Below are positions 1-64,000 of a stretch of 64,000 nt of DNA, piece after piece. Where the stretch lies: assembly GCA_963665665.1 (NCBI GenBank), contig OY762428.1:5248001-5312000 (forward strand). The letters are read 5' to 3'. The position numbers and the translations under genes are program-made. The stretch is from Candidatus Kapaibacterium sp. GTDB lineage: Bacteria; Bacteroidota; Ignavibacteria; Kapaibacteriales; UBA2268. Below the pieces are notes generated by a model. The model ran no database searches. It saw only the letters and a program-made list of their open reading frames with translations, and was not told where the DNA came from. Numbering within the stretch: the stretch's first letter is position 1; the number at the start of each line of letters is the position of its first letter.

Positions 1-40
1 GAAGCCGAAAAAATGTTATAAATTGAAGAATAATCATTAC

Positions 41-78
41 AAAAAGCGTATCATCCAAATAATTGATACGCTTTTTTT
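41..78 (+). terminator. Intrinsic terminator of the gene ending upstream of the window
   Basis: AAAAAGCGTATCA...TGATACGCTTTTTTT stem-loop with T tract. Confidence 0.75.
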
Positions 79-192
79 GTTTTTTTTACAACAGATACTA
101 AATCAATACAAAATAAAATATTGATAGATTATAATCGCCTTGAAGATTCATGAATTCGGGCAAATGATTTTTTGAATTAATATATTGTATTG

Positions 193-200
193 TATATTTG
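193..200 (+). promoter_or_regulatory. Bacteroidota-type -7 promoter element (TAnnTTTG) upstream of topA
   Basis: TATATTTG about 50 nt before the ATG at 250. The same motif precedes other genes: 3466-3473, 5428-5435, 31989-31996, 42126-42133, 52793-52800, and on the minus strand 19462-19469 and 24142-24149. Confidence 0.55.
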
Positions 201-249
201 TTTTTCTAAAATTTACTATTGCAAATTATTATTGTCTCCGGGAATAAAT

Positions 250-2610
250 ATGGCTAAAACAGCTACAAAAAAGAAAACTACTGCTAAAAAGACGACGAAA
301 AGAAAATCTCCGGCAAAAAAAACTAACAAAACTTTACTCATAGTGGAGTCGCCGGCAAAAGCGAAAACTATAAATAAATATCTCGGTTCAACTTTTGTTG
401 TGGAAGCTTCAGTCGGGCATATTAAGGATCTTATTAAGGTTAGGCTGGGAGTTGATGTGGAAAACGGTTTCCAACCAAAATATTCAACCATAAAAGGTAA
501 GGGCGATATTATTAAGCGCCTGAAACAACTTGCCCAGACTTCGAAAAGAGTCCTGATCGCGACTGACCCCGACCGTGAAGGCGAGGCTATAGCATGGCAT
601 CTTGCTGAAGAAGTCAAACAGAAAAACGATAATGTTCAGCGGGTTCTTTTCAATGAGATAACGAAAACCGGAATTAAAAAAGGTATAGATGATCCACGTG
701 AAATTGACACAAACCTGTTTATGAGCCAGCAGGCCCGCAGGGTTATGGATCGACTTATTGGCTACCAGGTCTCACCTTTTCTTTCCAGGGCATTGCTTGA
801 AGTTACATCTAAACCGCTTTCAGCTGGAAGGGTACAATCTGTTGCTTTACGCATGATATGTGAACGCGAACAGGAAATCAGAGATTTCGAACCGATCGAA
901 TACTGGAACCTGAATGCACAATTTGATGTTGATTCAGGCAAAAAACTTGAAGCAAGATTAGTGGAATTTGATTTAAAATCGATGAAAAATCCCGAAGGTT
1001 CTGCAAAAGTTTTCAAAGAGAACGGCAAATATCATTTTATAAATAATAAAGAACAGGCTGATGATATCCTTACCAGGGTAAAAAATGAAGATTACCAGGT
1101 AAGTTCTGTTCAGAAAAGGAAAGTAAAAAGGAATCCACAGTCGCCGTTTACTACATCACTTATGCAACAGGAAGCTTCCAAACGCCTTGGTTTTTCAAAT
1201 AAGAAAACTATGATGATAGCCCAGAAATTATACGAGGGTGTAACACTCGGAGAAGAAGGCCAGGTTGGTTTGATTACATATATGAGGACCGACTCTACAA
1301 GATTATCACCTGAAGCCGAATCTTCTGCAAGAGATTTCATTGCTAAGGAATATGGAAATGAGTACATGCCGAAAAGCTCGCCAAAATATACATCAAAAAA
1401 ATCAAATATTCAGGATGCTCACGAAGCTATAAGGCCGACGAGTACCATATATAGCCCGAAAAGTTTGCGTTCCAAATTGAGCAAAGACGAGTATAAATTA
1501 TACGAGTTAATTTTTAATCGTTTCATAGCTTCGCAAATGTCGCCTGCACAGCTTGAACAATCAACAATTGAACTTAAAGGCGGAGATTTTGTTTTCAGGG
1601 CAACCGGTTCCGTGATAGTTTTCCAGGGTTTTTTGAAAGTATATGCTGACCTTAAAGAAAATGACAAAAACGGAAAACAAAAGCTTCCGGCAGGTATCGA
1701 GAAAAATATGCCTGCTGAATTACTGAAAGCTGATTCCAGTCAGTCCTTTACTAAGCCTAAGCCACGATTCACAGAGGCCAGTCTGGTGAAGGAACTTGAT
1801 GAACTTGGTATTGGAAGGCCGAGTACTTATGCACAGATAGTCTCTACAATTATTGACCGCGAATATGTACGGCTTGAGAAGAAATCTTTCTCTCCCACAG
1901 AATTAGGAGAAGAAGCAAATGGTGTCCTGGTTCATAACTTTCCTGATTTATTTAATGTTGATTTTACAGCAAGTATGGAAAATGAACTTGATACGATTGC
2001 CTTGGGTGATAAAGAATACGTAGATATGCTTAATGGTTTTTATCAGCCATTTACAAAATCTTTGAAGCATGCAGAGGAGCACGGGAATATACCTGAAATT
2101 CCCTGCGAAGAATGCGGTGCCCCTATGCTAATAAAAGTCAGCAGAAGAGGACGTTTCCTTGGATGTTCGAAATATCCTGATTGCACATTTACCAAGCCAC
2201 TTCCCAAACCAAAAGATGAACCGGATAAAAAAGAACCGATTATTATGGAGAATATCAAATGTGATATTTGCGGCAAACCTATGGCGCTCAGGGAAGGGCG
2301 CTTCGGACGCTTTTACGGATGTGTGGATTATCCGAATTGCAAAGGAATAAAACCAATTACTACCGGGGTGAAATGCCCTGAATGCAGCAAAGGTGAAATG
2401 GTGGAAAGATACAGTCCCAAATCCAGGAAAAAATTCTGGGGATGCTCTAATTATCCTGATTGTAAAAATCTTACCAATTACGAACCGGTTGATAAAAAAT
2501 GCCCCAATTGCGGCCACTATTTTCTTGAAGTCCGATTCAAAAAAGTTGCCAACGGATATGAGAAGTATCTCAACTGTCCGAGCTGTAAAGAGAAATTTGG
2601 TATAGAGTAA
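250..2610 (+). CDS. topA: DNA topoisomerase I (type IA) with C-terminal C4 zinc ribbons
   Basis: TOPRIM IVESPAKAKTI, ATDPDREGEAI, SAGRVQS, catalytic ITYMRTDS, GIGRPSTY, repeated CxxC...GC-x-YPxC. Start moved to ATG 250 (MAKTATKKK). Confidence 0.97.
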   Translation: MAKTATKKKTTAKKTTKRKSPAKKTNKTLLIVESPAKAKTINKYLGSTFVVEASVGHIKDLIKVRLGVDVENGFQPKYSTIKGKGDIIKRLKQLAQTSKRVLIATDPDREGEAIAWHLAEEVKQKNDNVQRVLFNEITKTGIKKGIDDPREIDTNLFMSQQARRVMDRLIGYQVSPFLSRALLEVTSKPLSAGRVQSVALRMICEREQEIRDFEPIEYWNLNAQFDVDSGKKLEARLVEFDLKSMKNPEGSAKVFKENGKYHFINNKEQADDILTRVKNEDYQVSSVQKRKVKRNPQSPFTTSLMQQEASKRLGFSNKKTMMIAQKLYEGVTLGEEGQVGLITYMRTDSTRLSPEAESSARDFIAKEYGNEYMPKSSPKYTSKKSNIQDAHEAIRPTSTIYSPKSLRSKLSKDEYKLYELIFNRFIASQMSPAQLEQSTIELKGGDFVFRATGSVIVFQGFLKVYADLKENDKNGKQKLPAGIEKNMPAELLKADSSQSFTKPKPRFTEASLVKELDELGIGRPSTYAQIVSTIIDREYVRLEKKSFSPTELGEEANGVLVHNFPDLFNVDFTASMENELDTIALGDKEYVDMLNGFYQPFTKSLKHAEEHGNIPEIPCEECGAPMLIKVSRRGRFLGCSKYPDCTFTKPLPKPKDEPDKKEPIIMENIKCDICGKPMALREGRFGRFYGCVDYPNCKGIKPITTGVKCPECSKGEMVERYSPKSRKKFWGCSNYPDCKNLTNYEPVDKKCPNCGHYFLEVRFKKVANGYEKYLNCPSCKEKFGIE

Positions 2611-2616
2611 ATTAAA

Positions 2617-2643
2617 AAAAGGCGGGGCGTATGTCCCGCTTTT
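2617..2643 (+). terminator. Intrinsic terminator after topA
   Basis: AAAAGGCGGGGC-GTAT-GTCCCGCTTTT hairpin. Confidence 0.7.
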
Positions 2644-2685
2644 GTTATATAGCTGATAATTGTTAACATATATTGGGATCTTACA

Positions 2686-3231
2686 ATGAGATTAAAAAAA
2701 GAAGATTGCGTGGCAATATGCCTTGATGTGCAGCAGAGGCTTTTTCCGATTATTGACGGAAACGAGAAACTGGAAAATAATATGCTTAAGCTTGCTAAAG
2801 GGTTGAAAGTACTTGCTGTTCCAACAATTGTAACCGAACAGTATCCCAAAGGTATCGGTGCTACAATTCCATCATTACAGGAAGTCCTTGGTGATGAATA
2901 TAAAGTAATTGAAAAATTATCATTCTCCTGCTGGGGAGAGGAAAAATTTATAAAAGCTGTTGAAGATTCGGGAAAAAAAACTATCCTGATCTATGGGATT
3001 GAATCTCATGTTTGTGTTTTACAAACAGTTGTTGATATGATTGCCGAAGGCTTTAACGTTGTAGTTGCCGCCGATTGTGTTTCTTCACGCGATCCTTACA
3101 ACAAGAAAATTGCGCTAAAAAGAATGAGGGAAGAAGGAGCTTATATGACAACAGCAGAAAGCATTCTTTTCGAATTTCTGGAGCGCTCCGGAACAGAAGA
3201 ATTCAAAGCTATATCGAAGATCGTAAAATAG
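2686..3231 (+). CDS. Isochorismatase/cysteine hydrolase family protein (YcaC-like)
   Basis: LDVQQRL, TEQYPKGIG, EKLSFSC, GIESHVCVLQT motifs. Confidence 0.92.
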   Translation: MRLKKEDCVAICLDVQQRLFPIIDGNEKLENNMLKLAKGLKVLAVPTIVTEQYPKGIGATIPSLQEVLGDEYKVIEKLSFSCWGEEKFIKAVEDSGKKTILIYGIESHVCVLQTVVDMIAEGFNVVVAADCVSSRDPYNKKIALKRMREEGAYMTTAESILFEFLERSGTEEFKAISKIVK

Positions 3232-3300
3232 TTGGTTCAAAGTGAATCAGATGTAAACAGTTTTTTTTCTTCTAATCTGGAATTGAGCAAAAATGATTTT

Positions 3301-3329
3301 TCCCGGGGCCTGATCCCGGGATTTTTTTT
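3301..3329 (+). terminator. Intrinsic terminator
   Basis: TCCCGGG...CCCGGGA followed by a T tract. Confidence 0.7.
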
Positions 3330-3506
3330 CCATATTGCAGCAGTTCTGATGATTCTCAATATCTCTGCTGATACATCCAATTTAGGAAAACAAGCCAGAA
3401 ATTCTTATTTTCACACTGATCAGCTGGAATAAATATTTAATTTTGAATACAAATCCTAAAATCAATATTTTTGCAAATTGAAAATATTTATTAACATGGA
3501 ATAATT

Positions 3507-5231
3507 ATGGATATCCCTTTAGATCAATTTGAGTTTTATATTGAAGAAAAAATATTGGAACGCGGACTGAAGTATTGCACCAGCGGACTTGTGCAGCAGC
3601 CCGAAGACAGCTTTGACGGCGGATATAAATTCCTGGTTGAAGGTAGCAATGATTATACTGTGAAATTCAAATTAAAGGATGGGGTGATAAGTGATCACCT
3701 TTGTACCTGCCCGTATAACGACGGCCCTGTTTGCAAGCATGTGGCTGCGGCAATTTTTTATATTCAAAAAGATGAGCTCGGACTGAAAATCAGGAAACGA
3801 AGAAAGAAACAAAACACAAAGAAAAAATCTTTGACTCAGGAAGAGCAGGTTGAATATATAATCAAATTGATTCAGGAAGATGAATTGAAGGATTTTGTGC
3901 TGGCTGAAGTACATCGTAACAAAAATTTCCGGGATATGTTTTTATCAATATTTTCAAAATATAGCCCGATAGAAACAAAGGCTTCGTATCAAACTGTTTT
4001 GAAATCCGTAATTAAATCTAATACGGATAGGTGGGGATTGAAACATAACGGAGAAGATAATATTGCTAATGCAATCAGAGGCATGATTGATTCTGCAAAA
4101 CATCAGCTTGGGTCAGGAAATATCAAAGCTGCATTGGCTATATCAACTGTTGTTTTTGAAAATGTACTGACAACGCCTGTACTTATCGGGGAGGGGGAAT
4201 TAAAAATCGCTGCATTAATAACAGACACAGTCGATTTATTTGAACGAATTGCCGCTAATAATGCCGATGAAAGAATCAGAAAGAATATGTTGAAATTCTT
4301 TACAAAAATATTTGATGACGACAGAATTTGGCAATATGATATTAATATGAATATTCTTAAATCAGCATCTTTTTTTGCGAAAAATCCGGAAGAAATAGCT
4401 CAAATTGACAAAATGACATTTCAGAATGACAGGAATGAAGCTAAATACAGGAATGTAGAAACACTCAAATACGAGCTAATGCTGGATATGGTTAGCGAAG
4501 AGCAGGCTGAAGATTATCTGGAAAAGAATATGGATAATAAAAATGTAAGGTTTGTTGCGATAAACAGGGCAATTGACAAAAATGATTATCAAAAAGCCGA
4601 GAAACTAACACGGGAAGGAATAAAAAGAGAAATTGAAAATAATGGCAGGGGATTAAATGAATGGTATGAAATTCTGTTTAATATCGGAGATTTGACTAAT
4701 AATAATGATATGCTGATCGAGAGCACCAGATTTCTTTTCATTAATTCCTATGAATTTATTGTTGAATATTATAAAGAATTGGTTGATGCAGTTGACCCGG
4801 ATAAATGGGAAGTTTTTTTAAAAGAAGTTATTGGTGAAATTCAAAAAAAGAAATATGTGGAAATTGAATTTCTTCCTGATCTTTATGTAGAAGAAATGGA
4901 TTGGGAATCTTTATTCGTGGAAATAACAAAATATGCTCATAAAGATCTCTGGAATGGTTATACAAATTTCTTTCAATTGCTAAATAAATACGATGAATAT
5001 CTTGCCGATAATATCGGCGGACGATTCTTTCAAATGTATGTTGAATTTATAAAAGAATTTGTTTTGAATAGCAAAAAAGGGAAAGATTATGTAAAAGTAC
5101 GAGAAGAAATTGAAAGAATGATTATGCTCGGAGGTGAGGATGAAGCAATGAAACTATTGGATTATCTAAGGGTTAAATTTAAAGGTAGAAAGAGTTTGCA
5201 ATATGAACTTTCAAATGTCAGGTATTGGTAG
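3507..5231 (+). CDS. SWIM zinc-finger domain protein with helical C-terminal region
   Basis: CTCPY-x4-VCKH SWIM motif preceded by VEGSNDYTV. Confidence 0.85.
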   Translation: MDIPLDQFEFYIEEKILERGLKYCTSGLVQQPEDSFDGGYKFLVEGSNDYTVKFKLKDGVISDHLCTCPYNDGPVCKHVAAAIFYIQKDELGLKIRKRRKKQNTKKKSLTQEEQVEYIIKLIQEDELKDFVLAEVHRNKNFRDMFLSIFSKYSPIETKASYQTVLKSVIKSNTDRWGLKHNGEDNIANAIRGMIDSAKHQLGSGNIKAALAISTVVFENVLTTPVLIGEGELKIAALITDTVDLFERIAANNADERIRKNMLKFFTKIFDDDRIWQYDINMNILKSASFFAKNPEEIAQIDKMTFQNDRNEAKYRNVETLKYELMLDMVSEEQAEDYLEKNMDNKNVRFVAINRAIDKNDYQKAEKLTREGIKREIENNGRGLNEWYEILFNIGDLTNNNDMLIESTRFLFINSYEFIVEYYKELVDAVDPDKWEVFLKEVIGEIQKKKYVEIEFLPDLYVEEMDWESLFVEITKYAHKDLWNGYTNFFQLLNKYDEYLADNIGGRFFQMYVEFIKEFVLNSKKGKDYVKVREEIERMIMLGGEDEAMKLLDYLRVKFKGRKSLQYELSNVRYW

Positions 5232-5480
5232 TTATTTCAAAATTTCTACAGCTTTCAACTGATAATTATTTCAAAGTAATTGTTAATCGAATAACTAAAT
5301 TCATAACAAAAAAATTTATGAAATTTCTTTTATTATATTATTAAACCCATGCGCCTGTCAACGCAAAATGTGCAAAACTAATTGCAAAAAAGCCCTGATT
5401 TTATAGGGATAAGTCGCCTGAAATTCGTATTTTTGTAAGTTATAATAATTATTATTTGATAATTCAACAATTGAGACGAA

Positions 5481-7979
5481 ATGTCACTTTTTGCTAAAGA
5501 ACACATAGTGCCGACAATACTCGAAGACGAGATGAAGACGTCCTATCTGGACTACTCCATGTCTGTTATCGTTTCAAGGGCATTGCCGGACGTTAGGGAC
5601 GGGCTGAAACCTGTTCACAGAAGAATTTTATTTGCTATGCACGAGTTGGGCCTGCAACCAAATAAGTCTTATAAGAAATCAGCAAGGCTTGTGGGTGAAG
5701 TGCTCGGTAAATACCATCCGCACGGCGATTCAGCCGTATATGACGCAATGGTCAGGATGGCACAGGAATGGTCTTTGCGCTATCCATTTGTTGACGGCCA
5801 GGGTAACTATGGCTCAATTGACGGCGATTCACCGGCTGCCATGCGTTATACTGAAACCAGGATGGCATATATTGCAACAGAGGTTCTGAAAGATATTGAG
5901 AAAAATACTGTTGATTTTACTCCCAACTTTGACGAGTCTCTTGAAGAACCGACTGTACTCCCATCCATAGCGCCGACATTGCTTCTGAATGGGGCCAGCG
6001 GTATTGCTGTTGGTATGGCTACCAATATTCCCCCACACAATCTTAATGAGATCGCCGCCGGAATTAAAGCCTATATTGAAAATCCGGAAATTACTGATGA
6101 AGAATTAATTCAACATGTTCCGGGCCCTGATTTCCCGACTGCCGGGATCATATATGGTTATAGCGGTGTAAAAGATGCCTACATGACAGGCCGCGGCAGG
6201 ATAATTGTCCGTGCTAAAGCATTTATCGAAGAGAATAAAACAAAATCTGCAATTGTTGTTTCAGAACTGCCCTACCAGGTTAATAAGGCTAACCTTATTG
6301 AAAAAATTGCCGATCTGGTAAAAAATAAATCAATCGAAGATATATCAGATATCAGGGATGAATCTGACAGGGACGGCATCAGGGTTGTTATCGAACTAAA
6401 AAGGGATGCTATACCCGGTGTTGTTCTGAATAACCTGTATAAACATACTCAGATGCAGGTAACTTTTGGCGCTAATATGCTGGCCCTTGTGGACGGAGCT
6501 CCAAAAGTTCTGACTCTTAAACAGATGATCCACCACTTCGTCAATCACAGGCTGGATGTTATTGTAAGAAGGACACAGTTTGAACTTGACGCTGCTCAGA
6601 AACGCGCCCACATATTGGAAGGCCTTCTGAAAGCGCTCGACCATATTGATGAAGTTATAAATATTATAAGAAGTTCAAAAGATACACCGACAGCATCGAA
6701 AAGATTGCAGGAAACTTTTGAATTTTCCGAGATTCAGGCAAAAGCAATTCTCGAAATGAGGCTTTCAAGGCTTACAGGGCTTGAAAGAGAAAAACTCCAG
6801 GCTGAGTATGCCGAGCTTATCAGGGAAATCGAAAGATTGAAAGCAATTCTTGCAAGCCGTGAGCTTCAGTATCAGATGATTATTGAAGACATTGATGCAC
6901 TGGTTGCCAGGTTTGGTGATGAACGCCGTACTGAAATAGTTTTCAATGCCGAGGAATTCTCTGTTGAAGATATGATTGCAAACGAAGATGTGATTATTAC
7001 AATTACACATAACGGTTTTATCAAGAGAACCAAAGTAAGCAATTACAGACGGCAGAATAAAGGCGGCAGGGGAGCGAGTGGTGCCGGAACCCACGACGAG
7101 GATTTCGTTGAGCATGTTTTCCAGACTGCCACACACCACTTCCTGTTGTTCTTTACGGATATGGGCCGAGTCTACAGGGTTAAGGTATATGACCTACCTG
7201 AAGGAAGCAGGAATGCCAAAGGTCGCTCACTTGCTAATGTTATTCAGAAAATGCCGGATGAAACTGTTACAGCATATCTGCCGGTTAAAGAATTTACTGA
7301 CGATCAGTTCATTCTGATGGGAACATTGAACGGAACGATAAAGAAAACTGTTCTTTCTGCTTTCCAGAATGTCAGGCAGAATGGTATTATCGCATTAACA
7401 CTTGCAGAAAATGACAGGCTTATTTCCGTAAGGCTTACAGACGGGAAATGTGATGTTATACTTTGTTCAAGAAACGGCCTTGCCTGCCGGTTCCGTGAGT
7501 CAGATGTCCGTGCTATGGGCCGTACTGCTGCTGGTGTTCGCGGAATTTCTCTTGCTGACGGCGATATTGTCAAATCAATGATAGTTATTACCCGGCCTGA
7601 CGAGCAAATACTCGTTGTTGGCGAGAAAGGTTATGGCAAACGAACTAAGTTTGAAGATTTCAGGCTTACAAAGCGTGGCGCCAAGGGTGTTATTGCAATG
7701 AATATCACTCCTAAAACCGGTAAGATCGTTGGTATGAAATCAGTTGTTGACAGCCAGGACCTGATTGTTATAACTGTTAAAGGTATCCTGATACGTCAGT
7801 CAATAAAACCAATCAGAACTATTGGCAGGAATACCCAGGGTGTTAAGTTGATAAGGCTTGATCCGGGCGACACAATAGCTGATATTACAACCGTTACCAG
7901 AGAAGAGAACAGTGATAACGACGAAAAAGAAACTGATATTCCCGGACAGGACGGGGTTCAGGAAACAATGGGATTCTGA
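5481..7979 (+). CDS. gyrA: DNA gyrase subunit A
   Basis: [32 protein letters not shown], GyrA-box-like QNKGGRG, C-terminal beta-pinwheel repeats ([20 protein letters not shown]). Confidence 0.96.
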
Positions 7980-8013
7980 TTCTGTTGATTTTCTGATTTG
8001 AGTAATAAAATAT

Positions 8014-8050
8014 AAACCTTTCGAAGATGAAAAAATTCGGAAGGTTTTTT
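8014..8050. terminator. Probably bidirectional terminator between convergent gyrA and K+ channel genes
   Basis: AAACCTTTCGAA...TTCGGAAGGTTT inverted repeat with T tract. Confidence 0.65.
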
Positions 8051-9097
8051 TTATTCGCCATTCAGGGCAATTTTTTCGAATTTCGCTGTTTGTTCTTTTG
8101 TCCCCATTACAAGAACCCGATCGCCGGCAAGGATTTTGAATTGTCCGTTAGGATTCATGAAGGATTGGCCATTTCTAATAATTGCCAGTACACTGGCGCC
8201 GCATTTCTTCCTTATATCAAGTTCTATCAGTGTTTTTCCGTTCCATTTGCTGTTTGCCGGAAGCATCACGCTATCCACGCTAATATCAATATCCCCGGAT
8301 GCGAGGCTCGATTCCATGAATTCAACCACATTGGGGTTCACCATCTGCTGGGCAAGTCTCATACCGCCAATACTGTATGGGTTCACAATCTGATTAGCTC
8401 CGGCCTTTTCAAGTTTCGTAACTGAGCTTTCCTCGTCGGCACGAGCCACAATATGCAAATCCGGTTTCAGAACTTTAGCACTTAGAACAACAAAAACTGT
8501 TGTTGCCGAATTGGCTGTTGTAACAATTATTCCTCGTGCCCGTTCTATTCCTGCTTTGATAAGGGTTTCGTCTTCGGTGGCATCACCCACGATAAAGAAA
8601 TTACCTTCTTTCTCAATTTCATCCTCGCTGCCGCCAAGATTTTCCTCAACAATAACAAGGGTTTCATTATGCTTATTCAGTACTTTTGCAGCTAACGAGC
8701 CAACCCTGCCATATCCGATAAGAATAATATGATCTGAAAGTTTAGCTATTTTTTTTTCCATTTTTTTCTTTCCCCGGATATTGTGCAATTGAATAATAAA
8801 AAGGTTTTCCATAAATATCGACAAAACGTAAAAAAGACTGCCAATCCCCAGAACACCGATTGCTATAGTAAATATTCTGCCAATACTGTCCAGAGGATAA
8901 ACCTCCTCGTATCCTATTGTAGTAATAGTAATAAAAGTCATATAAAAATGATCCAGCCAGTTGGAGTTTGTATCCTGCCATAATACTCCATACCCGAAAG
9001 TACCGCCTACAATAACTGCCAATAAAATTAAAATCGGCAATATCGGCCTTTTCAATTCAATATTTTCTTCTTTTGCAGTTCTTAGCAGGTTTAGCAT
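8051..9097 (-). CDS. Potassium channel protein with TrkA-N/TrkA-C (RCK) domains
   Basis: TITTIGY pore filter, two TM helices, IGYGRVG Rossmann motif, GDAT, C-terminal TrkA-C. Start set at MLNLLR. Confidence 0.92.
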   Translation of the reverse strand: MLNLLRTAKEENIELKRPILPILILLAVIVGGTFGYGVLWQDTNSNWLDHFYMTFITITTIGYEEVYPLDSIGRIFTIAIGVLGIGSLFYVLSIFMENLFIIQLHNIRGKKKMEKKIAKLSDHIILIGYGRVGSLAAKVLNKHNETLVIVEENLGGSEDEIEKEGNFFIVGDATEDETLIKAGIERARGIIVTTANSATTVFVVLSAKVLKPDLHIVARADEESSVTKLEKAGANQIVNPYSIGGMRLAQQMVNPNVVEFMESSLASGDIDISVDSVMLPANSKWNGKTLIELDIRKKCGASVLAIIRNGQSFMNPNGQFKILAGDRVLVMGTKEQTAKFEKIALNGE

Positions 9098-9308
9098 AAT
9101 TTTGTCAAAATTTATAGTAATATAAGATATAAAACCAAAAAGCAAATTAAAAATACGAAAAAGCTGAATATTAAGGAAACATATTTTTTTGAATAGTTCC
9201 GCAAATTTCAGAACTCCGGAATCCGCGTAATCTATAAATTCGTTGTTGCTGATTATTCCAAATCAGTTTCCGCCCCCAAAACACACACAGTGCGGAACAC
9301 ACACACAT

Positions 9309-9638
9309 TTATTTAAGGCATTGATTTTTTACCTTTTTGATTTTCTGTCCAAAATCAGCTTTGGTTCGGCTCACATCCAAAACCGGGAGATTTAGCATAA
9401 GTTTCATTATTCTTAATATTAAGAGATCACTGCCGCCAACAGCTGACGGATTAGTAGCGGATAAAGCCGGAAAATGTTGCACTGAAGCAAGTGAAGGAGT
9501 CATTCTTCTTGATTTTATCATAGAAACAAGTGTATTCTTTATTTCGATTCTGCCACTGCCGAAGAATTTTATTCTTTCCCGGGGGCTTGAAAACGCATAA
9601 TTTGGAGAAATTAATCCCTGAATATAATTGAATTTCAA
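9309..9638 (-). CDS. Possible hypothetical protein (109 aa)
   Basis: Longest ORF in a 1.3-kb gap, TTG start, no recognisable motif. Confidence 0.25.
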   Translation of the reverse strand: MKFNYIQGLISPNYAFSSPRERIKFFGSGRIEIKNTLVSMIKSRRMTPSLASVQHFPALSATNPSAVGGSDLLILRIMKLMLNLPVLDVSRTKADFGQKIKKVKNQCLK

Positions 9639-9777
9639 CTATCCGGATCATATTCCTGTCAAATTTTTACTTATTTCCTATCCGTCCTCATAATTGACTG
9701 ATATTATTGATATTAATACCTTTTATACATCCTTCTGAAACGATTTTTTACAGCCCAAATCCCTTTTTCTGAGCTTT

Positions 9778-9966
9778 CCGAGCGTTCCCCCGTGCCTTCC
9801 GAGCGTTCCCTCGTGCCTGCCGAGCATTCCCTCGTGCCTGCCGAGCGTTCCCCCGATCTTTCCGAGCATTCCCCCGACCCTGCCGAGCATTCCCTCGTGA
9901 TTTCCGAGCGTTCCCTCGTGCTTTCCGAGCATTCCCTCGTGCCTGCCGAGCGTTCCCCCATGCCTT
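9778..9966. repeat. Tandem array of nine 21-bp units (consensus CCGAGC(G/A)TTCCC(T/C)CGTGC(C/T)T(G/T))
   Basis: Units start at 9778, 9799, 9820, 9841, 9862, 9883, 9904, 9925 and 9946. GC-rich island in AT-rich intergenic DNA. Confidence 0.95.
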
Positions 9967-10416
9967 CCGAGACACTTTTTCAGGTAAAATTCTACTCAGA
10001 AAAGACAGAGTTTCAATTTTTTGATATAGAATTTCGTTCTATTGGTCAGTTCGTTCCCCTTGATCAATTGATGTTTTAATAGGAAAGTAGCGGAATTTGC
10101 TATGGCGATGAAAATATTCAGTTGAAAAACATTGAAGTTTGCTATGCCCGGCAAACTTAATGATCATTTTGCACAGAATTTCAATCGGATGAGGGTAGAG
10201 ATAACTAAGTTACAATATGTATCAGGTTTCGGAGAGTATAATCTTGCAATACAAGCTTTAATCCCCGATATTTGATACCGCCCCCTTTTCGTATTACCCC
10301 TGACAAAGCAATAAAAATAAAGATGAAGCCGCCTGATAAGCTGACCTTGTGTCACTTTGATTGCAACGAAGAGTCCATATCCTGGAAATTATACCTTAGA
10401 TAGTTGTCCCGACAGT

Positions 10417-10902
10417 CTATTCCTTTTCTTCACCCGATTCAATACGGATTTTGCCGTCCTTTTGCAGTTGTTCTTTTGATTTTGCATGCACCATGTGCGA
10501 AAACTCCTGCTCGTTTTTATAAACTGCATCAGAAATTGTAACAAGTAGTCTTTGCATTTTCCTGCCAACCGGACTTTCGTAGAATTTGATGAGTTCTTTG
10601 ATTTCGGAATGAGTAAAATTTTCATCATACACGGGAATATTCATTTCAATGAACTTGTAGGGGCTATGCATTTGCATCAGTTTTGTCCAGTATTCATCAG
10701 GAGCGTCAACATATCTCTGGTAGGAATTAACAACATATTTGATTATGTTGTAAGCAACCTGTTCATTACCCATTAGCGTAAGAAGTTTAACGATATCTGC
10801 TTTTTTAGCAGGATTGATTTCTGAATTATTTTCCTGTGAAAATGATGAAAGCGAAGAAAATAATATCATGACTGCAATAATCGATACAAATTTTTTCATC
10901 AA
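10417..10902 (-). CDS. DUF2059-like exported protein
   Basis: Signal peptide; VYDENFTHSEIKELIKFYESPVGRK motif. Confidence 0.8.
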   Translation of the reverse strand: MMKKFVSIIAVMILFSSLSSFSQENNSEINPAKKADIVKLLTLMGNEQVAYNIIKYVVNSYQRYVDAPDEYWTKLMQMHSPYKFIEMNIPVYDENFTHSEIKELIKFYESPVGRKMQRLLVTISDAVYKNEQEFSHMVHAKSKEQLQKDGKIRIESGEEKE

Positions 10903-10971
10903 TAACTCTCCGTTTTTAATAATTTTTATTATTCAAATACATTAACAATTTATAACTGATAAAATCAACAT

Positions 10972-12219
10972 CTATTGCATATCATTAAGTTTTTCGACAA
11001 CTGTTCCAATTTCTGCCCGGACTTTTTTAAGTTCGGAAACATCTTCACTGTTGGTTTCAACAATTTTTATGAAAGCCTGAATTTCCTTGATCCTTAAAGA
11101 GCAATATTCAATTAAAAGGGCCTGGCGCTTTGCGGATTTTCCTTCCAAATCCTCGACTGATCGGGCAACTTTCAGAGCGTTCTGCCAGTTTAACATCACG
11201 TCATTGCGCAACTTATCCAAATAAATATCTTTGTTCTGATCGGTCAGGTTTGAAGTAACTTCGTCGAATGATTTCAATGCCTTTTCCTGATATTTGTATA
11301 TCTCATCACTGGCTTTGATTAATTCCATTGACGAAGTTTTGGGTATATAGGAAAGTGCTGTAAAAAGAATTGCTGCTGCTGCCAAAGAAACAATAGCTGT
11401 AATTGAATTATTCGGGCCACTCTGAAAATTGAAAAGATCCTTTTTATATACAATCGCCAGAAGAAATCCTGAAACTAAACCGCCAATATGGGCGGCGTTG
11501 TCAATACCTGGGCTGAAACCAAGGCCAAGATTGATAACTATCATCGGCCCGATACTTCTAAGCATATTTTTTCTGAAAACAGGGTTTAACATATCCCTTT
11601 TGAAAATTAAAACCCCAAGCAGGAAGCCGAACATACCGAATACTGCTCCCGAAGCACCGGCACTTACAATGTCCGGATTCCAGTAAAGGCTGAGAATATT
11701 TCCTGCTATACCGCAAATCAAATAAGAACTAAGAAATCTTGCCCTGCCGAGCAGTGGTTCAAGAATTGAGCCGATAAACAGAAGGGCGTACATATTGAAT
11801 CCGATGTGAATTATCCCGATATGAAGGAATGTACTGCTCAGAAGCCGCCAATATTCACCTTCCAGTGTTAACGGGCCATAATCAGCCCCCCAGTCAATCA
11901 ATTGCTGAATTGAAGGGCCCATTATTCCTGCACCCATTGCAAGATTAACAATAAAAACGAGGATATTAACAGCAATTATCCCCTGGGTAATAATTATAAG
12001 TGGATTTGGTTTAAAAAAGGAGTTCCCCGAATCGTCATTTTCGAGTGGAATAGAATCCTCATTCATACCGTTGATAGTTTCGTCTTCGATATTGTAACCG
12101 AATCTTCTGTTTAATTCAATTACTGCGTTATTAACAGTTTCCCTGTCGAATTCAGCCTGGTTCTCCAGGATATTTTCAAGTTCTGATTTCGATAAATTTT
12201 TTAAATGATCGTTATCCAT
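10972..12219 (-). CDS. Rhomboid family intramembrane serine protease
   Basis: EYWRLLSSTFLH, HIGFN, GASGAVFG (catalytic Ser), AHIGG (His); soluble C-terminal helical extension. Confidence 0.93.
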   Translation of the reverse strand: MDNDHLKNLSKSELENILENQAEFDRETVNNAVIELNRRFGYNIEDETINGMNEDSIPLENDDSGNSFFKPNPLIIITQGIIAVNILVFIVNLAMGAGIMGPSIQQLIDWGADYGPLTLEGEYWRLLSSTFLHIGIIHIGFNMYALLFIGSILEPLLGRARFLSSYLICGIAGNILSLYWNPDIVSAGASGAVFGMFGFLLGVLIFKRDMLNPVFRKNMLRSIGPMIVINLGLGFSPGIDNAAHIGGLVSGFLLAIVYKKDLFNFQSGPNNSITAIVSLAAAAILFTALSYIPKTSSMELIKASDEIYKYQEKALKSFDEVTSNLTDQNKDIYLDKLRNDVMLNWQNALKVARSVEDLEGKSAKRQALLIEYCSLRIKEIQAFIKIVETNSEDVSELKKVRAEIGTVVEKLNDMQ

Positions 12220-12308
12220 ATTTTCTCTTTTCAAAGCTTCTTTCCTTAGTAAAAAGAAAATTTACAAAAGGAAAGGTTAATAACAAAAGATAAATGGAAA
12301 ATATGTTT

Positions 12309-14144
12309 TTATTCTTTGATAAATTTCAATTTTAATGGGTTTCCATTCGATGAATAAATAAAATAATATGCTCCGGAAGCTAACACTGAAATGTTTATCT
12401 TATTTCCGTATCCATATCCCTGCAAAACAATCCTGCCGGAATTATCCATTATTTGATAATATCCTTTCAGATCACAGTTCCCAATGTTAATATAATCGGA
12501 AGCCGGGTTGGGGTATAAAAAAGACTGACCTTCTTCAAAATCTTCTACTCCGTTTATAATTTCAGAGAATTCAAGTTCTGACATCAGTATAGGTGAATTA
12601 TCAGCATCATCCCTGAGTTCTATAAATTTTTTAGCATCATCAGTTTCAATATGTCTAAGATGATCTATCCATGCAGGCTTTACGGTTTGGTATAATAACT
12701 CAATTTCAACATCAATTTTTTCTGAATTTCCAATGGGAATCCGGTACATAATATTATCTTCGCCGTAGCTGGTTTGATTTTCATTATTCAAATAATCCGG
12801 GTCGTCTGTTGCTTCTCCGTTCACAAACTGATCAATTGATGAACCGTCCGGAAGTATAAACATATCCGGAAGCAAACGGTTATCTTTACTGTTTCTGGCA
12901 GCCCTGAGTAGAGTGTAGGTCATTTCACCGTTCACATCAACCGGAACAGCCTCGTATATTTGTATCTCGTCAGGACTGCTGATTTCCTGATAGTGAGGGT
13001 GGAATTTTTCTCCGCTGAATAATTCGCCATCGTCATTATAATCACCGGACTCGAATAAAATATTCTGTTGTCCATCCTTAACTTTTACGTGGAGCCACAT
13101 TCTCCTTAAAGGAATACCTGTTGGCAGCTTATGTCCGGTCAGGTTTTTAATATTGATATTAAGCAGTAAAGTTCCATTTTCGATTTCATGTGTTTGAGTG
13201 ATATTTTCCGAAAGGCTGAAATTTTCATTTACAAGATCAAGAGTTGAATTAAATTGAGTTGTATCCGCTCCAAGATTAAGGTTATCGGTATTTGCTTTTA
13301 ATATATTCAGCATCCAGGAGTTTCCTCCAACGAATTCATGCTTAAAGAAGGGGCTTCTTTTTGTATCAAGCCATCCCGGCCTGCTGGCAATTATCTGCCC
13401 TTCATCTGCTGCTTTCATGTGGCATGCCTGACACGATCTGTCCTCACGTGCATGGGAACTGTGAATCCATTCAAGATAAGGTGCCTGCTCGGTATATGTG
13501 CCTGCTATTTCACCGGCATCATCAAAATAAGGGGTAATCAGAGTATGGCAGGTAGCACATAGGGCGGATTCGCTAACATGTTCTGAATGAACCGGAGTAT
13601 AGTTTGTACTGCCTTGCATTTGTTGAGTCAGAGGATTTTCATAAGGCCCGAATATCTCTTTATTTTCACCAATAATATAAGATCCTGTATAGCTTTCTGC
13701 CTGGCCGAAATTATCACTTTTTATCTGATGACATAATGTACAACTTACTCCGTCCAAAGCCATATGTGATTCCTTAATTTGAGAAAGCGTAAAATGCTCT
13801 TCACCGTTTTTATCTGATTGATACCAGCCCATTGGTGCATGACACCTGGCGCACGTGCTTTCAATCAATTCGGCAGCATGAGGAAAATGGTCTGATTCCT
13901 CGGACACAACAGCCCTCCATAGTGGATCCTTTGATGAATTAGCCATCATTGTACTTCGCCACATATTAACCGGCGAAATATCTCTTTCTCCTGCCATCAT
14001 TATGGTACCATTTGAAGCATGACAAACTTCGCAATTTCCGGATCCGGAAAATGTTTCACTGGTTTCAGTCGGAAGGGGAATAATAAAAAAAGTAAAACCA
14101 CAGGCAAAAATCAGAATTGTTATTAAACCCGATAGTAATTTCAT
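12309..14144 (-). CDS. Secreted pentaheme c-type cytochrome with T9SS type A sorting domain
   Basis: Five CxxCH (CEVCH, CARCH, CTLCH, CATCH, CQACH), GHKLPTG, signal peptide, C-terminal YPNPASDYINI...LASGAYY...FIK. Confidence 0.88.
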   Translation of the reverse strand: MKLLSGLITILIFACGFTFFIIPLPTETSETFSGSGNCEVCHASNGTIMMAGERDISPVNMWRSTMMANSSKDPLWRAVVSEESDHFPHAAELIESTCARCHAPMGWYQSDKNGEEHFTLSQIKESHMALDGVSCTLCHQIKSDNFGQAESYTGSYIIGENKEIFGPYENPLTQQMQGSTNYTPVHSEHVSESALCATCHTLITPYFDDAGEIAGTYTEQAPYLEWIHSSHAREDRSCQACHMKAADEGQIIASRPGWLDTKRSPFFKHEFVGGNSWMLNILKANTDNLNLGADTTQFNSTLDLVNENFSLSENITQTHEIENGTLLLNINIKNLTGHKLPTGIPLRRMWLHVKVKDGQQNILFESGDYNDDGELFSGEKFHPHYQEISSPDEIQIYEAVPVDVNGEMTYTLLRAARNSKDNRLLPDMFILPDGSSIDQFVNGEATDDPDYLNNENQTSYGEDNIMYRIPIGNSEKIDVEIELLYQTVKPAWIDHLRHIETDDAKKFIELRDDADNSPILMSELEFSEIINGVEDFEEGQSFLYPNPASDYINIGNCDLKGYYQIMDNSGRIVLQGYGYGNKINISVLASGAYYFIYSSNGNPLKLKFIKE

Positions 14145-14223
14145 GATGAACTCCTATAAATTTCTGACAATATGACTATATAGTAAAATAATGATTGAAA
14201 ATCAAATTATAATCTGATTATGT

Positions 14224-14250
14224 AAAAAAAAAGCCCCGTATCTACGGGGC
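14224..14250 (-). terminator. Intrinsic terminator after the HTH gene
   Basis: GCCCCGTA-TC-TACGGGGC with an A tract on the plus strand (T tract on minus). Confidence 0.75.
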
Positions 14251-14359
14251 CAAAGTATGAGTCTCAATTATAAAATTATTTTATTACTTTTAATATAATT
14301 ATAATACAATCTGGCAATTATTATAAAATCATCAAGTTTATTAAAATTTAACAGGAAAA

Positions 14360-14575
14360 TCAGAATTCTTCTTCCCAGTCACTTTGTATGAGTTCGAAAA
14401 TTTCATTTACCGGCTTTTCGAATATTTCTGATATTTTCAGCGCAAGGACAGTTGAAGGCACATACCTGTTATTCTCGATTGAGTTAATGGTTTGCCTGGA
14501 AACCCCGATCTTTTTGGCCAGGGTTTCCTGAGTCATGTCTTTAAGGGCCCTCTCTATTTTTATGGAGTTTTTCAT
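14360..14575 (-). CDS. XRE-family helix-turn-helix transcriptional regulator
   Basis: MTQETLAKKIGVSRQTINSIENNRYVPS. Confidence 0.93.
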   Translation of the reverse strand: MKNSIKIERALKDMTQETLAKKIGVSRQTINSIENNRYVPSTVLALKISEIFEKPVNEIFELIQSDWEEEF

Positions 14576-14970
14576 TACCTTCTTTTCTTAAGTGAATAGA
14601 AAATAAAAAAGTAATAAATCATCATTGTGAGCAAGAGGCCGTCAGCTTCTTTTGTAATTCTGAAGTCACCGTCAAAGAGAAGATTAATATAAGGGTCTAC
14701 AATTACCAGGCTAACTCCTAAAATAAAGGTAGAGGCTATAGCTTTAAGCCTCAGTTTCATGGTTAATTCATCTTCTTCTTTATCTCTGGATAGGCTCAGG
14801 GCTAATAGGCAGACAAGTAAAACATTCATAACTATTTGTCCCAGGAAGTCGTGATCAGTCAGGACACCGAAACCGTCAAATATTACTATAATAAATGCTA
14901 TAGCCATTACAATAATAAAATACTTTTTGTATTGATACGGAAACAATCGAAGTTCATTTTCTACATTCAT
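14575..14970 (-). CDS. Small membrane protein coupled to the XRE regulator
   Basis: Four hydrophobic segments, EEDE-x4-LR motif, 1-nt overlap with the HTH gene. Confidence 0.8.
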   Translation of the reverse strand: MNVENELRLFPYQYKKYFIIVMAIAFIIVIFDGFGVLTDHDFLGQIVMNVLLVCLLALSLSRDKEEDELTMKLRLKAIASTFILGVSLVIVDPYINLLFDGDFRITKEADGLLLTMMIYYFFIFYSLKKRR

Positions 14971-15202
14971 ACTTAATTAAATAATGTAAAACATATTTGA
15001 CTATATGGCAAATATACTTTACATATTTATCTTTTCCAATAAATAATTCTACTGATTATCAAATTATTAATAGATATATGTGAAAAATATTACAAATAAA
15101 TGAAAAATATGTCATATTAATTTGGTGATATTAATATTTTTTAATATATTATATCAAGAACATAAGATAATGGTGTGTTTCAGTAAAGCAAGGAGATTTG
15201 AT

Positions 15203-15661
15203 ATGAACAGAATTTTGGTACTTTTTCTTATGATTGCAATCGGTGGGATGTTTTCATCTTGTGATAACCTTCCTAACGATCCGGGAGATGATTCTTATCA
15301 ACCTATTGTAATTGACGATGGCGGCGGCGGTGACATAGGAGATACTGGCGACACTGGAGGTACTGACGACACTAACGATGATAATAATTCCGAGAATGAT
15401 TATATTGTTGTTTTTACAAAAGACGGGCCTGTTGAGACAGACATTCCAAATTACCTTGTTGACGAAGAAACAGGTAAAACTCTTCAGGATTACATCCTTG
15501 AGTGCTGGGAAGATTCTCATAGGAATAATAAGTATAACCATGGTACTTATGTAAGTTGCATTGCTCATCTTACCCGCGATATGGTCAGGGCCGGAATAAT
15601 TACAGGTGCTGAAAAAGGTGTTATTGATGCACTTGCAGCCAGGTCTGAAGAAGGAAAATAA
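15203..15661 (+). CDS. Lipoprotein with D/G-rich linker and NHGxYVSC C-terminal module
   Basis: AGGAG RBS, lipobox FSSC, acidic low-complexity linker, NHGTYVSCIAH...GIITGAEKG. Confidence 0.8.
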   Translation: MNRILVLFLMIAIGGMFSSCDNLPNDPGDDSYQPIVIDDGGGGDIGDTGDTGGTDDTNDDNNSENDYIVVFTKDGPVETDIPNYLVDEETGKTLQDYILECWEDSHRNNKYNHGTYVSCIAHLTRDMVRAGIITGAEKGVIDALAARSEEGK

Positions 15662-15684
15662 TTTTTCCGAAAATATTTTAATCG

Positions 15685-15710
15685 AGGCTCCTTTTTCAGG
15701 AGCCTTTTTT
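15685..15710 (+). terminator. Intrinsic terminator
   Basis: AGGCTCCT-TTTTC-AGGAGCCT followed by T tract. Confidence 0.8.
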
Positions 15711-15815
15711 ATTTCAGTAATTCTTTGATTAAAGTTATCTGCAAACAATAATAAATACTTTCTAATCGTGTTTAATTAAAGGGCTTATTATATAATTTCT
15801 CCGGAGGTCGCCTCT

Positions 15816-16358
15816 ATGAAAACCACAATTAGAGAATTGATGATACCAATTGACAGCTATGCTTCTGTTAATGAAGATGCAACACTTCTTGATTCTGTCA
15901 GGGCGCTGGAACTGTCAAATTCCAAACCCTCTGAAAACGGGCCTTTCAGAGCTGTAATTGTTCGGGATAAAAATAATGAGATAATCGGAAAGATCGGCCA
16001 AATAGGAATGCTAAAAGCATTTGAACCCAAATACGAACTTGCTGAGGAAGAAATTGCACGTCTTGCCACCATAGATTTCGATCATTTGATAATTCAGTCC
16101 ATTATGCAGAAACATAAATTATGGGATGAAGGATTCAAAGAGAGCCTGGAACGTGCCGGAAAAATAAGGGTTAAGGATGTTATGAACTCTTTGAGCGATT
16201 CAATTAACATCAATGCCAAGCTGGTGGAAGCTATTCATAAACTTATAAGTTTGAATGTACTGGCTTTATTTGTAAAGGAAAAAGGAAACTTAGTCGGGAT
16301 AATCAGGTTGTTTGACATATATGATGCAATGGTTGCCGGTACAAACGAGATTATTTGA
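15816..16358 (+). CDS. CBS domain protein
   Basis: IRELMIP, VNEDATL, VKDVM, LVGII CBS-pair signatures; GGAGG RBS. Confidence 0.85.
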   Translation: MKTTIRELMIPIDSYASVNEDATLLDSVRALELSNSKPSENGPFRAVIVRDKNNEIIGKIGQIGMLKAFEPKYELAEEEIARLATIDFDHLIIQSIMQKHKLWDEGFKESLERAGKIRVKDVMNSLSDSININAKLVEAIHKLISLNVLALFVKEKGNLVGIIRLFDIYDAMVAGTNEII

Positions 16359-16448
16359 ACCAAATCCTGGCAGTAATAGCTTAAAAAATATACCGGTTAG
16401 CCGCAGAAAACTTTTCCATAGTATGCTTTGGGGGGCTTGCCTGTGATT

Positions 16449-17159
16449 TTACTGTAGCTCATCAAACGGTATATCCATTAATTTGAAATTTTCCCATCCC
16501 TGGTAATCATAGTGCCACCATTCAGTGGGGTAAACAGTGAAGCCATGTCTTTTCATAATATCAATCAGGAATTCTCTGTTTGCTTTAACTGAATCCGGAA
16601 TATCCTCGTAATATGGCCCGGCTTTTTCTGAGAAATCGTCAAATTCGGTCGGCATAGGTATTTCTTTTCCATTTTCCAAATAAGCCAGGCTAATATCCAC
16701 AGCACAGCCGCGATTATGTCGGGAACCATACCATGGCGCAGCTACGAAATTTGTATCCGGGTAAACCTCATAAAATTTCAATGTAGCAGCGTAGGGGCGG
16801 TAAGCATCATAAATAATTAGTGCCAGTCCTGAGTCAAGAAGTTCCTCCTGAATACTTCCAAGGGCTTTAACAACAGGCTTACGGGCGAATGCTTTTGGAG
16901 CAGTATAAACCACATTACCTGTAAAATTTTTATCTGTTGCGTAGCGAATATCAAGAATTACATCGTCGATTATTTCAATATCAATAAGCTCATTGTCGGA
17001 ATTTTCATTTACTGTTTGTAAATATTCCTCGTAACTGCATATTAAATCAAGATTGTAAGGGTTATTGCATTCGTTCTTGTTTTCATCCTCTGAACAGGAA
17101 AATAAAAGAAATGGAATAAAGAAAGAAAGAAGAGTGGCTGATTTTTTTAAATAATTCAT
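16449..17159 (-). CDS. ddpX: D-Ala-D-Ala dipeptidase (VanX/DdpX, M15D), probable lipoprotein
   Basis: DIRYAT, YDAYRP, SRHNRGCAVD, EWWHY; lipobox LFSC. Confidence 0.9.
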   Translation of the reverse strand: MNYLKKSATLLSFFIPFLLFSCSEDENKNECNNPYNLDLICSYEEYLQTVNENSDNELIDIEIIDDVILDIRYATDKNFTGNVVYTAPKAFARKPVVKALGSIQEELLDSGLALIIYDAYRPYAATLKFYEVYPDTNFVAAPWYGSRHNRGCAVDISLAYLENGKEIPMPTEFDDFSEKAGPYYEDIPDSVKANREFLIDIMKRHGFTVYPTEWWHYDYQGWENFKLMDIPFDELQ

Positions 17160-17302
17160 TTTCAATTGTTTATTAATTATAAAAACACTATCTGTCAAAG
17201 TTTTAATTTCTTTTTTCATATTTTTCAATTTACTAATAAAGTATACTCCGCACCAATACAAATAATTGATTTAACAAATGATCAAAATATACTTGTAAAA
17301 AT

Positions 17303-17336
17303 GTCATTCTGAAAGAGCCAAGTGACTGAAGAATCC
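17303..17336. repeat. Isolated degenerate GTCATTCTG...GAAGAATCC REP-like unit
   Basis: Same family as the units at 46715, 48318, 59677 and 59910. Confidence 0.55.
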
Positions 17337-17387
17337 ACTTTCATTGCAGAAAATATTGAAGTACTAATTCTTTAAAACTCTCATTTT

Positions 17388-17423
17388 AATCTCTATCCCA
17401 AGCCTCGCTTGAGATAGAGATTT
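17388..17423 (-). terminator. Stem-loop downstream of the OmpA gene
   Basis: AATCTCTATCCCAAG...CTTGAGATAGAGATT inverted repeat. Confidence 0.55.
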
Positions 17424-17471
17424 CAATAAAAGTTTTATTTATTAGAATTATGCTATTCATTCAAAATAAAT

Positions 17472-19436
17472 CTATTCATAAATTGTTTCAACAATAACAT
17501 TTACAGTACGGCAATAGAAACGGCCTTCAGGAAGATCGTTATTGAACAGCAGATTTTCTTCGCCCATACCTACTGCTTCCACATTTTTTAGTCCAAGGGC
17601 ATCCTTGACGCTTCCCGCTCTGCGTGCTGAAAGAGACTGATTGCCTTCCTCGCTGCCTATCCTGTCCGTGTGTCCTGTGATTGTCACTTTGGAATTCGGT
17701 GCAATTCCGCCTTTAATAATATCTACTATTTTGCTGTTGTTTTTCCCGAGTTTTGCCGTGTTGAAATCAAACAGTATAAGGCTGTATTTCTGTATTTCCC
17801 GGTCGCGAATTTTCTCGCTGCGTTTTTTCTGTACAGTGATTACCTCAACAGGAATAGATTTTGTTTCAGATTCAACAATCGAATTCCTGTCATCCTTAAC
17901 AGAGATAGAGTAATCAAGAGTATTGGCATATATTGGTGTGTTTTCTGATAAATGCCAGTCGTAGGATTCATCCGGATCATCATTACCATTGAAGGCTTTC
18001 AATTGTTTTGACCTCTGGATTGCTTTAATATTCCATGCGGCTATATCTTCGTCGGAATCAACTTCAGGATAAAATCTGAGAATTTCGGGATTTGTTTCTC
18101 TGAGTGTATCGAAAGCCATTACGGGTTTGATTATTTCCCAGTTATCCGAGTAAATTTCAACTCTTCGGTTTTCAGTCAGGCCGTCTTCTTCTTTTATATT
18201 CGATGGTGTTGCAGGCAGGTTACGGTTCTTGGCCGTTATCCGTGAAGGACTGATCTTCCATGTATCAACAAGATATTTCTTCACAGCGTCCGAACGATTT
18301 GCTGATAATTGCTTATTTCCTTTTTCACTTTCATCATTGTCGTTGCAACCTGTAAGTACGATTTTAGCATCAGGATTTTCAATCATCCTACGTGCAATAA
18401 TATTTAAAACATTGTAATAAATGTACATGGTTTCCTGCCCGTACATATTCTCCTCCTGGAAATCACCGGTTTTATTTGTATTAAGCAATTCGTATCTGTC
18501 CGGGATTTCAGATGAGTTTTTATCAAAGAAAACATAAGTCAGGAGAGGGTGGAGCTGCATGGATGAAAATTCTTCTATTACAATTTTTGCAGCAGGGTTT
18601 TCATTTCCTTCCTTATCAATTCCATAGGCGCGGATATCAGCGTCCAGACGAGATTCACCCGGAGCTGCATGTTTTGATTTAGAAGGCGAGTATTTCAAAG
18701 CCAGGCCGATATTCAGTGTATTTACTTTCCAGTCAACATCCTCCATAAGATTGTTCAGCCCGAGATAATACCTGAGTTCCGGCGCCAGGATAAAAGTGTT
18801 TCGTTTATTCAGAGGTAATTCATAGCTAAGCCCTGCAAAACCGAAGAGGTGAATGGAAGAAGCTCCGTCAATCTCAGAGGACCATTCGTTTCGAACACGG
18901 CTTCGCGTATCGTTGCCGTCTTCATCCATGAATGTACCACCCTCGAAAGGGTTGGAAATTTTCTCTGCGCCATCGGCTTCCATTGTCATTTTAAATCCAG
19001 CCCTGAGTCCTCCACTAATAAATAATTGCTTGGTAAGGCCATAGCTCAGGTAGGCTTCAAGTCCGATATTGTCGATGGTAGCGTCAATAGAATGTTCGAA
19101 CTCCCCTTCGATTATTTCACCGTAAGCAAACATCATTGTTTTTTCGGTTTTTGTCAATTCTCCGTTCAGCGAAGAATAACCAGCCCTGAAACCGAGTAAT
19201 AATCTTTTAGCAATCGGCATTTCGTATAATAACCCTATTGCAATGCCGCTACCCGAACCTTCGTCAAATATCGGGCAGCAAGTCGGATAATCAGGCAGGC
19301 TGTTAAAATCCGGTGAGTGCATATTAATTTGGTAATGGCCATAAATACCGTATCTGGTATTTAGTTTTTCCTGAGAAAATGATAAACATTGAATGAATAT
19401 CAGAATAAACGGAATTATTACTATTATCTTTTTCAT
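17472..19436 (-). CDS. OmpA-family outer membrane protein (N-terminal beta-barrel plus two OmpA-like domains)
   Basis: Signal peptide; NKQLSANRS...ENRRVEI and TGHTDRIG...NQSLSARRA...RTV motifs. Confidence 0.9.
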   Translation of the reverse strand: MKKIIVIIPFILIFIQCLSFSQEKLNTRYGIYGHYQINMHSPDFNSLPDYPTCCPIFDEGSGSGIAIGLLYEMPIAKRLLLGFRAGYSSLNGELTKTEKTMMFAYGEIIEGEFEHSIDATIDNIGLEAYLSYGLTKQLFISGGLRAGFKMTMEADGAEKISNPFEGGTFMDEDGNDTRSRVRNEWSSEIDGASSIHLFGFAGLSYELPLNKRNTFILAPELRYYLGLNNLMEDVDWKVNTLNIGLALKYSPSKSKHAAPGESRLDADIRAYGIDKEGNENPAAKIVIEEFSSMQLHPLLTYVFFDKNSSEIPDRYELLNTNKTGDFQEENMYGQETMYIYYNVLNIIARRMIENPDAKIVLTGCNDNDESEKGNKQLSANRSDAVKKYLVDTWKISPSRITAKNRNLPATPSNIKEEDGLTENRRVEIYSDNWEIIKPVMAFDTLRETNPEILRFYPEVDSDEDIAAWNIKAIQRSKQLKAFNGNDDPDESYDWHLSENTPIYANTLDYSISVKDDRNSIVESETKSIPVEVITVQKKRSEKIRDREIQKYSLILFDFNTAKLGKNNSKIVDIIKGGIAPNSKVTITGHTDRIGSEEGNQSLSARRAGSVKDALGLKNVEAVGMGEENLLFNNDLPEGRFYCRTVNVIVETIYE

Positions 19437-19483
19437 ATTAAATTCAATTTATAATTTTATACAAAAGTAAAGTGATCGATCAA

Positions 19484-21373
19484 TTACTTGAAAATCCTGA
19501 GCAGTACGCATTTGCTGACAGTTGGAGTTGTCAGCCTTAATCCATATAAGCCGGAATGCAGGTTTTCTGTGTTATAAGATATTTCAATCAGGCTTTCGCC
19601 GTTGATTGTCCTGTCGAGAATTGTTCCCACAATCCTTCCGGTTATATCAATTATTTGAACTGTTGTCCTGCCGTCTTCGATAAGTTCAATTTCCAAATCA
19701 GCAGTTTCACCTGCCGGGTTCTCATGAAGAATAATATTTGGTTCACCCTCAGGATTAATCAGTCTCTTTCCACCGGCGTTACATACTTCAATACAGGCGC
19801 AGCCACTTGTCAGGTTCAATGTATCAGTATTGTATGAAATTCCGTTTATTGTCAACCCGATGATATCAATTGTAGTGGATTCCTGTTTGCCAAGTCCGGC
19901 GTAAAATTGGATTTCTCCACCCATAATATAACCATTCCCGGAGCTTATTGTTTCCCTCAGAGTAGCAATTCTATATATCCCATCCTCGAAAGATGCCTGA
20001 ATCTTTGTATCATCAGGATAAAGAATAAAACGATCGAACTGAATCTGCGCTTCCACAATACCGCTCATATTTCCGCTTTTAAGTATCTCGTCGGAATATT
20101 CGATTGTGTATGGAATTGATACTTTATTACCCGGTACGGTACAGTTTATCATATCACATTCAAAACCCATTTCGGGATTCAGCCCTACAACGTCGCTTGT
20201 ATCGGGGTCGGGATCGGTATTGCTGGTATCGGAACTGACCGGAACTGCCCAGGCTCTGGCCGGCAGTCCTTTCAATGAGAGTTTACCTTCCAGATAAACG
20301 GCATCTTCTGCAAAATTACATGCTGTTCCTGCTGCATTTGGATTATCTATTCTATGAAGAAAATCATGCTTGTGGCTTGCAACATAAATTTTATCGTCAG
20401 GCCCGAGCATAAGGGCAGAGTAATGATCCATGTTCTCGTTACCCTCAACTTCTGCGAGTGTTATCCTTGAATCATTGATTGCATCTTCACTGCCAAGGCT
20501 TAGGTCATACTGGAAAACTCTTGAAGGAGCTCTTCCTCTTTTGCTGCAATATAGTTTGCTTCCATCTGGCGAGAATTCAACACCGTAAGCATATTGTCCG
20601 AATCCGTCCAATGGATTTAAGACTATAAGATTATCAAATTCCCCAGTACTACTATTGAAATCATAAACTAAAACAATTCCTGCAAAATACATTGCCATTG
20701 CCATTTTACTGAAATCACGTGTAAAAGTCATATATCCGGCGCGATTCCAAGTATGATTCAGGTTCAGGTCATATCCCAGCGGGCTGTAAACAGGCTCACC
20801 GATTCCGTTATTGGTTATAGGCCAGGCAATAATTCTGTTCTCAAGGAATTCATGCGTGCAAATCCATTTATCTGTTCCGTTATCATGCTCGGCGATTCCG
20901 ATTTTCTCAGATCCCCTTTCAAGAAGCATTACATTGGCAACATCACTGAAATCTCCAAGGCCGTCTTCGAGTGACATATCTATTACAGAGTATCTTAGGC
21001 CATAAATACATCCGCCCTCCTGTGCTCCTGAGGAGAATAAATAGCACTTGGTACTATCGCCGGGATAAGCACATGGCACACCTTTTTGGGTAGCTGAATT
21101 GTTACTCATAAGGAGATTGCTCAACATTGGTTCGTGATTGCGATTATATACCATCCCGCCGCCAGTATATAAAAGCAGATTCCCGTCAGGGTCGCAAACA
21201 ACTCCGCTTCCTTCTTCAACAATTATTCTGTTATTTGTAATTGCTTTCGGGGGATCGTAGTTAAAGTCCAGGCCTGCATTTTCACCGAAATACCATATCT
21301 TGTTTTCGGTCTGAGCAGGACACAGGTAAACAGTGAATAAAATAATCAGTAGAAAGATTGATTTTTTCATCAT
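19484..21373 (-). CDS. Secreted beta-propeller protein with T9SS-like C-terminal domain
   Basis: WYFGENAGLDF, YGVEFSPDGSKLY, GPDDKIY, C-terminal ENP...DITGR...LHSGLY. Confidence 0.8.
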   Translation of the reverse strand: MMKKSIFLLIILFTVYLCPAQTENKIWYFGENAGLDFNYDPPKAITNNRIIVEEGSGVVCDPDGNLLLYTGGGMVYNRNHEPMLSNLLMSNNSATQKGVPCAYPGDSTKCYLFSSGAQEGGCIYGLRYSVIDMSLEDGLGDFSDVANVMLLERGSEKIGIAEHDNGTDKWICTHEFLENRIIAWPITNNGIGEPVYSPLGYDLNLNHTWNRAGYMTFTRDFSKMAMAMYFAGIVLVYDFNSSTGEFDNLIVLNPLDGFGQYAYGVEFSPDGSKLYCSKRGRAPSRVFQYDLSLGSEDAINDSRITLAEVEGNENMDHYSALMLGPDDKIYVASHKHDFLHRIDNPNAAGTACNFAEDAVYLEGKLSLKGLPARAWAVPVSSDTSNTDPDPDTSDVVGLNPEMGFECDMINCTVPGNKVSIPYTIEYSDEILKSGNMSGIVEAQIQFDRFILYPDDTKIQASFEDGIYRIATLRETISSGNGYIMGGEIQFYAGLGKQESTTIDIIGLTINGISYNTDTLNLTSGCACIEVCNAGGKRLINPEGEPNIILHENPAGETADLEIELIEDGRTTVQIIDITGRIVGTILDRTINGESLIEISYNTENLHSGLYGLRLTTPTVSKCVLLRIFK

Positions 21374-21636
21374 TTCTCCAGGGGTTAGTTAATCATATAA
21401 TTAATTTCAAAATTTTTTCTATTTCCTATAAATATTATAGAAATATATAATATTTTCAGGAATAATAAAAATCTAAATTCAATAAAATCAATATGATTGA
21501 TTAGCAATATATCTGTGGTTTTTGTTTCAATGATAGAAAGAAGCCCAAAAAGCGGAGGGGTATTATTATATTAAAGCAGAGTGGCAAACAGATGAAAATA
21601 GTGATGATAAGGCAGTTTAAACATAATAATAATCCA

Positions 21637-22413
21637 CTATAAAAGCCTGTTTAATACAACTGCTGATGCAGCTGCAACATTTATTGATTCGATATTGTCG
21701 GTGATTGGAATATGAACAACAGCATCGCTTATATTCAATATTCCTTCGGATATGCCCCGGCCCTCACTGCCAAAAACGAGAACTGAACTTTCAGGAAAAG
21801 AAAAATCACTGACCGGAATTGATTTATTAGTAATTTCGACAGATATCACTTTAGTGCCCGATGACTTTAACTGTTGCAAATCATCAATAATATTTGTCGA
21901 TTTCCTGCAATCTACGTAAAATATGCCACCCTGAGATACCCTAACAGCCCGGCGCATAAACGGGGAGCTTGTTTCGGAATCCCAAAGCAAAGATTTAATG
22001 CCAAATGCCGCACAATTCCTTATTATCGCTCCAACATTTTCAGACTTTAATATCCCGTTAAGAACAACCATTGGAAAGGGGAGAGCCGTCAATTCCTTTT
22101 CTTCCGGCTGCCGGGCCATCGCCATAATACCTTTATGAAGCCGAAAGCCGACAATCTGATCCATTATTTTTTTATCAGCAAAAAATAATGATGAAGATGA
22201 AATATTATTATTTTCAATAGCTTTGCCGTATTGCTTAAAGTACTTTTCAAGAGCAAATATTGAAACTATCTCGAAGTCACTTCTTATTAGTTGCTTGAAT
22301 AGCCTGTCACCTTCTGCGATGAAAATATTATCGCGGGTATGGGATTCCGGCGTGTATTTAAGCGAACGGTAATGCTCAATTCGCGGGTCGTCAATATTTT
22401 TTATCTGAATCAT
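21637..22413 (-). CDS. TrmH/SpoU-family RNA methyltransferase
   Basis: FIAEG, NVGAIIR, VFGSEGRG, ESINVAAA. Confidence 0.92.
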   Translation of the reverse strand: MIQIKNIDDPRIEHYRSLKYTPESHTRDNIFIAEGDRLFKQLIRSDFEIVSIFALEKYFKQYGKAIENNNISSSSLFFADKKIMDQIVGFRLHKGIMAMARQPEEKELTALPFPMVVLNGILKSENVGAIIRNCAAFGIKSLLWDSETSSPFMRRAVRVSQGGIFYVDCRKSTNIIDDLQQLKSSGTKVISVEITNKSIPVSDFSFPESSVLVFGSEGRGISEGILNISDAVVHIPITDNIESINVAAASAVVLNRLL

Positions 22414-22425
22414 TCTATAAAATAT

Positions 22426-22449
22426 AAAAAAGGCGGGAAAAACCCGCCT
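22426..22449 (-). terminator. Intrinsic terminator after pruA
   Basis: AGGCGGG-AAAAA-CCCGCCT with an A tract on the plus strand. Confidence 0.75.
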
Positions 22450-22474
22450 CAAATATTCAAACTAAATAAAGATA

Positions 22475-24040
22475 TTAGTCTTTTGTTGTGATGTCAGTGA
22501 TCTTTTCGCTGACTGATTTGCCCTGTGTGAAGAGAGCAAGATAATCACGGCTGCCGGCTTTTGAATCTGTACCGGACATATTGAAACCGCCAAATGGGTG
22601 AACGTCAACGATAGCGCCGGTACATTTACGGTTGAAGTAAAGGTTACCTACGTGGAATTCACGGGCTGCGCGGTCGAGTTTTTCCCTGTTCATAGAGTAA
22701 ACAGCGCCAGTCAGACCATAGATTGTGTTATTAGCTATTTCAAGGCCATGGTCGTAGTTATCTGATTTGATAACTGCAAGTACCGGGCCGAAGATTTCTT
22801 CCTGAGAGATTCTTGCCATAGGATCAATGTCGATAAATACAGTAGGCTCAATGTAATATCCGTTAAGTCCTTCAACTTTTTTACCGCCTGTAAGAAGTTT
22901 ACCTTCTTCATTTCCGATCTTGATGTACTCAAGAATGCTGTTTTCAGCTGCCTGGTTAATAACCGGGCCCATGCGAACGTCATCCATCGGATCACCGATT
23001 TTGATTTCTTCAACTGCAGCTTTAAGTTTTGTATTAAATTCATCATAGATTGATGCGTCAACGATTGCCCTTGAGCAAGCTGAGCATTTCTGGCCCTGGA
23101 ATCCATAAGCTGAAGCAACAACGCCTGCAACTGCATCATCAACATTTGCTTCGCTGTCAACAACGATAGTGTCTTTACCGCCCATTTCAGCTATAACGCG
23201 TTTAATCCAGATCTGGCCTTCTGATTTTTTAGCTGCCAGTTCGTTTATCCTGAGGCCGACTTCCATTGAACCTGTAAAGGAGATAAAGCGTGTTTTCGGA
23301 TGCTGAACCATGTAGTCACCAGCCTGGGCGCCACTTGCAACGAAGAAGTTAAGAACGCCGTCGGGAAGCCCTACTTCTCTCATTACGTCAGCAAAGAGCC
23401 ATGCCATTTTCGGTGTATCGGATGAAGGTTTCATTACAACTGTGTTACCGGAAACAATTGCTGCACTTGTGATACCAAGCATGATAGCAAACGGGAAGTT
23501 CCACGGCGGAATACAGATACCAACGCCAAGAGGGATATAGAAGTATTTGTTTTTTTCGCCCGGGAAAGGAGTAAGGTCCTGATTCTGTGAGTAGCGAACT
23601 GCTTCGCGTGCATAAAATTCAAGGAAATCTATTGCTTCGCAAGTATCGGCATCGGCTTCAATGAAATTTTTACCTGCTTCAGAGATCATCCATGCGTTGA
23701 TCTCGTAGCGGCGCTGACGAAGAATTTCGGCAGCTTTCAGAAGATACTGTGCTCTTTCTTCAGCAGGAACGTTTTTCCATGTTTCAAAAGCTTTTGCTGC
23801 TGATTGAATGGCAGCTTCAGCATCATCTTTTCCGCCTTTTTGGAATGTACCGATAAGTTCGTCGGCGCGGCCGGGATTGTATGATAAAGTTTTCTTTTCT
23901 GTCAGAACTTCTTTGCCGTCAATAATATTGGGGTATTCTTTTCCGAACTCTGCGCGTACTTTTTCCAGCGCTGCTTTCTGTGCTTTTGCGTGCTCTTCCT
24001 TGGAAAAGTCGAAAGGCATCAAATTTTCAAACGTTGTCAT
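22475..24040 (-). CDS. pruA: L-glutamate gamma-semialdehyde (P5C) dehydrogenase
   Basis: EAIDFLEFYAR, PWNFP, FTGS, AEMGGKD, GQKCSACSR, EEIFGP, NRKCTGA, PFGGFNMSGTDSKAG. Confidence 0.93.
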   Translation of the reverse strand: MTTFENLMPFDFSKEEHAKAQKAALEKVRAEFGKEYPNIIDGKEVLTEKKTLSYNPGRADELIGTFQKGGKDDAEAAIQSAAKAFETWKNVPAEERAQYLLKAAEILRQRRYEINAWMISEAGKNFIEADADTCEAIDFLEFYAREAVRYSQNQDLTPFPGEKNKYFYIPLGVGICIPPWNFPFAIMLGITSAAIVSGNTVVMKPSSDTPKMAWLFADVMREVGLPDGVLNFFVASGAQAGDYMVQHPKTRFISFTGSMEVGLRINELAAKKSEGQIWIKRVIAEMGGKDTIVVDSEANVDDAVAGVVASAYGFQGQKCSACSRAIVDASIYDEFNTKLKAAVEEIKIGDPMDDVRMGPVINQAAENSILEYIKIGNEEGKLLTGGKKVEGLNGYYIEPTVFIDIDPMARISQEEIFGPVLAVIKSDNYDHGLEIANNTIYGLTGAVYSMNREKLDRAAREFHVGNLYFNRKCTGAIVDVHPFGGFNMSGTDSKAGSRDYLALFTQGKSVSEKITDITTKD

Positions 24041-24252
24041 TAAACCTTCTCCAATTGTGTAAAATTTTAGTTTATAATTATTTAGCGGCATTTTCAATTC
24101 AAAAAAAACACTTGTATAATTATGTAATGCCATAAGAATTACAAAGATAACTAAGTATTAATATTTTAACAAGAATAATAAATAAATGTGGATAATATTT
24201 AGAGTTGAATATATAGATTTCAAATAATCTAAATGTCAAAAATTGGATATAT

Positions 24253-24879
24253 CTATAATTTCGGAAATACTTTCTTTTTTAATTCAGGAATACTTCCGCT
24301 TAAAAAAACTATTGAAAGCCATAAAACAATTACAACGAAAACAGTTGTTCCCATTTCTGTTTCGGTTATTAAAAGCCCGCTGAAAAGATTTATAACTGAT
24401 TGAACGCCTGAGGATAACTCAACAGTTTCAAATTTTCCCTGCTCGCCTGATAAGAAAAATATTATGAATTTAAAGAATATGAATAAATTTGCTAAAATGG
24501 CTCCAATTACTGCGTAATGTAATCTTTTCCTGAAGTTCAGCGGTGTGGCAAGAAAGAAAATGATTATAAGGAAGATTGGAATCAATACAAAAGTACGTAC
24601 ATTAGCCCGCTGGACTTTAGAGAGTATTCTGCCATCAGGGGCTACAAATTCAATGTTTCCAATTTTTATTTTTATCCTGAAGTATCCCTGATTTGGTAGT
24701 TTTTCAGTTTCATTTTCGATAATTCTTTTGTCTGAATCAGTAAGAATTCTGAAAACCGGTTGTGTCAGGCTTCCGTAAATATCGGCTGCAGGTTTGCTCA
24801 GAACAGGGGAGAGTATCTGGAAAATTATTATCCCTGCAAGAATTATTGCACTGAAAAGTGTTATCTGGCGAATGTTCAT
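24253..24879 (-). CDS. Exosortase-associated membrane protein (putative)
   Basis: Multi-TM with LATP motif; 4-nt overlap with the exosortase gene. Confidence 0.65.
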   Translation of the reverse strand: MNIRQITLFSAIILAGIIIFQILSPVLSKPAADIYGSLTQPVFRILTDSDKRIIENETEKLPNQGYFRIKIKIGNIEFVAPDGRILSKVQRANVRTFVLIPIFLIIIFFLATPLNFRKRLHYAVIGAILANLFIFFKFIIFFLSGEQGKFETVELSSGVQSVINLFSGLLITETEMGTTVFVVIVLWLSIVFLSGSIPELKKKVFPKL

Positions 24880-25436
24880 GCTGTTTTATCCAATTTGGAT
24901 TTATTAAAAGCCCAGTTAATCCATATCAGCCATGTTATCATAGCGAAAATTATAAATATTATCGGAAAAATTTCCGTGTGGAACTGTTCGAACATCGAAT
25001 GCCAGTGAATGCCGATATAATATAAAGCAACAATGCGTAATACATTTAAAACAATAAGAATTAACGATCCTGCAACAATTCCCTGCCACTTGAATTTCCA
25101 GGCAAGCGGAAAGGCAATCAATGCAGCGAGAAATAATACAAGTGGTTCGCTTCCTTCACAGCCGACACCAATGGTCAGCATGAAGCGGGGTGAGCTTAGC
25201 ATTATTCCGCTTTGCACCGCATCTTCACCAAACACATTCAATACTATGACAGAAAGCCAGGCGTTAAAAGAAGAGAATGATTCAAGAAATCCCTCGCTCA
25301 GACCGGTTTTTAACAAAATATAGTAAGTGGAAACTATGGCTACAAATCCTGCAAGGAATTTAATCAGGAGGATTTTACTTTTCTTTTTATCTTTTTTTTC
25401 AACTGCTTTTGAAAGTTTTGTTGTTTTCTTCGACAT
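24876..25436 (-). CDS. Exosortase/archaeosortase family transpeptidase (XrtH-like)
   Basis: GVGCEG (Cys), NVLRI (Arg), QFH (His) triad in a short multi-TM protein. Confidence 0.85.
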   Translation of the reverse strand: MSKKTTKLSKAVEKKDKKKSKILLIKFLAGFVAIVSTYYILLKTGLSEGFLESFSSFNAWLSVIVLNVFGEDAVQSGIMLSSPRFMLTIGVGCEGSEPLVLFLAALIAFPLAWKFKWQGIVAGSLILIVLNVLRIVALYYIGIHWHSMFEQFHTEIFPIIFIIFAMITWLIWINWAFNKSKLDKTA

Positions 25437-25477
25437 AAAAAATATTCATTTGATTATTTTACTAAAAAACAAAAATA

Positions 25478-25503
25478 AAAAAAAGCCGCTGAATAAGCGG
25501 CTT
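25478..25503 (-). terminator. Terminator of the decarboxylase operon
   Basis: AAGCCGCT-GAATA-AGCGGCTT with an A tract on the plus strand. Confidence 0.75.
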
Positions 25504-25528
25504 AATAAAAAATAAATTTTATTTTTAA

Positions 25529-26671
25529 TTAGAATCCAAGAAGGAAACTCAACAGAATACCGGCAGCTACGGCAGAACCGATAACACCTGATACATTAGG
25601 CGCCATGGCATGCATAAGCAGGTAATTGGTCGGGTCTTCTTTAAGTCCCATACTGTGAACAACCCTTGCTGAATCAGGAACAGCGGAAACACCTGCCGCC
25701 CCTATCATCGGGTTGATTTTATCATCGTCTTTAAGGAAAAGATTCATAATCTTGGCAAATATCAACCCGCCTGCTGTTGCAATCATAAAGGAGATAGCAC
25801 CGAGTATGAAAATAAATACAGACTGCGGGGTCAAAAATGTTGTTGCCTGGGTTGATGCTCCAACAGTAAGCCCGAGCAGAATAGTAACAATGTCGATCAG
25901 TGAATTACTTGCAGTATCAGCTAATCGTTTTGTTACGCCGGATTCTTTCAGCAGGTTGCCGAAGAAAAGCATACCGAGAAGCGGGAGTGCACCCGGAGAA
26001 ATAAAACAGGTAAGAATAATGCCAATGATGGGGAAAATTCTTTTTTCTGTTTTTGAAACTGCACGCGGCGGTTTCATTTTGATTTTTCTTTCTTTTTCTG
26101 AAGTCAGAAGTTTGATAATCGGCGGCTGAATAACCGGTACAAGCGCCATATACGAATAAGCCGCTATAGCAATAGCACCGAGCAGCTCGGGAGCAAGCTT
26201 CGATGAAAGAAAGATAGCCGTCGGGCCGTCTGCTCCGCCAATGATACCTATAGCGCCGGCCTGATCCGGAGTAAATCCGAGAGCCAGGGCGGCAAGAAAT
26301 GTTGCAAAAATACCTACCTGAGCCGCAGCCCCGAGTATCATCAATTTCGGGTTCGACAATAGTGCGGAAAAATCGGTCATTGCTCCGATACCAAGGAAGA
26401 TCAGGGGTGGGTAAACTCCTTTCAGCACGCCAAAGTATAGGTAGTTCAAAACCGATCCCTGCTCGTAAATACCAAGCTGAAGCCCGGCATCTTCGATAAA
26501 TGGTACATTTCCCACTAAAATGCCGAATCCTATTGGCACAAGCAGAAGCGGTTCATAATCATATTTTATTGCCAGATAAATAAACACCAGGCCGACAAGT
26601 ATCATAACCAGGTGGCCGATTGTTACATTGGCAAATCCCGTGTATTCAATAAACTGGTATAAGCCTTCCAT
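25529..26671 (-). CDS. Na+-translocating decarboxylase beta subunit (OadB/MmdB family)
   Basis: EPLLLVPIGFG, GIIGGADGPTAIF, AYSYMALVP, GVSAVP, HAMAPNVSGVIGS. Confidence 0.95.
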   Translation of the reverse strand: MEGLYQFIEYTGFANVTIGHLVMILVGLVFIYLAIKYDYEPLLLVPIGFGILVGNVPFIEDAGLQLGIYEQGSVLNYLYFGVLKGVYPPLIFLGIGAMTDFSALLSNPKLMILGAAAQVGIFATFLAALALGFTPDQAGAIGIIGGADGPTAIFLSSKLAPELLGAIAIAAYSYMALVPVIQPPIIKLLTSEKERKIKMKPPRAVSKTEKRIFPIIGIILTCFISPGALPLLGMLFFGNLLKESGVTKRLADTASNSLIDIVTILLGLTVGASTQATTFLTPQSVFIFILGAISFMIATAGGLIFAKIMNLFLKDDDKINPMIGAAGVSAVPDSARVVHSMGLKEDPTNYLLMHAMAPNVSGVIGSAVAAGILLSFLLGF

Positions 26672-26676
26672 TTGTA

Positions 26677-27114
26677 TTAATCTCCTATCTCTACAAGTAC
26701 ATCGCCTTCAAGAACGGAATCGCCATTGTTAACCTTAACGGCACTGATTGTTCCGGCCCTGTCTGCTTTAATGTCATTTTCCATTTTCATAGCTTCCATA
26801 ACAAGAAGTGTCTGCCCCATGGTAACGCTGTCTCCGGTTTTAACTTTCATTTCCAGGATAGTTCCGGGTAATGGAGCCTTAATACCGCCACTTCCTTTTC
26901 TTTCAGCGGGCTTGCTTGTTTTTGCCTTGCCTGACTCGTGTACCTGGTGAGCCTGGCTACGAATAAGAGTAGGAGTTTTGCTTGTTTTTATTTCTTTATC
27001 TATTGACACCTGGTAAGAAGTGCCGTTAACTTCAATTTCTGCGATATTGTCTTCCATTTTCTGGATTTCAACATCATATTGGTTTCCGCGAATTGTAAAC
27101 TTGAATTTTTTCAT
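26677..27114 (-). CDS. Biotin carboxyl carrier subunit (MmdC-like)
   Basis: APLPG and EAMKMEN biotinylation motif. Confidence 0.95.
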   Translation of the reverse strand: MKKFKFTIRGNQYDVEIQKMEDNIAEIEVNGTSYQVSIDKEIKTSKTPTLIRSQAHQVHESGKAKTSKPAERKGSGGIKAPLPGTILEMKVKTGDSVTMGQTLLVMEAMKMENDIKADRAGTISAVKVNNGDSVLEGDVLVEIGD

Positions 27115-27143
27115 TTTTTCTGCCGTTTATGATTTATAAAATA

Positions 27144-27581
27144 TCAGCTTCCCTTAGGATTTCGAGTAAAGTTGTATACTTTGGAATTCCAGGGGGAATA
27201 CCTTCTCTGAATTTTATCAAATGTTACAACATAGTTTTCCATGTCGTGAGCTTCTTCGAAATGCAGGTAAAGAGCCATAGCTATTGCAGCGTTTATATCA
27301 CCGCTGATGTGAAGTTCGGGTCTGTCTGCCGATCTGTGCCCCTCGCTTTTAAGGCGTTTTCTTTGGGATCTGGTCATTATCTTTGCAAGCATTGTAACAA
27401 TAAAAGCAAGGAAAATCAGAGCCAGAAAAACAATTATATAACTTAAAATGGACTGGGTTATGCCATCGGCTTCGATAATATTGCCAAGATTGAATGACAA
27501 ACTGCCCAATTTGTCGCTGCTTGCGGCTTCTGTGGCAGTTTCTACTACCTTTAATATCATATTGTTAATAATACCAAACAT
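27144..27581 (-). CDS. OadG/MmdD-family decarboxylase subunit
   Basis: Single TM (IVFLALIFL), AAIAMAL, SPWNSK. Confidence 0.85.
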   Translation of the reverse strand: MFGIINNMILKVVETATEAASSDKLGSLSFNLGNIIEADGITQSILSYIIVFLALIFLAFIVTMLAKIMTRSQRKRLKSEGHRSADRPELHISGDINAAIAMALYLHFEEAHDMENYVVTFDKIQRRYSPWNSKVYNFTRNPKGS

Positions 27582-27593
27582 TCTTTCCTCGTT

Positions 27594-29153
27594 TTATAAT
27601 GGAATATTACCATGTTTTCTTGGCAGGTTCCTGTCCTTTTTCGTTGTCAGCATTTGCAATGCCCTGATGATCCTGAACCTTGTATTCCTAGGTTCGATAA
27701 CATCGTCGATGTAACCATATTTAGCGGCAACATAAGGATTCGCAAATTTTTCGCGATATTCCGCTTCTTTGACGGCAATAAATTTTAGTTTTTCTTCATC
27801 CTTATCAATTTTTTTCAAATCGCGTTGGTGAAGAACTTCAACTGCGCCTTTGGCTCCCATTACAGCTATTTCTGCATTTGGCCATGCGTAGTTGATATCG
27901 CCGCGAAGGTGCTTGGATGACATCACGTCATAAGCTCCGCCGTAAGCTTTTCTCAGGATGATTGTAATTTTCGGAACTGTAGCTTCGCCGAAAGCGTAAA
28001 GCAATTTAGCTCCGTGAATGATAATTCCGCCGTATTCCTGTGCTGTTCCGGGAAGGAAACCGGGAACGTCAACCAGTGTGATAACCGGTATATTGAAGGA
28101 GTCGCAGAAGCGAACAAATCGTGCACCTTTTCTTGAAGCATTTATATCAAGAACGCCTGCAAGATAGTTTGGCTGATTTGCAACAATACCTACCGGCTGT
28201 CCATTGAATTTTGCAAAACCTACAACCATATTCTGTGCATAATAACGCTGAACTTCTAAAAACTCACCATAATCTGCTATAGAGTGAATAACATCTTTAA
28301 CATTATAAGGTTTGTTAGGATTGTCGGGAATGATTTCATTCAGTGCGTCTTCAAGTCTTTCTATCGGGTCGTCGCACTGAGTTACAGGTGGTTCTTCCAT
28401 ATTGTTTTGGGGAATGTAGCTGAAAAGTTTCCTCAGAAGCATAATGCCTTCTTCTTCATTTTCAGCAACGAAATGATTAACACCTGATTTAGTGGCATGA
28501 ACCATCGGCCCGCCAAGTTCTTCGGTAGTAACGATCTCGTTCGTAACAGTTTTCACTACTTTGGGGCCGGTAACAAACATATAGCTTGTGTCTTTGGCCA
28601 TGATAATAAAGTCTGTAAGAGCAGGAGAGTAAACAGCTCCGCCGGCACATGGGCCGAAAATAGCAGAAAGCTGTGGAACAACACCTGATGCCATGATATT
28701 TCTCTGGAAGATATCAGCATAACCACCAAGTGAAACAACACCTTCCTGGATACGAGCTCCGCCACTGTCATTTATTCCGATAATCGGGGCACCCATTTTC
28801 ATTGCCTTATCCATTACTTTACAAATTTTCTGCGCGTACATTTCAGATAATGAACCGCCGAAAACAGTAAAGTCCTGCGAGAAAATATAAACAAGCCTGC
28901 CGTCAATAGTACCGTAACCTGTAACAACACCATCAGAAAGATATTGCTCATTTTCCAGCCCGAAATCGATACATCTGTGCGAAACAAACATATCAAATTC
29001 TTCGAAACTACCATCATCAAGGAGCATATCGATACGTTCCCTGGCCGTGAACTTCCCTTTCTTGTGCTGCGATTCAATTCTTCTTTCACCGCCGCCTAGA
29101 CGCGCTTTCTCGCGCATATCCATTAAGTCTTTAATTCTTTCTTCAATGGCCAT
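27594..29153 (-). CDS. Acyl-CoA carboxyltransferase (methylmalonyl-CoA decarboxylase alpha / PccB-like)
   Basis: [53 protein letters not shown]. Operon context favours the MmdA role. Confidence 0.93.
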
Positions 29154-29619
29154 TTTAAACCCTTTTTCGGAAATGATTATATATAAATCGTTTGTTTATT
29201 TTCAATTTCAATAACTCTGTATAAAAATCCATGCATATAATATAAATTACATGCCATAAAAGGAGAATTGCTATAAATATCTATAACATATAAAGATAAG
29301 GTTTTCATGTAACTTTCAATATTTGCATTATTGAGAATTTCTTTTTCAAAATCGAAAATCATTAAAAGTTTTTTTTAAAAGCTTCTGATCATCAGATTCA
29401 ATAGCTGCAAATTAAATAATATTGCCGAAAATTAAAAATCAATTATCTCTATAAATTATTGATAATTAAATGATTAAATATTCATACCAAAATTTTTGTA
29501 TTCCATCTGTTGCATCAATTTGAAATAAGTAAAAAAATCAAATTATAGCGGAATTTTGCTACAAAAAAAAAATTGTTATAGTTTTGCGAAAATATTTGAT
29601 AATAAAATTGAGAACACTA

Positions 29620-30447
29620 ATGAAACATTTTTGGATAATTGCTGTTTTTGCAATCATGGTTGTAAGTTGCGGGAGTGAAAAAAATGATAACAAAATTGAA
29701 AAATCAGATGACACCAATGATAATTCAAAAAATGAGATGCCAGCGACAGCCGAAAAAATGCAACCTGACCTTGCGAAGAAAACCGATTTGAGTAGTGATG
29801 ACCAAACTGAAGAGATTATTAATCAGCATTTTAAAGCAAGGGGACAGGATAGACTCTCTGAAGTGAAAATTCTGGGAACAAAAGGTTCTTTCACACAAGG
29901 GCAATATAAGAGTGATTTTTTCTCGTTTATTTCCAGACCCGGAAAGTATTATTTTGAAGGCACTTTCGGAGATAAAAAATTCGTGCAGGTATTTGACGGT
30001 GAGCACGGCTGGGCAATAAAGCCATGGATTCCTGATTCGGTTACTGCTATTGGTGGTATGCAGCTTGCTGCTATGAAGGAGCAGGCAAATATGGACGGAC
30101 AGCTTCACAACTGGAAATCAAAATATCTGGCTGTTAATTATATAGGAGAAGGAAACGTAAGGGGCAAACCTGCGTATATCCTGAATGTAAAAAGAACTGA
30201 TGGCAACGAGGTTAAATATTTCATAGGCAAAACAAGCTTTCTTGTATTAAAAACGGAATCTACCGCAAATTATAACGGACAAAATGTGACGACAGAATCC
30301 TTTATGCTTGATCATAAGAAAATTGACGGGATATTCTTTCCATTCAGATATGAAACTGTTGCCAATGGAAGTATAATAAGCGAGATAAATGTAAAAGAAA
30401 TTACTATCGATCCTGAAATTGATAAGTCAATATTCAAGAAACCATAA
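29620..30447 (+). CDS. Lipoprotein, LolA-like/outer-membrane sorting-protein-like fold (putative)
   Basis: Lipobox VVSC; FDGEHGW, DHKKIDGIFFPF, IDKSIFKKP. Confidence 0.75.
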   Translation: MKHFWIIAVFAIMVVSCGSEKNDNKIEKSDDTNDNSKNEMPATAEKMQPDLAKKTDLSSDDQTEEIINQHFKARGQDRLSEVKILGTKGSFTQGQYKSDFFSFISRPGKYYFEGTFGDKKFVQVFDGEHGWAIKPWIPDSVTAIGGMQLAAMKEQANMDGQLHNWKSKYLAVNYIGEGNVRGKPAYILNVKRTDGNEVKYFIGKTSFLVLKTESTANYNGQNVTTESFMLDHKKIDGIFFPFRYETVANGSIISEINVKEITIDPEIDKSIFKKP

Positions 30448-30471
30448 AACTTCAAAATATTTAAAAATATT

Positions 30472-30508
30472 AAATTTATCCGATGACTGAATAGCATCGG
30501 ATAAATTT
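30472..30508. repeat. ATCCGATGACT...CATCGGAT palindrome between convergent genes (second copy at 43424-43460)
   Basis: AAATTTATCCGATG...CATCGGATAAATTT; the related TTACTCATCCGATGACTTCAAGTCATCGGATGAGTAA follows the 42148 gene. Confidence 0.7.
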
Positions 30509-30585
30509 GCTTGGATTGTAAACAGAACAATAATTGAAATTTACATTAGTGCCAACTTCTGTTTGTCAATTCGTATATTTCCGGT

Positions 30586-31140
30586 TTACTTCCATTTAAT
30601 ATTACATCCAATTGATGGTATTTGAACATCCGGTATGGGCTGTCCGTCATTTACAGAATCAAGAACAGCACGAATATCTTTACCTGTAACAGGAATAGTA
30701 TTTCCCGGACGCGAACTATCAAGCTGGCCACGGTAAATTAGTTCCATTGCATTATTGTAAATAAAAAAATCCGGAGTGCAGGCTGCACCGTATGCCATAG
30801 CTATTGCCTGTGATTCATCATACAGATAGGGGAAAGGATAGCCCAGGTTTTCGGCATATTCCTTCATTTTTTCGAATGAATCTTCAGGATAATTTTCTGC
30901 ATCGTTTGAACTGATTGCAATGAAGCTGAAACCTTTTTGGATATATTCTTCGGCAAGTTTTACAAGCTGTTCATTTACATGTTTTACAAACGGACAGTGG
31001 TTGCAGATAAACATTATTACGGTTGCTTTTTCAGACCTCATTTCTTCAAGTGAAATATTTTTTCCACTTATTGGATCAGGAAGTGAAAAGTCACGGGCCT
31101 TGCTGCCAATATCTATCATTTTTGAAGCTGTTTCTGCCAT
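30586..31140 (-). CDS. Thioredoxin-like/AhpC-TSA family protein
   Basis: FICNHCPFV, YPFPYLYDE, AACTPDFF, YRGQLD, SIGCNIKWK. Confidence 0.92.
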   Translation of the reverse strand: MAETASKMIDIGSKARDFSLPDPISGKNISLEEMRSEKATVIMFICNHCPFVKHVNEQLVKLAEEYIQKGFSFIAISSNDAENYPEDSFEKMKEYAENLGYPFPYLYDESQAIAMAYGAACTPDFFIYNNAMELIYRGQLDSSRPGNTIPVTGKDIRAVLDSVNDGQPIPDVQIPSIGCNIKWK

Positions 31141-31437
31141 AATTAGTAAAAAATTAATTCAACAAAATATAAATTTCTTATCCGGAATAACGAAAAGAGG
31201 CAAATAAGATTTTGGGTTGGCTAAAAATTATCCTTATTCTATTGTTGTAATTTTATAATCAAAAAAATTTAAATTATTATTCTGTAATAAAATATCATAT
31301 TTATTAATGGAATATTAAAATAACATTAATAATTAAAAATATATATTCCATAAGCAATTGTCATATAGTTAGATACTAAAATATTTCGTATATTGAAATA
31401 ATATTTTATTATATACAATAACCTATGGGAGGTTAAT

Positions 31438-31650
31438 TTGGAAAACGAGAAGAAAATGAAGTACGAAGTTCCGGAAGTTATTGGCTTTGAATGGATGAAC
31501 TCGATAGGAACTTGTTTTTCGAATGGTTCTGCTGATACTGGAAGATGTAGCGGAAATGGATTAACAGCGAATTATACTTGTGCCGGCAATGGTAATACGG
31601 CATTAACCCAATGTCAGGCTCAGGGAAGCGGTTTTACCGGAGGAACTTGA
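31438..31650 (+). CDS. Cys-periodic peptide 1, candidate RiPP precursor (70 aa)
   Basis: GGGAGG RBS at 31427-31432, TTG start; leader MENEKKMKYEVPEVIGFEWM; core with 4 Cys at Cx10C spacing. Confidence 0.8.
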   Translation: MENEKKMKYEVPEVIGFEWMNSIGTCFSNGSADTGRCSGNGLTANYTCAGNGNTALTQCQAQGSGFTGGT

Positions 31651-31716
31651 TTCTTAATATTTGTGATACTATTTTATTTGCTTCGACAAAAAATAGATCA
31701 ATTTTGCGAGAATAAA

Positions 31717-31959
31717 ATGGAAAATGAGAAGAAAATGAAATATGAAGTTCCTGAAGTGATTGGTTTTGAATGGATGCAGTCAATTGGTACTTGTTCGTCC
31801 GGATCTGCTGATGGTTACAATTGCAGTGCTGACGGTAATTCAGCCGGTTCATCTTGCAGCGGTCATGGTATGGTTCCTGACGGAGGATGCAATCTGGCCG
31901 GATTAGGTGATACTGCTGCAGGTTGTTCAATAGGATTTGACGCAGCAACATTTAATTAA
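31717..31959 (+). CDS. Cys-periodic peptide 2, candidate RiPP precursor (80 aa)
   Basis: ATG 31717; identical 20-aa leader with synonymous nucleotide differences; core with 5 Cys (x9, x10, x10, x11). Confidence 0.8.
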   Translation: MENEKKMKYEVPEVIGFEWMQSIGTCSSGSADGYNCSADGNSAGSSCSGHGMVPDGGCNLAGLGDTAAGCSIGFDAATFN

Positions 31960-32027
31960 TTCCATTTCTATTCAACCCCATTTTTAGCTATTTTTGCAAT
32001 AGTTTATAAATTATTGCAGGAATAGAA

Positions 32028-33479
32028 ATGAAATATTTACTACTTTTAATTTTCCCGACTATACTTATCGCATCACAACCCGAATTTAATAATTATTTCA
32101 ATGACCAGACAATGAGGATAGATTATTTTCATTTTGGCCATGCAAATAGTGATAATGTATCAATCGATAAAATTTATCAATACGACAAATGGGCAGGGAA
32201 TCCGAATAAACTGATTGACAATTTCAACAATGGCGCTTATTATATAAAGATTTATGACTATCAAAGCGGACAGTTGATATATTCCTATGGCTTTGATTCT
32301 TACTTCAAGGAATACAAAACCACGCGAGCAGGTATTGAAGGAAAAACAAAAGTTTATAGTGAAACAGCCAGAATTCCATTTCCAAAATCCAAGATATATT
32401 TATCGGTTGAAATGAGATTAAGAGACCTTTCCCTGAAAGAAGTTTTCAGAACTGTAATTGATCCGAACGATGTTTCCATCATTTTTATGAAAAAACAAAA
32501 AGTAAACCTGCTGATTGATGAAACTCATATTAGCGGGAACTGTCATGATAAACTGGATATTCTGATAGTGGGCGAGGGCTATTCAAAAGAAGAAACCGAA
32601 AAATTCAAAAAGGATATGCAGCGTTTCAAAGATGTATTATTCAAATACCAACCTTATGCTGATTACAAAGATAAAATTAACCTGAGAGGAATTGTTGAAC
32701 CTATGGATGAAAGTGGTGTTGACGAGCCAAGAGCCGGAATTTTTAAAAACAGCTCGCTTTCCTGTACTTTCAATTCTCTCGGTTCCGAACGCTACCTGCT
32801 TACCGAGGACAATAAATCATTACAGGATATTGCTTATAATCTTCCATTTGATGCCCTTTATATTATGGTGAATAGTGAGCGATACGGTGGCGGCGGAATT
32901 TATAATTTCTATTGCACATTTACAGCTGATAACCAGTGGTTCGAATATCTTTTTACACATGAATTCGGCCATTCTTTTGGCGGCCTGGCTGATGAATATT
33001 TTACTTCCAGTACAGCTTACGAAGAGTTTTATCCCAAAGGCATTGAACCTGTTGAACCGAATATTACCGCACATCCCGAAGATTTGAAATGGAATGAATT
33101 TATCAGCAAAGGAATTGAGATACCGACTCCCTGGAATAAAAAGGCATTCATTGATCAGGGAATTGTTTGGGGTAAGAAACGAATGGAAATGAATGATAAT
33201 ATTGCCAGGCTAAAGAAAATTGCTGCTCCTGAGAAAGATATAAAAGAAGCCGAGAAAGAGTATGTTAAACTTGACAGAAAAAATTCCGAAGAAGTTGATG
33301 CATTGATCAGGGATAATAAATATTATGGTAAAGTCGGAGCATTCGAAGGGGCCGGTTATGTTGCCGAAGGGCTTTATCGCCCTATGATAGACTGTATAAT
33401 GTTTTCCAAAGGCAGCAAACCATTCTGCAAAGTATGTGAAAATGCAATTATTAAAAGAATTCTTCATTATGTGAATTAA
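32028..33479 (+). CDS. Peptidase M64 (IgA peptidase family) metallopeptidase, exported
   Basis: MRIDYFH N-terminal domain, YGGGGIYN, HEFGHSFGGLADEY, GAFEGAGY, CIM...PFCKVC. Confidence 0.92.
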   Translation: MKYLLLLIFPTILIASQPEFNNYFNDQTMRIDYFHFGHANSDNVSIDKIYQYDKWAGNPNKLIDNFNNGAYYIKIYDYQSGQLIYSYGFDSYFKEYKTTRAGIEGKTKVYSETARIPFPKSKIYLSVEMRLRDLSLKEVFRTVIDPNDVSIIFMKKQKVNLLIDETHISGNCHDKLDILIVGEGYSKEETEKFKKDMQRFKDVLFKYQPYADYKDKINLRGIVEPMDESGVDEPRAGIFKNSSLSCTFNSLGSERYLLTEDNKSLQDIAYNLPFDALYIMVNSERYGGGGIYNFYCTFTADNQWFEYLFTHEFGHSFGGLADEYFTSSTAYEEFYPKGIEPVEPNITAHPEDLKWNEFISKGIEIPTPWNKKAFIDQGIVWGKKRMEMNDNIARLKKIAAPEKDIKEAEKEYVKLDRKNSEEVDALIRDNKYYGKVGAFEGAGYVAEGLYRPMIDCIMFSKGSKPFCKVCENAIIKRILHYVN

Positions 33480-33701
33480 TAAATATTCCTGACCTTAAAA
33501 AGTAATCTATTTATTACCGGTATTGATATCCGGAAAAAGAGTCTAGATTTTTTAAATGAAATAGTCAATTATGATAAATCATTAAACAATGCTTTGAGGT
33601 ATGCTGTTTCTTGATTATATTGAATATTGTTGTTTCGGGAATACAGCAGGTGATAGCAATTACTGTTGTAAAAAAGGTAAACTTATTATTGAGAATTGAA
33701 G

Positions 33702-34571
33702 ATGAGAAAAATTTTATTTGTATTGGCATTCCTTATTTCGGTTCCGTTAATAGCAGACGATTTGGAAAATCTGCTTGACGGGGAACTTGATAAAGAAATT
33801 ATTTACGAGAGCGCTACATTCAAATCAACAAGAGTGGTAAACTGTCATTCAATTGAACGTGTTCGGGGAGGAGAACTTGATTTCAGGGTAGCACACAGGT
33901 TTGGCAGATTAAATTCCGGATTTGATGATTTCTTCGGATTTGATGATGCAAGTACTTATATCAGCCTTGAAACTGGCATAACCGATTGGATGATGGTTGG
34001 CCTGGGGCATGCCACAGTTAGAAAATTCAATAACGGCTTTTTGAAACTCAGCTTACTTCGCCAGGCAAAAGAAAATGCTTTCATACCCGTTTCCGTGTCT
34101 GCTTTCACGAGCATAGCACACACTTCTGTCGAATATCCTGATAGTGACCCCCGGGATGAATTTGATTCCAGGCTTGAATATGCTTTTCAGTTATTGATTG
34201 CGAGGAAATTCACATCTGATCTGTCTGTACAACTATCCCCGACTATTGTTCACAGGAATATTGTAATGGGGGAGAATGATAATAATCTTTACTCCATTGG
34301 GCTTAGTGGCAGGTATAAATTATCAAACTGGGTATCGGTCAATATTGAGTATTTCCCTGTCTTGAATAAGGATGATATGAGCGGGGCCGAATTTTTCGAT
34401 CCTATTGCTATTGGATTTGATATTGAAACCGGCGGGCATGTGTTCCAATTGTATGTTACCAATGGGATTAGCATTATTGAAAGCGGCTATATTGGCAGGA
34501 CGAGCGGAAACCTGATTGATGGTGACATACACATTGGTTTCAATATTTCAAGAATGTTTAATTTATTTTAA
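33702..34571 (+). CDS. DUF5777-like outer-membrane beta-barrel protein
   Basis: ATFKSTRVVN, HRFG, DIETGGHVFQL, GFNISR, terminal F. Confidence 0.85.
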   Translation: MRKILFVLAFLISVPLIADDLENLLDGELDKEIIYESATFKSTRVVNCHSIERVRGGELDFRVAHRFGRLNSGFDDFFGFDDASTYISLETGITDWMMVGLGHATVRKFNNGFLKLSLLRQAKENAFIPVSVSAFTSIAHTSVEYPDSDPRDEFDSRLEYAFQLLIARKFTSDLSVQLSPTIVHRNIVMGENDNNLYSIGLSGRYKLSNWVSVNIEYFPVLNKDDMSGAEFFDPIAIGFDIETGGHVFQLYVTNGISIIESGYIGRTSGNLIDGDIHIGFNISRMFNLF

Positions 34572-34587
34572 ATTAATAATGAATATT

Positions 34588-35145
34588 ATGAAGAAAAATT
34601 TTTTTTTATTACTATTATTATGTCTTACAGGTTTTTCGGTTTCCAATGCCGAAAAATATTTCACCCGGACTGCAAAAATTCACTTCGTATCCGAGACAAA
34701 AATTATTGATATTGCAGGAACATCCGATCAGGCGATTTCTTTTTTAAATATTGAAAACGGTGATATTGTTTTCGGTATTCTGATTCAATCATTCAAATTT
34801 GATCAGGCTCTGGCAGAAGAACACTTTAATGAGAACTACATGGAATCTGATGATTTTCCCAAAGCAAAATTCAAAGGAAAAATTACAAACCTTTCCGATA
34901 TTGATTTTAAAAAAAATGGTATATACAAAGTAAAAATCTCAGGAAAATTGACAATTCACGGAGTTACAAAAGAAATAGTGACGGATGCAGAAATCATAGT
35001 GAAAGGCCAAAAAATTACCGGCAAGTGTAAATTTAAAGTAGATGTTTATGACTACGGGATTGAAATTCCGGAGATTGTATCCGACAAAGTGAACAGGATA
35101 ATACCAATTGAAATTATTGCTGATTATGAAGAATTTAAGAGATAG
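34588..35145 (+). CDS. YceI family protein
   Basis: EEHFNENYMESDDFPKAKFKG, GKLTIHGVTK. Confidence 0.9.
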   Translation: MKKNFFLLLLLCLTGFSVSNAEKYFTRTAKIHFVSETKIIDIAGTSDQAISFLNIENGDIVFGILIQSFKFDQALAEEHFNENYMESDDFPKAKFKGKITNLSDIDFKKNGIYKVKISGKLTIHGVTKEIVTDAEIIVKGQKITGKCKFKVDVYDYGIEIPEIVSDKVNRIIPIEIIADYEEFKR

Positions 35146-35147
35146 TT

Positions 35148-35564
35148 ATGAAAAAGTTTATTATCACGGGTGTTTTTGTTGCTGTAGCATTAGCACTTAT
35201 TATTGTCTATAACTTTGTTTTCTCCGGGAAATCCGGATATTCTGACGTTGAACCCGAATACAGGATCAGCGCAGAAAAACTTTTCGAGGAATTCGAAGTA
35301 GATGAGGAAGCTTCCAATAAAAAGTACCTTTCTAAGATCATTGAAGTGGAAGGAAAAATTATAAAATCCGAAATTTCAGAAACTAAAAGAATATTATTTC
35401 TTGACACCGGTTCCGATATTGGAATGATCAGTTGTTCAATGTTCGATACAGAATCCAAGATCAGTTTCACGCATAACAGTATGATAAAGCTTCGGGGTAA
35501 ATGTGCCGGTTTCCTAATGGATGTAACTTTAACTGACTGCGTAATAATCGGGAATGGAAAATGA
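35148..35564 (+). CDS. OB-fold (tRNA_anti-like) membrane-anchored protein
   Basis: N-terminal TM, ISAEKLFEEF...NKKYLSKIIEVEG, GKCAG. Confidence 0.75.
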   Translation: MKKFIITGVFVAVALALIIVYNFVFSGKSGYSDVEPEYRISAEKLFEEFEVDEEASNKKYLSKIIEVEGKIIKSEISETKRILFLDTGSDIGMISCSMFDTESKISFTHNSMIKLRGKCAGFLMDVTLTDCVIIGNGK

Positions 35565-36205
35565 AGAAAATCTTAGTTTTACTATTAATATCATTATTTG
35601 TATCATGCAAAAATGAAAAAATTCCGATTGCTGCAGAATCCGGAGCAATAAAAGGTGAAGTTCTTGATGCAATGACCGGGCCTACGTACACAGCAACAGC
35701 TCCGGTAACTGGAGCAAATGTTTTTACATACCCGTTTATATCAGAAGCACTAAGTGATGTTAACGGTGAATTCCTGCTACAGGGAATACCTTCAGGTTGG
35801 TATTATCTTTATGCTGAAAAACAAGGTTACAACAAAATAATGATGCCTGTTGAAGTATTTTCTGATAAAGTCTCAGAGTCAAAGATACTCCTTAGGCCAC
35901 TAAACGAAGAAAACATACCCCCGGACACAGCTGTATGTTTGTATCCCAAGGATGGTTTCAATGTTTATGTAACAGATTTTGAGCTTCAGTGGGAATGCAC
36001 TGATCCTGATAGTAATCTCGTATTTTTTGATGTTTTTCTTGATGAAACAAATCCACCGTTTAAAAAAATTTACAGTTCGATCATGAGCCAGACTGCAAAA
36101 GTGGATAGCCTTGAAAAAGGTAAGGATTATTATTGGAGAATTTATGCCCAGGACTGGAACCATGCTTCAGTTCTCGGCCCGGTTTGGAAATTTACTGTAA
36201 AATAA
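35561..36205 (+). CDS. Lipoprotein with carboxypeptidase-regulatory-like and FN3-like domains
   Basis: Lipobox FVSC; SDVNGEF...AEKQGY; W-x3-DPD...YYWRI...VWKFT. Confidence 0.75.
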   Translation: MKKILVLLLISLFVSCKNEKIPIAAESGAIKGEVLDAMTGPTYTATAPVTGANVFTYPFISEALSDVNGEFLLQGIPSGWYYLYAEKQGYNKIMMPVEVFSDKVSESKILLRPLNEENIPPDTAVCLYPKDGFNVYVTDFELQWECTDPDSNLVFFDVFLDETNPPFKKIYSSIMSQTAKVDSLEKGKDYYWRIYAQDWNHASVLGPVWKFTVK

Positions 36206-36603
36206 ACAAAAAGGACAGTCGCCGCATACTTTTGTCCCCGTAATCATTTTCTAATGATTTTACGACGCTGTCCTGATTGAAGTACATATTTTTCAAAGCT
36301 TGCTAAAAAAAGTTGCCCGGGGTTTGACAGACAAAAAGCCGACATAACACACGAACCCCCGGCAACCCAGTCAAAGAACATGATTCTACGAACCCTTTAG
36401 CAACTCATGCTCTGAATACAAATACACTCCTGTTATTATTTTGTTACCTGCCAGTGAAAATTATTTTTTATTTAAATAAATTATAATGCCGTGTAACACA
36501 AAGGATTGATTTTGAACCTATATATAAAATATTAATTTCTTGTAATAATTCGCTGAAATTCATATATTAAATAAATCAATGAAAAACTATCCGGGGAATT
36601 AGA

Positions 36604-38208
36604 ATGAAACACATCTTAATAATATTATTATCAATGCTTTGTGCCTATTACTTAAAAGCCGAGGTTTATGAGGTTGGCAATGATAAAGAATATCAGCGTA
36701 TTGGCGACGTACCCTGGGAATCCCCATTGAATGCAGGAGATACGGTTAAAATTTATCAAAGGGATCAGCCATACAGGGAAAAATGGCTTATAACAGGCGC
36801 TGGTACTGATCATAGTCCGATTGTAATAATTGGAATACCCAATGATGCCGGATTAAAACCCGTGATTGATGGTGAAAATGCTATCACATGCCCTCGACAG
36901 AATTATTGGAACGAACCGCGTGGCGTAATAAAGATCGGCGGTTCCAATATTCCCGCTGACCAGATGCCTGAAAATATTATACTTCAGGGGCTGGATATAA
37001 GATCGGGGAGGGTTCCTTATGCATTCACAGGCAGGAACGGCATTACAGAGTATGAATGGAACAGCGCGGGCATATTTATTGAAAAAGGAAACAATATTAC
37101 AATTATGGATTGCGATTTGCACGACAATGGCAACGGGCTTTTCATAGCCGAACAGACCAACAATGCCCTGATACATGGCTGTCGCATCTACGATAATGGT
37201 AATCCGGGCCGCTATTTAGAACATAATTCCTACACAAGCGCTATGGGAATAATATTTCAGTTTAACTATTACGGACCGCTTAAAGAAGGTTGCGATGGCA
37301 ATAACCTTAAGGACAGATCAGCAGGGCTGATTGTACGTTATAACCATATCGAGGACGGAAACCGCCAGCTTGATCTTGTGGACGCAGGAAGCGAAGAACT
37401 TATAAACGATCCTTCATACAGGGAAACTTATGTTTATGGCAACGTCCTGGTGGAACACGATGGCGAGGGCAACAGCCAGATGATACATTACGGCGGAGAT
37501 TCAGGCGATGAAAACCGCCTCAGAAAAGGAACATTGTATCTATATAACAACACAATTGTCTCTTACAGGAGCGGTAACACAACACTTGTAAGGCTTTCAT
37601 CGGAACATGAGCAATGCCAGGCATTTAACAATATTATTATGGCAGATCATCTTGGATTTATCTCTGATAACGGATTCTTATGTCTTGAGAATAACTTCTT
37701 CAAAAACAATGCAGTTGTGTCGCATTCGGCTACAAACGGCGAAGTCGATGAAGAAAATAATATTAAAGCCGACGATCCGGGATTCATGGATTATTCCTGC
37801 GGGGATTTTCACCTTACAGAGAATTCCGTATGTATAGGCGCAGGGATTGATTTTCCACAGAATATCATTGAAAAAGGCCTGACACCGTTAATGGAACCCG
37901 ATATGGAAGACAGACAATACAAATCGCCGCCGGACCTCGGGGCGTTCGCGTACCCGGACGACTCGGGTATAGATGATCCTGTCGAGGAGGAAATAATTGC
38001 ATGGCCGAATCCGTTCAGAGAAGTTTTAAATATTCGCACGAGGTTCGGACAGCAAATCCGGATACAAAATATACTGGGGCAGCTTATAATGGAATACAAA
38101 GCCGGGACGGACGGCAAAGTTGAATTTCAACCGCAGGCACCAGGAATTTATTTCATAACAATCAGCAGTACAAACGGAAAAACGGTTTATAAGGCCGTAA
38201 AGATATAA
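36604..38208 (+). CDS. Right-handed beta-helix (polysaccharide lyase-like) protein with T9SS sorting domain
   Basis: HDNGNGLF, GNNLKDRSAG, YNNT, DPGF, DLGAF; C-terminal WPNPF...NILGQ...PGIYF. Confidence 0.8.
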   Translation: MKHILIILLSMLCAYYLKAEVYEVGNDKEYQRIGDVPWESPLNAGDTVKIYQRDQPYREKWLITGAGTDHSPIVIIGIPNDAGLKPVIDGENAITCPRQNYWNEPRGVIKIGGSNIPADQMPENIILQGLDIRSGRVPYAFTGRNGITEYEWNSAGIFIEKGNNITIMDCDLHDNGNGLFIAEQTNNALIHGCRIYDNGNPGRYLEHNSYTSAMGIIFQFNYYGPLKEGCDGNNLKDRSAGLIVRYNHIEDGNRQLDLVDAGSEELINDPSYRETYVYGNVLVEHDGEGNSQMIHYGGDSGDENRLRKGTLYLYNNTIVSYRSGNTTLVRLSSEHEQCQAFNNIIMADHLGFISDNGFLCLENNFFKNNAVVSHSATNGEVDEENNIKADDPGFMDYSCGDFHLTENSVCIGAGIDFPQNIIEKGLTPLMEPDMEDRQYKSPPDLGAFAYPDDSGIDDPVEEEIIAWPNPFREVLNIRTRFGQQIRIQNILGQLIMEYKAGTDGKVEFQPQAPGIYFITISSTNGKTVYKAVKI

Positions 38209-38256
38209 ATTAAAAAGGATTAAAGCTTAAATTCCATAATAGAAACATAATATATT

Positions 38257-38284
38257 ATGCAATATAATCTACATTATGTAAACT
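38257..38284 (+). other. dif-like XerC/D recombination site (11-6-11)
   Basis: ATGCAATATAA-TCTACA-TTATGTAAACT in the gap between convergent genes. The right arm matches the B. subtilis dif right arm as I recall it. Confidence 0.5.
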
Positions 38285-38394
38285 AACTTATATTATGCAA
38301 TATCCATATCAAATACATTTTCAGGCCTGCCTCTTCCCTTTTTAGTGTAAATAGTGAAAGTTTTTTATATTTCATAATTCACACTCCAAGATCA

Positions 38395-40149
38395 TCATTT
38401 ACTCATCTGAAGTATAACAAGCTTGGCATAGATACCATTTTTCTCAATAAGTTCCTTGTGAGTGCCACTTTCCCGTATTTCCCCATGGTGAAGGACTATT
38501 ATCCTGTCGGCTTTTTTAACTGTGCTCAGCCTGTGAGCAATTACTATTGAAGTTCTGCCGCTGAATAATTTATGTAGTGAATTTTCGATGATATGTTCCG
38601 TCCCCGAATCAATTCCCGAACTTGCCTCATCCAGGATCAGTATTTCAGGATCTGCGGCAAAAGCCCTGCAAATAGCTATGAGCTGCTTTTGTCCGGTTGA
38701 CAAATTTGCTCCGAAATCTCCCGGATCGTATGCGAACCGGCCCGGCAGTTTGGATATAAAACCATAAGCCCCAACTGATTTTGCAGCTTCAATTAGTTTT
38801 TTATCATCGGGTTTGGACCCCGGGATAATATTTTCCGCCAGGCTGCCCCTGAAAATGATATTTTCCTGCATAACAAGGGCGGTTAATTTTCTAAAGGCAA
38901 TTGGATTTACTTCCCTGATATCAACTCCGTCAATGAAAATGTTACCAGAAAATCCATCGTAGAATCTGAGCAACAGGTTTACAATGGTTGTTTTTCCCGA
39001 TCCTGTTGCTCCAACAATAGCTACGGTCTCCCCTTTTTTTACTTCAAAATTTATATCTCTCAATACCTGTTTTTTTCCGTCATAAGAAAATGCTAAGTTT
39101 TTGAAATGAATGCTTTGCTTGAAACTATTTTTATTGTTTCCCAAATTGTTTTCAATACTGTCCTCATCAAGGAAGGAAAATATTTTCTCGGATGATGCCA
39201 TTGCAGCCTGTAAAGTTGTATATTTCTCGGAAAGATCACGCACCGGACGAAAGAACATCTCGATATACTGCATGAATGCAATTACAACCCCGGCGCTTAG
39301 CGAATGGGATATAACCGACCCGGCAGAATACCATAACGCCAATCCAAGCGCAAAACCACTTATTAACTCTATTGCCGGAAAGAACATCGAGAAATATTTA
39401 ACTCCTTTCAGATTCAGAGATAATGCACTGAAGTTCAGGAAATTGAAATCATCTTTACTCTTGTTTTCAGCATTGAATTGCTTCACAACATGAATACCGC
39501 TGAAAGTTTCGTTCAGGAAAGAATTCATTTCTGAAATTTTAATCCTGACCAATCGATAGATCTCGCGAATTTTTTTCCTGAAAAAGAAACTGACCGCAAG
39601 CAAAACCGGTAGTACTGACAATGTAATTAATGCCAGCCCCGCATCGGTATAAAACATGAATGCAACAATCCAGACAATATAAGCTATATCAGCGATAATC
39701 AGGACAATTCCTGATGTAAAGAGTTTGTTCATTGCCTCGACGTCGTTTGTAACGCGCGTTACCGGGCTTCCGACTGGATGCTTGTCAAACCAGGATATCA
39801 ATAGTGTGTGAATTTTGTCAAAAAGGGCTTTTCTGATATCAAAAAGGACTTTCTGCCCGGTTCTGTTCATAACATAAGTCTGAAAATATTTCAATATGCC
39901 CCGCACTACCAATACAATAGTAATCAATATTGCAATTTTCAGTACTCCGTTATAATCACCGTCGGGAATGTATTCATCAATGGCAATTTTGCTTAGGTAT
40001 GGTGTAAGTGGCGCAATGCCGGAACCTAAAATGGCAAGAACAAAAGCCGAGATAGCTGCTAATTTATATGGTTTCATAAATGCCAGCAACCTTTTCACGA
40101 GTTTCCACTCCGGCTTTTTATATTCAACCGTAAAACTAACGTTCCTCAT
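38395..40149 (-). CDS. ABC exporter, fused permease/ATPase (MdlB-like)
   Basis: Six-TM domain, GATGSGKT Walker A, LSTGQKQ, ILDE, AHRLST. Confidence 0.93.
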   Translation of the reverse strand: MRNVSFTVEYKKPEWKLVKRLLAFMKPYKLAAISAFVLAILGSGIAPLTPYLSKIAIDEYIPDGDYNGVLKIAILITIVLVVRGILKYFQTYVMNRTGQKVLFDIRKALFDKIHTLLISWFDKHPVGSPVTRVTNDVEAMNKLFTSGIVLIIADIAYIVWIVAFMFYTDAGLALITLSVLPVLLAVSFFFRKKIREIYRLVRIKISEMNSFLNETFSGIHVVKQFNAENKSKDDFNFLNFSALSLNLKGVKYFSMFFPAIELISGFALGLALWYSAGSVISHSLSAGVVIAFMQYIEMFFRPVRDLSEKYTTLQAAMASSEKIFSFLDEDSIENNLGNNKNSFKQSIHFKNLAFSYDGKKQVLRDINFEVKKGETVAIVGATGSGKTTIVNLLLRFYDGFSGNIFIDGVDIREVNPIAFRKLTALVMQENIIFRGSLAENIIPGSKPDDKKLIEAAKSVGAYGFISKLPGRFAYDPGDFGANLSTGQKQLIAICRAFAADPEILILDEASSGIDSGTEHIIENSLHKLFSGRTSIVIAHRLSTVKKADRIIVLHHGEIRESGTHKELIEKNGIYAKLVILQMSK

Positions 40150-41948
40150 TTTCCAGCCTCAATTTCACGCCCATTCATCAAAGAAGATATATGCTCAAGC
40201 TTTTCAGCAAATATTTCATCAATACCCGGCTGGATATCAACGTGTTTCACTTTGTTGCCACTATACCAGAAACTCATACCTGCCTCTGCCCCCTCGTAAG
40301 CTATCAGGTATTTATCACATCCGGGCAGGGTTAAAATATTTTTAACATCAATATCCATTTCCTCAAATACGGTTTTCAATCCGGAATAAACAACAACAGG
40401 CAGCCGGCTCAGAGGTTTGCCCGTAAAAGGGATTTCTTCGACAGGTACAATTTTATCTGTTCTGATAGCTTCAGTTACATCATTTTCATTTTTTAAATTA
40501 ACTTTTCTTACCGGCTCATTAATATACCATGCTTTCTCTGCTGCCCTCGTTATAGCGGTATAAGCCCATCTAAAAAATCCTATATTATTATAACCTCTTG
40601 GCCCGGCTTTAAAATCAATAAAAGCTTTGCTCCACTCACCGCCCTGTGATTTATGGCATGTAATCGCGTAACCGAATTTCACCCTTAAGCAATTCAGGTA
40701 GGGATCATGTTTTATCAGAGCCTGGTATTCCGCCGAAGACGTCCGGAGGCCGGGATACCTGCCCCTGAAATCCTGATATAGGGCCTGCGTTTCAAGGCTG
40801 CCAATGTCTCTTTCGGTGGAATAAAGTAAAGGCTCGTAAATTTTGCATATAATATCAGTATGTTTTCCGTTGAAATCAGGAAAGCGGATTGTCAGGTCGC
40901 GGAATACAAGTTTAATAATTTCCGGGCCTTCTTTTCCATATACGGATACGGACTTTTCCTCGGCCTTCCTTCCGGCCCGGATAACCTCTCCAATCTCACC
41001 ATTCATCAGGTCAATTTTATAATTATATGTATTATTAACAACCATAACTCGATCGCCCTTACAAATTGATGCTTTTGAAGGAAAAAAATGCTTCCTGATC
41101 ATTTCGTTGTAATAACTTACCTGGCGGTTTGTAAAGGCTATCAAAATTGTTTCCGGATCAGGCTTATTACCACAGGCTTTGATATAATCATTCATAAAGT
41201 CGTGTTTGGCAGTACTATATGTATATTTACTGTCGGCGGTTATCGATATATTATAAAAATCCTCATCCCTGATACTGTTTCTAAGCGCCGTGGCATTAGC
41301 CAGAATTGAGCTTTCTTCTTTTTGCCGGACTATGTCTGTCATTTCAAAAACAGGAACATTCAATTCAAAGTTGAAATCATAATAATCAGGGCTAAGCGCA
41401 GGTGAATATTCAGAATTAACAGGAGGCAACTGTGCGGGGTCGCCAAAGAAAATAATTTTATTTTTCCTGATATTTACGAACTCAATCAGATCCTGCAGCA
41501 AATGCCCCGAACCAAACCTGAAAATGTCCTGTTCCGAATACAAGTCCGATATCATCGAGGCTTCGTCAACAAGAATCACCCCGTTAAGCATATCATTTTC
41601 TTTTAGTTCAAAAATAAATTGAAACAGCCTGCCAGTGGATTTTTTCCTTGCTCCGGCACGGTTTTCGGTGTCAATCTGATAAATTCCACGATGGATTGTT
41701 TCAGCAGCCTGCCCTGATTTTTCTGAAATAACCCTGGCGGCCCTGCCCGTTGGCGCAAGAACAGAATATTGCCTGCCGTGGGCTTCAAGGTATGCTGCAA
41801 GTTTATCAAGTAAAAATGTTTTCCCTGTACCGGCATATCCTTTCAATATAAAAACCGGATCAGAACTTTCAATAAATTCATCCATCAACTCTGCCGCTCT
41901 TTTCTGGGAGTGGCTCAATTCACTATCTATGAACTCTGTAAAACTCAA
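40146..41948 (-). CDS. RecD-like SF1 DNA helicase (AAA_30/UvrD-C-like)
   Basis: GYAGTGKT, APTGRAA, VDEASMI, GDPAQLPPV, YAITCHKSQGGEW, YTAITRA. Confidence 0.9.
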   Translation of the reverse strand: MSFTEFIDSELSHSQKRAAELMDEFIESSDPVFILKGYAGTGKTFLLDKLAAYLEAHGRQYSVLAPTGRAARVISEKSGQAAETIHRGIYQIDTENRAGARKKSTGRLFQFIFELKENDMLNGVILVDEASMISDLYSEQDIFRFGSGHLLQDLIEFVNIRKNKIIFFGDPAQLPPVNSEYSPALSPDYYDFNFELNVPVFEMTDIVRQKEESSILANATALRNSIRDEDFYNISITADSKYTYSTAKHDFMNDYIKACGNKPDPETILIAFTNRQVSYYNEMIRKHFFPSKASICKGDRVMVVNNTYNYKIDLMNGEIGEVIRAGRKAEEKSVSVYGKEGPEIIKLVFRDLTIRFPDFNGKHTDIICKIYEPLLYSTERDIGSLETQALYQDFRGRYPGLRTSSAEYQALIKHDPYLNCLRVKFGYAITCHKSQGGEWSKAFIDFKAGPRGYNNIGFFRWAYTAITRAAEKAWYINEPVRKVNLKNENDVTEAIRTDKIVPVEEIPFTGKPLSRLPVVVYSGLKTVFEEMDIDVKNILTLPGCDKYLIAYEGAEAGMSFWYSGNKVKHVDIQPGIDEIFAEKLEHISSLMNGREIEAGK

Positions 41949-42147
41949 TCGCTCACTTTTTGATTTTAAAAAAATATCAAAGTAGTTTAGAAAATTGGAA
42001 AATATGAAAAAAAATGTTTATCTTTAACCTGACTTTTGGGAATTGTATAATTATTTGAAAATTTGTAATATTATGATTTTGGATCATGTTATTAACTAAT
42101 CAACTTATTGTGTTGAAATTTATATTACTTTTGCAAAGGAGACCCCT

Positions 42148-43416
42148 ATGAAATACCGTCTTACAAGTCTCATGATTTTTTTAATCCTCCCGCTTTTTAT
42201 TTCATGTGGAAATAAAAATGATACAGAAGGAATGTCCGGTACAATTGGCAAAGTGGAAAAACATCATGAAAATGATAATGCAGGTATTGTTTTAAGAAGT
42301 GAGTTTTTCAATAATAAGGAAGAAGTCCAGAAAACAATAGCTCTTCTCGCTGCATTTAATTATAAAATGGGTAAAGTTCTTCTTGATATCGAAGATTGGT
42401 GGATACCCCGGATCATGAAATACGACAACACACCTCAGGGTCAGGAATTAGCTAATTCTTTGAAAGACTATATGAAGTTTGTAAAGAATAATAAATATAA
42501 AACCAACAAAACCATATCCTTGCTACTTGATATCAATTCCGGAAAAATGGATTACTCCAAAGATATTGATCATTATTTTATTGAGTTTTTCAATTATATC
42601 GAACAATTGATCAAAAAAAATGAGCTATTTATAAATTCCACCAACTCGATGGAAAAAATTATTGCATCCGGCGAAGCAGGCAAAAAAGCTGATATGCTTA
42701 ATAATATCCGCGAAGTCAGAGATAAAATGATAATAAAAACAGCTTCTATTGCACTGCTTACCGGCGATTCGAAAACCGCGAAATATGCCCTTGAAAAAGA
42801 GATTCATGATCCTGGTTTGTTGAAAGATATTCCTGCAAAAGAAAAAATCCACCAGGGAGATGCCCGGGCAGTTTTCGAGGACTTTTATGTGGATGAAGAT
42901 AAGATTCTGACATATTATTCGAAAACTGATGATCATGGTTTTTATAGTGGAAATGTTGGATTGGCTGTTTATGCTAATCCCGGAATAGATACGGGAAACC
43001 CCAATCCTATTGAAGTGATTAAATTATTTCAATCCGATATTATTCCCGGAATCGATAACATGAAACAGGTTGCTTTATCAGAGTATAAACTTGAATTTTT
43101 CGCCCGGGAAGAAGTTAAAGTTATCTTATCCCAGGATAAATTGAGTGCCGTATATGCCTTTGATAAACTGAGCACAGATTATTCAGAGTTGCTCTGTTCG
43201 ATTATGGACAAAGAAAAACTGGATTTAATTGATCTTACAGCAAAAGACGAATTGTCCTCAGCAAATAAGAAACTTGGAGTTTATATTTTTGCTTCTGATA
43301 AAATTGGAGATACTGATGATATAATCAAACTTACTCCGGCTATAGAACGAATCGGAGTATATAGCATCCTGGAGTTATTTGGCAATAAAAACGAAGATTT
43401 AGATTTGCAGGAATAA
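42148..43416 (+). CDS. Hypothetical lipoprotein
   Basis: GGAG RBS, lipobox FISC, long ORF, no recognised domain. Confidence 0.75.
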   Translation: MKYRLTSLMIFLILPLFISCGNKNDTEGMSGTIGKVEKHHENDNAGIVLRSEFFNNKEEVQKTIALLAAFNYKMGKVLLDIEDWWIPRIMKYDNTPQGQELANSLKDYMKFVKNNKYKTNKTISLLLDINSGKMDYSKDIDHYFIEFFNYIEQLIKKNELFINSTNSMEKIIASGEAGKKADMLNNIREVRDKMIIKTASIALLTGDSKTAKYALEKEIHDPGLLKDIPAKEKIHQGDARAVFEDFYVDEDKILTYYSKTDDHGFYSGNVGLAVYANPGIDTGNPNPIEVIKLFQSDIIPGIDNMKQVALSEYKLEFFAREEVKVILSQDKLSAVYAFDKLSTDYSELLCSIMDKEKLDLIDLTAKDELSSANKKLGVYIFASDKIGDTDDIIKLTPAIERIGVYSILELFGNKNEDLDLQE

Positions 43417-43530
43417 ATGGCAATTACTCATCCGATGACTTCAAGTCATCGGATGAGTAAATAAAAAGCCCCGTTAATATCTACCCCGGAAATCAATGGA
43501 AGAATGATGTACAAAGAGTTACGGACGGAA

Positions 43531-46491
43531 ATGAAGAAGATAATTTTTACAGTGATATTTATCATTACTACAATTCAATTACACTCGCAGGTAATGGAAT
43601 ATTCCTACGAGGACCTGGATCTATTTTATTTCGATCCAAGGCATTCTTACCTGATTCCACATGCTGCCGGTACATTTGTAAATGCAATGGAATTCCACAA
43701 GAAATTCTGGGATTACACTCCAAGCGAAGACGTGCAGATACTACTGAATGATTTTTCCGATGACGGTAACGGAGGTACTATCGTGATTCCGTGGAATTTT
43801 ATATCACTTGGGATTGCTCCCTTCGAATATACATTCGATGTTATTCCGTCCAATGAACGTATGCAGTGGCTTATGAACCATGAGCTTGTCCATGTGGTAA
43901 TGTGCGACAAAGCTTCCCCGGGGGATAACTTCTGGCGTTCCATTTTCCTCGGAAAAGTCGGACAGGATCCGAACGATCCTTTATCAATGGTATACAGCTA
44001 TCTTACAACTCCCCGCTGGTATTCCCCGCGCTGGTATCACGAAGGCATAGCTGTTTTCATGGAAACATGGATGTCCGGCGGCCTTGGCCGTACTCTTGGT
44101 GGTTATGACGAAATGGTATTTCGTTCGATGTATCTTGATTCCGCGTATTTCTACAGGGTTGTGGGCCTTGAAACAGAGGGAACAACAATTGATTTCCAGG
44201 TGGGAGTAAATGCATATCTTTATGGAACACGTTTTATTGCATGGCTGGCAAAAACTTATGGAGTAGAGAAAGTTCGTGCCTTTTATTCAAGAACTGATGA
44301 TTCTGATAAATTCTATGCTTCCCAGTTCGAAAAAGTTTTTAATATCGACGTAGAAGATGCATGGGAAAATTGGATAGCATGGGAGAAAGAACATCAAAAG
44401 TCCAATATCGAAAAAGTAAATAAATATCCTGTAACTGATTTCCGAAATATTACTTTCGAACCACTCGGCACGGTTTCACGACCTTTTATTGATTCTGAGA
44501 CAGGGAAGATCATTGTTGCTGTGAACTATCCCGGAGATATGGCACATGTGGAAAGCATTGATATTGAAACAGGCCAAAGAGAAAGAATTTGCGAAATAAT
44601 CACCCCTAAACTCAACTATGTTACCAGCTTGTGCTATGATGAAGTATCGAAAACCGTTTTTATGGCCGAAACCAACAATAATTGGAGGGGGCTGAGTAAA
44701 TATAATATTAAAACAGATGAAAAAGAATACCTGATTGAAACCACACGTGCGGGAGATTTCGCACTTAACAATAAAGACAGATCCCTGTGGGCAGTACAGA
44801 ATATGAGCGGCAGGACTTCACTAATACGTATTCCGCCGCCGTATAATACATTCGATATTATTTTTACTATTCCCTACGGGAAGTCGCTTTTTGATATTGA
44901 TGTCTCCCCTGACGGTGAAATGCTAAGCGCCACATGGTCCGAACTCAGCGGAAGGCAATCACTTGTTTGCTTTAATATCAGGGAACTGATAAACGGCAAT
45001 AGCGATAAAAGAACACTTTTTGAATTCGAGGATAATTCCGTATCAAATTTTGTTTTCTCCCCCGACGGAACAAAACTTTACGGAACTTCATATTATACCG
45101 GAATTTCAAATATTTTTGAAATTGATGTTGAAACAGGCGAAATGCAAGCCCTGTCCAACGCGGAGGCCGGACTTTTCCGCCCTACTCCTGTTGGAAATGA
45201 TTCCCTGCTCGTGTTCAAATACACACGCAACGGTATGCTGCCTGTGATGACAGGGATAAACCCGATAGAAGATATTGAACCAATTGATTACTTAGGGCAG
45301 ATGGTAGTTGAAAAAAATCCGATTGTAAAAGAATGGGCTTTGGAGCCTGCTGCAAAAGCCGTTATGCTTGATACAAATATTGCCAGCGAAGAGCCTTTCA
45401 GCCTTTTCACCGGTATTGGCCTTGCCTCGGGCTACCCGATTGTTGAAGGATATAAAAAATATGCCGCATTCGGATATAAAATAAATTTCAGGGATCCCCT
45501 TGGAATGCACAACCTGCAATTAAAATCTTCATATACAGCAAACAGCAATCTGCCGGAAAAAGAAAGGCTTCATGCCGGAATTTCCTATAACTACTGGGAC
45601 TGGTATATAAACGCCGCGTACAACCCGGCGGATTTCTATGATCTTTTCGGGCCTGTAAAACTGGGCCGTGCCGGATGGTTCGCCTCGGTGAAATACCACA
45701 AGGACCTGATATACAATCACAAGCCACACCATTCGGATTTTTACCTTCGCCTTAGCGCTTATGGCGACCTGGAAAAAATGCCTTCATACCAGAACGTTAA
45801 TGCCTCCTTTGATAAACTTTATACAGCGACAGCTCAATTCCACAGGAACTTCTTCCGTAAAAGCCTTGGATCGATAGAACCTGAATCCGGCTATGATATT
45901 AAGATATGGTCGCATACAAATCTTGCCAACGAGGAATTCTATCCTCTGCTGTTTGGGCAGTTTGATTTTGGAGGCCTCCTCCCTATGCGCAATTCTTCAA
46001 TCTGGCTTCGTACAGCAGCCGGACATTCATTAAAAGATGACGGAAGCCCATTCGGAAATTTTTATTTCGGCGGATTCGGCAATAATTATATAGATCGTTT
46101 CAATCCACAGGATATGAAAAATTCAGACTACCTTGCCGTGAAAAAATACAGGATGCTTGAATCCTTCCCCGGGCGTGACCTGAATGAACTGGAAGGACGC
46201 AATTTTGTTAAAAGTTTTGCCGAAGTGAACTTTACACCAATTCGTTTCCGCAGGCTGGGATTCCTGTATATGTACAGCACTTATGCTCAGTTTTCATGCT
46301 TTGCCGGCGGTATAATTCTTAACCCGGATAAAGATTACCGCCGCCAGGTTTATAATATCGGTGGACAACTTGATTTCCAGGTGGTATTCTTCTCATTGTT
46401 GAAAACCACACTTTCATTTGGCTATGCCCGCTCCTTCGAGAATGGACTCCGCCCCGACGAAGAATTTATGATTTCATTGAAATTGCTTTAA
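43531..46491 (+). CDS. Outer-membrane protein: gluzincin-like domain, TolB-like propeller and C-terminal beta-barrel
   Basis: HELVH...WYHEG, SPDG repeats, alternating aromatic beta-strands at the C-terminus. Confidence 0.75.
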   Translation: MKKIIFTVIFIITTIQLHSQVMEYSYEDLDLFYFDPRHSYLIPHAAGTFVNAMEFHKKFWDYTPSEDVQILLNDFSDDGNGGTIVIPWNFISLGIAPFEYTFDVIPSNERMQWLMNHELVHVVMCDKASPGDNFWRSIFLGKVGQDPNDPLSMVYSYLTTPRWYSPRWYHEGIAVFMETWMSGGLGRTLGGYDEMVFRSMYLDSAYFYRVVGLETEGTTIDFQVGVNAYLYGTRFIAWLAKTYGVEKVRAFYSRTDDSDKFYASQFEKVFNIDVEDAWENWIAWEKEHQKSNIEKVNKYPVTDFRNITFEPLGTVSRPFIDSETGKIIVAVNYPGDMAHVESIDIETGQRERICEIITPKLNYVTSLCYDEVSKTVFMAETNNNWRGLSKYNIKTDEKEYLIETTRAGDFALNNKDRSLWAVQNMSGRTSLIRIPPPYNTFDIIFTIPYGKSLFDIDVSPDGEMLSATWSELSGRQSLVCFNIRELINGNSDKRTLFEFEDNSVSNFVFSPDGTKLYGTSYYTGISNIFEIDVETGEMQALSNAEAGLFRPTPVGNDSLLVFKYTRNGMLPVMTGINPIEDIEPIDYLGQMVVEKNPIVKEWALEPAAKAVMLDTNIASEEPFSLFTGIGLASGYPIVEGYKKYAAFGYKINFRDPLGMHNLQLKSSYTANSNLPEKERLHAGISYNYWDWYINAAYNPADFYDLFGPVKLGRAGWFASVKYHKDLIYNHKPHHSDFYLRLSAYGDLEKMPSYQNVNASFDKLYTATAQFHRNFFRKSLGSIEPESGYDIKIWSHTNLANEEFYPLLFGQFDFGGLLPMRNSSIWLRTAAGHSLKDDGSPFGNFYFGGFGNNYIDRFNPQDMKNSDYLAVKKYRMLESFPGRDLNELEGRNFVKSFAEVNFTPIRFRRLGFLYMYSTYAQFSCFAGGIILNPDKDYRRQVYNIGGQLDFQVVFFSLLKTTLSFGYARSFENGLRPDEEFMISLKLL

Positions 46492-46512
46492 GAGGACTTC
46501 TGTTGATTTCCA

Positions 46513-48432
46513 CTCCGTCCCGTGCCCGGCTTGGGATGGAGAAACCTGTCCCCGATCCATCGGGACAGGTCGATGGTGGTTTCTTAAAAATTCCCCTCGT
46601 TGAGGGGTGGCGTGCGCAGCGAGTCGGGGTGGATTCTTTTTCTTAGTCCCAAGGTATTATTATCCACGAACTAAAGCACGTGGCTATTGAATTTGACGAT
46701 TATAAAGCTGGAAGGTCATTCTGAGCGCCAGCGAAGAATCCATTCTTTATGCACTATCTGCAAACGAAAATGGATTCTTCAGTCGCAAGAGCATCGGAAT
46801 TATATAAAAAGCTCCGTAGGAGCGGAATTTTTGTAGATAATTTTTACATTGCGATTATTAAAAGCTCCGTAGGAGCGACACAATCTTTTGCCAATGTCGC
46901 CCCTACGGGGCTGTTGTCCTTTCCGGATTCGCCTTTCTACAAAAATGTCGCGGCTACGCCGCTGTCGATTTTTCTCTCTCATTACGAAGTTGTACTTCGT
47001 AATGCAGTTTTCCTGAAACTGAGCTTCATAATTCCAAAGTAGAACTTTGCAAGAAATATTCCTTCCCAAGTACAACTTGGGAAGGAGGGAAATAACAACA
47101 TAATACCTCCTTCTCCGGCCATTATACCCCGTTCTTCCATCCCAATGAACAGGCCGCCGGCCTTAATTCCCCATCCTGTGGTTTCAATGAACCGGATAAT
47201 TTCCTTATTTCAATGCTGTTTCGAACCAGAATCCAAATGTTTGGGCTAATTGCTTTGTTGGCAGGGCTTTAAACTGCCTTGGCCGGAGGTATTGAACTAC
47301 TGTTTGGCCTTAATGTAGTGAAATTTGGCCTCATTGAACACTTGGTTGACCTTATTGAACACTTGGTTGATCTTACTGAACACTTGGTTGGCTTTACTGA
47401 ACACTTGGTTGACCTTATTGAACACTTGGTTGGCTTTACTGAACACTTGGTTGACCTTACTGAACACTTGGTTGATCTTACTGAACACTTGGTTGATCTT
47501 ACTGAACACTTGGTTGGCTTTACTGAACACTTGGTTGACCTTACTGAACACTTGGTTGACCTTACTGAACACTTGGTTGACCTTACTGAACATGTTCTTT
47601 GCCTCCGACCAAGAGTTCAATGCCTCCGACCAAGGCGTCAATGCCTTCAACCAAGGCGTCAATAACTCCGACCAAGGCATCATTATCTTCAACCAAGGCA
47701 TCATTATCTTCAACCAAGGCATCATTATCTTCAACCAAGGCATCATTATCTTCAACCAAGGCATCATTATCTTCAACCAAGGCATCATTATCTTCAACCA
47801 AGGCATCATTATCTTCAACCAAGGCATCATTATCTTCAACCAAGGCGTCAATATCATCAAACATCGGTGCAATAGCTTCAACCAAGAGTTCATTATCTTC
47901 AACCAAGGCGGCAATAAAGCAAAACATTGCTGCAATAGGTGCAAACAAGAGTTCATTATCTTCAAACATCGGGGCATTGCTTCTGACCCCTCCCAAACCC
48001 TCCCCGAAGGAGAGGGCTTTGAAGAAGAACAAGGCGGCAATGACTTAGAACATCGGTGCATTACCATAGACTCTTCCTACCTCCCCCCGGCCCCCTCCTT
48101 CGAAAGGAGGGGGAGTTAATTCTATGTTATTTAACTTCTTATCCCCTCCTAATGTAGGAGGGGAATACAGGGGTGGTTTCTTAAAAATTCCCCTCGTTGA
48201 GGGGTGGCGAGCGCAGCGAGACGGGGTGGTTTCTTTTTCCATAGCTTCTGGTCAGGGCGTCATTATCCACGAGATAGAGCACCTGGCTATCGAATTTGAC
48301 GATTATAAGGCTGGAAGGTCATTCTGAGCGCCAGCGAAGAATCCATTCTTCACACACTATCTGCAAACAAAGATGGATTCTTCACTTTGTTCAGAATGAC
48401 CTACAGGAATGTCCCCAGCTGGCGGGGGACAG
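46513..48432. repeat. Composite non-coding repeat locus A: REP-like palindrome mosaic around a 21-bp-unit foldback
   Basis: Direct repeat 46575-46780 ~ 48172-48383; GCTCCGTAGGAGC units (46811, 46864); CATTACGAAGTTGTACTTCGTAATG (46980); CCTTCCCAAGTACAACTTGGGAAGG (47061); CCCCTCC...GGAGGGG hairpins. Confidence 0.9.
47111..48075. repeat. Foldback A: two inverted arms of about 23 x 21-bp units around GAACATGTTC (47588-47597)
   Basis: Left arm has 12 near-identical TTGGTTGACCTTACTGAACAC units. Right arm includes 8 identical GCATCATTATCTTCAACCAAG units (47677-47844). The arms are complementary in register. Confidence 0.9.
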
Positions 48433-48475
48433 TTCTTTTCATAGATTTATTAAAATTCAGGGAGGAATTAAATAT

Positions 48476-48811
48476 TTAATAATCATCGATGATATCGGGT
48501 TCCCAGAGATGTTTATCCAGGTCAACAGCTTCGGCTTTGAATGTTATTCCTTCGGACAGCAGTAATTCTTTCATCCTGAAAGGTGTGCCAAAGTGTATCT
48601 TGCCGCTTAGTTCACCAAGACGATTAACAACCCGGTGGGCGGGTATATCGCTGTCATCGCCAATTCCGTTCAGTGCCCAGCCAACCATCCTGGCTCCTGA
48701 TGCAAGCCCGGCAGCCCTGGCTACCCTGCCGTATGTACACACTTTGCCGGCTGGTATCTGCCGGACAACTGCATATACTTTTTGGAAAAAATCTTTATTC
48801 TTTTCAGCCAT
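48476..48811 (-). CDS. Alkyltransferase-like (ATL/MGMT family) protein
   Basis: IPAGKVCTYG, ARMVGWAL, PAHRVV (no catalytic Cys). Confidence 0.92.
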   Translation of the reverse strand: MAEKNKDFFQKVYAVVRQIPAGKVCTYGRVARAAGLASGARMVGWALNGIGDDSDIPAHRVVNRLGELSGKIHFGTPFRMKELLLSEGITFKAEAVDLDKHLWEPDIIDDY

Positions 48812-48848
48812 TTTGAATGATGTTTTGATCATTAAATAAAAAATATTG

Positions 48849-49376
48849 CTAATAATTTGATTCGTCCCGCCATGTAAATATTTTCCACGGATCTGAACCC
48901 TTGCTGCGTTTTAAATTGAAATTTGCCCTGCCCTGAATACGGATAATATCACTTGGGCTGAATATTATTTGCAGTGTGAACCCTCTGGATATCTCCCGTG
49001 TCAGGCTGTCGCCGGAGGAAACAACGACATCATTCCATATCAGGTCCAGATTTTGGGTGGCATTGAACAGCCGCGAAGTAGTTAGCATATCTTCCTCGCG
49101 GCCCCAGGATACATCCACGCCCCGATCGTAGTTACTGAAAACGAAAGTAAAATCATCAGCAAGCAGGTTGCCGTAAACAACTGTATCTTTAAAAAGGTAA
49201 GCATAGCGGAAGTTCTGAAAAACTCCGTCTGTTTCCGTTTGGTCGCCGAGAACTGCATCACCGGAATCACTATCGTCGAGCCCTGGGGCAAAAGGATTGA
49301 CACAGGAAACAAGAATAAATAACAGAAGGAATAAAATTCCCCTGCTGAAATTACTGATATTGAAAAACCGAACCAT
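48849..49376 (-). CDS. Hypothetical lipoprotein (NTF2-like fold plausible)
   Basis: LVSCVNPFAP lipobox; LLADDFTF, WKIFTWRDES. Confidence 0.7.
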   Translation of the reverse strand: MVRFFNISNFSRGILFLLLFILVSCVNPFAPGLDDSDSGDAVLGDQTETDGVFQNFRYAYLFKDTVVYGNLLADDFTFVFSNYDRGVDVSWGREEDMLTTSRLFNATQNLDLIWNDVVVSSGDSLTREISRGFTLQIIFSPSDIIRIQGRANFNLKRSKGSDPWKIFTWRDESNY

Positions 49377-49380
49377 GCAA

Positions 49381-50532
49381 CTATGACGGTTTGCCGGCCA
49401 GTGGTAGTGTAAATATAAAGTTGCTTCCCTCTCCCGGTTCGCTTTCAACCCATATCTTGCCAAACATATCCTCTATCAGTTTCTTAACAATGGACAGACC
49501 CAATCCGGTTGAGTTTTCTGAACCTGTCGGGCGGGCACTTAGTTTTGCAAATTTCTGAAATAATTTCTTTCTGTCTTCTTCGGTAATTCCCGGGCCCTGA
49601 TCCTGGACTTCAACTTTTACATAGTGCCTTTCCGTGATTATTGATGCCCTGATCCATATCTTTTTTTCGATAGGCGAAAATTTAATAGCATTGGATATCA
49701 GGTTGTCGAGTATCTGATTAATTTTGTTTAAATCAGCAAAAACGGGGATTTCTTCCTCGGGAACATCAATTATAAGTTCAATACTTTTTTCCTCCGCTCT
49801 CATCACGAATCTTTTCATTGCCGTGTTAAGTTCCGAACACATGTCGAAATCAGTAAAATCCATTTTCATCTTGCCTTCTTCAATGGCATTAATATCAAGA
49901 AGGTCGGTTACTAATGAAAACATATTCTGTGCAGATTTATAAATATCCTTACTAAAATCCTTTATTTCATCCATAGAAAGCTCAAAATCCCCCCTTACAA
50001 TAACCTCTGACAGGCCAAGAATAGCTCCGAGCGGATTTTTCAAGTCGTGGGCAGTAATCCCGATAAATTCGTTTTTATCCTTGTTCAGCTTAATTAGCTT
50101 TTCATTCTGTTCCATTATCAGGTCTTTGGAAAGCTTCAATTCCGTATGAGTTCTAATACGTGAAAGCAGCTCTTCTTTCTTAAATGGTTTGGTGATATAG
50201 TCAACACCACCAAGGTTAAATCCCTGAACAATGTCCTCGGTTTCCGTTTTGGCAGTCAGGAAAATCACGGGAATTTCTTCTGTTTCAGGATTTGCCTTCA
50301 AATGCCGGATAACCTCGAAGCCACTCATTTCAGGCATCATGATATCCAACAGGATCAAATCCGGCTTATCGGCTTTAACCATCTCGATAGCATCTTTACC
50401 GTTATCTGCCACAGAAATCTCAAATCCGGCTTCTTCAAGAATGGTACCGATAACCTGTAAATTTTTCAATATATCGTCTACTACCAGTACGTATGGTATT
50501 TTATTATCAATTATATCTGATGGAATTATCAT
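49381..50532 (-). CDS. Hybrid response regulator/histidine kinase (REC-HisKA-HATPase)
   Basis: VVDD, LLDIMMP, AHDLKNPL, NLISNAIKFS, DQGPG, GLGL. Confidence 0.93.
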   Translation of the reverse strand: MIIPSDIIDNKIPYVLVVDDILKNLQVIGTILEEAGFEISVADNGKDAIEMVKADKPDLILLDIMMPEMSGFEVIRHLKANPETEEIPVIFLTAKTETEDIVQGFNLGGVDYITKPFKKEELLSRIRTHTELKLSKDLIMEQNEKLIKLNKDKNEFIGITAHDLKNPLGAILGLSEVIVRGDFELSMDEIKDFSKDIYKSAQNMFSLVTDLLDINAIEEGKMKMDFTDFDMCSELNTAMKRFVMRAEEKSIELIIDVPEEEIPVFADLNKINQILDNLISNAIKFSPIEKKIWIRASIITERHYVKVEVQDQGPGITEEDRKKLFQKFAKLSARPTGSENSTGLGLSIVKKLIEDMFGKIWVESEPGEGSNFIFTLPLAGKPS

Positions 50533-50579
50533 GTTTTCTCCGTTTTAAAATCCTTCATTCCACTTCACGCTGCGATATT

Positions 50580-52616
50580 CTATAATTTAGCATTATCGAG
50601 ATAATTTTTCAACTCATCAATCAAATTATCGTAATTTTTTAATAATTTTTTTACTTTCTGCTGGTCAAAATTGTTTGCAGCCTTAAGCAAATCATTCCCA
50701 AAGTCACTTATCAGTCCTGTCTGATAACTGTTTCCTGCATCAACAATTTCAAATGCCAGCTCCTTAATCAGTTTCATTCTGCCTGATTTTTTTAATTCAT
50801 CCACTTTAGGGCTGATAAATTTATCAAGCAGGTCCAGCAATATTTTTATCTGATCCGGAAATTCCGAATATCTGGATTCTGTTTCAGACTCGATCAAAAC
50901 TTCCGTTTCACTTTCAATTGTTTCAAAATAAAGGAATTTTCTCATTTCTAACAACAAATTGACGGCTGAAACAGGTTTTTTTACGTAAGAATCTATTCCT
51001 GTATCAAAAAGTTTATCTTTTTCTTCTTCCATCGCAAAAGCAGTTAAACCAATAATGGGTATAGAAGCCGTACCCGGATTTGATTTCAATATAATTGTAG
51101 CTTCAAATCCATCCATTACAGGCATTTTCATATCCATTAAAATAATATCAGGCTTAAAATGCTTCAGTATCTCTACAGCATCCCGGCCATTATCAGTTTC
51201 GTATATATCACTGACTTTATCTTTCAGGATTTCTTTAATGTATTTCCTGTTGTTTTCAACATCATCGGCAATCAAAATCTTTGAACCAGGAAAAATAATA
51301 TTAGTATCAAGTTCGGATTTTGTTTCTGAATAGACAATTTCTTCTTCTGCCGCAATTTCAATTTCGGGCAGGAACACAGTAAATTTTGTACCTCTGTCAG
51401 AGCTTTCAAGGGAAATCGAGCCTCCCATCAATTCAACAAGCCTTTTGGTAATAGTAAGCCCGAGGCCGGTTCCGCCATAGGATTCTGAGTTATTGCTAAC
51501 AGGCTGATAAAATGCTTCGAATACATGTACAATATCTTTTTCAGGAATGCCAATACCGCTGTCCTCCACAATAATTGCAATGCTGGCAATATTTCCGTCA
51601 TTCACGATGTTTGTAGCAGCCAGCCTTATAAAACCTTTTCTTGTAAATTTAACAGCGTTACCCATCAGGTTTATAAGAATTTGTCTCAATCTTGATTCAT
51701 CAACGATCAGGTAAGCAGGAAGATCGTCGTCGATTTCAATACGCATTTCAAGGTCCTTATCCTCGATTCTCAGAATAAATACACCCCGGATATCCGATAA
51801 GAGCCTTTTTATATCAAGGGGCTTAGGTGCAAGGCTGATTTTATCGGCTTCAATTTTTGATAAGTCGAGTATATCATTTATAAGATCCAGAAGATTTTTA
51901 CTGCTGTTAACCACCGAACTGATGTATTCAATATTTTTCGGATCTTTTATTCTGCTCGACAAAAGCTCACTGAATCCAATGATTGCATTCATAGGAGTTC
52001 GGATTTCATGTGACATATTTGCCACGAATTCGCTTTTCAGCCTGTTTGCCGCATCGGCTTTTTCTTTGGCGCGTATAAGGTCCTTTTCAACTTTTTTTCT
52101 TATTGCGATCTCTTCGCTTAATTGTTTAAGATATTTATTTTTTACCTCAACATTGGCACGCAATGAAATATTAGAAAGGGTAAGTTTTTTCAGTTTTATC
52201 AGTGTTTGTGTTCTTGCCAGAAGTTCCCGGTTGTTAAAGGGCTTTACAAGATAGTCATTGGCCCCTGCTTCAAGGCCTTTCACTACATCCTCGGTTTCTT
52301 TCAGTGAAGTCAGGAATAATACAGGAAGTTCATAAAGGCTGAATTTCTTCCTGACATTTGCACATACTTCGTGTCCGTCCATGCCGGGCATCATAACGTC
52401 CAGAATAATCAGGTCAATCCCCTTTATCTGGCTTACTATCTGCAATGCCCTTTCTCCATTTTCGGCTTTGTAGGTTTTGTATCCAAAATGATTCAGGTAT
52501 TTTTCTATAAGCCTCAATGTCATAACATTATCATCAACCACTAATACAATGTTTGACTTTTCTGCGGCCTTGTTGATATGTTCATCTGTTGATTGCATTA
52601 ACTTTTTTCCGGACAT
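50580..52616 (-). CDS. Hybrid histidine kinase (REC-HisKA-HATPase-REC)
   Basis: LDVMMP, MSHEIRTPMNAI, NLMGNAVKFT, DSGIG, GTGLGL, MDMKMP. Confidence 0.93.
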   Translation of the reverse strand: MSGKKLMQSTDEHINKAAEKSNIVLVVDDNVMTLRLIEKYLNHFGYKTYKAENGERALQIVSQIKGIDLIILDVMMPGMDGHEVCANVRKKFSLYELPVLFLTSLKETEDVVKGLEAGANDYLVKPFNNRELLARTQTLIKLKKLTLSNISLRANVEVKNKYLKQLSEEIAIRKKVEKDLIRAKEKADAANRLKSEFVANMSHEIRTPMNAIIGFSELLSSRIKDPKNIEYISSVVNSSKNLLDLINDILDLSKIEADKISLAPKPLDIKRLLSDIRGVFILRIEDKDLEMRIEIDDDLPAYLIVDESRLRQILINLMGNAVKFTRKGFIRLAATNIVNDGNIASIAIIVEDSGIGIPEKDIVHVFEAFYQPVSNNSESYGGTGLGLTITKRLVELMGGSISLESSDRGTKFTVFLPEIEIAAEEEIVYSETKSELDTNIIFPGSKILIADDVENNRKYIKEILKDKVSDIYETDNGRDAVEILKHFKPDIILMDMKMPVMDGFEATIILKSNPGTASIPIIGLTAFAMEEEKDKLFDTGIDSYVKKPVSAVNLLLEMRKFLYFETIESETEVLIESETESRYSEFPDQIKILLDLLDKFISPKVDELKKSGRMKLIKELAFEIVDAGNSYQTGLISDFGNDLLKAANNFDQQKVKKLLKNYDNLIDELKNYLDNAKL

Positions 52617-52828
52617 CTGTTTTATTTATAATACCAATACCTTTATTCAGCACCAAACTTCACGAATTTATTATCAATAATTAAACCATTTTTTATGCTA
52701 AAATCGTAATATTATTTCAGGTTACAAATTATTAATTATCTTTAATAAAACAAAATATTAAAAATAATATTTCCAATTCGAAATTTATCTTCTATATTTG
52801 CCTGTAAGTTAAATAATCCGGTAAAGAA

Positions 52829-54064
52829 ATGGACATATTTGGAATAATCTCGGTATTACTTACATTAACTGCACTATTCAGCTATATTAATTATAAATTC
52901 TTAAAACTACCTGCAACAATAGGTGTTATGTTAATTTCACTTGTTATATCACTTAGCCTGATACTGATTTCAGGTAGTTCGGGTGATTTTGCACAAAAGG
53001 CAACCTTATGGCTGAACAAAATCGATTTTGATTACGCTGTAATGCAGGGCATGCTTAGTTTTTTACTTTTTGCCGGTGCGTTGCATGTAAATATCAATGA
53101 TCTGGCTAAAGAAAAACTAACGATAACATTACTTGCTACTCTCGGAGTTGTCCTTTCTACATTTATATTCGGAAGCCTGTTTTACCTGATAAACCTTGCA
53201 TTCGGATTTGGAGTTGACTTTATATACTGCCTGCTTTTCGGTTCGATCATATCGCCGACGGATCCCATAGCTGTACTCGGCATACTGAAAACAACCGGGG
53301 CGCCAAAAGACCTTGAAACAGTTATAGCCGGAGAATCCTTATTTAACGATGGTATAGGTGTTGTGGTGTTCCTGGTAATTTCAGGAATAGCTTTTGGCGG
53401 TGGCGATGTAAGTTTTACATCCGCAGCATGGCTTTTTACAGAAGAAGCAGTCGGGGGTGCATTGCTTGGAATAATACTTGGATGGACATCCTACTACTTG
53501 CTGAAATCAATTGATAATTACCAGGTTGAAGCTTTGATAACGCTGGCTCTTGTAATGGGAGGCTATAAACTGGCTTCTTCATTTCACATGTCAGGCCCCA
53601 TTGCAATTGTTGTTGCCGGATTATTTATCGGAAATAAAGGAAGAAACTTCGCAATGTCCGATAATACCCGAAACAGGCTGGATGATTTCTGGGAATTGAT
53701 CGATGAAATACTCAATTCAATACTATTTGTACTGATTGGGCTTGAACTATTAGTACTTACTCTGAATTTTCAATGGTTTGCCGCCGGATTAATTGTAATT
53801 CCACTTGTTCTTTTATCACGTTTTGTAAGTGTTTCACTACCACTTCTTGTGCTAAAATTCAAAGGTGAAAAGAAGAAAGGCTTGATTCCTGTTTTAACCT
53901 GGGGAGGTTTGCGCGGTGGAATTTCAGTTGCTCTTGCCCTTTCGCTTCCTCCGTCAGCCGAAAGGGATATAATATTGGTATTTACATATATTGTGGTAAT
54001 ATTTTCAATTTCCGTGCAAGGCTTATCAATTAAAAAACTGGTTAATAAAGTCATAAACAATTGA
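52829..54064 (+). CDS. CPA1 Na+/H+ antiporter (NhaP-like)
   Basis: ISPTDPIAV, GESLFNDG, WGGLRGGISVALAL. Confidence 0.93.
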   Translation: MDIFGIISVLLTLTALFSYINYKFLKLPATIGVMLISLVISLSLILISGSSGDFAQKATLWLNKIDFDYAVMQGMLSFLLFAGALHVNINDLAKEKLTITLLATLGVVLSTFIFGSLFYLINLAFGFGVDFIYCLLFGSIISPTDPIAVLGILKTTGAPKDLETVIAGESLFNDGIGVVVFLVISGIAFGGGDVSFTSAAWLFTEEAVGGALLGIILGWTSYYLLKSIDNYQVEALITLALVMGGYKLASSFHMSGPIAIVVAGLFIGNKGRNFAMSDNTRNRLDDFWELIDEILNSILFVLIGLELLVLTLNFQWFAAGLIVIPLVLLSRFVSVSLPLLVLKFKGEKKKGLIPVLTWGGLRGGISVALALSLPPSAERDIILVFTYIVVIFSISVQGLSIKKLVNKVINN

Positions 54065-54180
54065 AATTAAAGCTTATATAGTTTAGCAACATTCCAATAC
54101 GAAAAATAATTATATTAAAAATCAGTAATTTTTAATGCGTAAAATTCTGAAAATGTTGCTAAATTGCAATTAATAGTAAT

Positions 54181-54762
54181 GTGACTTTTTGGTCGGAAGT
54201 ATTGAACTATTTTTTTGTTCTTATGATTGCAATTACTCTCGGAATAGATGCCTTTGCTGTTTCATTTGCCGGTGGTGCATACTACGGCAAAGCTGATAAA
54301 AGGCAAAAATTCCGCCTATCATTCCATTTTGGACTTTTCCAGTTTTTGATGCCAATTATCGGATGGCTTGCAGGTGCAAGTATTGTTGATATTGTTGCAG
54401 ATTATGACCATTGGATAGCTTTTGGCTTATTAGCTCTGATCGGCGGGAATATGATCCGGGATTCTTTTTCGGATGATGAGAAGATCAGGAAAGATATATC
54501 CAAAGGTTTTTCTCTTATCAGTTTATCGGTAGCAACAAGCATTGACGCACTTGCGGTTGGGTTCAGCCTGGGAATTGTGGGTGATAAAATTATTATTCCG
54601 GCAATTATTATCGGGATTGTAGCTGCCATTATGAGCCTTGCGGGAATCAAATTGGGTGAAATATCGAACAGGAAATTTGGCGGAAGAATTTCTATGGCCG
54701 GGGGTATTATCCTTATTTTAATAGGTATATCGATACTTGCGGAACATTTAGAGCTTTATTAA
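54181..54762 (+). CDS. mntP: Manganese efflux pump MntP
   Basis: DAFAVS, FQFLMP, DHWIAF, ATSIDALAVG. The start could instead be ATG 54223. Confidence 0.9.
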   Translation: MTFWSEVLNYFFVLMIAITLGIDAFAVSFAGGAYYGKADKRQKFRLSFHFGLFQFLMPIIGWLAGASIVDIVADYDHWIAFGLLALIGGNMIRDSFSDDEKIRKDISKGFSLISLSVATSIDALAVGFSLGIVGDKIIIPAIIIGIVAAIMSLAGIKLGEISNRKFGGRISMAGGIILILIGISILAEHLELY

Positions 54763-54781
54763 CAGAAAAAAGGATTATTTC

Positions 54782-55759
54782 ATGATGATAAAAACAGCTA
54801 TTGTACAGATCCCACCGGTTTTCATGAATCTGGAAGAATCAACATCACTGGCTGATAAATTAATCAGGGAAGCTGCTTCTAATGGTGCCCGTGTTATAGC
54901 TTTTCCGGAAACCTGGCTGACAGGCTACCCGGTATGGATTGATAATGCCCCGAAGGCAGCTGTATGGGATTTTCCTCCTGCTAAAGAATTGTTTGTTCTT
55001 ATGCATGAAAATTCTGTTGATATCGAAGGCCCGGAAATCAAACAATTGCACAATACAGCAGTTGAAAACAATGTAATTGTAGTGCTGGGAGCTAACGAAA
55101 AACTCGGTGGTACTATTTATAATTCTCAAATTTATTTAACTCCGGATCCGGAACAAATAATTGTTCACAGAAAGCTGGTTCCTACTTATACAGAAAGAAT
55201 GGTATACGGCAGGGGCGACGGAAGCGGATTATTTCCACTTGAATCTGAATTTGGCGTTATTGGGGGGCTAATATGCTGGGAACACTGGATGCCAGCTGCC
55301 AGAATGGCCATGCATTCAACTAATGAGTTAATACATATTGCTCAATGGCCATCTGTAAATGACCTGCATTTTATGGCAAGCCGGCATTATGCCTTCGAAG
55401 GCGGAACTTACGTACTGGCCTGTGGAACGGTTCTGTCAAAAGGAGACGTGATAGAAGGGATTAAAAGCCAAAAAAAAATATCGGATTCTGTTATTGAATT
55501 ACTTGAATCAATAGAAGGTAATAACTCAAAGCTTTTGCAAACAGGTGGCAGTTGTGTTATTTCCCCTGATACATCTTTGATCACAGATCGGGTATTCAAC
55601 GAGAAAACAATTATTTATTCTGATTTTGAAACCAGGGATTGTACAAAATCAAAACTCACCCTTGATGTGAACGGCCACTATTCCCGCCCGGATATTTTTG
55701 AGCTGGAAATTGACAGAAGGCCATTATTGAATATTTCTCAACAAACGATAGTTGAATAA
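54782..55759 (+). CDS. Nitrilase-like carbon-nitrogen hydrolase
   Basis: FPE, HRKLVPTYTER, ICWEH catalytic triad, GHYSRPD. Confidence 0.92.
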   Translation: MMIKTAIVQIPPVFMNLEESTSLADKLIREAASNGARVIAFPETWLTGYPVWIDNAPKAAVWDFPPAKELFVLMHENSVDIEGPEIKQLHNTAVENNVIVVLGANEKLGGTIYNSQIYLTPDPEQIIVHRKLVPTYTERMVYGRGDGSGLFPLESEFGVIGGLICWEHWMPAARMAMHSTNELIHIAQWPSVNDLHFMASRHYAFEGGTYVLACGTVLSKGDVIEGIKSQKKISDSVIELLESIEGNNSKLLQTGGSCVISPDTSLITDRVFNEKTIIYSDFETRDCTKSKLTLDVNGHYSRPDIFELEIDRRPLLNISQQTIVE

Positions 55760-56154
55760 TGGATAACCTGAAATTATTACTTGTCATATTTGTTGGCGGA
55801 GGCCTTGGAGCAACTTTAAGATACACTGCCGGTAATTATATCCATGAATTATTGCAGAGGTTCAATTTCCCCTATGGTACTATTGCCGTTAATATTCTCG
55901 GATGTCTGCTTATTGGTTTTCTCGGAGGTTTTTTTGATTCCAGGGAATATCTTTCTACTGAAGTGCGTGCTTTTCTTATTATAGGTATGCTTGGTGGTTT
56001 TACTACTTTTTCAAGCTTCGGCTTCGAAACATTCAAATTATTACAGGAATCCCAGATTTTTAAAGCTTTTATAAATGTCTTTGCATCAATAACTTTTGGG
56101 ATACTGGCGGTATTCGCGGGATATATCCTGTCTATATATGCAAATAAGGTTTAA
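55759..56154 (+). CDS. crcB: Fluoride efflux channel CrcB/FluC
   Basis: GGGLGATLRY, GTIAVN, GGFTTFSSF. Confidence 0.95.
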   Translation: MDNLKLLLVIFVGGGLGATLRYTAGNYIHELLQRFNFPYGTIAVNILGCLLIGFLGGFFDSREYLSTEVRAFLIIGMLGGFTTFSSFGFETFKLLQESQIFKAFINVFASITFGILAVFAGYILSIYANKV

Positions 56155-56188
56155 TTTTAATAATAATTTAAAAACAGGGGGATATTTA

Positions 56189-56641
56189 ATGAAAACGAGG
56201 ATTATTTTAATTTTGATTTTATTTTTCGGGATTTCAGTTTTTGCAAACAATAAAACAGCAAAATCAGGGCGCGGCACTTTAATAGTGGAAGTTGTATCAC
56301 TAAAAAGTAATAAGGGAATTATACGTTCACACCTATACGATAATTCATCTGATTTTCCAACATCCTGCCGCAATGCCGTAATGAAGAATACTTCGTCAGA
56401 GCTATCTAACCACAAAGCAATTATTGTTTATAAGGATGTGCCTTATGGTGAATACGCAATGACAACTCATCACGATGAGAACAATAACGGTAAAATGGAT
56501 AAAACCTGGATTGGAATGCCCGACGAGGGATGGGGTGTTTCAAACGATGCAGAAGCTCTGATAGCTCTCCCGGATTATGATGATGCAAAATTTGTAATAA
56601 ATTCAGAGAAAAAGACAATTAAAATAACTATGCGTTATTGA
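56189..56641 (+). CDS. DUF2141-like exported protein
   Basis: Signal peptide; GEYA...HDENNNGKMD...GMPDEGWGVSND. Confidence 0.85.
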   Translation: MKTRIILILILFFGISVFANNKTAKSGRGTLIVEVVSLKSNKGIIRSHLYDNSSDFPTSCRNAVMKNTSSELSNHKAIIVYKDVPYGEYAMTTHHDENNNGKMDKTWIGMPDEGWGVSNDAEALIALPDYDDAKFVINSEKKTIKITMRY

Positions 56642-57507
56642 TTGAACAGGGCATCGATGTCATCCTGGCTGACTTCATCATCAGAATCCCCGCCACCGCC
56701 AAATAAAGCGTCAATATCATCGGCAGAGACTTCTTCATCATCTTCTGTCGGTATTTCTTCAATACCGGCCTGTGCAGCAAACAAAGCATCAATGTCATCA
56801 ACATCTATGTCATCGTCATCATCAGAACTGTCTTCCTTAAGATCATCATCAGTCAGTGAACCGTCGGCATGTTTCTGCATTAAAGCATCTACTTCATCCT
56901 GGCGGTTATCTTTCTTTGTCAAAGCATCAATAGCTTCCGGGTCGAAAGCAATTTCCCTGTGCAGGGTTGAAATATTGGTATCCGGATCATCATTAGTACC
57001 AGAGGACATTTCCGGGCTGTCGATGAATGCCATGAGCGCTTCAGTATTGAACTGGCCAACAATTGCATTAAGCTTCCTTTGCATTGTTGTCAGAAGATGG
57101 TTAACAGCCGCAATCTGCTGCGATGTAATATCCTGAACCTGAAGAGCCATCATAATAGCCATCGAATCGCCATTAATATCATTTATTATATTGTTTGCCT
57201 GCTCAATAACGCCATTATTCTCATCGCCCTGAATATTATTCAATAATTCAGATATTGAAGTTGATTTCTGAGTGATACCATCAACAGTATTAAGAATTTC
57301 ATTTGTTGCCATTTCAGTAGCTTCAGTAACTTTAGTAAGCTTTTTGGTAGCTTTCGGAACTTTTTTTACATTATCGTTAATTGTCAGGTTCACATTATCC
57401 ACAATAGGCTTCACTTCCTTGATGAAATTTATCATCTCATTCAGGAAGGGCATAATTTGCAATTCTTCGGCCTTTTTTTCCAATTCGTTAATGTCAATTT
57501 TACTCAT
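56635..57507 (-). CDS. cheZ: CheZ-like protein phosphatase
   Basis: VTEATEMATNEIL, ALQVQDITSQQI (DxxxQ active site), C-terminal SQDDIDALF peptide repeated. Confidence 0.8.
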   Translation of the reverse strand: MSKIDINELEKKAEELQIMPFLNEMINFIKEVKPIVDNVNLTINDNVKKVPKATKKLTKVTEATEMATNEILNTVDGITQKSTSISELLNNIQGDENNGVIEQANNIINDINGDSMAIMMALQVQDITSQQIAAVNHLLTTMQRKLNAIVGQFNTEALMAFIDSPEMSSGTNDDPDTNISTLHREIAFDPEAIDALTKKDNRQDEVDALMQKHADGSLTDDDLKEDSSDDDDDIDVDDIDALFAAQAGIEEIPTEDDEEVSADDIDALFGGGGDSDDEVSQDDIDALFNQ

Positions 57508-57674
57508 TTTTGTTCCGAAAAGGTTATGAAATCACAATTATTTTAAGATAACACTTTTTTTAAATTAAAAAAACGAAATTGTTACAAAATTAACGTTATA
57601 TAATATTCACAATTACTGTTTGCCACATTTTCATTATATTCGGATTGATGTAAAATTACTTATAGGGAATAACC

Positions 57675-58379
57675 ATGAAAAGATTATTATTAGTGAGCAA
57701 TTCAACGCTACATGGCAGCGGATATCTTGACCATTGTGCAGAAGAAATCAAGTCATTTCTTGGCAATACAATAAAAAAAGTACTATTTGTTCCTTTTGCC
57801 AGGCCTGGTGGCATCAGCCATGACGTATACACATCCAAGGCCTCGGAAAGATATGCTGAATTGGGATATGAGCTTATAGGATTACATACCTTTGATGATC
57901 CGAAGAAAGCAGTAGAAGAAGCTGAAGCTATGTTTATTGGCGGAGGTAACACTTTTGTTTTGCTTGGAGGGCTTCAGGAAGCGGGAATTATTGAGCTTAT
58001 CAGGGAAAAAATCGAGAACGGAATGCCGTATATCGGAACAAGTGCAGGTTCTAACGTTGCCTGCCCGACTATAATGACTACTAACGATATGCCCGTTAAA
58101 CAATTGAATAATTTTAATGCAATTAATGTATTTCCCTATCAGATAAATGCACACTACCTGGATCCGGACCCGAACTCAACCCATAAAGGTGAAACAAGAG
58201 AAACAAGGCTTAAAGAATACATGGTATTCAACGAAACGCCAATAATAGGACTGCGCGAGGGATGTATGGTTCACGTGGAAGGAGAAAAAATGCTGTTGAA
58301 AGGCAGCACAGGTGCCAGGATATTCAAACGTGGGCATGACCCCATGGAAATCAGCCCGGTTTGCGAGATAAAGATCTAA
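57675..58379 (+). CDS. pepE: Dipeptidase E (S51)
   Basis: LLLVSNS, FVPFA, IGGGNTF, GTSAG, TTNDMP, INAHY, GETRETR. Confidence 0.95.
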   Translation: MKRLLLVSNSTLHGSGYLDHCAEEIKSFLGNTIKKVLFVPFARPGGISHDVYTSKASERYAELGYELIGLHTFDDPKKAVEEAEAMFIGGGNTFVLLGGLQEAGIIELIREKIENGMPYIGTSAGSNVACPTIMTTNDMPVKQLNNFNAINVFPYQINAHYLDPDPNSTHKGETRETRLKEYMVFNETPIIGLREGCMVHVEGEKMLLKGSTGARIFKRGHDPMEISPVCEIKI

Positions 58380-58465
58380 TATTTATTAAAAAATAAAGAT
58401 TGAAATGGCGGAACAGGTTCGTGAGAAGCCGGACGAGTACTGTTAAATTCCATTCTGATTTCTCT

Positions 58466-60150
58466 CCTTCCCAGGTTGTACCTGGGAAGGATTATTCCCA
58501 CAAAGTTTTACTTTGAAATAGAGAAGCATAACTTCAAATGAAAATTGCATTACGAAGTACAAGTTCGTAATGAGGGGGCATCGTAGGGGCAACCCTTGTG
58601 GTTGCCCGAAAAAGAATCCATCTTTGTTCGCCAGATAATGTGTGAAGAATGGATTCTTCGCTGGCGCTCAGAATGACCTTCCAGCCTTATAATCGTCAAA
58701 TTCAATAGCCACGTGCTTTAGCGCGTGGATAATGACGCCCTGGTCGGAAGCAAAGAAAGAAAACCTCCCCTGTATTCCCCTCCTCCCCGAGGAGGGGATA
58801 AGAAATTAAATATCATAGAATTAACTCCCCCTTCTTCCGAAGGATGTGGCCGGGGGGAGGTAGGAAGGGTCGAAAGCAAAGCACCGATGTTTGATTCTAT
58901 TGTTTCCTTGTTCGGAGTTATTGATGCCTTGTTCGGAGTCATTGCCGCCTTGTTTGAAGATAATGAACTCTTGTTTGAAGCTATTGCAGCAATGTTTGGC
59001 TTCATTGCTGCCTTGTTCCAAATCGATGCACCGATGTTTGATGATAATGAACTCTTGTTTGAAGCTATTGCAGCGATGTTTGATGATAATGAACTCTTGG
59101 TCGACACTATTGCAGCGATGTTTGATGATATTGCTGCCTTGTTTGAAGGCATTGAACTCTTGTTCGGAGGCAAAGAACATGTTCAATAATGTCAAACAAG
59201 CGTGGGATGAAGTCAAACAAGCGTGGGATGAAGTCAAACAAGCGTGGGATAAAGTCAAACAAGCGTGGGATGAGGCCAAACAAGCGTGGAATAAAGTCAA
59301 ACAAGCGTGGGATAAAGTCAAACAAGCGTGGGATAAAGTCAAACAAGCGTGGGATAAAGTCAAACAAGCGTGGAATAAAGTCAAACAAGCGTGGGATAAA
59401 GTCAAACAAGCGTGGGATAAAGTCAAACAAGCGTGGAATGAGGCCAAATTTCACTACATTAAGGCCAAACAGTAGTTCAATACCACCGGCCAAGGCAGTT
59501 TAAAGCTCTGCCAACAAAGCATTTAGCCCAAACATCAGGATTCTGGTTCAAAACAGCATTGAAGTTAGGAAATTATCCGATTCATTGAAACCACAGGATA
59601 GGGAATTAAGGCCGACGTCCTGTTCATTGGGGTGGAAGAACGGGTAAACAGAGCAAAAGCATGAGGCGATTATGTTGTCATTCTGACGGAGCGAAGCGAC
59701 AGAAGAATCCATCTTCTTTAGTAGCTGATGCATAAAGAATGGATCCTTCGCTTCGCTCAGGATGACACCCGCCAACTATAATAACTTCAATCGGAAAAAG
59801 AATCCACCCCGTCTCGCTGTGCTCGCCACCCCTCAACGAGGGGAATTTTCCGGAAATCCACCCCCGGCCTTTCCCGACACGTCGGCGCCAGCGGTGGACA
59901 TTCCCATCCGTCATTCTGACGGAGCGAAGCGACGGAAGAATCCATCTTCGTTTGCAGATAGTGTGTGAAGAATCCACCCCGTCTCGCTGCGCTCGCCACC
60001 CCTCAACGAGGGGAATTTTTCAGGAAGTCCCCCCCTGTATTCCCCTCCTCCCCGAGGAGGGGATAAGAAATTAAATATCATAAGATTAACTCCCCCTCCT
60101 TCCGAAGGCGGGGGCTCACTTCAAAGGCTTCCCCTTTGGGAGGGGTCGGA
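58466..60150. repeat. Composite non-coding repeat locus B: inverted, reshuffled homolog of locus A
   Basis: Reverse complements of locus A modules; GTAGGGGCAACCCTTGTGGTTGCCC (58583); direct repeat 58767-58843 ~ 60032-60108; GTCATTCTGACGGAGCGAAGCGAC units (59677, 59910). Confidence 0.9.
58860..59661. repeat. Foldback B: 21-bp-unit arms (about 15 and 23 units) around GAACATGTTC (59175-59184)
   Basis: Right arm has 12 near-identical GTCAAACAAGCGTGGGATAAA units; left arm has (T/A)TGTTTGA... units in complementary register. Confidence 0.9.
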
Positions 60151-60613
60151 AACAGAATTAGAATAATCAATATCTGTGACTTCAAAAATTACGTAGGTTC
60201 CAGATGTCTGAATTTATTCCTATGAAAAAAATATGATAACTATTCTGGCTGTAATGAATCTGAAAAAAAGAACCGAAATATTGGATGACAAGGGATTAGT
60301 TAGTAATATTAAAATATTTACGAACCAATATTAATACAAGTACCATTATTTAAAAGCCACACACATCATTCCGGGTGGTATATGTTTCCAATTACAATTT
60401 AAAAAATTAACAAACAATTGGGTCGGCTGTTCTTCTCCTCTTCATTATCAATTTTTTTATTGCGGCGAAACCGCCGACGGTTTTTATTCCTTTGGATTTA
60501 TGGAGGAATGTAGTTTATTATTCTTCCGAACAACTATTCAAATTTATTTGACAGCCCATCCATAATTACTAATGTCGTATTATAGCCCTTGCTTTGCAAT
60601 AAGTACAACCCAC

Positions 60614-60652
60614 AAAAAAACCTTCCTGAGGTTAATAAACCTGAGGAAGGTT
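60614..60652 (-). terminator. Intrinsic terminator after dcp
   Basis: AACCTTCCTGAGGTT...AACCTGAGGAAGGTT with an A tract on the plus strand. Confidence 0.75.
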
Positions 60653-60680
60653 GTGGAATATCAATTTATCATCAATATTA

Positions 60681-62804
60681 TTAATCAAGCCCTCTGCGGT
60701 GGAGAAGAGGTTTGATGTCAGGTTCTGATCCGCGGAACTGAACATATAGTTTCATCGGGTCGTCGGAACCGCCTTTTGCAAGAACGTTTTCCCTGTAAAG
60801 CTGAGCCGTCTTCTGGTCAAACAGATCAGTTTCCTTGAAGGCCTGGAATGCGTCGGCATCAAGTACTGCTGACCATATATAGCTATAATAGCCGGCTGAG
60901 TATCCGCCTGCAAAAATGTGACGGAAGTAGGGGCTGCGGTAACGAACGATAATTTCAGGAATAAGGCCCATTTTGTCGAGTGAAGCTTTTTCAAATTCCA
61001 TTGTTTTAACTTTTTCAGCTTTCGTCATAGTGTGCCAGTCCATATCAAGAAGAGCGGCAGACATATATTCTGTTGTTACAAATCCCTGGTTAAATTTTGA
61101 GGATTTGGAAATTTTTTCGATCAGTTCATCCGGGATAACTTCGCCTGTTTCGTAATGTTTGGCATAAAGTTTCAGCATTTCAGGCTCTCCAGCCCAGTTT
61201 TCCATTATCTGCGAAGGAAGTTCAACAAAGTCACGGGGAACATCTGTACCTGATATACCATAATAGTTGCATTCTGAAAGAAGGCCGTGCAGGGCATGTC
61301 CAAACTCATGGAAGAGTGTTGTTACTTCCTCAAAACTGAGAAGAGAAGGTTTGTCGCCTGTTGGCTTGGAGAAGTTACATACATTGCAGATAATAGGTGT
61401 TACTTCTTTTCCATCAAGAACCTGCTGTTTGCGGTATGCATTCATCCATGCTCCGCCGCGTTTGCTTGCTCTCGGAAAATAATCAGTATAAAGGATACCG
61501 ATATGAGAGCCGTCTTTGTCTTTCACTTCAAAAACAGTTACGTCTTCGTGATATTTGGCAATGTCATTTCTTTCTTCGAATGTAATGCCCCAAAGTTTAT
61601 TTGCAAGCATAAATGCACCGTCGCGAACGTTTTCAAGTTTGAAGTAAGGCCTGAGCTGTTCTTCATCAAGGTCGTATTTTGCTTTTCGAACTTTTTCAGT
61701 GTAATACCACCAGTCCCATGGCTGTAGTTTGAAATCGCCGCCTTCTTTGTCAATCATTGCCTGAAGGTCTTTTGCTTCTGTTTTTGCTCTTGCAACAGCA
61801 GGTGTCCATATCTGGCCAAGAAGCTCATAAACTTTATCGGGAGTTTTTGCCATATTGTCTTCCAGAATATATTCAGCCCAGTTATTATATCCAAGCAGAT
61901 TAGCTTTTTCAACTCTTAGTTGAGCAATTCTTGATGCATTATTTTTATTGTCAAGTTCGTCGTTGTTATTACCCATGTTGGCATAAGCCATAAGGATTTT
62001 TTCCCTTAGTTCACGTTTGTCCGAATACTGGATAAAAGGAATAAAGCTTGGTTTCTGGATTGTAAATACCCATTTGTGATCATAACCTTTGGCTTTGGCT
62101 TCTGCCGCAGCGGCGTCAATAACTGATTGGGGAAGTCCTGCCAGGTCTTCTTTATTGTCAAGAACCATTTCGAACTTGTTTGTTTCTTTCAGAACATTCT
62201 CGCCAAAGTTCAGAGTCAGCATGGCAAGTTCTTCGTTGATTTTTTTCATTTTCTCTTTGTCTTCGGCATTCAGGTTAGCGCCGCCCTTAACAAAGTTCTT
62301 ATAATATTTATCAAGAAGCCTGTCCTGTTCTGTTGTAAGGTTTAGTTCGGCTTTTTTATCATTTATCGCTTTAATTCTGCCGAAAAGTTTTTCATTCATG
62401 TAAATATCGTCATTCAGGCCTGAAATCAGCGGAGTAACTTCTTTTGAAATCTCCATAAGTTCGTCACTTGTTTTAGCTGATGTCATGTTGAAAAATACTC
62501 CGGATACTTTACGAAGAAGCGGACCTGAATTATCAAGGGCAACAACTGTGTTCTCGAATGTAGGTTCTTCGGTGTTTTCAGCAATTGCTTTTATTTCGGC
62601 TTTCTTCTCTTCGATTCCTTTTTTCAGTGCCGGAAGGTAGTGCTCGTTTTTAATTTTTTCGAAAGGAGCTGTTCCAAATGGTGTGTCCCACTCAACGAAG
62701 AAAGGATTTTCATCTGTTGTAACGGGTTCCTGAGTCTCATTTTTTGTGCAAGCGGACATGAATACCCCCACAAATGCCATAAGTAATAGTAATTTTTTCA
62801 TCAT
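60681..62804 (-). CDS. dcp: M3 peptidyl-dipeptidase Dcp-like metallopeptidase, lipoprotein
   Basis: Lipobox MSAC; KRGGAWM, LFHEFGHALH, DFVELPSQ, GYSAGYYSY. Confidence 0.92.
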   Translation of the reverse strand: MMKKLLLLMAFVGVFMSACTKNETQEPVTTDENPFFVEWDTPFGTAPFEKIKNEHYLPALKKGIEEKKAEIKAIAENTEEPTFENTVVALDNSGPLLRKVSGVFFNMTSAKTSDELMEISKEVTPLISGLNDDIYMNEKLFGRIKAINDKKAELNLTTEQDRLLDKYYKNFVKGGANLNAEDKEKMKKINEELAMLTLNFGENVLKETNKFEMVLDNKEDLAGLPQSVIDAAAAEAKAKGYDHKWVFTIQKPSFIPFIQYSDKRELREKILMAYANMGNNNDELDNKNNASRIAQLRVEKANLLGYNNWAEYILEDNMAKTPDKVYELLGQIWTPAVARAKTEAKDLQAMIDKEGGDFKLQPWDWWYYTEKVRKAKYDLDEEQLRPYFKLENVRDGAFMLANKLWGITFEERNDIAKYHEDVTVFEVKDKDGSHIGILYTDYFPRASKRGGAWMNAYRKQQVLDGKEVTPIICNVCNFSKPTGDKPSLLSFEEVTTLFHEFGHALHGLLSECNYYGISGTDVPRDFVELPSQIMENWAGEPEMLKLYAKHYETGEVIPDELIEKISKSSKFNQGFVTTEYMSAALLDMDWHTMTKAEKVKTMEFEKASLDKMGLIPEIIVRYRSPYFRHIFAGGYSAGYYSYIWSAVLDADAFQAFKETDLFDQKTAQLYRENVLAKGGSDDPMKLYVQFRGSEPDIKPLLHRRGLD

Positions 62805-63034
62805 ATCTTTTAGTTAGTTAAACAAACATTTCTAAAATCAATGTTCAAAATAATCATAAAAGAGCATATCTAAAAATAGTATTGTCATTTTTTTTTCGGG
62901 CAATAAAACCATAATCATGTTCGTTATAGGGTGTAAACTATATGATTGACAAGTAATATAAATTTATACTTGCATTTGGGAATAATTTTTACTTTATTAA
63001 CTTACTTATAATTTGACATTTATCGGGATTTGAT

Positions 63035-64000
63035 ATGAAGAAGTCCTTACTGATTTTAATCCAATTTTTAATAATTTTTACTACTTCTCTGATCTTTGCT
63101 GATTCAAATAATTCAATAGCAGTAAAGGATGCCATTGAAATTGCAGAAAAGAATAACCCTGAGCTGAACGCGATGAAAAACGAGCTTGAAGCACTCGGTT
63201 ACAGGAAAACATCAGTTTACAGCCCTGAAAAAACATTTATCAATTACGCAGAAGAAGGTGTAAACGGTAATTTTTACGCAGAAAAGCGTTTCAGTATTAT
63301 ACAGGGATTTGATTTCCCGTTAAAAACAATTTACAGGGCATCTGCTATAAATGCTGAACGGGAAAGCCTGGAATTAAAAATTGATTCAAGGATTAGGGAG
63401 ATCAAAGCTGAAGTAAAAAAAACTTATTCACGGCTTGCATATTATCAGCAGGTTTTGAAGATACGGCAGATTCAGACTTCCCTTGCTGACTCTCTGAATA
63501 AGGCGGTATATTTCAGATTTGAGGCCGGATATGCAACTGAACTTGACAAAATGAAATCCGAGATATTTCTTGAAGAAGCCCGAAACGACCTGAATGATAT
63601 TAAAGTGAAGCTTCATGTTTCCCGTTATGATCTGTTCACTTTGATTGGACTCGACCCGGAAAAACAATCTTACGATATTGAATTTCCTGATTCACTTGTA
63701 TACAGGGATGTAGAAATTATTCAAAATGAAGTTCTGGGACTTCTCGAAAAATACCCGGGTGTTAGCAGCAGTATGAAAAAACAGGAAATTTATAATAACT
63801 ATGCTAAAGCAGCCACCGCTGATCTGCTACCGGATTTGAACCTGGCTTATCATAAACATGATTACGGAGACGGCTTTGATTTTTTCGGTTTTGAAGTAGG
63901 CCTTAGCTTACCGGTTTGGTTTTTCCTTGATCAATCTGCAAAAGCACAGGAACAGACTCTTCTTGGTGAAAATGCAAGATGGCTGCACAAGCAAAGCCTG
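63035..64000 (+). CDS. TolC-family outer membrane efflux protein (runs off the window end; absent from the ORF track)
   Basis: Manual translation MKKSLLILIQF...DAIEIAEKNNPEL...FDFP...EVKKTY...RFEAG...LLPD...LSLPVWF. Confidence 0.85.
   Translation, partial: MKKSLLILIQFLIIFTTSLIFADSNNSIAVKDAIEIAEKNNPELNAMKNELEALGYRKTSVYSPEKTFINYAEEGVNGNFYAEKRFSIIQGFDFPLKTIYRASAINAERESLELKIDSRIREIKAEVKKTYSRLAYYQQVLKIRQIQTSLADSLNKAVYFRFEAGYATELDKMKSEIFLEEARNDLNDIKVKLHVSRYDLFTLIGLDPEKQSYDIEFPDSLVYRDVEIIQNEVLGLLEKYPGVSSSMKKQEIYNNYAKAATADLLPDLNLAYHKHDYGDGFDFFGFEVGLSLPVWFFLDQSAKAQEQTLLGENARWLHKQSL

Follow-up and report, generated by a model that had tools for sequence, protein, structure and literature searches.

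The 64-kb stretch of DNA analysed here, which we call the window (G000:C1:5248001-5312000), carries two short tandem open reading frames whose products, peptides A and B, contain regularly spaced cysteines behind a shared N-terminal leader. Do these frames encode substrates of a peptide-modifying system and, if they do, which enzymes of the genome would act on them? A first-pass annotation had read them as a candidate pair of RiPP precursors with a layout recalling the SynChlorMet (SCM) type. We conclude that A and B are probably divergent ScmA-type RiPP precursors that are matured in trans by an SCM cassette, referred to as cassette 1, which lies megabases away from them.

Two tandem genes with an identical leader

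The genes, their upstream elements and the parts of the peptides are as follows; the boundary between leader and core was set at the first Cys by convention.

31438..31650, + strand: gene for precursor peptide A, 70 aa plus stop, TTG start (called protein P0001)
31717..31959, + strand: gene for precursor peptide B, 80 aa plus stop, ATG start
31427..31432, + strand: Shine-Dalgarno-like GGGAGG, 5 nt 5' of the TTG of A, read directly
31426..31516, + strand: tandem duplication unit, copy 1, 91 nt, found by repeat search
31705-31795: tandem duplication unit, copy 2, 82% identity to copy 1
31438..31512, + strand: leader of A, residues 1-25, with Y9-x-x-P12-E-V and F17-x-W19-M20
31717..31791, + strand: leader of B, residues 1-25, from the six-peptide alignment and the codon comparison
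31513..31647, + strand: core of A, four modules of about 11 residues, Cys first and Gly at +4
31792..31956, + strand: core of B, five Cys modules with Gly at +3 or +4

The frame of peptide B is nested in a longer GTG-started ORF (31663-31959), and in both genes an in-frame ATG at codon 7 provides an alternative start. The four cassette-1 paralogues described below start with ME or MD, 8 residues ahead of the conserved Tyr, like the longer form of A and B, and some metagenome relatives have their start called at the MKY position. The site before B that corresponds to the GGGAGG of A is a weaker GCGAGA. The 91-nt duplication unit begins 12 nt 5' of the start codon in both genes; an extra pair of 18-nt repeats (31393-31410 and 31661-31678, 83% identity) is located about 45 nt 5' of each start.

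Residues 1-20 are identical in A and B: MENEKKMKYEVPEVIGFEWM (TTG taken as Met). It had been claimed that the two copies of this leader differ at synonymous sites only. All five codon pairs then listed (AAC/AAT, TAC/TAT, CCG/CCT, GTT/GTG and GGC/GGT) are present, and we add a sixth, AAG/AAA at Lys8; the start codons differ too (TTG/ATG). Compared codon by codon, codons 2-20 contain 6 synonymous differences over about 8.3 sites (pS 0.72) and no non-synonymous difference over about 48.7 sites, which bears out the earlier suggestion of selection at the protein level. If the comparison is extended through codon 26, there are 9 synonymous differences plus two nucleotide changes in a single codon (N21/Q21). 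Since the synonymous sites are near saturation and the leader protein is nevertheless the same, purifying selection accounts for the identity of the leaders, rather than recent gene conversion. On this comparison, the duplication is judged to be old and the leader to be under purifying selection.

Core A contains four Cys at spacings of 11, 11 and 11 residues, and core B contains five at spacings of 10, 11, 11 and 12. All nine core Cys are followed by Gly at +3 or +4. Across 2000 shuffles of the non-Cys core residues, a mean of 3.9 of the nine had such a Gly, and a single shuffle reached nine. The modules have the consensus C-x-x-(N/D)-G-x-x-A-x-x-x. The earlier description of Cys every 10-12 residues with Gly 3-4 residues later is therefore exact for 9/9 Cys, and the (N/Q)SIGTC junction that it placed between leader and core is found in both peptides. 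As read from the translations, the N-terminus of each is hydrophilic and has no signal peptide.

To regard the two frames as untranslated chance ORFs, one could point to their shortness, to the AT-rich DNA, to the lack of any curated family and to the promoter and terminator signals, which do not rise above background in the interval 31100-32100 (7 promoter-like sites, where shuffles predict 6.1, and no terminator). The pattern of selection on the leader, the paralogues within the genome and 121 relatives in a protein library at E<=1e-3 all speak against this explanation, to which we give almost no credence.

Genomic neighbourhood

The neighbours of the pair are ordinary genes. On one side lies a gene for an AhpC/TSA thioredoxin-fold protein in divergent orientation (30586-31140), and on the other a gene for a secreted peptidase M64 (32028-33479), on the same strand and 69 nt 3' of the pair. 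Further neighbours encode DUF5777 and YceI proteins, and a decarboxylase operon with Carboxyl_trans, OAD_gamma, biotinyl and OAD_beta subunits is located upstream. Among 25 relatives from the same family, two have peptidase M64 homologues; in these, the upstream genes are unrelated and the peptide ORFs are absent. Nothing in Rfam matched the interval 29000-34000 at E<=0.1, and the motifs common to the A/B locus and the cassette intergenic regions were just AT-rich 9-11-mers.

A low-depth contig from another sample (X4, depth 3.7) carries a C>A change at 31781, which places a TAA stop at codon 22 of peptide B. Either sequencing introduced this stop in error, or it indicates that B is dispensable. 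The remaining two changes in the X4 contig are at 31425, upstream of A, and at 31482, where the change is synonymous.

The genome contains 26 Radical_SAM, 5 SPASM and 4 PqqD matches, and none of them falls within the window. This agrees with the first-pass annotation, which had seen no radical SAM, PqqD or dedicated transporter gene nearby. With no maturase in the 64-kb window, any maturation has to be in trans, as had also been supposed. The nearby ABC exporter gene (38395-40149, minus strand) was considered as a dedicated transporter and rejected: MsbA models score best on its product, which is 31% identical to the exporter of the second cassette described below.

Two SynChlorMet cassettes in the genome

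SCM components were identified with the NCBIfam models for ScmC (TIGR04249), ScmD (TIGR04248), ScmE (TIGR04250) and ScmF (TIGR04251). Cassette 1 (L017) occupies G000:C1:1,439,720-1,448,413, at a distance from the A/B pair of 3.83 Mb along the contig; on a circular chromosome, the distance would be about 1.6 Mb. ScmE1 and ScmF1 score 491.9 and 461.4 bits, both above the cut-off of 400 bits, and a SynChlorMet cassette is thus present in the genome. ScmD1 scores 87.4 bits, a best hit below the cut-off of 100, and ScmC1 scores 117.7 bits (cut-off 125); a PqqD domain is present at 48.4 bits (cut-off 23.4). Cassette 1 also encodes an S26-like, signal-peptidase-like protein (TIGR02228, 50.6 bits against a cut-off of 51.85), an HPr-kinase-like protein, a Sulfotransfer_1 protein (89 bits) and a third radical SAM enzyme of non-SPASM type, and it has no exporter of its own.

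Cassette 2 (L018; G000:C1:3.056-3.063 Mb) includes an ABC exporter and three precursors. ScmE2 (546.6 bits) and ScmC2 (227 bits) are above their cut-offs of 400 and 125 bits, respectively; ScmD2, at 85.8 bits, is likewise a best hit under the 100-bit cut-off, and ScmF2 matches ScmF1 with 458.9 bits (phmmer). A genome scan for an RRE-containing maturase, on whose existence the first-pass reading depended, thus finds two cassettes and with them two ScmD proteins of the PqqD type. The remaining PqqD genes are part of a lasso-peptide cluster or standalone, and the fifth SPASM protein is of the TIGR04133 type, which leaves the two cassettes as the only candidate maturases of the genome. Neither SPASM enzyme of cassette 1 belongs to the PapB family, as ScmE1 and ScmF1 reach 91.7 and 57.7 bits against NF047865 (cut-off 340).

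The sulfotransferase, HPr-kinase-like and third radical SAM genes distinguish cassette 1, the presumed A/B cassette, from other SCM loci of the same phylum. Homologues of the three proteins were not detected in seven such loci (phmmer, E<=1e-5), except that the HPr-kinase-like protein marginally matched the ScmC encoded at locus L035.

Relatives of A and B within the genome

A search of the genome with peptide B recovered four paralogues, all encoded in cassette 1 (G000:C1:1,444,255-1,446,779; E 9.2e-9 to 5.7e-6), and one weaker orphan match at about 4.95 Mb (E 2.8e-4). None of the three cassette-2 peptides was recovered at E<=10. The description of A and B as orphans must accordingly be withdrawn, given these four close paralogues, about 15 more distant ones in the same genome and further relatives in metagenomes.

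In an alignment of A, B and the four cassette-1 peptides, Y9, P12, E13, F17, W19, M20, G24, C26 and the later Cys columns are invariant, and the six share the leader type Y-x-x-P-E-[VI]-[VI]-x-F-x-W-M. A and B depart from the four cassette-1 peptides at three positions where those four do not vary: E stands in place of C10, G in place of D16 and E in place of K/R18. As a consequence of these changes, recognition of A and B by ScmD1 is not assured.

The same changes bear on whether A and B, as real precursors, might instead be matured by cassette 2 or by both cassettes. The cassette-2 precursors have a more generic leader, K-Y-x-K/R-P-x-L/I, and the N-terminal half of the A/B leader, KYEVPEV, fits the K-Y-x-K/E-P-x-L pattern of the cassette-2 peptides and of most SCM loci, whereas the C10, D16 and K18 of the cassette-1 leaders are missing from it. 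Cassette 2 has the ABC exporter that cassette 1 lacks, and the generic-leader orphans of the genome (see below) imply that maturation in trans is common there. However, the F-x-W-M half of the leader and the sequence of the first module are common to A/B and the cassette-1 peptides only, and the search with peptide B did not reach the cassette-2 peptides even at E<=10. We consider maturation by cassette 2, alone or together with cassette 1, to be improbable, and on balance we favour cassette 1 as the specific partner, judging from the leader and first-module sequences.

A whole-genome scan for the core signature returned 26 segments. Five of these, starting at 1417015, 2037788, 2251415, 2289574 and 4824886, were excluded by eye (no leader, and a basic or low-complexity frame), which leaves about 21 ScmA-like ORFs. 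Four of the 21 are in cassette 1, three in cassette 2 and 14 elsewhere at 8 loci, including an island of six precursor genes at 1.483-1.491 Mb amid genes for PFOR, NuoE/F-like proteins, rubrerythrin and ferritin. Among the 8 non-cassette loci, the A/B pair is the sole one with the cassette-1 leader class; about 12 further orphan precursors carry the generic leader.

Relationship to ScmA and occurrence elsewhere

The curated model of the precursors is TIGR04252 (ScmA, SCM_precur_ScmA), with a cut-off of 35 bits. Peptides A and B match no curated family, TIGR04252 included, at E<=10, and when the genome was scanned with this model, the best match was a cassette-1 peptide at 15.4 bits, with the A/B pair not among the matches listed. 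The model itself performs as expected on a positive control, a small ORF between scmF and scmD of locus L035 from the same phylum, which scores 87.1 bits. Since they have no TIGR04252 match, A and B are not formal members of ScmA; neither are they encoded inside or adjoining a ScmC/D/E/F cassette, as ScmA peptides would be. The earlier comparison with SynChlorMet precursors is thus correct in so far as the genome has two ScmC/D/E/F cassettes, one of which encodes four paralogues of A and B, and incorrect if it is taken to mean membership of TIGR04252. As the curated model misses all of the approximately 21 ScmA-like ORFs of this genome, it is too narrow.

We therefore used a working definition of our own, which is not curated, for ScmA-like peptides: an aromatic-x-x-P-x-hydrophobic leader and, at intervals of 8-18 residues, at least three Cys followed by Gly at +3 or +4. 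A and B fit this definition at 9/9 Cys. Like the ScmA precursors of TIGR04252, they have a short hydrophilic leader with the aromatic-x-x-P-x-hydrophobic motif and Cys modules that recur about every 10-12 residues and carry Gly at +3 or +4, and their paralogues are encoded beside ScmD, ScmE and ScmF. In a profile-profile comparison (hhalign), a profile of the six A/B-class peptides aligned with one of ten ScmA-like peptides with a probability of 95.7% and an E-value of 9.8e-9 over 62 columns, values that composition bias may inflate. Unlike ScmA, A and B miss the curated model, carry the extra F-x-W-M and are located megabases from any cassette.

The Cys-Gly register is a general property of these peptides. 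Each of the 75 core Cys of 16 cassette-linked or paralogous peptides is followed by Gly at +3 or +4; shuffled cores averaged 28.4, and none of 2000 shuffles reached 75. A module profile built on 527 core Cys has Gly (42%) or Asn (22%) at +3, Gly (62%) at +4 and Ala (41%) at +7. At six of seven other ScmE loci of the same phylum, the cassette contains a small ORF that combines a [WY]xxPx[LIVM] leader with a Cys-periodic core. A further 80 loci, from named records, were gathered with a ScmE alignment. Signature ORFs adjoin the ScmE homologue at 24 of the 52 stronger loci (L048-L099) and at 3 of the 28 weaker radical SAM loci, counts that were obtained with a strict ORF filter and on many short contigs. 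The stronger loci are from Chlorobiaceae, Syntrophobacterales, Desulfomonilaceae, Nitrospirae, Aminicenantes, Lentisphaerota, Methanogenium, Methanospirillum and others.

These observations weigh on a further explanation, that A and B are unmodified Cys-rich peptides, metal-binding or disulfide-bonded, that have nothing to do with radical SAM enzymes. Evenly spaced Cys could bind metals, and the AhpC/TSA neighbour of the pair, together with the ferritin, rubrerythrin and PFOR genes around other orphans, would be in keeping with such a role. However, A and B have no signal peptide and are homologous to cassette-encoded peptides, and the Cys-Gly module signature follows ScmE loci across phyla. 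We regard this explanation as very unlikely.

A word-indexed protein search recovered peptides of the same genome only; more distant relatives surfaced when 1.84 billion representative proteins were scanned in full with HMMER, 121 of them at E<=1e-3 and 19 at E<=1e-10. Annotation was absent or read "hypothetical protein" in all ten relatives looked up. The leader type of cassette 1, with its F-x-W extension, occurs in 20 of the 121 small hits, 15 of which come from outside this genome. Several metagenome relatives have residues by which A and B differ from their cassette-1 paralogues, for example E at position 10 and DFEWM; the A/B-like RFEWI also occurs. The first-pass annotation had envisaged a search with the leader across the genome and related organisms. 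In the genome itself, the search with peptide B led to the four paralogues; in the relatives, the peptide profile found a homologous locus in 0 of 40. The strict leader pattern was absent from assembled-genome contigs and present in metagenome contigs at one 1070-base locus (L042), where a sulfotransferase homologue is followed by a class-1 leader with the core in another frame. In view of the 40 relatives and the assembled-genome contigs, conservation across species is at present a matter of metagenome proteins.

Could A and B be decaying duplicates, descended from a precursor gene that left cassette 1, gave rise to a tandem pair and has since lost its recognition or expression? The three altered leader positions, the TTG start of A, the stop in B in the X4 contig (which at that depth is possibly an error) and the lack of a homologous locus in the 40 relatives would all be expected of such remnants. 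Decay is difficult to reconcile with leaders that, over 19 codons, differ at 6 of about 8.3 synonymous sites and at no amino acid. Both frames are open, the Gly register is kept at 9/9 core Cys, the GGGAGG before the start of A is strong, and metagenome relatives bear the same residues that appear changed in A and B. We consider decay unlikely, and A and B likely to be real precursor genes of an SCM-type system.

Proposed maturation

For expressed A and B, we propose a route through the SCM proteins. The leader, by way of Y9-x-x-P12-x-V and F-x-W-M, would bind the PqqD-type RRE protein ScmD, which would hand the core to two radical SAM/SPASM enzymes, ScmE and ScmF. These would modify each Cys module, most likely by introducing one Cys-derived thioether crosslink per module. 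The leader would then be removed by the S26 signal-peptidase-like protein of the cassette, and the product would presumably be exported.

The ScmD profile matches the solved structures of TfuB1, TbiB1 and PqqD. Co-folding of the leader with an RRE protein had been named as a check on the precursor assignment. ScmD1 with residues 1-36 of peptide A gave a score of 0.40, compared to 0.04 for the best of three controls, which lends weak support to the predicted binding; 58 of 80 solved complexes reach the mark that it passes, and so do 2 of 110 mismatched pairs. The passes at scores of 0.60 or below comprise just 7 of the 80 solved complexes and both of the passing mismatches. The runs for ScmD1 and A have at least 86% of their contacts in common, with a partner pLDDT of at least 54. 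Complexes of RREs with leader peptides have already been solved, so the pass may reflect likeness to these rather than binding.

Among solved proteins, ScmE1 has its closest match in the thioether-forming SkfB (E 7e-21), and CteB (5wgg) matches as well. Together with the invariant Cys and the precedent of ranthipeptides and sactipeptides, this relationship suggests, by analogy, thioether chemistry on A and B, a possibility that we place somewhat short of an even chance.

Comparison with known RiPP systems

The systems of ranthipeptides and sactipeptides, such as PapA/PapB (freyrasin), SCIFF/CteB and SkfA/SkfB, resemble SCM in their multi-Cys cores and radical SAM/SPASM enzymes. PapA has Cys-X3-Asp motifs, which the frequent Asn/Asp at +3 in SCM cores resembles. 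They differ in that they use one enzyme with a fused RRE, whereas SCM, known here from its genes, has two maturases and a separate RRE protein. A separate protein of the PqqD fold is likewise found in the PqqA-PqqD-PqqE system and as the B1 protein of lasso peptides (TbiB1, TfuB1); in SCM, it is partnered with SPASM radical SAM enzymes. The Y-x-x-P-x-L/V leader of SCM peptides is similar to the leader motifs of lasso peptides and PqqA, although the products and core peptides of those systems are unlike SCM peptides.

In the prochlorosins, one ProcM enzyme acts on many scattered ProcA genes whose products have a conserved leader and hypervariable cores. The dispersal of about 21 precursor ORFs, 14 of them outside the cassettes, is comparable. 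However, the prochlorosin enzyme is a lanthionine synthetase, whereas the present genome has radical SAM enzymes, two cassettes and two leader classes. Another Cys-rich substrate of a SPASM radical SAM enzyme is CrpA of Methanococcus voltae, for which a report on CrpA/CrpC describes ranthionine crosslinks (PMC13692751). CrpA differs from A and B in being a larger protein substrate, the RRE is predicted within CrpC, and the system is not an SCM cassette (PMC13692751).

Implications for the SynChlorMet system

Peptides A and B are a divergent addition to a known, experimentally uncharacterised system. To our knowledge, the modified product has been reported for no SCM cassette. A search of the open literature, supplements aside, found neither the SynChlorMet cassette by name nor a description of its product, and the system is known as a set of curated HMM families. 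The main texts of PMC10288494 and PMC10114670 contain no mention of Scm, Chlorob- or Syntroph-; their supplements might list SCM clusters.

Tentatively, the genome may hold a prochlorosin-like combinatorial system, in which two cassettes with distinct leader classes would serve about 21 dispersed precursors built of 11-residue Cys-Gly ladders, with A and B as the sole remote substrate of cassette 1. The products might form a new multi-ring and possibly sulfated class. As many of the orphan genes are located amid genes for AhpC/TSA, ferritin, rubrerythrin and PFOR, the role of these peptides may be physiological rather than antibiotic.

The genome is a compact test system, in which two cassettes and two classes of leader are combined with about 21 natural substrates, the remote A/B pair among them. 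Because A and B differ from the cassette leaders at three positions that are candidates for recognition, the specificity between leader and RRE, the chemistry of the modules and the role of the paired SPASM enzymes are all testable in it.

Sulfotransferase genes beside class-1 precursors

In SynChlorMet cassette 1 (L017), which carries four paralogues of the window pair of ScmA-like candidate precursors, a Sulfotransfer_1 gene (L017:9308-10168) lies immediately upstream of the first precursor. Because a metagenome contig (L042:1-597) again places a sulfotransferase adjacent to a peptide with the class-1 leader, the type common to the window pair and the cassette-1 peptides, this gene order hints at sulfation as an additional modification. 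The core of the L042 peptide is in a different reading frame from its leader.

Second cassette and dispersed ScmA-like ORFs

A second, complete SynChlorMet cassette is located outside the window (L018, G000:C1:3052000-3064000, in the same genome). Its three precursors, with K-Y-x-K/R-P-x-L/I leaders, are interleaved with scmD, scmE, scmF, an ABC exporter, scmC and an S26-like peptidase. Besides the window pair, the genome has 12 more ScmA-like ORFs that belong to no cassette; six are grouped in one island amid PFOR, NuoE/F-like, rubrerythrin and ferritin genes. Leucine replaces proline in the leader motif of four of the 12, and the ORF at 4952718 is without an ATG start.

Positions of the 12 further non-cassette ORFs (G000:C1)
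1483128-1491326 (L128)
1862381
2398887
3327268
3824545
4952718 (L019)
5344159

Sequence variation and other ORFs of the window

At window position 31781, a single contig of depth 3.7 from a different sample (run X4) carries C>A, which converts codon 22 of peptide B to TAA and may be a sequencing error. Its two remaining differences are upstream (31425) and synonymous (31482).

Other window ORFs
24253-24879, -, 208-aa ORF adjoining the exosortase-like gene; no family match found
24876-25436, -, short membrane protein resembling exosortase (EpsH), 31.5 bits
42148-43416, +, 422-aa ORF
43504-46491, +, 995-aa ORF

Neither of the two large plus-strand ORFs gave a Pfam match at E<=0.001.

Other modification genes and a modular protein

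The genome also contains a lasso-peptide gene set (L013, G000:C1:2304460-2307657). Its members encode a cyclase resembling asparagine synthase, a B2 protease and a B1 chaperone of the PqqD type, and a Fic adenylyltransferase adjoins the set. Elsewhere, a TIGR04133 radical SAM/SPASM protein occurs with its partner TIGR04134 lipoprotein (L010, G000:C1:1634-4816). In the 1402-aa library protein P0006, 22 separate stretches match the 68-position peptide profile; P0006 may be a giant protein made of the same Cys-Gly modules as the peptides.

Follow-up and report, generated by a model that had tools for sequence, protein, structure and literature searches.

A lineage-specific intergenic repeat cassette built of two mirror-image 21-bp minisatellite arrays in a Kapaibacterium genome

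The window analysed here (the whole stretch of DNA, 64,000 nucleotides) carries two copies, A and B, of a repeat cassette (Table 1). The two lie in opposite orientation with about 10.7 kb between them. In copy A, two 21-bp tandem arrays detected by TRF (47335-47592, 12.3 copies with 91% matches, and 47629-47909, 13.4 copies with 88% matches) meet at a short palindromic axis; the arrays of copy B span 58898-59148 and 59186-59436. On one strand, the stop codon of an ORF of acidic heptads (ORF1) overlaps the ATG of an ORF of basic heptads (ORF2). A first-pass annotation, in which the locus was read as a giant foldback with compensatory evolution of its arms, overlooked that 21 bp corresponds to a heptad and that two overlapping ORFs lie on one strand. 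Its description of a 21-bp-periodic imperfect inverted repeat around the axis is correct, and so is its figure of 14 identical bases out of 21 between the arm units, which holds for the consensus units of the two arms; at the best of 21 phases, such identity has a chance probability of about 0.005. In register, the mirror complementarity of the arms is 0.65 in copy A and 0.58 in copy B; out of register it drops to about 0.25. A seed-9 search detected no arm-to-arm inverted pair, the arms not being a high-identity inverted repeat.

Table 1. Features of cassette copies A and B (window coordinates)
Feature	Position	Strand	Remarks
Cassette A core (leader, ORF1 arm, axis, ORF2 arm, tail)	47088..48181	-	shared with other loci; in blastn against two other loci, homology stops at 47087/47091 and 48179/48182
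Axis, palindrome GAACATGTTC, junction type I	47588..47597	.	contains minus-strand ORF2 ATG (47593-47591)
ORF1, 128 aa, putative start = first Met	47583..47969	-	acidic/hydrophobic heptads, ALVEDND x8 plus variants; C-terminal end GGKEHVQ, then stop
ORF2 (P0006), 98 aa	47297..47593	-	basic heptads VNQVFSK x12, then tail NEAKFHYIKAKQ and stop
ORF1-arm 21-bp array	47600..47965	.	TRF; 19 in-register units
ORF2-arm 21-bp array	47290..47592	.	TRF; 12 units
Conserved tail	47088..47296	-	first ~105 nt degenerate heptads, remainder non-coding
Inward frame "ORF3", antisense of ORF2	47237..47665	+	ATG 47237, in-frame TAA 47270-47272; after the TAA, LTEHLVD heptads continue across the axis
Terminator-like hairpin, 12-bp stem then T-rich run	47060..47086	-	directly beyond tail
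Small G+C-rich hairpin module ("KALSFGEGLGGV" in ORF1 frame)	47975..48030	-	inside distal ORF1 arm; present in many cassette loci
Leader: two G+C-rich hairpins flanking an A+T-rich spacer	48060..48181	-	
~85-nt palindromic module (GTCATTCTGA...TCAGAATGAC), cassette-flanking	48330..48412	.	recurs at 58600-58680 and 59680-59765 (by eye); stretch holding it has ~86-106 repeats in the genome (blastn coverage)
Copy B ORF1, 100 aa	58887..59189	+	LLFEAIA/AMFDDNE heptads; end GGKEHVQ, then stop
Copy B ORF2 (P0005), 98 aa	59179..59475	+	VKQAWDK heptads; same tail as copy A ORF2
Copy B conserved tail	59476..59690	+	
Copy B axis	59175-59184		

Copy A is one member of a lineage-specific family of dispersed intergenic repeat cassettes with at least 38 copies. 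The genome, a single closed contig of 5.46 Mb, holds 38-39 such loci of about 1.1 kb each: 39 loci have at least three ORF2-type heptads, and one of them (C1:625294), for which no ORF1 piece was found, was left out later. All 39 keep the order ORF1 arm, junction, ORF2 arm, tail; the axis offset is identical in 37 of the 38, and the junction is of type I in 25. The core of the cassette consists of two abutting, oppositely oriented 21-bp minisatellite arrays, which arose as an inverted duplication of a single heptad-coding repeat. A hairpin-rich leader flanks them on one side and a conserved tail on the other, within a mosaic of small palindromic modules. Homology between loci runs out about 1.2 kb on each side of the axis, and the module junctions of cassettes and flanks, recurring ...CCACCCC junctions among them, show the mosaic arrangement. 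Every part of the intergenic stretch 46.55-48.42 kb is repeated 35-240 times in the genome, and one cassette copy has been duplicated along with 380 nt of an adjacent peptidase gene. In 36 aligned loci, conservation of the tail is 90% or more along a stretch of about 200-260 nt. It shows no conserved RNA fold (the alifold consensus reaches only -12 kcal/mol over 204 nt, with one or two double-sided changes), no consistent ORF and no 3-periodicity. Among the 41 genomes searched, strong matches to the cassette occur in its own genome only.

The cassettes are all intergenic, in gaps of 1.5-5.4 kb. Convergent gene-like ORFs flank 18 of the 38, compared with 469 of 2890 genome-wide (p 7e-6). In 27 of the 38, the gene upstream points the same way as the cassette (p 0.014). 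Terminator-like hairpins in the cassette flanks number 18 against 2.2 expected. No terminal inverted repeats (judged by eye), target duplications or transposase were found for the cassette; the ends of its core are reproducible but lie within the mosaic of modules. Among the three options offered by the first-pass annotation, a bacterial foldback-type element comes nearest in that there is a dispersed multicopy family with conserved flanks, but the near-perfect terminal arms of such elements are absent.

We favour, at about even confidence, the explanation that the cassette is a lineage-specific mosaic repeat in which the foldback is a by-product and ORF1 and ORF2 possibly encode small coiled-coil proteins. 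The foldback would have resulted from inverted duplication and array-wide homogenisation, with occasional short-patch copying between the arms, and not from selection for base pairs. The cassettes would persist mainly at gene 3' ends, and the expected source of their transcription is read-through out of the upstream gene of the same direction. ORF1, on the read-through strand, appears to bear traces of translation-level selection, while ORF2 would combine good start signals with no coding signature. The long hairpin in the read-through RNA would be incidental, and it might end or stabilise transcripts. Judged from the sequence signals described below, ORF1 may well be translated, the chances being about balanced; that ORF2 is also translated is possible and more doubtful.

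Are the cassettes genes? According to one alternative, which we regard as rather unlikely, each is a functional two-gene cassette, in which the acidic ORF1 and the basic ORF2 would be small coiled-coil proteins that are coupled in translation and perhaps act as partners. ORF2 would have been overprinted on the antisense of an inverted ORF1 repeat copy, and the 38 copies would be a fast-evolving paralogous family. Several observations are consistent with this possibility. First, the overlap of stop and start recurs with ORF2 in the +1 frame relative to ORF1 at all four junction types. The junction ATG of ORF2 is present in 34 of 38 loci, the four without it being type III, and a GGAGG starts 13 nt upstream of this ATG in 25/25 type I loci (0/9 type II loci); such spacing is typical for the genome, which uses Shine-Dalgarno sites. 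Second, hydrophobic residues are kept at the a and d positions (F/W/L/V and V/A/I) in all ORF2 flavours. Third, replacements in the sense frame of ORF2 are milder than those in its antisense (0.02 vs -0.75), and each antisense heptad gains a proline in the 8 KQAWD loci, where the antisense frame also loses its codon score. Fourth, the codon usage of ORF1 is gene-like in 32/38 loci (score +0.39 in copy A, the 95th percentile of true-frame windows, and +0.18 in copy B), and synonymous changes are in excess in the ORF1 frame only (70/210 vs 0.24 expected, p 0.0015).

However, the codon usage of ORF2 is unlike that of genes at every locus (score -0.18 in copy A; gene-like in 0/38), with rare codons such as GTC and CAA, the latter in 78/79 Gln codons vs 31% in the genome, and AAT never used; nor is there a synonymous excess in the ORF2 frame. 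Stops are not avoided either: they occur within the arrays in the ORF1 frame of 10/38 loci and in the ORF2 frame of 4/38, neither frame being freer of stops than unused frames, and some cassette copies have premature or lost stops. Also against the two-gene reading, a bias to convergent intergenic regions is what selfish repeats typically show, the heptad numbers of ORF1 and ORF2 are uncorrelated, and no Pfam or NCBIfam family scores above its cut-off. Replacements in ORF1 are radical (mean BLOSUM62 -1.0). A structure prediction for an ORF1-ORF2 complex scored 0.01; run without controls, it is uninformative either way. Open frames as such were rejected as a sign of coding: the unit sequence by itself leaves four or five of six frames open in each arm.

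A more specific version, which seems unlikely to us, is that the cassettes are working gene pairs with coupled mirror arrays, multiplied 38-fold and evolving through turnover of their repeats, the basic ORF2 having originated by overprinting on the antisense strand of an inverted ORF1 array. The coiled-coil proteins would then be a natural pair coupled as sense and antisense. A change from Val (GTT) to Phe (TTT) in one protein would appear in its partner as the antisense change from Asn (AAC) to Lys (AAA), because the arrays keep their mirror-image codon alignment and swap short patches.

Two other arrangements of genes were considered. In the first, which we hold to be improbable, acidic heptad genes converge: ORF1 and the opposite-strand ORF3 would both be read toward the axis, and the tail would be the promoter and leader of ORF3. 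This would fit the gene-like codon score of the ORF3 frame, antisense to the ORF2 arm, in 30/38 loci. It would also fit the distal ATG of ORF3, which is followed by a hydrophobic stretch (MFGLIALLAGL) and begins a complete ORF in 7 loci, and a variant cassette at C1:3528.9-3530.7 kb with ORF1-type leaders at both outer ends. Yet ORF3 is interrupted by an in-frame TAA at codon 12 in 31/38 loci (TAT in the other 7/38), has no stop near the axis and runs about 25 codons into junk, and it yields FIPRLFD heptads of poor codon score in the 8 KQAWD loci; in the variant cassette family, the best codon score falls on the opposite frame and strand. That TAA (47270-47272 in copy A) is the conserved stop which had been taken as evidence against protein constraint. 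The argument fails because the codon sits in another frame and on another strand, the plus-strand frame toward the axis, than the ORFs with start signals. The second arrangement, a divergent pair of ORFs beginning MF and leaving the axis, was rejected: type II and type III junctions lack such a start on the other strand, and stops interrupt its frame in 5-21 of 38 loci, the count varying with the way the arms are delimited.

The original reading of the first-pass annotation was that a long hairpin of RNA or single-stranded DNA is kept by selection for pairing, with compensatory changes between the arms; we now consider it very improbable. A long hairpin is indeed predicted in silico. Folded as minus-strand RNA, 47297-47969 reaches -237.5 kcal/mol vs -169 for shuffles (z -12.1), the plus strand gives z -9.4 and single-stranded DNA z -11.5. 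The fold of copy B is much weaker (z -4.8). Mirror complementarity in register is a general property of the family (mean 0.57, range 0.39-0.66 in 38/38 loci; 0.26 out of register), and in all 7 repeat subfamilies the unit consensuses of the two arms have 13-16 of 21 bases in common, codon-aligned (LVE/LVD). This pairing is carried by positions without any variation, and it is not position-specific: shifting an arm by multiples of 21 nt leaves the complementarity equal, and the true register is the best one in only 4/38 loci. Likewise, within repeat subfamilies an arm pairs no better with its cognate than with other arms (permutation p 0.28), cognate arms being better only between subfamilies.

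The proposed compensatory change rested on one position of the unit. At this position, copy A has G in 74% of its ORF1-arm units and C in 12/12 ORF2-arm units, while copy B has G in 13% and C in 0/12, so that the base difference between the copies is real. Cross-arm covariation in additional copies, which had been proposed as the test, was found at this one strongly covarying position only: the arm-to-arm association is nominally significant (Fisher p 0.011), but the Watson-Crick pair, G:C or T:A, is kept in only 27/38 loci and broken in 11/38, and the association is gone within subfamilies. The switch tracks the repeat subfamilies. Type I and type III axis palindromes do differ by mirrored changes, as expected if pairing were selected; against this, one ORF2 arm contains Q-to-H units (CAT/CAC) that are not mirrored by any change in its ORF1 arm. 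Strand-specific tolerance of wobble pairs, which would point to RNA, is absent (45 G.U-type cells on the ORF strand vs 41 on the other, of 798). Arm lengths are not matched: over the 38 loci, the number of units in one arm does not correlate with that in the other (r 0.08), so that the change noted at unit 13 of both arms is a coincidence of array ends. Rfam gave 0 matches at gathering score across the whole window and, in 46500-48600, weak hairpin-like matches only (17-24 bits vs thresholds of 70-139). With the register, subfamily, wobble and Rfam tests all negative, a structured RNA with compensatory evolution is not borne out.

The core of the unit does not vary in either arm, and this includes its synonymous sites (TTG, CAA). 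This is compatible with the hairpin, and it could mean a constraint at the nucleotide level for which our favoured explanation does not account. It also agrees with the idea that the arrays are a DNA scaffold for a protein, similar to iterons or centromeres, with the invariant 9-bp core CTTGGTTGA placed every two helical turns and facing opposite ways on the two arms. Both the 21-bp spacing and the constant geometry of the axis in 38 loci would suit such a scaffold. Nevertheless, the heptad reading accounts for the period equally well, neither a candidate binding protein nor a conserved neighbour turned up (ordinary, unrelated genes adjoin the cassettes), and 38 chromosomal loci with 6-27 sites per arm at gene 3' ends correspond to no known system; we judge this possibility highly improbable. 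Finally, tandem and inverted repeats are prone to misassembly, but an assembly artefact can practically be dismissed given 38 loci of common geometry with differing unit content and unique flanks in one closed contig, and a separate public assembly (ENA) whose protein is 87/93 identical to one locus.

Comparison with known repeats may help to place the cassette. REP and BIME elements are mosaic clusters of G+C-rich hairpins, with REP units of 20-40 bp, found after genes and between convergent genes. The cassette flanks are likewise a mosaic of small G+C-rich hairpins enriched between convergent genes; in contrast, nothing in REP elements corresponds to the 0.6-0.9 kb pair of 21-bp arrays. Drosophila foldback transposons (FB, Galileo, Tetris) have terminal, nearly perfectly complementary arms, and these are part of elements with transposases. 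Like these, the cassette has long inverted arms of tandem repeats whose number varies by arm and copy. However, its arms meet in the middle, are 57-65% complementary with fixed differences, and come with no detected transposase or target duplication. Coiled-coil proteins, including designed pairs of acidic and basic coils, have a seven-residue period with hydrophobic a and d positions. The acidic ORF1, whose repeats have almost no Lys or Arg, and the basic ORF2, its putative partner, share this heptad period, but unlike known heptad coiled-coil families they are without homology, their Pfam and NCBIfam matches all falling below cut-off. The tandem repeats of Borgs, which are archaeal extrachromosomal elements, include repeat regions in proteins, with coding units that are multiples of three. 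The cassette arrays resemble them as abundant, fast-evolving perfect tandem repeats, but the Borg repeats are not known to have mirror-image pairing or to form a dispersed cassette with conserved flanks.

A further parallel is with BrickBuilt, a minisatellite-bearing MITE of Porphyromonas gingivalis described as present in 19 copies that are always intergenic (PMC4596501). The two have in common that they are species-restricted, multicopy and intergenic, with a core of spacerless head-to-tail repeats between a conserved leader and tail (PMC4596501). The BrickBuilt unit is 23 nt, not a multiple of 3, in a single array (PMC4596501), whereas the cassette has a 21-nt heptad unit, two mirror-image arrays and ORFs with start signals running through them; small inverted-repeat ends were not found in the cassette. 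The present family adds to the short list of minisatellite-bearing bacterial repeats to which BrickBuilt belongs.

Even as selfish DNA and nothing more, the cassettes would be unusual among bacteria. In the closed genome, about 1% of the sequence is in 21-bp minisatellites (162 TRF loci with periods of 21, 42, 63 or 84 sum to 56 kb, or 1.03%), and the largest family consists of mirror-image pairs with a fixed axis. Four reading frames remain open through such arrays, which calls for caution in annotation. If ORF1 and ORF2 were both made, the family would clearly exemplify the birth of a gene antisense to a repeat, the sequences of the two proteins being inherently coupled. Either way, the loci are by nature prone to vary in length and to undergo inversion between copies of opposite orientation.

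The remark in the first-pass annotation that the element belongs to no described family agrees with the Rfam result and with the Pfam and NCBIfam searches, in which six candidate translations gave generic coiled-coil matches only; no published description of such an element was found in the literature searched. None of ten candidate ORFs is on record by exact look-up, the 256-aa frame spanning both arms has no protein match, and the ESM Atlas gave no usable match for ORF1 or ORF2. ORF2 searched against a set of 5.8 billion proteins, and by phmmer over 1.84 billion representatives, gave 1104 matches at E<=0.001, of which the ten inspected (nine short ones and P0007) are all unrelated tandem-repeat translations. 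Related loci were not confirmed in genome contigs with ORF2 or the neighbouring 995-aa ORF as queries, nor in metagenome contigs with P0158. Pattern scans of genome and metagenome collections gave no match above chance: the tail 33-mer had 0 matches in metagenomes, and the junction 20-mer gave 2, as many as chance would produce (about 1 expected). The core repeated three times at 21-bp spacing occurs at 9 loci, in unrelated taxa and in arrays of other units. Mirror symmetry in the arrays of relatives (0.40-0.62) was set aside, as their axes lie inside single arrays, which is another architecture. The only relatives found are two ORF1-frame proteins (P0157 and P0158, source ENA) from a close strain. 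The close strain has a normal heptad at a site where the ORF1 frame of the source genome has a TAA.

Two arrays of 21-bp units abut at the palindrome GAACATGTTC (window 47588-47597) and together span 47290-47965; a second copy, B, lies in the opposite orientation at 58898-59436. Read toward the axis where the arms meet, the units of the two arms are identical at 14 of 21 bases, a match expected at the best phase in about 5 per 1000 unrelated units. In register, the mirror complementarity of copy A reaches 0.65 and that of copy B 0.58; out of register it is about 0.25. As a single strand, the minus strand of 47297-47969 folds at -237.5 kcal/mol (shuffles -169, z -12.1), the plus strand at -220.9 kcal/mol (z -9.4) and the ssDNA with z -11.5; the fold of copy B is weaker (z only -4.8). 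Given the shared units, the in-register complementarity and the fold z-scores, the foldback described in the first-pass annotation is therefore real. No pair between the arms turned up when exact inverted seeds of 9 bases were sought, so the structure is a quasi-palindrome rather than a clean inverted repeat. On the best-supported reading, the region is a mosaic intergenic repeat specific to this lineage, and its largest module pairs two heptad-derived minisatellites in mirror image.

The source genome is closed (5.46 Mb, G+C 38.6%), and the window corresponds to C1:5248001-5312000. TRF detects 162 loci with a period of 21, 42, 63 or 84, which add up to 56 kb (1.03% of the genome). Three or more ORF2-type heptads are present at 39 loci, all ordered as arm 1 (the ORF1 arm), junction, arm 2 (the ORF2 arm) and tail. 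One of them, C1:625294, in which our script detected no ORF1 piece, was left out of later counts, hence n=38. The axis offset is the same in 37 of these 38 loci, and in-register complementarity averages 0.57 (range 0.39-0.66). Four junction forms occur: GAACATGTTC in 25 loci, GAGTAACCTC in 7, GAGCAACCTC in 2 and the palindrome GATTATAATC in 4. The tail 3' of arm 2 is conserved at 90% or more over about 200-260 nt (36 aligned loci). About 1.2 kb away from the axis the homology between loci fades into unique DNA; in comparisons with two further loci, the limits of cassette A fall at window 47087/47091 and 48179/48182. Every part of the intergenic stretch from 46.55 to 48.42 kb recurs in the genome, with 35-240 copies. 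The stretch is rich in hairpins of high G+C (18 terminator-like sites vs 2.2 expected), and the order in which small modules join varies. Both 46550-47090 and 48180-48420 are crowded with short hairpins that are G+C-rich and lead into T runs, and modules often join at ...CCACCCC. A palindromic module of about 85 nt (GTCATTCTGA...TCAGAATGAC), with about 90-110 genome copies, often bounds cassettes. Window 58000-59871 is part of a segmental duplication with G000:C1:5035510-5037465 (98% identity over 1449 nt), which covers cassette B and the 3'-terminal ~380 nt of the S51 peptidase gene next to it.

Coordinates of the reading frames and of the short palindromic module in the window
Feature	Position	Strand	Remarks
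ORF1, copy A	47583-47969	-	arm 1; ...ALVEDND..., C-terminal end GGKEHVQ*
ORF2, copy A	47297-47593	-	arm 2; MFSKVNQVFSK...NEAKFHYIKAKQ*
ORF3, inward-reading frame	ATG 47237, TAA 47270-47272	+	strand opposite ORF1/ORF2
~85-nt palindromic module	48330-48412, 58600-58680, 59680-59765, 59910-59970		

Twenty-one bases are seven codons, and in copy B the heptads read LLFEAIA/AMFDDNE in ORF1 and VKQAWDK in ORF2. Reverse-complemented and kept in the codon-aligned frame, the ORF2 unit translates as LTEHLVD, which has a pattern in common with VIDALVE of ORF1: hydrophobic, x, acidic, x, L, V, acidic. The core common to both arms, TTGGTTGA, thus encodes Leu-Val-Asp/Glu in one of them and (Val)-Asn-Gln in its counterpart. 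Heptads in the register of the arms continue, in degenerate form, through the first ~105 nt of the tail. Judged from their units, the arms are an inverted duplication of one heptad-coding unit. A variant cassette (G000:C1:3528891-3530750) combines an ORF1-like arm with an arm of AEQAINK heptads, of which the genome holds 27 arrays; some 400 nt separate the two arms, and each outer end has an ORF1-type leader. Since the antisense of the AEQAINK arm carries an ORF1-type hairpin leader, the layout of this variant is more symmetrical and convergent. A second, unrelated 21-bp family has NARKARG / TNAKTAR heptads (window 9748-9975, minus strand; 27 and 10 arrays genome-wide); where bipartite, its arrays are direct repeats, not inverted.

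The foldback could alternatively be a structured RNA or DNA kept by selection on pairing. Pairing was scored per position on the consensus units of each locus. Paired positions are mostly invariant and some positions are never paired; the invariance of most paired positions holds no information for or against pair selection. The position reported earlier as a compensatory change does vary on both arms (G:C in 14 loci, T:A in 13, G/A in 4, T/C in 7) and is Watson-Crick in 27/38 loci (Fisher p 0.011), and the unit fractions of this G/T switch correlate between the two arms (r 0.63). Overall, complementarity is 0.586 for cognate vs 0.570 for non-cognate arms (p<1e-4), but permuting loci inside each ORF2 flavour removes this advantage (p 0.28): the arm-to-arm association, the switch included, tracks repeat subfamilies. 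Shifting one arm by 1-4 whole units leaves complementarity unchanged, and the true register is best in only 4/38 loci. Over the 38 loci the unit numbers of the two arms are uncorrelated (r 0.08), and wobble-type cells have no strand bias (45 vs 41 of 798). Rfam has no family match for the window. In one locus, arm 2 contains Gln-to-His units (CAT/CAC) that lack a mirrored counterpart in arm 1. The unit-shift, within-flavour permutation, wobble, arm-number, Gln-to-His and Rfam results all counter pair selection, which is thus unsupported for RNA or DNA. We conclude that the foldback derives from common descent of the arms together with homogenisation within arrays. The few mirrored changes (the G/T switch, the type I vs type III axis variants) would be explained more simply by short-patch copying or template switching between nearly identical cores.

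Several data bear on translation, some for and some against coding. At all junction types ORF2 occupies the +1 frame relative to ORF1, and the ORF1 stop falls within a few codons of the ORF2 start. Of the 38 loci, 34 provide ORF2 with an ATG (25 of type I and 9 of type II) and 4 do not; among loci with the ATG, the canonical stop is reached in 21/25 type I and 6/9 type II. GGAGG starts 13 nt upstream of this ATG in all 25 type I loci, the spacing found in the genome's own genes. Genome-wide, starts are preceded at 9-11 nt by an excess of GGAG-type ribosome-binding sites, and Shine-Dalgarno use is moderate. ORF2 variants retain F/W/L/V and V/A/I at a/d positions, and their replacements score as milder when read in the sense frame (0.02) than in the antisense frame (-0.75). 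The codon score was calibrated on held-out long ORFs (true-frame mean 0.23, 5th-95th percentile 0.09-0.39). It is at least 0.09 for the ORF1 frame in 32/38 loci; against coding, the ORF2 frame is gene-like in 0/38 and its antisense frame in 30/38. The rare codons of the ORF2 frame are CAA, GTC, GTG and AGT, never AAT. In the variant family the strand preference of the score is reversed, so this test is unable to settle the strand. Synonymous excess among single-step unit pairs is confined to the ORF1 frame (70/210 vs 0.24 expected, p 0.0015). Also against coding, ORF1 replacements are radical, the core is invariant even at synonymous sites, and in TRF-delimited arrays the ORF frames contain stops no less often than unused frames do. 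On the side of coding, two unnamed ENA-assembly proteins are on record in the ORF1 frame. One, P0158 from a close strain, matches the ORF1 frame of G000:C1:4942101-4942379 at 87/93 residues, with one Val/Phe difference at the 'key' position and one whole heptad where the source genome has TAA, the latter a point against coding. In our reading, ORF1 is probably translated, now or recently, and ORF2 possibly so. The stop previously described as conserved, which ends ORF3, is present in 31/38 loci but is TAT in 7.

Placement was tested against a crude set of genes, the 2891 ORFs that have a gene-like codon score and are 150 aa or longer. Cassettes lie between convergent genes in 18/38 cases vs 469/2890 gaps genome-wide (p 7e-6), and in 27/38 the cassette has the same direction as its upstream gene (p 0.014). 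The window neighbours are ordinary and mutually unrelated (hybrid histidine kinases, Na/H exchanger, MntP, nitrilase, CrcB, peptidases). This is the pattern of tolerated intergenic repeats.

Among 41 genomes searched, strong ORF2 matches are confined to the own genome; weak matches occur in seven relatives, mostly with internal stops. The 16 loci examined in those relatives are other 21-bp arrays of unrelated units, and their mirror symmetry, where high, falls inside single arrays. Such relatives of the same family and order (loci L014-L031 in genomes G009, G010, G016, G018, G024, G029, G033) hold 21-bp tandem arrays with very different units, a sample biased toward this period by the heptad protein used as query. 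No copy turned up when 185,579 species genomes and the metagenome collection were scanned for patterns, a scan that may leave very near records uncovered. Bacterial 21-bp arrays in mirror image are not described in the literature searched; the closest published system found is BrickBuilt, a minisatellite MITE of Porphyromonas gingivalis (PMC4596501). At least 150 ORFs of the source genome carry type IX secretion C-terminal tails. Finally, the cassettes at 47088-48181 and ~58740-59700 are oppositely oriented, with about 10.7 kb of ordinary genes between them (histidine kinases, Na/H exchanger, MntP, nitrilase, CrcB, S51 peptidase), and recombination between them would invert this segment.
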